Part shown: positions 1-5,073 of the stretch, one piece after another
Position numbering within the stretch: the first letter of the stretch is position 1
Layout of the letters: the number at the start of each line of letters is the position of its first letter
From: a virus
Lineage: Duplodnaviria > Heunggongvirae > Uroviricota > Caudoviricetes
DNA length: 5,073 nt
IMG/VR virus record: IMGVR_UViG_2585427755_000008
Location: 1 to 5,073 of that record
Strand: one strand, 5' to 3'
Translations under genes and position numbers: made by a program
The notes under the pieces: generated by a model
Told to the model about the DNA's origin: nothing
Databases searched by the model: none
Seen by the model: the letters and a program-made list of their open reading frames with translations, nothing else

Positions 1-45
1 ATAAAACCGGGTGATGCAAAAGTAGCCATTTGATTCACAAGGCCA

Positions 46-74
46 TTGACGCATCGCCCGGTTAGTTTTAACCT
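46..74 (+). promoter_or_regulatory. Possible sigma70 promoter for the tRNA-Thr gene (TTGACG -35 at 46-51, 17-nt spacer, TAACCT -10 at 69-74)
   Basis: Seen in sequence: a consensus-like TTGACG hexamer followed 17 nt later by TAACCT, then a GC-rich stretch (TGTCCACCG) about 40 nt upstream of the mature tRNA 5' end. The -10 is weak, so this is motif-based inference only. Confidence 0.2.
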
Positions 75-114
75 TGTCCACCGTGATTCACGTTCGTGAA
101 CATGTCCTTTCAGG

Positions 115-190
115 GCCGATATAGCTCAGTTGGTAGAGCAGCGCATTCGTAATGCGAAGGTCGTAGGTTCGACTCCTATTATCGGCACCA
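115..190 (+). tRNA. thrW: tRNA-Thr, anticodon CGU
   Basis: Cloverleaf folded by hand: acceptor 5' GCCGATA (115-121) pairs with TATCGGC (180-186); D-arm GCTC/AGTTGGTA/GAGC (124-139); anticodon loop TTCGTAA with anticodon CGT at 148-150; T-arm GTAGG/TTCGACT/CCTAT (163-179); discriminator A187; encoded CCA at 188-190. Length 76 nt. It matches my memory of enterobacterial thrW, the attachment site of phage P22. Confidence 0.9.
145..190. other. Probable attL core (tRNA 3' portion shared between host attB and phage attP)
   Basis: Inference: the integrase stop codon is only 15 nt beyond the tRNA 3' end, so the recombination core must lie in the 3' part of the tRNA. From memory, P22 uses a core of about 46 bp running from the anticodon loop to the CCA end of thrW; the exact limits cannot be set without the attR end. 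Confidence 0.4.
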
Positions 191-204
191 TTTAAATCAA
201 TAAG

Positions 205-1368
205 TTACACATCATTAGTACCTTCCTTATTTTTTGACTGGGACAAATTTGGGACCGATGGGTTCAGGATCGAGTCTATTTGCCGTGCGTGTTCGGTAAG
301 GTGATTAGGTGCAAGGTGAGCATATCGACGAACCATTTCGATAGACTCCCAGCCTCCCATTTCCTGTAACACTGACAACGGGACTCCGGCTTGAACCAGC
401 CAACTTGCCCACGTGTGTCTCAAGTCGTGAAATCTGAAATCATCAATACCAGCCCGTCTCAGCGCCGCTTTCCAGGCTGTGTTTGCGTCATACCGCATCT
501 TCCTTACTGTTGGCGCTTTCGTTCCGTCTGGTTTGGTACAGCTTTCCTTGTACACAAATACCCAACGGTGATGATTCCCGATTTGTTTTTTCAAAACGCG
601 ACATGCAGTATCATTCAGCGCAACGCCGATTGCGCGGTTTGATTTACTCTCTTCCGGGTTTATCCATGCCACCCGGCGCTGCATATCTATTTGTTGCCAT
701 TCAAGGTTGATGATGTTCGAGCGTCTTAAGCCTGTTGCCAGTGCAAATTCAACAACAGACTTTAATGGCTCCGGACATTCATCAATCAGCCTTTGTGCTT
801 CATGGGGCTCCAGCCAGCGGATCCGTTTATTCTTTGGTTGAGGCACTTTAATAATTGGTGCCTTATCCAGCATTTTCCATTCACGCTCTGCGGCTCTTAG
901 TAGGGCCTTTATAAATGAAAGATGCGTAGCCTTCGTTGCAACGGACGCTGGTTTTGGCGTGTATTCTGGAACAGGTTTCCCTTTTTTTCTGCATGCTTCT
1001 GCCCTGAGTTTCCAGTTTTCCTCATGACGCCGGTTCGTCATTTTCTGCATTGCTGAATAAATTTTTGATTCAGTAATGTCTCTTAGTTGCATTCCTGCGA
1101 AATGTTGAAGCCAGAATCCGATCCGGCTTTTGTCATCGTCCAGTGATTTTTTATGTGCTTTCTCTTCAAGCCACCTGACACACGCTTCCTCGAACGTTAT
1201 ATCAGGTATTTCACCAAGTTTGCTGACCCGCCATGCTTCAGCCTTTAGCTTGTCATGGAGTTCTGTCGCCTGCCTTTTGTCCTTTGTTCCAAGAGACTGT
1301 TTAAATCTTTTACCGTTCGGCAATGTGAAACTGGCGTACCATATTTCACCTCTGCGGAAGAGTGACAT
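205..1368 (-). CDS. int: Tyrosine site-specific integrase (lambda/P22 Int family), 387 aa
   Basis: ATG at 1368..1366 preceded by GAGGAAAG; TAA stop at 207..205. C-terminal catalytic signature HDLRHTWAS (H-x-x-R) and [15 protein letters not shown] (catalytic Tyr). The N-terminus [46 protein letters not shown] closely matches my memory of P22 Int, and the length agrees (387 aa). Confidence 0.95.
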
Positions 1369-1595
1369 TTTCTTTCCTCTGTTATGCCATCACCCGCGCT
1401 CACCTGGACAGTATGCAGCGGAGACTGAAGAGCCGCAATGCAGGCTTGTCGTGTTGTGAGGTAAGGAGATTTATTCTTAGTGGGATCTTTGCGTGTTGCC
1501 TGAAGACGCCCTGTGCGTATCCAGTTAATGGCAGTCGGTCTGGATATCTTGAGAAAATGACAGGCCTCATCGAGTGTGAGGCTGTATGGCTCCAT
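1245..1595 (-). CDS. xis: Excisionase (Xis, winged-helix/AlpA-like DNA-binding), 116 aa
   Basis: ATG at 1595..1593 with SD GAGGTG 5 nt upstream; the N-terminus [31 protein letters not shown] is a typical excisionase HTH/wing. Its 3' end overlaps the int start by 124 nt in another frame. The longer 144-aa form in the ORF track (from 1679) has no comparable RBS and overlaps the upstream gene. Confidence 0.8.
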
Positions 1596-1900
1596 TATTT
1601 CACCTCTTGCTGTGACATTGTTGAAAAATGGATACCAGCTCGTTGCTGCCAGACGATCCAACCGAGAGTCATATCCCATGCCATGTATTCGTTATCGTCG
1701 TTTTTTGCTCTCCGACGATCTACTAAGTCACCGAAACGCTTTTCCATGAATAATTCATAAGCTTCGCGTTCATCTGGTTCTACTTCCAGAGATAGGAGTG
1801 CGATTTCATAAGCACGGCGCTCAATATCGTCTCGCACGTCAAGGCTGCTGATACGCTCTTTAATTTCTTTAATCAGTTCTTTGTCGGTAAAAGTGGTCAT
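1595..1900 (-). CDS. Hypothetical acidic early-left (ea-region) protein, 101 aa
   Basis: ATG at 1900..1898 preceded by AAGGAG with a 6-nt spacer; TAA stop at 1597..1595 overlaps the xis ATG (TAATG). The protein is highly charged and acidic with predicted helical character. No family recognised. Confidence 0.7.
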   Translation of the reverse strand: MTTFTDKELIKEIKERISSLDVRDDIERRAYEIALLSLEVEPDEREAYELFMEKRFGDLVDRRRAKNDDNEYMAWDMTLGWIVWQQRAGIHFSTMSQQEVK

Positions 1901-1910
1901 GTGTTACTCC

Positions 1911-2174
1911 TTAACCCGCAGTGCTTTCAACTGACGAGGGGAACAAAATCTTTTCATCAAATCCGGCATTCATATCATGGACAGCAACACACCAATCCAT
2001 TGACGAACGATTATCAAGAGCCTCCATGATTTCATCCATGCGGCGTAGGTCATACAGGTAAATATTTTTATCGCCAATGGTGTAAAAACCAATTTTTTTC
2101 GGTGATGGACAGCGATCAATAACGTCCTGTAATTCGTTCAACCATGCCTGTTCTTTTTTTGTCAAAGTTGCCAT
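1911..2174 (-). CDS. Hypothetical phage protein, 87 aa
   Basis: ATG at 2174..2172 preceded by AAGGAAAA. The ORF-track version (117 aa) starts at a TTG at 2264 and would overlap the upstream gene, so I prefer the internal ATG. The TAA stop at 1913..1911 is embedded in the SD of the next gene. No family recognised. Confidence 0.65.
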   Translation of the reverse strand: MATLTKKEQAWLNELQDVIDRCPSPKKIGFYTIGDKNIYLYDLRRMDEIMEALDNRSSMDWCVAVHDMNAGFDEKILFPSSVESTAG

Positions 2175-2175
2175 A

Positions 2176-2394
2176 TCAGTTTTCCTTATACGGATTAATT
2201 TTATTGTGCAGTGTGTTGAACGACGCCCATACCACGTCGTTATACAATTCAATAACTGGCTCAATTATTTTCCCGATTGCCCAGACAAAAATTAGCGGGG
2301 ATATCGGTATCATCAACACGATAAACAGAATGAGAAACAGGAATTCTGTCGTTCTACTCTTTCGCGGATATTCTTTTCTGAATAATGTCGGCAC
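2176..2394 (-). CDS. Small predicted single-pass membrane protein, 72 aa (GTG start)
   Basis: GTG at 2394..2392 preceded by a strong AAGGAG with a 6-nt spacer. Basic N-terminus (RKEYPRKSR) followed by a hydrophobic stretch of about 24 residues (FLFLILFIVLMIPISPLIFVWAIG). TGA stop at 2178..2176 sits 1 nt from the next ATG. A non-ATG start and short length lower the confidence. Confidence 0.55.
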   Translation of the reverse strand: MPTLFRKEYPRKSRTTEFLFLILFIVLMIPISPLIFVWAIGKIIEPVIELYNDVVWASFNTLHNKINPYKEN

Positions 2395-2395
2395 A

Positions 2396-2728
2396 TCACT
2401 CTCCTTTGATGCGAATGCCAGCGACGCGTAGTGCGTGTTCTAAGTCAATCAGGCAAAGCCAACTGCCATTTTCTTTAGGTATCATGACATGTCGCTTATC
2501 AGCATTTATTGGGTGCCCATATCGAAGGTCGTAGCGAGTCGGTAATTGAACTTCCCTCGCTTCCAGTTCTGTAATGCGTTTGTTTTTAGCTTCTAGTTCA
2601 TCCAGCAGCGCCAGCACAACCTGCGGTGTGACTTTCATACGAAATGCCAGCAATTTTTGTGGTGTGGCTACTATTTTTATTGCTTCTGCCGCCTCACGCA
2701 GTGCCTGATAGTTAATTTTGGTTGTCAT
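2396..2728 (-). CDS. Hypothetical ea-region protein, 110 aa (N-terminus reminiscent of Ead/Ea22-like prophage proteins)
   Basis: ATG at 2728..2726 preceded by GAGGTGG and overlapping the upstream stop (ATGA). The N-terminal motif YQALREAAEA...TPQ and the helical segment LDELEAKNKRITELEAREV resemble, from memory only, the N-terminal regions of Ead/Ea22-like proteins; this is unverified. Confidence 0.7.
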   Translation of the reverse strand: MTTKINYQALREAAEAIKIVATPQKLLAFRMKVTPQVVLALLDELEAKNKRITELEAREVQLPTRYDLRYGHPINADKRHVMIPKENGSWLCLIDLEHALRVAGIRIKGE

Positions 2729-3603
2729 GCCACCACCTCTTCGAATTTCAACTCCAATTGATCACCCCAGATTTCACATGACTCTGAACACGAGCCGGTA
2801 TCGAATCGCCTGGCTTGCACCATCGCCTGATACAAATTTCTGTAGTCGCTGTCGGCATACATTCTGGCAATCCCGTCAAGACTCAGATGACCACGGTACA
2901 TAACGTCTTTATCTGTCTTTCGGTGACCATCCCGGACGTGTTTACCTGTAACCAGCTCATTAAAAACTCTCATCAGACCAGGTTCGTCTTTACATGCAAG
3001 CCCCAGCTTTTGCGTGGACTTTTTGATGCAGAAAACACAGTTCCCGAGGTGCTCCGGGATTTGCAAATCAAAAGGTTGTTTATGCCACCACCGGATAACA
3101 TCCGACTTATCAAAATCAGATAGCTCGGCAAGATACCGGACGCCTGATTTCGGTTTCAGCCTACGAGGTTCGTCTGCACGAATACCCAGCCATGTGATGT
3201 AATTCCCTCGTCCGAAATGGTCATCGCAGTATTTTGTGAAGGGGGTGAGTTTTAATCTGTCAGTGCAGAACGCGCCGCCGATGTATGGCGTGCCATATTT
3301 TTTTACCATGTCCATAAACGGTTTAAGCACCGGCATTCGCGTCTGAATATCCTTTGGTTCCCATTCCGTATAACCATTTGGCTGCCCAAGCTCTGGATTT
3401 ATATCGACCTGCAACACAGTTAGCGGTATGCCCCAGAACTTCACAACCTCCCGAATAAAGCGGTATGTCAGCGGATGTTCGCAACCGGTATCCATAAAGA
3501 TGTAGCAGACGTTATTACCAGCCTTTCTTTGTTCTTCCATCAGGTGAACAAGATATGCAGATGTTCTCCCGCCAGAAAAACTAACTACATGAGTTATGCA
3601 CAT
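2725..3603 (-). CDS. PAPS-reductase-like PP-loop ATP pyrophosphatase family protein, 292 aa
   Basis: ATG at 3603..3601 overlaps the end of the upstream HD gene by 10 nt. N-terminal PP-loop-type motif VVSFSGGRTSAYL (SGGxxS variant of SGGxDS) at residues 6-18. Cysteine motifs CVFC (residues 189-192) and CSESC (272-276). The length and motif placement are typical of phage-encoded PAPS reductase / DndC-like proteins. Confidence 0.85.
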   Translation of the reverse strand: MCITHVVSFSGGRTSAYLVHLMEEQRKAGNNVCYIFMDTGCEHPLTYRFIREVVKFWGIPLTVLQVDINPELGQPNGYTEWEPKDIQTRMPVLKPFMDMVKKYGTPYIGGAFCTDRLKLTPFTKYCDDHFGRGNYITWLGIRADEPRRLKPKSGVRYLAELSDFDKSDVIRWWHKQPFDLQIPEHLGNCVFCIKKSTQKLGLACKDEPGLMRVFNELVTGKHVRDGHRKTDKDVMYRGHLSLDGIARMYADSDYRNLYQAMVQARRFDTGSCSESCEIWGDQLELKFEEVVA

Positions 3604-4130
3604 TTGCGTAATTCCGATAACTCGTTGAAGCGTGCCATAAACATCCCGTAGGCATGGCCCGGTGCCAGTGGAATCACGTTGAACATCTCTGTTGCCGGGA
3701 TGCCTTCTAGTACAGGCCAGAAAGAGCCATCATCAAGCCCGAGATCGCGGCGTTCGGTTGCCAGCATGATGAGATCGGCATATTTCACGGGTGTACTCAT
3801 AACCGGGGGTAACCCGTATTTCTCACGGATTACGGCGTCTATTTTTTCTTCCATCCGTTTATAGTCAGGAAGAAGGCGTTTCAGTGGAGCGGGAATATCC
3901 TGGCAATACGCTTCTGTTGCATCATGCATTAACGCTTCAAAAGCAAATTCCTGCGGCACCAGCTGGCTGCAAAGCACCGCATGCTGGGCGACACTGTAGA
4001 AGTGTGAAAGATGTCCTGCAAAGCGACAGATATTTGAAAGGGAAACCGCGATATCGTTAATAACGATGTCGTCTTTATTTATCTTGTCATAATAAAAATG
4101 CTTCCCGGAAAAAGTTTTAATAAATGACAT
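3594..4130 (-). CDS. HD-domain phosphohydrolase, YfbR-like 5'-deoxynucleotidase family, 178 aa
   Basis: ATG at 4130..4128 preceded by GGAG with a 6-nt spacer; the ORF-track start at 4157 is a GTG with no SD. HD signature: an H in HFYSVAQHAV and the HD pair plus downstream D in ALMHDATEAYCQDIPAPLK, which closely parallels the E. coli YfbR segment MYHDASEVLTGDLPTPVK as I remember it. Confidence 0.85.
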   Translation of the reverse strand: MSFIKTFSGKHFYYDKINKDDIVINDIAVSLSNICRFAGHLSHFYSVAQHAVLCSQLVPQEFAFEALMHDATEAYCQDIPAPLKRLLPDYKRMEEKIDAVIREKYGLPPVMSTPVKYADLIMLATERRDLGLDDGSFWPVLEGIPATEMFNVIPLAPGHAYGMFMARFNELSELRKCA

Positions 4131-4223
4131 TTTGTTCTCCACGTATATGCGCTGCACCGCGCTGAATTCTGGTAAAAGGAAGCCCTCACCATCCGGCGAT
4201 TATTGAGTAAATTATGTTTCCAT

Positions 4224-4245
4224 AAATGCCCCCGCAGGGGCATTT
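4224..4245 (-). terminator. Putative intrinsic terminator/attenuator hairpin (9-bp stem, 4-nt loop)
   Basis: Perfect inverted repeat AAATGCCCC-CGCA-GGGGCATTT. On the - strand transcript it lies 12 nt after the DUF2303-like stop (4258) and is followed by AUUUAUGG, a weak U-tract. It sits between two co-directional genes of the early-left operon. Confidence 0.4.
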
Positions 4246-4257
4246 GCAGTAATGAAA

Positions 4258-5073
4258 TCAGGCGGTGAAAGTACCAATAAAGGTTTCTACTTTGCTGTCT
4301 TTAAATTTCTCAACAAGCAGATCACGAAATTCGTTAGCCATTTCTTCCTGCACCGCTTCCAGCTGAATAATGCGCAGAACCAGTACAGGACGATCGCCAG
4401 TGATAATGCTGAGGCGTAATTTAAACGGACGTTCTTTCAGGCCTTCAAACGGAACGCATTTAAATTCAAATGCCACTGGCATAATGTCTTTGGTCTTCGC
4501 TTCGACAGACTCCATCAGGGAGCGTTTGCCGCTGAAGTCATTGTCTTCAAAATCAGCGGTCTGGTTCGCTTCAATTGTGATTTTACGGATCGCCGCAGCC
4601 GCTTTGGTTGCCTGAATGGCGTCACCATTAGCATCAAAGCCCACAAGGTAGTCGGCCCAGTCTTCAATCCATTCTGCCAGTGACTTTTGGGAGTTACGCT
4701 CGCCATTAACAGACAACAGAGCAGAGAACGGTGCTGTCTTTTTCAGTTTGAGAGTGGCGGTGTTATCTGCGTGACCTGGTTCATCAATAGTACCCAGGTT
4801 AAGCACACTGACGGCACGCATATTATCGGCATCGATAAAGCAGCGGGTGCCTTCATCTGCAAGATCTTTAGAATAACGGGTAAAGTCATCGATGCTGGCA
4901 GTGGAAAGCGCACCACGGAAACGGAAGCGATTTAAATTAAATTTTTCCAGATCATGAATGCGGAAATTCTCAGGCAATGCCACAGCATCGGCACCAATCT
5001 TACTGATAATTTCATTAACACCCTGAGCAGAAATAAGGGCATGGATTTGATTAATTGCGGTTGCGTCTAAGTT
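4258..5073 (-). CDS. Conserved prophage protein, possibly DUF2303/YfdQ-like; 5' end lies beyond the window (at least 271 aa)
   Basis: TGA stop at 4260..4258. The reading frame stays open on the - strand all the way to position 5073, upstream of the GTG at 4983 that the ORF track used as a start, so the true start is outside the window. Family assignment is from memory of the size and genomic context of YfdQ-like proteins and is unverified. Confidence 0.7.

Follow-up and report, generated by a model that had tools for sequence, protein, structure and literature searches.

The window, by which we mean the whole 5,073-nt stretch of phage DNA analyzed here, raises the question of what four small genes immediately upstream of an excisionase gene are, how they are expressed, and how they came to stand together. 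A first-pass annotation had placed four open reading frames of 101, 87, 72, and 110 amino acids, each with a Shine-Dalgarno sequence, in a variable accessory stretch just upstream of xis. Their positions and lengths are as claimed, a Shine-Dalgarno sequence is present before all four, and the P22 type of the adjoining xis and int genes is confirmed by comparison with phage ST64T, whose Xis and Int are 87% and 90% identical to the proteins encoded here. All four genes lie on the minus strand and, in their order within the operon, comprise ORF110 (positions 2396 to 2728; 110 aa, ATG start, GAGGTGGTGG upstream), ORF72 (2176 to 2394; 72 aa, GTG start, AAAGGAGAG upstream), ORF87 (1911 to 2174; 87 aa, ATG start, AAGGAAAA upstream), and ORF101 (1595 to 1900; 101 aa, ATG start, Shine-Dalgarno sequence AAGGAG upstream). 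The genome NZ_CP098178 is 100% identical over positions 1595 to 2728, and its RefSeq annotation contains the same four coding sequences, with ORF101 named yfdT.

The next gene downstream in the operon is xis (1245 to 1595, minus strand), which encodes a 116-aa P22-type protein (phrog_2907 excisionase; E value, 1.3e-50) and overlaps by 124 nt a P22-type int gene (205 to 1368, minus strand; 387 aa; PF00589; E value, 3e-48). The prophage attachment site is thrW, a tRNA-Thr (CGT) gene recognized by ARAGORN, Rfam, and genome context (115 to 190, plus strand), which lies downstream of proA. On the other side, directly upstream of ORF110, is a gene for a 292-aa PAPS-reductase-like protein (2725 to 3603, minus strand; phrog_424, E value of 2e-93; PF01507), which also matches the PADLOC model of SspD (1.5e-15); it is preceded by yfdR, of the HD-domain 5'-deoxynucleotidase family (3594 to 4130, minus strand; RefSeq annotation; phrog_318, E value of 3e-111), and by yfdQ (4258 to 5073, minus strand; DUF2303; PF10065, E value of 5e-86; RefSeq), whose 5' end is cut by the window edge. 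In RefSeq, the leftward operon as a whole runs from repressor-proximal genes through yfdP, yfdQ, yfdR, the PAPS-reductase-like gene, ORF110, ORF72, ORF87, and yfdT to xis and int.

The arrangement of the block bears directly on how it is expressed. The start codon of ORF110 overlaps the stop codon of the PAPS-reductase-like gene (ATGA), the gaps between ORF110, ORF72, ORF87, and yfdT are 1, 1, and 10 nt, respectively, and the yfdT stop and the xis ATG share one base. In a simple consensus scan of the whole window, where 7.4 sigma-70-like sites would be expected, a single one appears, on the plus strand, and the minus strand has none. Terminator-like matches near the block are confined to weak stems of 5 to 6 bp within the last part of yfdT and the first part of xis. 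A moron has a promoter and a terminator of its own and is active even when the prophage is repressed; the description of these genes as morons is therefore not supported, and the lack of a promoter-like site and of a convincing terminator makes them translationally coupled members of a long, leftward early-left operon. Judging by gene order and the consensus scan, the genes would be expressed from a PL-type promoter. The four proteins would be made only after derepression or infection, and they would act by protein-protein binding. Rfam and repeat scans of the region returned no RNA gene and no inverted repeat.

Nor are the genes without a nameable family, as had been stated: ORF101 is YfdT, ORF72 is a DUF4014 protein, ORF110 is Ead/Ea22-like, and ORF87 belongs to PHROG 1714 (family HMM E values of 1.5e-25 for DUF4014, 7e-12 for Ead_Ea22, 1.4e-50 for phrog_1714, and 2.5e-30 for phrog_660). 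Judged from their sequences, the four ORFs are real genes, far beyond chance. Ratios of dN/dS of 0.11 to 0.13, computed for three of the four (YfdT, ORF87, and ORF72) against homologues from K-12, ST64T, VT2-Sakai, g341c, and P6, indicate purifying selection on these three. The four proteins contain no recognizable catalytic domain or nucleotide-binding motif, and none of them matches NCBIfam, a PADLOC defense-protein HMM at E values of up to 0.1, or a PDB entry in a sequence search. By their profile matches, they belong to catalogued, largely uncharacterized phage families whose members recur in the "ea" stretch of P22-like phages and, in Stx phages, in the exo-xis region. Since all four fall in such families, the block is an ordinary accessory-cassette mosaic of a lambdoid prophage and not a new system. 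Little here is new: public genomes already contain annotated counterparts, 95 to 100% identical, of all four proteins, and this part of lambdoid phages is well known as the mosaic exo-xis/ea stretch. What is gained is the correct naming of four "unknowns."

YfdT aligns without gaps to K-12 b2363, with 96 of 101 residues identical (95%), is 99% identical to SfV orf28, and is the protein that matches phrog_660; its dN/dS is 0.116. A variable N-terminal module (aa 1 to 32) is followed by a conserved helical core (aa 33 to 88), with the motif ...IALxSLE..PDER.AYELFMEKRFG..VDRRRAKN.D.EYMAWDM.LGW..W..R, and by a short tail ending in QQEVK. Relatives range from 92 to 177 aa and align in a modular fashion, and about one-third of them bear a C-terminal DUF551 domain. 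K-12 YfdS, which we considered and rejected as a relative of ORF110 because the two are unrelated on comparison, shows only a weak relationship to those DUF551 domains that are joined to YfdT-like cores. In multicopy, yfdQ and yfdR together with either yfdS or yfdT suppress over-initiation (Noguchi and Katayama 2016, PMC4776307); in the same study, YfdR bound DnaA and YfdT itself did not, and the evidence on YfdT comes from multicopy plasmids in K-12 (PMC4776307). We picture YfdT as a helical EaA/DUF551-family core minus its DUF551 domain that would serve as a helper of YfdQ and YfdR, encoded in the same operon, and, since YfdR binds domain I of DnaA, the YfdQ/YfdR/YfdT set would damp the initiation of host replication.

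ORF110 is a short member of the Ead/Ea22 family (PF13935; E value of 7e-12; 46.5 bits against a cutoff of 27). Its N-terminal box, MTTKINYQALREAAE, is followed by LLDELE and by a coiled coil of about three to four heptads, counted by eye, at approximately aa 37 to 62, and the C-terminal part is a 48-aa variable domain with the conserved end AGIRIKGE; the two halves of the protein match different phages. A coiled coil extending over half of the protein, as is typical of Ea22, is not found in ORF110, and the absence of the long QQYIKRRDQENEDIALTVGKLRVELE segment marks ORF110 as a truncated Ea22 variant. Searched against PDB chains at E values of up to 10, ORF110 had no match, the C-terminal domain of lambda Ea22 (PDB accession number 8DSX) included. 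Ea22 is tetrameric and, in lambda and Stx phages, pro-lysogenic, and the C-terminal domains of Ea22 proteins vary between phages (PMC7093339, PMC10834534). ORF110 could be viewed as a minimal Ea22, in which an oligomerizing coiled coil would display a small variable C-terminal domain; its effect, taken by analogy from Ea22, would be to tilt the choice between lysis and lysogeny.

ORF72 matches DUF4014 over nearly its full length (PF13198; E value of 1.5e-25; 89.8 bits against 23.2; residues 2 to 72 on model positions 2 to 72), as well as phrog_1832 (E value of 5e-46), and its homologues include VT2-Sakai orf6, 933W L0067, and epsilon15 gp46. The basic N terminus and single transmembrane segment already noted for this protein are borne out by charge distribution and hydropathy: five K/R fall within residues 1 to 17, and a hydrophobic segment at approximately residues 18 to 40 reaches a maximum 19-residue Kyte-Doolittle mean of 2.96, whereas the other three proteins peak below 1.0. 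From hydropathy and the positive-inside rule, ORF72 is predicted to be a bitopic inner-membrane protein, N-in/C-out, and would insert into the inner membrane in that orientation. The family alignment contains an invariant C-terminal motif, LHNKxNPYxE, which is present in ORF72, and the protein most likely binds a host membrane protein via its transmembrane helix and this invariant periplasmic tail.

ORF87 aligns end to end with its family (phrog_1714, E value of 1.4e-50; residues 1 to 87 on profile positions 1 to 87) and is a small, soluble alpha/beta protein in which the motif RCPSPKKIGFYTIGD is conserved and which ends in the tail FPSxVESTAG. Its fold is predicted with confidence, the conserved tail being of lower confidence, and PDB searches by sequence, family profile, and fold gave no match. 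Its homologues are found among P22-like, Chi-like, and other virulent phages infecting Salmonella, Klebsiella, Vibrio, and Aeromonas, and a family-profile search of 1.84 billion representatives recovered 199 members; the few longer ones are without a Pfam domain, so that domain fusions give no clue. A catalytic or metal-binding role for Cys22 was weighed and rejected because distant family members lack this residue. Our literature search found nothing experimental on DUF4014 or PHROG 1714. Retention of the family in temperate and virulent phages of several Gammaproteobacteria suggests that ORF87 is a soluble protein that binds some conserved host target. It is conceivable, though rather unlikely, that ORF87 has an uncharacterized phage protein fold and would bind a conserved host factor through the invariant RCPSPKKIGFYTIGD surface and the FPSxVESTAG tail, e.g., as an inhibitor of a widespread defense or DNA-metabolism protein, maybe together with the DUF4014 protein.

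How these genes came to stand side by side is suggested by their distribution among 5,426 complete E. coli genomes, in which a gene was counted at a coverage of at least 80%. YfdT occurs in 1,599 of these genomes, DUF4014 in 1,020, ORF87 in 973, and ORF110 in 124, and all four genes occur together in just one. Across 79 prophage loci, the neighbors of ORF87 are of 11 kinds on the upstream side and of 18 kinds on the downstream side, and most of the former end in ...KGE and most of the latter begin with MTT(F/I)T...IALASLE; the surroundings of DUF4014 display the same pattern. DUF4014 and ORF87 are adjacent in 31 of the 79 ORF87 loci (about 40%, DUF4014 first) and in 23 of 62 DUF4014 loci, and each is also found alone, which led us to reject them as an obligate pair. 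The order of an Ead/Ea22-like gene, DUF4014, and an EaA/DUF551-like gene recurs in epsilon15, g341c, P6, and VT2-Sakai. Within YfdT itself, the N-terminal module and the core match different phages, and in about 36 genomes all four genes are replaced by a single 114-aa hybrid consisting of an Ea22 N-terminal box and a YfdT core.

The apparent joints of this mosaic are short minus-strand boxes at the ends of genes. That between ORF110 and ORF72 (2396 to 2419) comprises the last seven codons and the stop of ORF110 (encoding GIRIKGE) and holds the ORF72 Shine-Dalgarno sequence, AAAGGAGAG; the (I/V)KGE ending closes most of the Ea22/EaA-type upstream neighbors of ORF87 and DUF4014 and also lambda Ea22. 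The box between ORF72 and ORF87 (2176 to 2196) comprises the last six codons and stop (NPYKEN) and holds the ORF87 Shine-Dalgarno sequence AAGGAA, with NPY.E invariant across the DUF4014 family. At the junction of yfdT and xis (1595 to 1612), the last five codons and stop (QQEVK) hold the xis Shine-Dalgarno sequence GAGGTG, and a PQEVK or QQEVK ending is common to many DUF551/EaA-type relatives. We suggest that cassettes would be joined by recombination at these short conserved gene-end/gene-start boxes, which carry the ribosome-binding site of the next gene; this role is taken from the recurrence of the boxes, whose conservation might reflect nothing more than the ribosome-binding sites within them. 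The boxes are documented here as apparent cassette-swap joints, the hybrid allele that replaces all four genes being an example.

Several other accounts of the block have to be set against this one. We consider it very unlikely that the four ORFs are mere leftovers of prophage recombination, decaying or without function, even though YfdT and ORF110 resemble truncated forms of longer DUF551 and Ea22 proteins, DUF4014 is frameshifted in some STEC prophages, and a K-12 yfdQRST deletion has no phenotype (PMC4776307): three of the four (YfdT, ORF87, and ORF72) are under purifying selection, the reading frames are intact and translationally coupled, intact copies number in the hundreds to thousands, and the genes are carried by the viable phages SfV, SfII, SfIV, ST64T, VT2-Sakai, and epsilon15. 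Exceedingly improbable, in our estimate, is the suggestion that ORF101 acts as an acidic DNA mimic, comparable to Ocr or ArdA, that blocks DNA-binding host proteins. The protein had been called strongly acidic, of which "acidic" stands (pI 4.75; 23 D/E, or 23% of residues) but "strongly" does not, as its net charge is only about -7 and its 16 K/R include the invariant basic patch DRRRAK; ORF87 is equally acidic (pI 4.67). Moreover, ORF101 is YfdT, relatives of which carry DUF551 domains and are sometimes annotated as DNA-binding; it has neither sequence nor family-profile similarity to solved structures in the PDB, DNA mimics included; and its AF2 model is a weak, all-helical bundle (pLDDT of 60).

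A role of ORF72 in the lysogen, as a superinfection-exclusion or surface-modifying membrane protein, e.g., an inhibitor of O-antigen acetyltransferase, would suit its single transmembrane segment and conserved periplasmic tail; some records label the DUF4014 family "sugar acetyltransferase inhibitor," and epsilon15 does encode small membrane inhibitors of O-antigen enzymes, gp22 being its alpha-polymerase inhibitor. The only source of the label, however, is an epsilon15 gp46 annotation that has since been superseded (in a note to the g341c record); in the epsilon15 record as it now stands, gp28 has the role of transacetylase repressor and gp46 bears another label, for which no source is given. 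Literature searches on DUF4014 and on its RefSeq label phrase found nothing, those on "acetyltransferase inhibitor" and the epsilon15 seroconversion genes returned irrelevant papers only, and no paper was found behind either label, both of which are thus misleading and unsupported. Given also that ORF72 is without its own promoter, that lysogens are expected to keep its operon repressed, and that DUF4014 lies in early-right operons in epsilon15 and STEC prophages, we regard such a role as unlikely. Somewhat less remote, though still doubtful, is that at least one of the four, most plausibly ORF87, inhibits host immunity (restriction-modification, BREX, or Ssp/Dnd-type systems). The location in a hypervariable accessory region, the small size and acidity of ORF87 and its retention in temperate and virulent phages of several genera, its confidently predicted but PDB-unmatched fold, a conserved, lower-confidence tail that could be a binding motif, and a PAPS-reductase/SspD-like gene two genes upstream all point in this direction. 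Against it, no characterized anti-defense protein resembles ORF87 by sequence or fold in PDB searches, no linkage to a particular defense system is seen, and YfdT and Ea22 have other published phenotypes. Neither the accessory-gene screen of Silas et al. nor the Phi24B exo-xis paper mentions these families. A DNA-mimic or anti-defense role has no support here, and no evidence of exclusion or toxicity emerged either. As a widespread protein with a confident fold unmatched in the PDB, ORF87 is a reasonable candidate for host-factor and anti-defense screens and the only member of the four worth an experiment.

Overall, the block is probably best explained as a set of genuine, coupled genes of the early-left (PL-type) operon of a lambdoid prophage at thrW, drawn from common exo-xis/ea accessory cassettes. 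The identity of the four genes, the selection on YfdT, ORF87, and ORF72, the operon context, and the mosaic structure are matters of observation; most of what is said of gene function, and every functional step, is inferred.

Compared with lambdoid morons (lambda bor and lom, HK97 gp15), the four genes are likewise small accessory genes, and the G+C content of ORF72 and ORF87 (39 to 41%) is below that of their surroundings, but they are without promoter and terminator signals and are translationally coupled in an operon. ORF110 resembles lambda Ea22 in 44% identity over ORF110 aa 3 to 52 and in the AGIRIKGE at both C termini, shares with Ea22 of lambda and Stx phages the N-terminal box and the LLDE(L/R)E segment that leads into the coiled coil, and, like Ea22, is encoded in the early-left operon upstream of xis. 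It differs in length (110 aa versus 182 aa for lambda Ea22), in retaining about one-quarter of the coiled coil, and in a C-terminal domain to which that of lambda Ea22 has no detectable similarity; with so short a coiled coil and an unrelated C-terminal domain, the pro-lysogenic activity of Ea22 may not transfer to it. ORF72 matches the DUF4014 proteins of Stx phages (94 to 96% identical) and epsilon15 gp46 (51%) over its full 72 aa, and in those phages DUF4014 has similar flanks, with an Ead/Ea22-like gene before it and one of EaA/DUF551 type after it, whereas here ORF87 sits between DUF4014 and the EaA/DUF551-type gene, yfdT. ST64T gp10 (ST64Tp10), which is 60% identical to ORF87, lies in the ea region between Ead-like and EaA/DUF550 genes, and PHROG 1714 is found as well in virulent phages, which lack an ea region.

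A close parallel to YfdT and its surroundings is CPS-53 (KpLE1) of E. coli K-12, in which yfdT likewise comes after yfdQ-yfdR and stands immediately before the excisionase gene (torI in K-12). The yfdT of K-12 is preceded by yfdS (DUF551, 120 aa), whereas here the PAPS-reductase-like gene, ORF110, ORF72, and ORF87 take that place, and CPS-53 is at argW, in contrast to thrW with a P22-type int in this prophage. In the present prophage, which appears to be intact, a single operon encodes YfdT, YfdQ, and YfdR, and this would be a better setting than the cryptic CPS-53 for asking whether the set really shuts down DnaA-dependent initiation as the phage develops.

The four genes between the PAPS-reductase-like gene and xis (window 1595-2728) are genuine, and all belong to catalogued families; one is known by name from K-12 and has been studied functionally to some extent. 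The first-pass annotation identified the region correctly and agrees exactly with ours on the position, length, and Shine-Dalgarno sequences of the four ORFs, which RefSeq annotates as the same four CDSs, but its view that none belongs to a nameable family does not hold. The window opens with the end of proA and tRNA-Thr(CGT) (115-190); all genes after these are on the minus strand: an integrase of the tyrosine type (387 aa, 205-1368), the excisionase (116 aa, 1245-1595), ORF101 or yfdT (101 aa, 1595-1900), ORF87 (87 aa, 1911-2174), ORF72 (72 aa, GTG start, 2176-2394), ORF110 (110 aa, 2396-2728), the PAPS-reductase-like gene (292 aa, 2725-3603), yfdR (3594-4130), and yfdQ (4258 to the window edge). 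The PAPS-reductase-like gene, which sits where K-12 CPS-53 has yfdS, matches the PADLOC SspD model (E value of 1.5e-15) and, weakly, BrxP and DndC; a phage enzyme of the DNA-sulfur-modification type beside accessory cassettes may be of greater interest than the four ORFs themselves. In the complete genome NZ_CP098178, 118 bp of the int/xis overlap region are present as two identical tandem copies (13244-13479 of its locus, L001; compare window 1244-1361). The window lacks this duplication, which in that genome keeps apart the reading frames of int and xis that would otherwise overlap.

Gaps inside the block are 1, 1, and 10 nt, and its ends overlap the neighboring genes (ATGA on the upstream side, TAATG at xis). 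A consensus scan of both strands of the window (1-5073) for sigma-70 promoters detected no such site anywhere on the minus strand and one on the plus strand, versus 7.4 +/- 2.7 expected from shuffles, a depletion that would suit a long operon whose genes are closely packed. Near the block, the only candidates for a terminator are weak stems of 5 to 6 bp, located within the last part of yfdT and the first part of xis; an Rfam search returned the tRNA as its sole match, and no inverted repeats were found. Because of the 1- to 10-nt spacing, the absence of a minus-strand promoter, and the weakness of the stems, we place the four genes in the early-left operon, which means that they are not morons; as long as the prophage is repressed, they would presumably be silent.

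The arrangement is mosaicism of the kind usual in lambdoid phages and offers little that is new. In a survey of 5,426 complete E. coli genomes (counting a gene at ≥80% coverage), YfdT is present in 1,599, DUF4014 (ORF72) in 1,020, ORF87 in 973, and ORF110 in 124 (parts of it in 1,458), and the four occur jointly in a single genome, NZ_CP098178. The CUPF06 genome carries ORF110-ORF72-ORF87 in a prophage located elsewhere, where some other gene takes the fourth place. About 36 complete E. coli genomes share int, xis, PAPS-reductase, yfdR, and yfdQ with the window but have, instead of the entire block, one 114-aa hybrid gene (minus strand, 4595-4939 of locus L002) that joins an N-terminal Ea22 box (MTTEINYHAL...) to the YfdT core and tail. 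Of 79 IMG/VR prophage loci that contain a close ORF87, 31 have DUF4014 as the upstream neighbor and the others have one of about nine different Ea22/EaA-type proteins, nearly all ending in (I/V)KGE; the downstream neighbors form 18 clusters, most of which start MTT(F/I)T and hold IALASLEAEP, with many ending in PEPPQEVK. Similarly, DUF4014 is followed by ORF87 in 23 of 62 loci with downstream sequence and by MTT-IALASLE proteins in about 25, and the order Ead/Ea22-like, DUF4014, EaA/DUF551-like recurs in epsilon15, g341c, P6, and VT2-Sakai. STEC prophages carry the DUF4014-ORF87 pair in the early-right (nin) region. In E. coli 2013C-4361 (L007 4026-4508) and many O26/O103/O111/O121 STEC, the pair lies in a different prophage type, flanked by replication genes and hokD/rusA/Q and with a frameshifted DUF4014.

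The gene ends encoding GIRIKGE, NPYKEN, and QQEVK before the stop codon (window 2396-2419, 2176-2196, and 1595-1612, minus strand) each hold the Shine-Dalgarno sequence of the next gene and recur on many otherwise unrelated neighboring proteins, lambda Ea22 included. We infer that these conserved boxes act as homologous joints for cassette exchange. The G+C content over ORF87 and ORF72 (window 1951-2400) is 39 to 40%, versus 45 to 50% in the flanks, which fits a separate origin of these two cassettes.

That the four genes are decaying remnants is contradicted both by copy-number data and by purifying selection in the three for which dN/dS was computed: 0.116 for YfdT versus K-12, 0.127 for ORF87 versus ST64T, and 0.11 to 0.13 for ORF72 versus VT2-Sakai, g341c, and P6. 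Sequence and profile searches of the PDB gave no match for any of the four proteins. ORF87 matches the PHROG 1714 profile end to end, with no match in Pfam, NCBIfam, or PADLOC, and an exhaustive profile search yields 199 family representatives at 50% identity, nearly all of them stand-alone proteins of 80 to 95 aa (no Pfam domain occurs in the few that are longer). A RCPSPKKIGFYTIGD stretch and FPSxVESTAG at the extreme C terminus are conserved, and the cysteine is missing from distant members. Because the family spans temperate and virulent phages of Salmonella, Klebsiella, Vibrio, and Aeromonas, its distribution points to a conserved host target and not to a lysogeny-specific role. Anti-defense activity, above all of ORF87, is conceivable but finds no support in the present results; ORF87 is the only one worth an experiment. 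ORF72 is a DUF4014 protein over its full length, 94 to 96% identical to VT2-Sakai orf6 and 933W L0067 and 51% identical to epsilon15 gp46. The basic N terminus and single transmembrane segment noted previously are evident (residues ~18 to 40), and it is predicted to be an inner-membrane protein, N-in/C-out, whose conserved periplasmic tail and proline-containing helix would touch a host membrane protein. A role in superinfection exclusion or O-antigen modification comes from database names only, and both names look like labels copied from record to record, since neither could be traced to an experiment. According to the g341c record (gp23, L091 2501-2719), "sugar acetyltransferase inhibitor" goes back to an old annotation, since replaced, of epsilon15 gp46 (L092 8036-8254); the current epsilon15 record gives the transacetylase repressor role to gp28. 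No source was found in the literature for "released from the phage upon host infection," the name now used in RefSeq.

ORF101 is 95% identical to K-12 b2363 (YfdT) and 99% identical to SfV orf28. Aligned with 29 relatives, it divides into an N-terminal module that varies, a core with hardly any variation (residues 33 to 88), and a variable C terminus, which is a DUF551 domain in about one-third of the relatives and a different extension in others; residues 1 to 42 also occur in Stx-phage "EaA," "Ea22," and "DUF551" proteins. The predicted model is all helical and weak (pLDDT of 60). The N-terminal module and the conserved core of yfdT each hold one copy of a 19-nt imperfect direct repeat (window 1754-1772 and 1805-1823, encoding ERRAYE and EREAYE), which may be a remnant of the junction between the modules. 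The suggestion of a DNA mimic came with a description of ORF101 as strongly acidic; acidic it is, but moderately so (pI 4.75, net charge about -7), as is ORF87 equally, and this modest charge, an invariant basic patch, and the identity of the protein as YfdT all contradict mimicry. In K-12, multicopy yfdQ and yfdR with either yfdS or yfdT suppress hda-185 over-initiation and inhibit initiation in wild-type cells, YfdR binds DnaA domain I, YfdT itself does not bind DnaA, and deletion of the cluster has no phenotype (Noguchi and Katayama, PMC4776307). Given these data and the fact that yfdQ, yfdR, and yfdT here share an operon in a prophage that appears intact, the likeliest role of ORF101, proposed tentatively and by analogy, would be that of an accessory factor in the early shutdown of host replication initiation during phage development.

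ORF110, which scores 46.5 bits against PF13935 (cut-off, 27), belongs by sequence to the Ead/Ea22 family, as a short version. The Ea22 proteins of lambda and Stx phages are tetrameric coiled coils with variable C-terminal domains and act in favor of lysogeny (PMC7093339, PMC10834534). ORF110 shares with lambda Ea22 the N-terminal box (44% identity over residues 3 to 52) and the C-terminal AGIRIKGE, but most of the coiled coil is missing and the 48-aa C-terminal domain is unrelated; these two differences weaken the case for an Ea22-like adaptor role, which is plausible by analogy but doubtful.

Follow-up and report, generated by a model that had tools for sequence, protein, structure and literature searches.

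A yfdQ-yfdR module and a homologue of lambda NinC in the early-left operon of a lambdoid prophage

The window analysed here, the whole stretch of 5,073 nucleotides, covers part of a lambdoid early-left operon of the SfV and CPS-53 kind. We consider it somewhat better than an even chance (about 0.55) that yfdQ, yfdR and the PAPS-reductase-like gene at its right end represent two independently assorting modules, yfdQ-yfdR(-yfdT) for replication takeover and a NinC-family enzyme for DNA modification or counter-restriction, and no single enzyme system. The apparent enzyme pair would then be a product of lambdoid mosaicism. All three genes are already known, having RefSeq names and sharing the yfdR-ninC-like junction with 283 complete E. 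coli genomes. From its sequence, the PP-loop protein is a homologue of lambda NinC, a relationship that the first-pass annotation of this DNA had overlooked; its biochemical substrate and the defence system that it would target are what we infer.

Layout of the block

The three genes lie on the minus strand and the ninC-like gene overlaps yfdR by 10 nt (Table 1), as described in the first-pass annotation, and the overlap is annotated identically (RefSeq) in the nearest genome, which is 99.8% identical to the window and in which the RefSeq gene names are present. There, yfdQ, yfdR and the ninC-like gene share their strand with int and xis and lie to the left of the repressor gene, and therefore belong to the early-left operon, where they had initially been placed. 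The prophage is seated at thrW, a tRNA-Thr gene, whereas the K-12 element CPS-53 resides at argW. The description of the phage as P22-like fits the integrase and the thrW attachment site but not the flanks, whose DNA is 97-99% identical to that of SfV.

Table 1. Positions of the genes and other features in the window.
Feature	Position	Strand	Description
PAPS-reductase-like / ninC-like gene	2725-3603	-	292 aa; PP-loop ATP-pyrophosphatase, PAPS-reductase superfamily; six invariant cysteines
yfdR, HD-domain protein	3594-4130	-	178 aa; ATG at 4130
yfdQ (DUF2303 / YfdQ family)	4258-5073	-	5' end cut by window
10-nt overlap yfdR / ninC-like	3594-3603	-	ATGTGCATAA; ninC-like ATG within last yfdR codons
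GC-rich hairpin	4225-4244	-	AAUGCCCC-UGCG-GGGGCAUU; 14 nt past yfdQ stop codon, in 127-nt yfdQ-yfdR spacer
Mosaic cassette, 1.7 kb	1901-3595	-	four genes in place of SfV / K-12 yfdS
Hypothetical gene of cassette	1911-2174	-	RefSeq annotation, nearest genome
DUF4014 gene of cassette	2176-2394	-	RefSeq annotation, nearest genome
ead/Ea22-like gene of cassette	2396-2728	-	RefSeq annotation, nearest genome
yfdT homologue	1595-1900	-	96/101 identical to K-12 YfdT

Two of the open reading frames differ from the annotated genes. The HD frame extends over 3594-4157 from a GTG, where RefSeq and K-12 start instead at the ATG at 4130. Full-length yfdQ measures 825 nt (274 aa) in the RefSeq annotation of the nearest genome, with its first 9 nt (3 codons) falling outside the window, and the 241-aa frame listed from a GTG is an artefact of this truncation by the window end. 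The yfdQ-yfdR spacer folds with -36.9 kcal/mol (z = -2.0); no U-tract follows its GC-rich hairpin, and the terminator scan made no call there. The scan for an internal promoter in the block gave 0 promoter-like sites (4.9 expected), consistent with transcription reading through from the early-left promoter. The 10-nt overlap had been taken to fuse the two enzymes into one translational unit; however, from 1900 to 3603 every other junction is a gap of 1-10 nt or a 4-nt overlap, and since tight packing is general in this stretch, the overlap represents no special fusion.

YfdQ, YfdR and YfdT

The resemblance to yfdQ-yfdR of CPS-53 (KpLE1) that the first-pass annotation had suggested proved close. 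YfdQ is identical to K-12 YfdQ at 270 of 271 residues and YfdR to its K-12 counterpart at 176 of 178, both differences lying within the C-terminal 20 residues. Compared with yfdP-yfdQ-yfdR-yfdS-yfdT of CPS-53 and orf28-32 of SfV, in which YfdQ, YfdR and YfdT are 95-99% identical, the window also shares the gene order, a homologous 127-nt yfdQ-yfdR spacer region and the 10-nt overlap at the yfdR stop. YfdQ scores 288.6 bits with PF10065, whose cut-off is 26.6, and aligns to positions 31-269 of the 269 in the profile (the window removes its N-terminus), and a relative has been solved under the name 'YfdQ protein' (PDB 9o7m). YfdR matches phrog_318 (E = 2.8e-111) and PDB 2gz4 (E = 1.9e-14), and possesses His50, His69-Asp70, Asp78 and Asp119, residues that probably correspond to the ligands of YfbR. 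Both the HD and the PP-loop class assignments of the first-pass annotation agree with Pfam and with the alignment of relatives, and the motifs are intact. YfdR shares with E. coli YfbR the HD fold and the metal-binding H...HD...D motifs, and yet its matches stay below the cut-offs of YfbR-like models (PF12917, 24.1 against 25.9 bits; NCBIfam PRK03826, 19.8 against 122 bits). Judged by sequence, it is thus an HD-superfamily relative and no YfbR equivalog, and K-12 YfdR is reported to differ from YfbR in a much lower nucleotide affinity and an additional DnaA-binding activity (PMC4776307).

The first-pass annotation's statement on YfdR and DnaA agrees with the published work: K-12 YfdR has been described as a weak 5'-deoxynucleotidase that binds domain I of DnaA, in competition with DiaA and DnaB, and the minimal set inhibiting replication initiation is yfdQ plus yfdR plus either yfdS or yfdT (PMC4776307). 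The block of oriC initiation was seen on over-supply, from multicopy plasmids with the cryptic-prophage genes; the effect of YfdQRST appears only under over-expression, deletion has no phenotype, and the authors concede a possible artefact (PMC4776307). Involvement of yfdP, yfdQ and yfdR in recombination has been judged unlikely (Genome Res 2025; PMC12315714). The window encodes homologues of YfdQ, YfdR and YfdT, completing the reported minimal set. In over-supply, YfdR together with YfdQ and YfdT would block host oriC initiation, and the likely role of yfdQRT in a live phage would be an early shutdown of host replication after induction or infection.

A mosaic boundary at the end of yfdR

Alignment to SfV by blastn covers positions 145-1900 at 99.3% identity and 3596-5073 at 97.4%, with nothing between, and SfV holds the 363-nt orf29 (yfdS) where the window has its cassette. 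In both CPS-53 and SfV this place is taken by yfdS alone (DUF551, 120 aa), unlike the four genes and 1.7 kb found here. Homology to SfV and K-12 ends at 3596, placing the mosaic breakpoint exactly at the yfdR stop codon, immediately downstream of the 10-nt overlap, and the identical overlap joins yfdR to yfdS in K-12 and SfV. No similarity between YfdS and the NinC-like protein was detected by BLASTP, and the idea of YfdS as a degraded NinC was rejected on this ground and because YfdS is a DUF551 protein. The ninC-like gene came in on the 1.7-kb cassette that displaced yfdS; recombination would have joined the two at the yfdR tail, which explains why the ninC-like start codon lies within it.

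These observations bear on the original proposal that the HD hydrolase and the PP-loop enzyme form a translationally coupled pair acting on nucleotides, by dNMP pool control, by thiolation or by base modification, YfdQ serving as an accessory protein. The overlap is real and the catalytic motifs are intact in both proteins, but the overlap is a property of the yfdR 3' end, shared by the unrelated yfdS, and the breakpoint falls at the yfdR stop codon. In the complete E. coli genomes, 5426 in all, the yfdR-yfdS junction occurs in 2282 and the yfdR-ninC-like junction in 283, that is, yfdS follows yfdR about 8 times more commonly and is found there in some 79% of the yfdR-bearing genomes.

Moreover, the co-occurrence of the two enzymes expected elsewhere largely fails outside a narrow allele group. 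Within the group of window-type NinC alleles, YfdR is immediately upstream in 63 of 80 loci, which, like the 283 E. coli junctions, speaks for coupling; NinB is adjacent in none of the 80, and a Dam-like ORF occurs within 6 kb in 6, on the opposite strand. More distant loci were reached with lambda NinC and P0110 as queries, a profile search having given only close relatives, and neighbours were scored within 6 kb. YfdR or YfdQ accompanies none of these 84 loci (0/37 of lambda type, 0/47 of P0110 type), where the neighbours are NinB (adjacent in 35/37 lambda-type loci; 20/47 of P0110 type) and Dam methylases (adjacent in 10/47 of P0110 type). Lambda NinC itself has no HD partner, and in a sister arrangement in Stx-phage relatives the slot of YfdR is taken by an unrelated 147-aa protein; this was considered as a cryptic HD protein and rejected, having no Pfam match, no likeness to YfdR and matches only to PHROGs of unknown function. 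Hence we regard the coupled pair as improbable. Given that YfdR is kept in 63 of the 80 loci and that the window-type allele is present in two deeply diverged yfdP-yfdQ backgrounds, some functional tie of this ninC allele to the yfdPQ module may exist.

The NinC-like protein and its candidate role

The PP-loop protein is 78.7% identical to lambda NinC (annotated as such in the lambda record) over residues 2-292, and it matches phrog_424 (E = 2e-93). The homology to lambda NinC (ORF290, nin region) is full-length, with equal size and the same PP-loop and cysteine motifs. The settings differ: in lambda, ninC is flanked by ninB and ninD in the rightward nin region, whereas the window gene is part of a leftward early operon, between yfdR and the ead/Ea22-like gene and away from any NinB. 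Such a difference in location says nothing about the biochemistry. Relatives of 52-80% identity share an invariant PP-loop and six invariant cysteines, in the motifs SGGRTS, DTGxEH, GNCxFCxKK and CSESCE, with S10-G11-G12-R13-x-S15 unchanged in 24-26 of them. An AF2 model (pLDDT 84.9) has the PP-loop fold and a disordered, cysteine-bearing C-terminal tail, and Foldseek places it nearest to APS and PAPS reductases, including a [4Fe-4S] APS reductase, although all solved PP-loop enzymes are remote (TM 0.35-0.48). The conserved cysteines would suit either an Fe-S or a persulfide mechanism, and the protein would be an ATP-dependent sulfur-transfer or adenylating enzyme, probably using an Fe-S cluster or a cysteine persulfide.

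The fold and the database name 'phosphoadenosine phosphosulfate reductase' suggest an auxiliary metabolic PAPS/APS reductase of the CysH type, boosting host sulfate assimilation, and Pfam PAPS_reduct (PF01507) does match with 37.1 bits against a cut-off of 22.5. This match is limited to residues 5-72, however, and with the NCBIfam PAPS reductase model PRK02090 the protein reaches 20.3 bits where 154 are required. The catalytic cysteine motif of CysH is a C-terminal ECG[LI]H, which is missing from the sequence, the tail reading GSCSESCEIW instead. With structural likeness this remote, and with NinB and DNA methyltransferases as the conserved partners, fusions included, a CysH role is very improbable, and NinC-type genes in viromes should not be tallied as sulfur-metabolism auxiliary genes.

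LarE, MnmA, NcsA and TtuA also appear among the remote Foldseek matches, and the invariant cysteine motifs would resemble those of Fe-S-dependent thiolases, so the protein could modify RNA (tRNA) or a small molecule in the manner of TtcA, TtuA, NcsA or LarE, its effect being a reprogrammed host translation or cofactor pool instead of a change to DNA. We think this unlikely, as these matches are weaker than those to APS/PAPS reductases, many with large rmsd, the fusion partners are DNA methyltransferases and no RNA enzymes, and the best defence-model match is SspD. The fusions link NinC domains to Dam (PF05869), with either domain first, and also to a D12-class N6A methyltransferase. No methyltransferase domain was found by Pfam in the 292-aa window protein itself.

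In the PADLOC library SspD ranks first (E = 1.5e-15, aligned over positions 2-125 of a 277-position profile), followed by BrxP (1e-4) and DndC (9e-4), while the neighbouring window proteins searched gave no match. The NinC-like protein shares with DndC, SspD and BrxP the PP-loop PAPS-reductase superfamily, and differs in that its N-terminal half alone aligns, that partner subunits are missing from the window and that the gene is phage-borne, outside any host defence island. Against a role in phosphorothioation, the known systems depend on two partners, an NTPase (DndD or SspC) and a subunit that recognises or nicks DNA. The nearest complete genome has no DndD/SspC ATPase and no DndE/SspB annotated within 12 kb, and no cysteine desulfurase gene lies nearby. 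In gut isolates, a lone PAPS-reductase gene gave no phosphorothioate (PMC12914056).

The closest functional clue comes from Vibrio phage 44E38.1, whose p0018 is a PAPS-Dam fusion (the P0097 record, 'Dam methyltransferase with PAPS reductase domain [Vibrio phage 44E38.1]'). Its PAPS-reductase-like domain aligns to 96% of the window protein at 55% identity and has all invariant NinC motifs and the SspD model match; unlike p0018, the window protein carries no methyltransferase domain and has no adjacent Dam gene. Transferred together, p0018 and p0019 gave escape from host Dnd (Piel et al., bioRxiv 2021 / Nat Microbiol 2022; bioRxiv 10.1101/2021.05.05.442762; PMC13551039). Methyltransferase fusions, SspD similarity and this related anti-Dnd determinant form a comparative signature that suggests DNA marking or counter-restriction. 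The NinC-like protein would accordingly serve counter-restriction on DNA, with phosphorothioate-dependent systems (Dnd or Ssp) as the most likely opponents, and it could either mark the DNA of the phage or intercept phosphorothioation in the host; against this, the anti-Dnd result concerns a fusion protein moved with a second gene.

A role of the family in phage recombination or replication could be argued from its usual place in the nin region, where NinB (Orf) and NinG (Rap) are its neighbours, from the NinB adjacency counted above and from records naming a 'NinC-like recombination protein'. It seems unlikely to us, given that PP-loop and cysteine chemistry gives no pointer to recombination, that the window copy sits apart from any NinB, that the nin region, too, is mosaic and made up of accessory genes with no relation to each other, and that the methyltransferase fusions and the anti-Dnd result favour DNA marking. 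As a tentative extension, for which the odds are rather against, the whole family including lambda NinC might be a stand-alone phage counter-defence, marking DNA or hijacking Dnd/Ssp and so escaping phosphorothioate-dependent restriction. If so, the mark would be a phosphorothioate or a related modification that depends on ATP and sulfur, NinC would be interchangeable with the anti-restriction Dam methylases to which it is often fused, and the window copy would be an anti-Dnd/Ssp gene shifted from the nin region to the early-left operon for earlier expression. We found no report in the literature on the function of lambda NinC; lambda ninC is dispensable in K-12 (PMC10695390), as expected for a conditional counter-defence gene.

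Prophage setting and gene identities

All long ORFs of the window lie on the minus strand, and the E. coli chromosome NZ_CP098178 matches the whole window at 99.8% identity. Its counterpart is a lambdoid prophage adjoining proA and a tRNA-Thr gene, in which the RefSeq gene order runs integrase, HTH/excisionase-like protein, yfdT, hypothetical gene, DUF4014 gene, ead/Ea22-like gene, "phosphoadenosine phosphosulfate reductase family protein," yfdR, yfdQ, and yfdP, with repressor, replication, Q and lysis genes beyond yfdP. Since a tRNA-Thr(CGT) gene sits directly beside the integrase gene, the start of the window corresponds to the attachment junction of the prophage at thrW, and proA is located just beyond the window edge in the nearest genome. 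Over this match the nearest E. coli record spans 5191 bases in two pieces against 5073 in the window, an excess of 118 bp, and has a 351-nt HTH gene abutting int in place of the 144-aa excisionase-like ORF (1245-1679); in the window, that ORF and the integrase ORF share 124 nt, an arrangement also annotated in the Shigella phage SfV.

ORFs, Pfam matches and the RefSeq annotation agree with the first-pass annotation on the three genes of the block, of which yfdQ runs off the end of the window, which lacks 9 nt of the 825-nt gene. The likeness to the yfdQ-yfdR cluster of the E. coli K-12 cryptic prophage CPS-53, noted in the first-pass annotation, proves to be identity: the HD protein shares 176 of 178 residues with K-12 YfdR and the DUF2303 protein 270 of 271 with K-12 YfdQ, and the product of the gene at 1595-1900 shares 96 of 101 with YfdT. 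The initial finding describes the region correctly, and the region is an ordinary prophage stretch that was annotated before.

Features of the window and their coordinates
Feature	Position	Strand	Remarks
tRNA-Thr(CGT) gene	115-190	+	complete
int	205-1368	-	integrase ORF
Mosaic cassette	1901-3595		1.7 kb; contains a hypothetical gene, a DUF4014 gene, an ead/Ea22-like gene and the ninC-like gene, four in all, where SfV and K-12 have yfdS alone
ninC-like (PAPS-reductase-like) gene	2725-3603	-	292 aa; Pfam PAPS_reduct, 37.1 bits
yfdR (HD protein)	3594-4130	-	178 aa from the annotated ATG; mechanical ORF reaches a GTG at 4157
GC-rich hairpin	4225-4244	-	8 bp, 14 nt past the yfdQ stop codon, without U-tract
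yfdQ (DUF2303)	4258-5073	-	DUF2303, 288.6 bits

The report on YfdR and DnaA to which the first-pass annotation refers is that of Noguchi and Katayama (2016; PMC4776307); in it, gene deletion had no phenotype, YfdQ was needed for the multicopy phenotype, and the authors concede that the over-expression effect is possibly an artefact. For the HD protein of the window, YfbR-type family models score under their curated cut-offs. A further paper assigns no function to the YfdQ and YfdP types and considers a role in recombination unlikely (PMC12315714). The sole solved relative of YfdQ is PDB 9o7m, "YfdQ protein" (E = 2e-44), whose 36 chains suggest a large assembly. A literature search found no paper describing this entry, Foldseek did not list it among its matches from a PDB copy with releases through 2026-04-08, and a structure model of the window YfdQ gave no informative fold match.

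The yfdR junction and gene-boundary mosaicism

The 10-nt overlap between the ninC-like gene and yfdR (3594-3603), from which a coordinated HD / PP-loop enzyme pair had been proposed, is real. Between 1900 and 3603, neighboring genes are otherwise separated by 1 to 10 nt or share 4 nt, so such an overlap is the local norm, and in both K-12 and SfV the unrelated yfdS shares the same 10 nt with yfdR. Alignment of the window, K-12 and SfV places the downstream start codon within the conserved yfdR tail, and similarity among the three stops at the yfdR stop codon. Identity to SfV is 99.3% over positions 145-1900 and 97.4% over 3596-5073, while 1901-3595 has no counterpart in SfV, which carries the 363-nt yfdS there. 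The ninC-like gene therefore came within the 1.7-kb cassette, whose sharp edges coincide exactly with the start of yfdT and the stop of yfdR, making it a clear case of gene-boundary mosaicism. Among 5426 complete E. coli genomes, an intact yfdR-yfdS junction is found in 2282 and a yfdR-ninC-like junction in 283. The possibility that the ninC-like gene is itself a relative of K-12 YfdS was rejected, as YfdS is a DUF551 protein and unrelated by comparison.

ORFs within 6 kb of ninC in IMG/VR loci were scanned by phmmer for three lineages. Near window-type NinC (at least 93% identity; 80 loci), YfdR was found in 63 loci, YfdQ in 66 and NinB in none; a Dam-like ORF occurred within 6 kb in six, adjacent Dam not being scored in this lineage. 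Neither YfdR nor YfdQ was found in any of the 37 lambda-type loci (NinB in 35, adjacent Dam in 4) or the 47 loci of the type represented by the relative P0110 (NinB in 20, adjacent Dam in 10). Co-occurrence of the two enzymes in other genomes is thus largely absent, the outcome that the first-pass annotation named as refuting its view, and the pairing is found only in a single group of closely related alleles carried by Escherichia and Shigella prophages. Together with the overlap common to the unrelated yfdS and the SfV breakpoint at the yfdR stop, these counts do not support a HD / PP-loop functional unit, which was the novel part of the first-pass interpretation. In a sister arrangement in Stx phages, a 52%-identical YfdQ precedes an unrelated 147-aa protein, after which comes the ninC-like gene without overlapping it; the protein in the YfdR slot (4450-4893 of IMG/VR locus L004; also loci L069-L081 and L085) is phrog_1363, of unknown function. 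Because two diverged yfdP-yfdQ backgrounds both bear the window-type allele, some tie of ninC to the yfdPQ module is possible.

The ninC-like stop and the ead/Ea22-like start share 4 nt (ATGA, 2725-2728) and the next junctions are 1-nt gaps, indicating that this part of the operon is packed for coupled translation. The 127-nt yfdQ-yfdR spacer is the sole sizeable intergenic gap of the block, and its hairpin may serve in RNA processing or stability, or attenuate yfdR expression.

NinC and a possible role in DNA modification

The ninC-like protein aligns with NinC of phage lambda from end to end at 78.7% identity (tblastn, phage genomes). In lambda, ninC belongs to the nin region, where ninB and ninD flank it; the gene is dispensable (PMC10695390), and a literature search turned up no report of its function. 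Across relatives of 52-80% identity, the PP-loop S10-G11-G12-R13-x-S15, D38-T39-G40-x-E42-H43, R142-x-D144-E145 and six cysteines (C113, C126, C189-x-x-C192, C272-x-x-x-C276) are invariant. The AlphaFold model (pLDDT 84.9) predicts a PP-loop fold whose Cys-bearing tail (266-292) is disordered, and the solved folds closest to this model are APS/PAPS reductases, CysD and LarE, all remote (TM 0.35-0.48). Assignment as a CysH equivalog was rejected (20.3 bits vs. a cut-off of 154; no ECG[LI]H motif in the sequence). Of the defence-system models, SspD matched best (E = 1.5e-15), followed by BrxP and DndC, all PP-loop subunits of DNA phosphorothioation systems (PMC12914056).

The most useful lead, separate from the pairing of the two enzymes, is a possible part of the NinC family in counter-defence by DNA modification. 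Searching 1.84 billion representative proteins with a profile recovered 353 members at E ≤ 1e-30, and six of the eight listed matches longer than ~450 aa are fusions to N6-adenine DNA methyltransferases, of the types Dam-NinC, NinC-Dam and NinC plus a D12-class methylase. Fusion relatives (P0241, P0242, P0243, P0250, P0252, P0274, and P0097) carry Dam-type PF05869, in both orders, or D12-class PF02086, and the use of two methylase families and of either domain order ties NinC to DNA marking. One of these, p0018 of Vibrio phage 44E38.1 (P0097), is 55% identical to the window protein; when p0018 and the neighboring p0019 were moved into a sensitive phage, a Dnd-carrying host was infected (bioRxiv 10.1101/2021.05.05.442762). 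A 2026 paper restates this result and places PAPS reductases in Aca-regulated anti-defence operons (PMC13551039). The Vibrio result was obtained with a fusion protein plus a second gene. Known phosphorothioation requires an NTPase and a DNA-recognition subunit (PMC12914056), and genes for neither are found near the ninC-like gene in the nearest genome annotation, so that a lone NinC would need host partners or other chemistry. NinC-family proteins are candidates for phage counter-defence by DNA modification. The boldest reading, NinC as a stand-alone anti-Dnd/Ssp enzyme, is possible though less likely than not.

In the complete E. coli set, the ninC-like gene is present at ≥80% coverage in 488 of 5426 genomes. 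Plasmid records account for 74 of 595 E. coli matches to the gene (query, window 2725-3593), and these copies are possibly on phage-plasmids.

Follow-up and report, generated by a model that had tools for sequence, protein, structure and literature searches.

NinC, a PP-loop protein of phages and plasmids, probably helps mobile DNA to escape sulfur-based bacterial defences

The window analysed here, which is the whole stretch of 5,073 nucleotides forming positions 1 to 5,073 of the viral record IMGVR_UViG_2585427755_000008, carries an open reading frame of 292 amino acids that, judged by sequence comparison, is an ortholog of NinC of bacteriophage lambda (nin-region ORF-290; PHROG 424). The NinC family lies within the PAPS-reductase superfamily, and by its sequence lacks the features that define CysH, TtcA/TtuA, DndC and SspD. 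We propose that NinC probably helps mobile DNA to escape the sulfur-based (Dnd-type) defences of bacteria. More tentatively, and with a confidence that stops a little short of even, we favour the reading in which NinC would be an iron-sulfur PP-loop enzyme that performs sulfur chemistry on DNA and acts in counter-defence against Dnd-type restriction, with no role in sulfate assimilation.

This hypothesis ties together a lambda gene for which no function was found, a triad of cysteines at an iron-sulfur ligand position, and the escape from phosphorothioate-based immunity. If the triad holds an iron-sulfur cluster and if the enzyme writes sulfur, or some other mark, on incoming DNA, the one anti-Dnd phenotype that has been published would receive a mechanistic explanation. 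NinC would then represent a new class of counter-defence enzyme and could serve as a minimal model of DNA phosphorothioation, whose chemistry is poorly understood, and the label of 'PAPS reductase / auxiliary metabolic gene' that is routinely applied in phage and virome studies would be corrected.

An ortholog of lambda NinC in a mosaic early region

The NinC-like protein shares 78.7% amino-acid identity with lambda NinC over residues 2-292 (tblastn); the two proteins are equal in length and have their motifs in common. No assignment of a function to NinC was found in the literature searched. The gene is common, the 90% cluster of the prophage protein comprising 817 member sequences, and is under strong purifying selection, with a dN/dS of 0.044 against lambda ninC at a saturated dS. 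The protein scores above the gathering cut-off of PAPS_reduct (PF01507) and has the Rossmann-like PP-loop core of this superfamily of PP-loop ATP pyrophosphatases, in which NinC is a distinct clade of the PAPS-reductase / DndC / SspD branch.

The window corresponds to the left end of an SfV / CPS-53-like prophage of E. coli, in which every gene lies on the minus strand (Table 1). The stop codon of the yfdR-like gene overlaps the start of the NinC-like gene by 10 nt (ATGTGCATAA), and the stop codon of the latter overlaps in turn the start of the Ead/Ea22-like gene (ATGA). Given these overlaps with both neighbours, the NinC-like gene belongs to the early leftward operon, in agreement with its initial annotation as a gene of a phage early operon. 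Comparison with SfV by blastn aligned positions 145-1900 at 99.3% and positions 3596-5073 at 97.4%, leaving the gap between them unaligned. Both flanks are common to SfV and SfIV, and positions 1901-3595 of the window are missing from each, which places the NinC-like gene within a mosaic block of 1.7 kb; in SfV, orf29 occupies the place of this block. The location of the gene thus differs between the two phages: lambda ninC is found in the rightward nin region, in the order ninB-ninC-ninD, whereas the prophage copy resides in the leftward early arm as part of a mosaic block, next to yfdR-like and ea22-like neighbours.

Table 1. Features of the prophage window and conserved motifs of the NinC-like protein (conservation refers to aligned homologues)
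Feature	Position	Strand	Remarks
tRNA-Thr(CGT)	115-190	minus	
Integrase	205-1368	minus	
Excisionase-like HTH protein and two small ORFs	between the integrase and Ead/Ea22-like genes	minus	
Mosaic block of 1.7 kb with the NinC-like gene	1901-3595		blastn against SfV
Ead/Ea22-like protein	2396-2728	minus	Downstream neighbour; Pfam PF13935, E 7.3e-12
NinC-like ORF, 292 aa	2725-3603	minus	PF01507, E 4.3e-9; PHROG 424, E 2e-93, residues 5-291
C272-S-E-S-C276-E277 (CxxxC)	2773-2790	minus	C272 96-98%; C276 98-99%
G187-N188-C189-V-F-C192-I-K-K195 (CxxC)	3019-3045	minus	G187, N188, C189, C192 and K195 100%
G140-I-R142-A-D144-E145-P-R-R148, after strand beta-4	3160-3186	minus	G140, R142, D144 and R148 100%; E145 99%
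C113-T-D-R-L-K118-L-T-P121	3241-3267	minus	C113 and K118 100%
PP-loop SFSGGRTS, residues 8-15, ATP pyrophosphatase signature	3559-3582	minus	S10, G11, G12, T14 and S15 90-98%
YfdR-like HD-domain 5'-deoxynucleotidase	3594-4157	minus	Upstream neighbour; PHROG 318, E 2.8e-111; yfdR in RefSeq
DUF2303/YfdQ protein	4258-4983	minus	

Conservation of the cysteines and of the PP-loop

The family was collected by an exhaustive HMMER profile search, which returned 3280 hits at E <=0.001 and 392 hits at E <=1e-30. Conservation was read from a close set of 114 sequences with at least 52% identity to the query, from a diverse set of 116 full-length representatives of 50%-identity clusters with 28-50% identity to the query, and from an alignment of 80 sequences (A3) with a mean column identity of 20%.

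The initial annotation had drawn attention to an N-terminal PP-loop and to two cysteine motifs, CVFC (residues 189-192) and CSESC (residues 272-276). Translation confirms SFSGGRTS at residues 8-15, and the minus strand of positions 2776-3039 does encode residues 189-276, from CVFC to CSESC. The four cysteines of these motifs proved to be conserved across the family, C189 and C192 in 100% of the 116 cluster representatives, C272 in 96% and C276 in 98%. A third invariant cysteine, C113, lies outside that interval and is likewise present in 100% of the diverse set, in which C126 reaches 34%. In the close set, C113, C126, C189 and C192 are all at 100%, C272 at 98% and C276 at 99%. The protein has 10 cysteines (3.4%), among which C2, C33, C41 and C204 are unconserved in the 116 representatives. 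By our estimate, about 0.3 CxxC motifs (289 x 0.034^2) are expected by chance in one such sequence, and a lone CxxC in a cysteine-rich sequence would be unremarkable; it is because of its conservation that the motif stands beyond chance. Of the 33 columns of A3 that are at least 90% conserved, 5 are cysteines, whereas cysteine makes up 2.6% of the residues of the family (binomial P about 0.001).

Some sublineages do without the C-terminal CxxxC pair. Homologues of 257 amino acids from Acinetobacter plasmids end before this pair and keep C113 and the CxxC, and in a variant found on 20 contigs (P0023) a DUF551 tail replaces the CxxxC region. E274, S275 and E277 are conserved in the closer homologues. 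In the structural model, pLDDT drops from about 82 to 67 in the region of CSESC.

A putative iron-sulfur site and its relation to APS reductases

Profile-profile alignment (hhalign) of A3 with a small alignment of six reductases (A2), for which the Pseudomonas aeruginosa APS-reductase sequence was taken from PDB alignments, yielded a probability of 96% and an E-value of 4.4e-9 over NinC residues 7-146. SFSGGRTS falls on the PP-loop region of the APS and PAPS reductases, and the GIRADE of NinC to the GLRREQ of PAPS reductase. The segment C113-T-D-R-L-K118-L-T-P121 is paired with Y-N-D-I-N-K-V-E-P of E. coli CysH, which in A2 corresponds to C139-C140-G-I-R-K144-I-E-P147 of the P. aeruginosa enzyme. 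In the latter (PDB 2goy), the ligands of the [4Fe-4S] cluster are Cys139, Cys140, Cys228 and Cys231; positions 139, 228 and 256 were confirmed in its sequence. Since C113 is aligned to Cys139, it occupies the position of an iron-sulfur cluster ligand. We propose that C113 could act as the first iron-sulfur ligand and K118 as the lysine that contacts the substrate phosphate. The position of Cys140, the second residue of the APS-reductase CC pair, is a threonine in NinC.

For the CxxC, the comparison is one of motif order. In NinC, G-N-C189-x-x-C192 follows the next helix and P-F-D-L, and in the reductases the order is P-Y-N-S-L followed by S-I-G-C228-x-x-C231. When the C-terminal segments alone were compared, hhalign of the CxxC region with the reductase gave an insignificant E-value of 0.73. 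With the single 2goy sequence, hhalign aligned 55 columns, MAFFT --add was unreliable, and the register of the global hhalign was inconsistent at zero confidence. With alignments that are either insignificant or unreliable, the putative equivalence of the CxxC with Cys228 and Cys231 draws on motif order. A triad made of C113, C189 and C192 would fit, by analogy with TtuA, NcsA and [4Fe-4S]-LarE, a cluster held by three cysteines with one open iron site. Judging from these sequence comparisons, the NinC-like protein probably binds an iron-sulfur cluster. Of its cysteines, C113 is the one whose tie to a ligand position is best supported.

A structural zinc site is the main alternative. C189, C192, C272 and C276, for example, would bind zinc, C113 would be catalytic or structural, and the PP-loop would support a chemistry free of sulfur, such as adenylating or amidating a DNA base or a different substrate, in the manner of QueC, TilS and the amidotransferases. 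A CxxC combined with a distant second pair of cysteines is indeed a common zinc pattern, and the C-terminal pair can be lost, as should be the case for a stabilising element. QueC, which carries a Cys4 zinc site, and other PP-loop relatives are also found among the structural matches. Nevertheless, the cysteines that are universal in the family form the C113/C189/C192 triad rather than a set of four, and C113 aligns to the ligand position of APS reductase. Moreover, SspD, DndC and BrxP, which are the closest functional relatives of NinC, take part in sulfur transfer, and DndC depends on C280 to bind its [4Fe-4S] cluster. We consequently regard the zinc site as rather unlikely.

The likeness to APS reductase does not extend to the function that databases assign. 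According to this annotation, NinC would be an auxiliary metabolic APS/PAPS reductase of the CysH type that boosts sulfate assimilation during infection, an assignment that reflects the Pfam PAPS_reduct match and the PHROG category 'auxiliary metabolic gene'. However, the Pfam match is restricted to positions 2-66 of 175, and the protein scores 20.3 bits with the NCBIfam CysH model (PRK02090), far below its cut-off of 154. The C-terminal ECG[LI]H motif with the catalytic cysteine, invariant in the six aligned reductases, is absent from the 292-amino-acid protein, which has CSESCE in its C-terminal part. Residues 68-93 of NinC are an insertion relative to the P. aeruginosa enzyme (CysH, 2goy), and about 130 of the C-terminal residues of NinC are unrelated; no reductase structure matched this C-terminal portion, and Foldseek searches of the PDB and BFVD returned solely the PP-loop core and other phage proteins of the NinC family. 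We therefore give the metabolic role next to no credence, and the view expressed in the initial annotation, that the protein is something other than a simple sulfate-assimilation reductase, is upheld.

Distribution, methyltransferase fusions and the anti-Dnd cassette

At 50% identity, the hits of the family search with E <=1e-30 amount to about 390 clusters. The carriers of the family include temperate and virulent phages, Stx-converting phages, phage-plasmids and conjugative plasmids of Acinetobacter, and ninC is always located in early regions. A search for related loci with a further alignment (A1) returned only enterobacterial relatives, all of them close. Copies that are at least 92% identical sit in the leftward arm, where they adjoin yfdR and yfdQ, and copies that are about 79% identical sit between ninB and ninD. 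In Stx2a phages, the leftward arm that bears ninC lies downstream of gam, recT, exo and ssb.

Several members of the family are physically linked to DNA methyltransferases. Complete NinC modules occur in one polypeptide with a phage-type Dam (PF05869), which is located either at the N-terminus of the module (P0121 and P0123) or at its C-terminus (P0084, P0097, P0114, P0122, P0126 and P0151). In another protein (P0133), the fusion partner is an adenine methyltransferase of the D12 class (PF02086), so that the independent architectures number three at the least. In phage Oslo of Salmonella, Dam is encoded by a gene of its own that shares 4 bp with ninC. A NinC match was found in 141 Acinetobacter plasmid records, and on the MOBF conjugative plasmids of this genus the homologue is co-directional with genes coding for an H-NS-like protein, a thermonuclease and an orphan N-6 DNA methylase, the latter lying 1.2 kb downstream. 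Around the prophage gene, the 29 kb examined carry no annotated methyltransferase, and lambda likewise has no methyltransferase near its ninC.

The link with counter-defence comes from Vibrio phage 44E38.1. Piel et al. (bioRxiv 10.1101/2021.05.05.442762) transferred two of its genes to a sister phage sensitive to Dnd, namely p0019 and p0018, the latter coding for a PAPS-Dam fusion. The recombinants escaped the Dnd system of the host, reaching 1e11 PFU/ml on a Dnd+ host devoid of its retron (bioRxiv 10.1101/2021.05.05.442762); the anti-Dnd phenotype is that of the joint transfer of p0018 and p0019, methylase fusion included (bioRxiv 10.1101/2021.05.05.442762). The product of p0018 is one of the C-terminal Dam fusions listed above (P0097). 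Its first 280 residues form a complete NinC module that is 55% identical to the prophage protein and keeps the PP-loop together with all six cysteines of the close relatives (C113, C126, C189, C192, C272 and C276). Unlike p0018, with its Dam domain fused at the C-terminus, the prophage protein stands alone. Together, this cassette and the fusion to or adjacency with methyltransferases point to DNA, as anticipated when a role in nucleic-acid modification was preferred to one in metabolism.

Comparison with tRNA thiolases and phosphorothioation proteins

Two likenesses suggested from the sequence at the outset, to TtcA-type thiolases and to DndC-like proteins, did not hold at the level of family membership. 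With respect to the former, the protein has no Pfam hit to ATP_bind_3 (PF01171), the PP-loop domain that in the TtcA / TtuA / NcsA tRNA thiolases comes with SGGxDS and cysteine motifs, and the structural similarity is one of superfamily level, the superposition being limited to about 155-160 residues of the generic PP-loop core. Both observations speak against the proposal that NinC would be a TtcA/TtuA-like iron-sulfur tRNA thiolase reprogramming the tRNAs of the host or of the phage, as do the nature of the fusion partners, which are DNA methyltransferases and not RNA-binding domains, and the published phenotype, which concerns a defence based on DNA modification. We consider this proposal highly improbable.

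As for phosphorothioation proteins, the best PADLOC profile is SspD, with an E-value of 1.5e-15 over residues 5-152, followed by the weaker BrxP and DndC. NinC and SspD are thus homologous, yet the match covers positions 2-125 of the 277 of the SspD profile and the gene has no ssp neighbours, which sets it apart from SspD systems. The DndC profiles gave E-values of 9e-4 and 2e-3 (15-16 bits) for the N-terminal part only, NCBIfam returned no DndC match to the protein, and its gene is surrounded by early genes of the phage. The 29 kb examined near the NinC-like gene contain no dnd or ssp partners. DndC, SspD and BrxP are the sulfur-inserting, PAPS-reductase-like components of DNA phosphorothioation systems. 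Their N-terminal PP-loop domain is homologous to that of NinC, the match being confined to the N-terminal half. They differ from NinC in two further respects. First, they are found in defence islands, whereas NinC is carried by phages and plasmids. Second, NinC comes without an adjacent desulfurase, ATPase (DndD, SspC) or DNA-binding partner (DndE, SspB).

The homology of its N-terminal domain to DndC and SspD, the lack of DndD/DndE-like partners of its own and the anti-Dnd phenotype of a cassette with a NinC homologue are also compatible with a non-catalytic or semi-catalytic mimic of DndC or SspD, which would bind, block or hijack the DndDE or DndFGH of the host. The PP-loop, K118, R142, D144, E145 and R148, however, are strictly conserved among homologues at 28-50% identity, a pattern that would favour catalysis. 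Furthermore, the methyltransferase fusions suggest a direct action on DNA, and the family occurs in many hosts and elements regardless of Dnd. We accordingly hold such mimicry to be improbable.

Proposed mechanism

In the mechanism that we favour, C113 and C189-x-x-C192 would ligate a [4Fe-4S] cluster at the APS-reductase site, with C113 as the counterpart of Cys139. The flexible CSESC could provide a fourth ligand or, alternatively, act as a persulfide relay fed by a cysteine desulfurase of the host such as IscS. ATP would drive the adenylation of a position on DNA, either a base carbonyl or a backbone phosphate (the target proposed for DndC and SspD), and sulfur would then replace the activated position. 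Set early after entry, the resulting mark on phage or plasmid DNA may allow escape from phosphorothioate-dependent (Dnd-type) or similar restriction. In this scheme, we infer the metal cluster, the sulfur chemistry, the DNA substrate of the stand-alone form and the defence targeted in E. coli. Several observations count against it. Equivalents of DndD/DndE or SspB/SspC, which the known phosphorothioation pathways require, were not found in lambda or in the prophage, and neither of them carries a methyltransferase partner; K-12, the usual host of lambda, is not known to have a Dnd system; and the CxxxC pair is missing from some sublineages.

A bolder version, which we consider doubtful, makes NinC a self-sufficient enzyme that modifies DNA with sulfur, as phosphorothioate or thio-base, by means of a single polypeptide. 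Such an enzyme would receive its sulfur from IscS, dispense with DndD/E and SspB/C, and forge or overwrite a 'self' mark right after entry to counter phosphorothioate-sensing and related defences, with fused or adjacent methyltransferases targeting DNA in some lineages.

A divergent relative among solved structures

Among solved structures, the top sequence match to the diverse family profile is chain C of PDB 21fy, a protein of 270 amino acids named 'PptA' (E 1.2e-6), for which a literature search retrieved no publication or stated function. PptA is very divergent from NinC: the alignment stops at residue 227, and PptA is absent from the structural matches returned. The two proteins nonetheless have in common a degenerate PP-loop and the motifs ACTTQLK, which corresponds to the C113-K118 segment of NinC, and NNCVGCVKG, which corresponds to its CxxC motif.

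Mosaicism around the NinC-like gene and probable recombination within it

Compared with phage SfV, a 1.7-kb mosaic block that carries the NinC-like gene stands in place of the 363-bp orf29; the boundaries of this block are sharp and its flanks share 97–99% identity with SfV. The YfdR/YfdQ surroundings are preserved in most close IMG/VR copies of the NinC-like gene (at least 92% identical), YfdR or YfdQ being found at 54 of the 80 loci.

Coordinates of the features discussed
Feature	Record	Positions	Content
Integrase ORF	window	205–1368	
Longest excisionase-like ORF	window	1245–1679	
Mosaic block	window	1901–3595	two small ORFs, DUF4014 ORF, Ead/Ea22-like gene, NinC-like gene
YfdR/YfdQ region	window	3594–4983	YfdR-like HD-domain 5'-deoxynucleotidase and YfdQ/DUF2303 gene, directly upstream of the NinC-like gene
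Plasmid homologue (L088)	A. baumannii plasmid NZ_CP027243.1	5983–6756	257 aa

The NinC-like gene is itself found in altered forms. In a natural variant (P0023; 294 aa, 20 contigs), a DUF551 domain substitutes for the residues beyond ~229, a replacement through which C272 and C276 are lost, and some Stx2a phages (matches H110–H112) retain only a remnant corresponding to residues 239–292. Together, the domain swap and the remnants point to recombination breakpoints internal to the gene. Furthermore, many of the family representatives P0124–P0198 match the profile as two stretches separated by an insertion of ~50 residues, which lies past profile position 150, immediately ahead of the strand equivalent to residues 155–157.

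Plasmid-borne and structural relatives

Matches to the NinC-like protein were found in 141 Acinetobacter plasmid records. The one plasmid examined, NZ_CP027243.1, is conjugative (MOBF/MPF_F), and its homologue retains C113 and the CxxC motif but stops short of the CxxxC motif. The surrounding block includes an H-NS-like gene as well as genes for a thermonuclease and for an orphan N-6 DNA methylase, with parAB nearby.

According to the profile search, the PDB entry most closely related to the NinC family is the solved structure of the 270-aa 'PptA' (21fy chain C), which shares with the family the C-T-x-x-L-K and N-C-x-x-C motifs. A literature search found no publication or stated function for this protein.

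Start of the excisionase gene

The longest excisionase-like ORF shares ~120 nt with the integrase ORF. Its RefSeq version is a shorter HTH protein starting just past the integrase gene; hence, the true start of xis is probably internal to this ORF.

Follow-up and report, generated by a model that had tools for sequence, protein, structure and literature searches.

YfdR, a known E. coli prophage HD-domain protein, encoded in the integrase-proximal arm of an SfV/SfIV-like lambdoid prophage

The open reading frame analysed here is yfdR, a prophage gene of Escherichia coli which has already been named and studied. It is located in a viral DNA stretch of 5,073 nucleotides (IMG/VR record IMGVR_UViG_2585427755_000008, positions 1 to 5,073; referred to as the window), which represents the integrase side of the early-left arm in a lambdoid prophage of the SfV/SfIV type, located at tRNA-Thr. 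The gene product is a small all-helical HD-domain protein with intact metal-binding and phosphate/ribose-binding residues. It belongs to a distinct HD subfamily, for which Atu1052 is the solved representative, and it is a remote homologue, but no orthologue, of E. coli YfbR.

Identification of the Reading Frame as yfdR

The gene comprises 178 codons on the minus strand, with an ATG at position 4130 and a stop codon at 3596-3594. This is exactly the interval (3594-4130) delimited in the initial annotation of the window, and the peptide ALMHDATEAYCQDIPAPLK quoted there is found at residues 66-84 of the product. An alternative in-frame GTG start at 4157 would extend the protein by nine codons. 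The ATG is preferred, since it is directly preceded by GTGGAGAACAAA, in which a GGAG is followed by a 6-nt spacer, since this upstream region with the ribosome-binding site is identical in the K-12 copy, and since RefSeq calls the same 178-aa product there. A GTG-initiated longer version is unlikely.

Alignment with YfdR of E. coli K-12 (b2361) revealed that 176 of the 178 residues are identical, without gaps and with the same length of 178 aa for both proteins. The two replacements are both C-terminal (A166 for E and E170 for D). At 99% identity to this named and studied protein, the product is not the new YfbR-like find that had been implied initially. On the nucleotide level, 28 differences to the K-12 gene were counted, two of which are replacements and 26 of which are silent, one of these exchanging the stop codon. 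For the neighbouring yfdQ gene, 13 silent codon changes and one replacement were identified in comparison to K-12 yfdQ. The ratio of 26 silent to two replacement changes clearly argues that yfdR is maintained by purifying selection and is no decaying remnant, and yfdQ is likewise under purifying selection.

By megablast with the gene, yfdR was identified in 2,971 of 5,426 complete E. coli genomes with up to four copies per genome, adding up to roughly 3,900 E. coli copies. The RefSeq/PGAP annotation of these matches, including a 100%-identical locus, reads "yfdR: 5'-deoxynucleotidase". Over its full length (residues 1-178), the protein matches the profile of PHROG 318 with E=5.5e-110, a family of phage HD hydrolases with the label "deoxyribonucleoside 5' monophosphate phosphatase". 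An exhaustive representative search (E<=1e-3) retrieved 22,722 clusters of the YfdR family at 50% identity. Judged by the PHROG 318 E-value, the number of clusters and the silent differences, the reading frame is far from a chance occurrence. Phage T5 Dmp was considered as the protein behind the PHROG label and as a YfdR homologue; it was rejected with an hhalign probability of 0.25% and with its assignment to phrog_415 instead of phrog_318.

Some members of the family are larger, with 350-400 aa and two matched stretches (P0123, P0127, P0129 and P0139), and might represent tandem or fused HD modules. In gp064 of Caulobacter phage CcrPW (396 aa; positions 3614-4801 of locus L007), the YfdR-like part is located within the second half of the protein.

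Relationship to YfbR and to the HD Superfamily

With the H...HD...D metal-ligand motif and an all-helical fold, YfdR shows the hallmarks of the HD superfamily. The flanking sequence of this motif had been described as closely parallel to YfbR. On the motif level this holds, since ALMHDATEAYCQDIPAPLK and the YfbR segment AMYHDASEVLTGDLPTPVK are identical in 9 of 19 residues, with conservative changes elsewhere. For the proteins as a whole, however, the closeness was overstated, as revealed by the profile scores, BLASTP and Foldseek. The BLASTP alignment of YfdR and YfbR covers only 40 residues with 33% identity. In the NCBIfam equivalog model for YfbR (NF003009), YfdR reached 19.9 bits for residues 41-98 only, far below the cut-off of 122. 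The Pfam model PF12917 (YfbR-like) was marginally missed with 24.3 bits (E=2.9e-5) against a gathering threshold of 25.9, while the diverged homologues from phages phiKT (31.8) and Thrax2 (34.5) passed it; therefore, the YfdR family straddles the boundary of this model.

For structural comparison, an AlphaFold model of YfdR built from a 41-sequence alignment was used, and a single-sequence version with a pLDDT of 36.5 was discarded. Foldseek identified the PDB entry 2gz4 with a TM-score of about 0.8, and YfbR with a TM-score of 0.43. The relation to YfbR was detected by hhalign with a probability of 95.3% when a diverse YfdR-family profile was used. It is on the basis of the BLASTP, NF003009, PF12917 and Foldseek results that YfdR is classified as a remote homologue of YfbR and not as its orthologue. 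Among the defence models of PADLOC-DB v2, no family matched YfdR at E<=0.01.

The Active Site of YfdR

[quoted passage not shown] The Co2+ ion is bound by H33, H68, D69 and D137, while the deoxyribose is contacted by R18 and D77, and ribonucleotides are sterically excluded by W19 (PMC8177086). In the hhalign alignment, H69/D70, E73, D78, K84 and D119 of YfdR correspond to H68/D69, E72, D77, K83 and D137 of YfbR. A loss of the HD metal ligands upon proper alignment had been named initially as the result which would speak against the assignment; H69/D70 and D119 are retained.

The predicted catalytic residues of YfdR are R36, F37, H50, H69, D70, E73, D78, K84 and D119. Among 121 full-length representatives, each with less than 62% identity to the query, R36 is conserved in 99%, H50 in 100%, H69 and D70 in 99% each, E73 in 98%, D78 in 95%, K84 in 99%, D119 in 97% and E126 in 98%. 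Because of motif resemblance, spacing and invariance, H50 in the SVAQHA motif is assigned as the probable counterpart of YfbR H33 (NVSEHS), and R36-F37 in the CRF motif as the putative counterpart of R18-W19 (NRW). Neither equivalence was recovered in the MAFFT or hhalign alignments, both of which place the helix with YfbR H33 on another helix of YfdR. At residue 29 (about positions 4044-4046 of the window), a Val is present in the E. coli lineage (DIAVSLS) and a His in the family consensus (DIAHALS). Since the helix around residue 29 is paired with the YfbR helix MVAHALAAI, the first metal-binding His appears to be misplaced by the alignment programs.

Position 37 is occupied by Phe in 90% and by Tyr in 10% of the YfdR family, and never by Trp. 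If this is the position of YfbR Trp19, a strict 5'-deoxynucleotidase specificity is therefore not to be assumed, and a Phe in place of the ribose-excluding Trp would fit the reported activity of YfdR on the ribonucleotide CMP. In the abstract of the 2008 work by Zimmerman, YfdR is reportedly named "another 5'-nucleotidase in E. coli", in support of the argument on Trp19 selectivity. From the designation "YfbR-like HD 5'-deoxynucleotidase" in the initial annotation, the HD phosphohydrolase with an intact motif stands, and the name agrees with that in the databases; however, the gene is yfdR itself, and a strict deoxy specificity is not to be taken for granted.

Published Work on YfdR and YfdQRST

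The yfdQRST genes were identified as a multicopy suppressor of the overinitiation caused by hda-185 (Noguchi and Katayama 2016, PMC4776307). In K-12, the minimal set for inhibition in multicopy consists of yfdQ and yfdR together with either yfdS or yfdT (PMC4776307). [quoted passage not shown] Deletion of yfdQRST resulted in no replication or hydroxyurea phenotype, and the authors cautioned that the "moderate" multicopy inhibition may be an overexpression artefact (PMC4776307). In the same work, YfdR was described as structurally homologous to YfbR but much weaker in its affinities for nucleotides, so that its function "remains elusive" (PMC4776307). ORFs 29-31 of phage SfV were identified as homologues of YfdQRST, and it was speculated that the ancestral phage used them to shut off host replication (PMC4776307).

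Both PMC4776307 and PMC10870394 cite Zimmerman et al. 2008 for the enzyme assays of YfdR, and a phosphatase activity on CMP is attributed to that work in the latter (PMC10870394). Deletion of yfdR did not raise the CMP yield of an engineered strain (PMC10870394). In the literature on COG1896 and DUF2303, nothing functional was found beyond Noguchi and Katayama 2016. The three roles proposed initially, namely nucleotide dephosphorylation, sanitising and binding to a host protein without catalysis, are those debated in this literature, and the experiments suggested along with them, phosphatase assays with Co2+/Mn2+ and a DnaA pull-down, are largely in print already. The same applies to the phage-borne nature of yfdR homologues, which has been published for SfV. 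Since the window protein and the K-12 protein are practically the same, what has been published on nucleotidase activity and on DnaA binding should also apply to the window copy.

Organization of the Prophage Region

The features of the window are listed in Table 1. The left end of the window is host chromosome, marked by the tRNA-Thr gene, and yfdR is carried by a lambdoid prophage of the SfV/SfIV type, which appears to be intact and is integrated at this tRNA gene. That the gene is phage-borne, as had been stated at the outset, is confirmed by the integrase, the excisionase-like gene and the lambdoid gene string at tRNA-Thr, together with the match to SfIV and SfV.

Table 1: Features of the 5,073-nt window in the order of their positions.
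Feature	Position	Strand	Basis
tRNA-Thr(CGT), flank of the prophage attachment site	115..190	+	ARAGORN; Rfam tRNA 71.8 bits; order proA-tRNA-Thr-int in 100%-identical E. coli locus
Tyrosine integrase, end of the leftward gene string	205..1368	-	Pfam Phage_integrase 3.2e-48; PHROG integrase
Excisionase-like HTH gene	between integrase and yfdT	-	
yfdT homologue, 101 aa	1595..1900	-	94.7% nt identity to K-12 yfdT; annotated yfdT in 100%-identical E. coli locus
Two small genes	between yfdT and Ead/Ea22-like gene	-	
Ead/Ea22-like gene	2396-2728	-	
PAPS-reductase-like (SspD/DndC-like) gene, 292 aa	2725..3603	-	Pfam PAPS_reduct 4.3e-9; PHROG 424 2e-93; PADLOC SspD 1.5e-15
yfdR, 178-aa HD-domain nucleoside-5'-monophosphate phosphohydrolase, also DnaA-binding	3594..4130	-	published for the K-12 protein
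Ribosome-binding region of yfdR, GTGGAGAACAAA before ATG	4131..4146	-	read from sequence; identical in K-12
yfdQ (DUF2303), upstream gene of the yfdR operon	4258..5073	-	Pfam DUF2303 E=5.3e-86; annotated yfdQ in 100%-identical locus and K-12

All protein genes of the window, from int through yfdQ, are located on one strand, and in the 100%-identical E. coli locus this common orientation extends from the repressor-proximal side to int. The 5' end of yfdQ is lost at the edge of the window. On the minus strand of the window, a scan for sigma-70-like promoters identified none. The operon context of yfdR on a lambdoid prophage, with yfdQ upstream and yfdT downstream, is present, and yfdS is replaced by other genes. 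YfdQ belongs to PHROG 210, and no match to it was obtained in PADLOC or NCBIfam.

The PAPS-reductase-like gene overlaps yfdR by 10 nt and is translationally coupled to it through this overlap. Among the PADLOC models, its product matches that of SspD, which acts as ATP-pyrophosphatase in Ssp DNA phosphorothioation, and weakly those of BrxP and DndC. The homology to CPS-53 of K-12 breaks off precisely at the stop codon of yfdR (positions 3594-3603 of the window versus 9512-9521 of the K-12 locus, L002). Here, the unrelated downstream genes share one start ATG within the last codons of yfdR (AAATGTGCATAA in the window and AAATGCGCATGA in K-12), and the overlap with yfdR amounts to 10 nt in both. 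The 3' junction of yfdR is a typical lambdoid mosaic recombination boundary at a translationally coupled gene junction.

The spacer between yfdQ and yfdR comprises 127 nt. Directly past the yfdQ stop codon, a perfect 8-bp GC-rich hairpin was identified (positions 4215-4245, minus strand; AAAUGCCCC-UGCG-GGGGCAUUU). It was considered as a regulatory RNA or terminator and rejected, with no T-run, no terminator call, no Rfam family and a z-score of -1.6 for the fold of the whole spacer.

Homologues in Other Phages

By tblastn, YfdR homologues were identified in 324 phage records. Among these are virulent and jumbo phages of Bacillus, Caulobacter, Brevundimonas, Vibrio, Stenotrophomonas and Pseudomonas. 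The yfdR gene itself is present in the functional phages SfV, SfIV and SfII and in Stx phages. The annotated neighbours of the distant phage homologues are genes of nucleotide metabolism or replication. In Bacillus phage Thrax2, the homologue is located between thymidylate synthase/DHFR on one side and thymidine kinase/Pol III alpha on the other; in the Autographiviridae phage phiKT, it is flanked by a helicase and DNA polymerase I, and in Pseudomonas phage Turba, a dNMP kinase and a cytosine methyltransferase are encoded nearby.

YeP3 and Turba are temperate phages at a greater distance, and their HD genes are not linked to yfdQ. A universal partnership of YfdQ/DUF2303 with the HD protein was rejected, with RdgC upstream in YeP3 and no DUF2303 in Turba.

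The Role of YfdR during Phage Growth

On balance, it is probable that catalysis, on nucleoside monophosphates or chemically close compounds, is the conserved and selected function of YfdR, and that DnaA binding has been added in a lineage-specific manner. Catalysis is favoured as the conserved function because of the near-invariant active site, because of the variety of phages and gene neighbours in which homologues occur, and because YfdQ is not a conserved partner. The gene is predicted to be part of a leftward early operon of the PL type, located between the recombination/accessory region and xis-int; from this position, it would be switched on after prophage induction or infection and remain off in the lysogen. 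A single Co2+ or Mn2+ ion, with H50, H69, D70 and D119 as putative ligands, would activate a water molecule, which would then strip the 5'-phosphate from nucleoside monophosphates. Ribonucleotides would probably be accepted as well as deoxyribonucleotides, since the ribose-excluding Trp of YfbR appears as Phe in YfdR. In this way, the nucleotide pool might be reshaped while the phage DNA is replicated. In the enterobacterial lambdoid lineage, YfdR would bind DnaA in addition, and together with YfdQ and YfdT it could dampen initiation at the host oriC, so that phage replication is favoured over that of the host. The genetic cofactors of the DnaA phenotype, yfdQ and yfdT, are both present in the window.

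Several points have to be set against a catalytic role. A temperate phage in the course of replication would seem to gain little from a phosphatase that breaks down dNMPs, and the sole recorded in vivo phenotype, the inhibition of initiation, is related to DnaA and requires overexpression. The deletions without effect, on the CMP yield and for yfdQRST, also count against it, but both tests were run under lysogen-like conditions, where the operon is probably silent.

It is rather unlikely that the selected role of YfdR is instead a non-catalytic one, in which the protein binds the Phe46 patch of DnaA domain I and shuts off oriC during lytic growth. Together with YfdQ and YfdT, YfdR would then block the DiaA-assisted assembly of DnaA and the contact of DnaA with DnaB. 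The outcome would be analogous to the binding of DnaA by lambda P, and the HD site would either be left over as a relic or serve to sense a ligand. This would be consistent with the direct and Phe46-dependent binding of YfdR to DnaA, the competition with DiaA and DnaB, and the weak nucleotide affinities reported (PMC4776307). It also agrees with the inhibition of initiation by YfdQRST in vivo and in vitro, for which the minimal set is known (PMC4776307), and the window contains exactly yfdQ, yfdR and yfdT. However, a pure binder needs none of the catalytic residues, and these are conserved to 95-100% in relatives at 35-60% identity. They are kept even where the host has a different DnaA and different helper proteins, as in the phages of Bacillus, Caulobacter and Vibrio. 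Beyond the enterobacterial lambdoids, moreover, YfdQ is no conserved partner, as seen for YeP3 with RdgC and for Turba without DUF2303, and the inhibition is "moderate", depends on multicopy and is possibly an overexpression artefact according to the authors (PMC4776307).

A low affinity for standard nucleotides, as reported for YfdR (PMC4776307), would also be expected if the real substrate were a non-canonical or damaged nucleotide, as in house-cleaning, or else a signal or a defence product derived from nucleotides, with pool sanitising or counter-defence as the role. The structural neighbours of YfdR include DatZ (acting on dATP in a Z-genome phage), OxsA (acting on oxetanocin phosphates) and (p)ppApp/alarmone hydrolases, and the adjoining, translationally coupled gene resembles the DNA-phosphorothioation enzymes SspD and DndC. 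In addition, it is generally known that lambdoid phages carry host-interaction genes in their accessory early-left regions. Such a substrate nevertheless appears improbable. The residues R36, E73 and D78, which make up the phosphate/ribose set of YfbR, are conserved and fit an ordinary nucleoside-5'-monophosphate, YfdR matches no PADLOC model, and no such activity was found in the literature search. The downstream partner is also interchangeable at one and the same junction, with yfdS in K-12 and the PAPS-reductase-like gene here, and this speaks against a pathway dedicated to two enzymes. Equally speculative, and quite improbable, is a combination in which an early YfdR of an inducible SfV-like phage has a dual function, acting on a non-canonical substrate with its HD site and clamping DnaA domain I through another surface, with YfdQ and YfdT as cofactors, while the SspD/DndC-like enzyme possibly takes part in a nucleotide- or DNA-modification route. 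That standard (d)NMPs are converted only weakly would then be accounted for by the non-canonical substrate.

A decaying prophage passenger without function, as might be suggested by the K-12 copy, which is part of cryptic prophage CPS-53 and can be deleted without a phenotype, is effectively refuted by the 26 silent versus two replacement differences, and the reading frame, ribosome-binding site and catalytic residues are intact in a gene carried by the functional phages SfV, SfIV, SfII and Stx.

Conserved catalysis with DnaA binding as an addition thus stays the preferred explanation. As a discovery, the gene is of limited value, since yfdR has been named, its enzymology and its interaction with DnaA have been published, and it is present in more than half of the complete E. 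coli genomes. What remains of value is the role which this HD subfamily of phages and bacteria, a very large one with more than 22,000 clusters at 50% identity, has in vivo. Here, a strictly conserved active site contrasts with the poor activity of the one well-studied member on ordinary nucleotides, and the only phenotype of this member is related to replication. For the role of YfdR, the prophage of the window would be a better experimental system than the cryptic remnant in K-12, because an apparently complete prophage carries yfdR with yfdQ and yfdT.

Comparison to Known Systems

YfdR from CPS-53 of E. coli K-12 resembles the window copy in its length, its ribosome-binding site, the upstream yfdQ and the presence of yfdT in the operon. 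The two loci differ in the gene downstream of yfdR, which is yfdS in K-12, while the PAPS-reductase-like gene takes this slot in the window. They also differ in their carrier: in K-12, yfdR is located on the cryptic remnant at argW, whereas the window copy is part of an apparently complete prophage at the tRNA-Thr gene next to proA.

Phages SfIV and SfV share about 98.5% identity with the window over 64% of its length. For SfV, SfIV and SfII, about 98% nucleotide identity was identified over int, xis, yfdR and yfdQ, with 47-64% of the window covered. These three phages do not share the segment which separates yfdT from yfdR and contains the Ead/Ea22-like gene, the PAPS-reductase-like gene and their neighbours.

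On the protein level, Atu1052 from Agrobacterium tumefaciens (PDB 2gz4) is a chromosomally encoded structural-genomics protein with 26-27% identity to YfdR, and contains RW where RF is present in YfdR. E. coli YfbR (5'-deoxynucleotidase, EC 3.1.3.89; PDB 2paq/2par) shares the HD fold and the layout of the active site with YfdR. The deoxynucleoside-5'-monophosphatase Dmp of phage T5 has nominally the activity given in the label of PHROG 318, but is encoded by a pre-early gene of a virulent phage.
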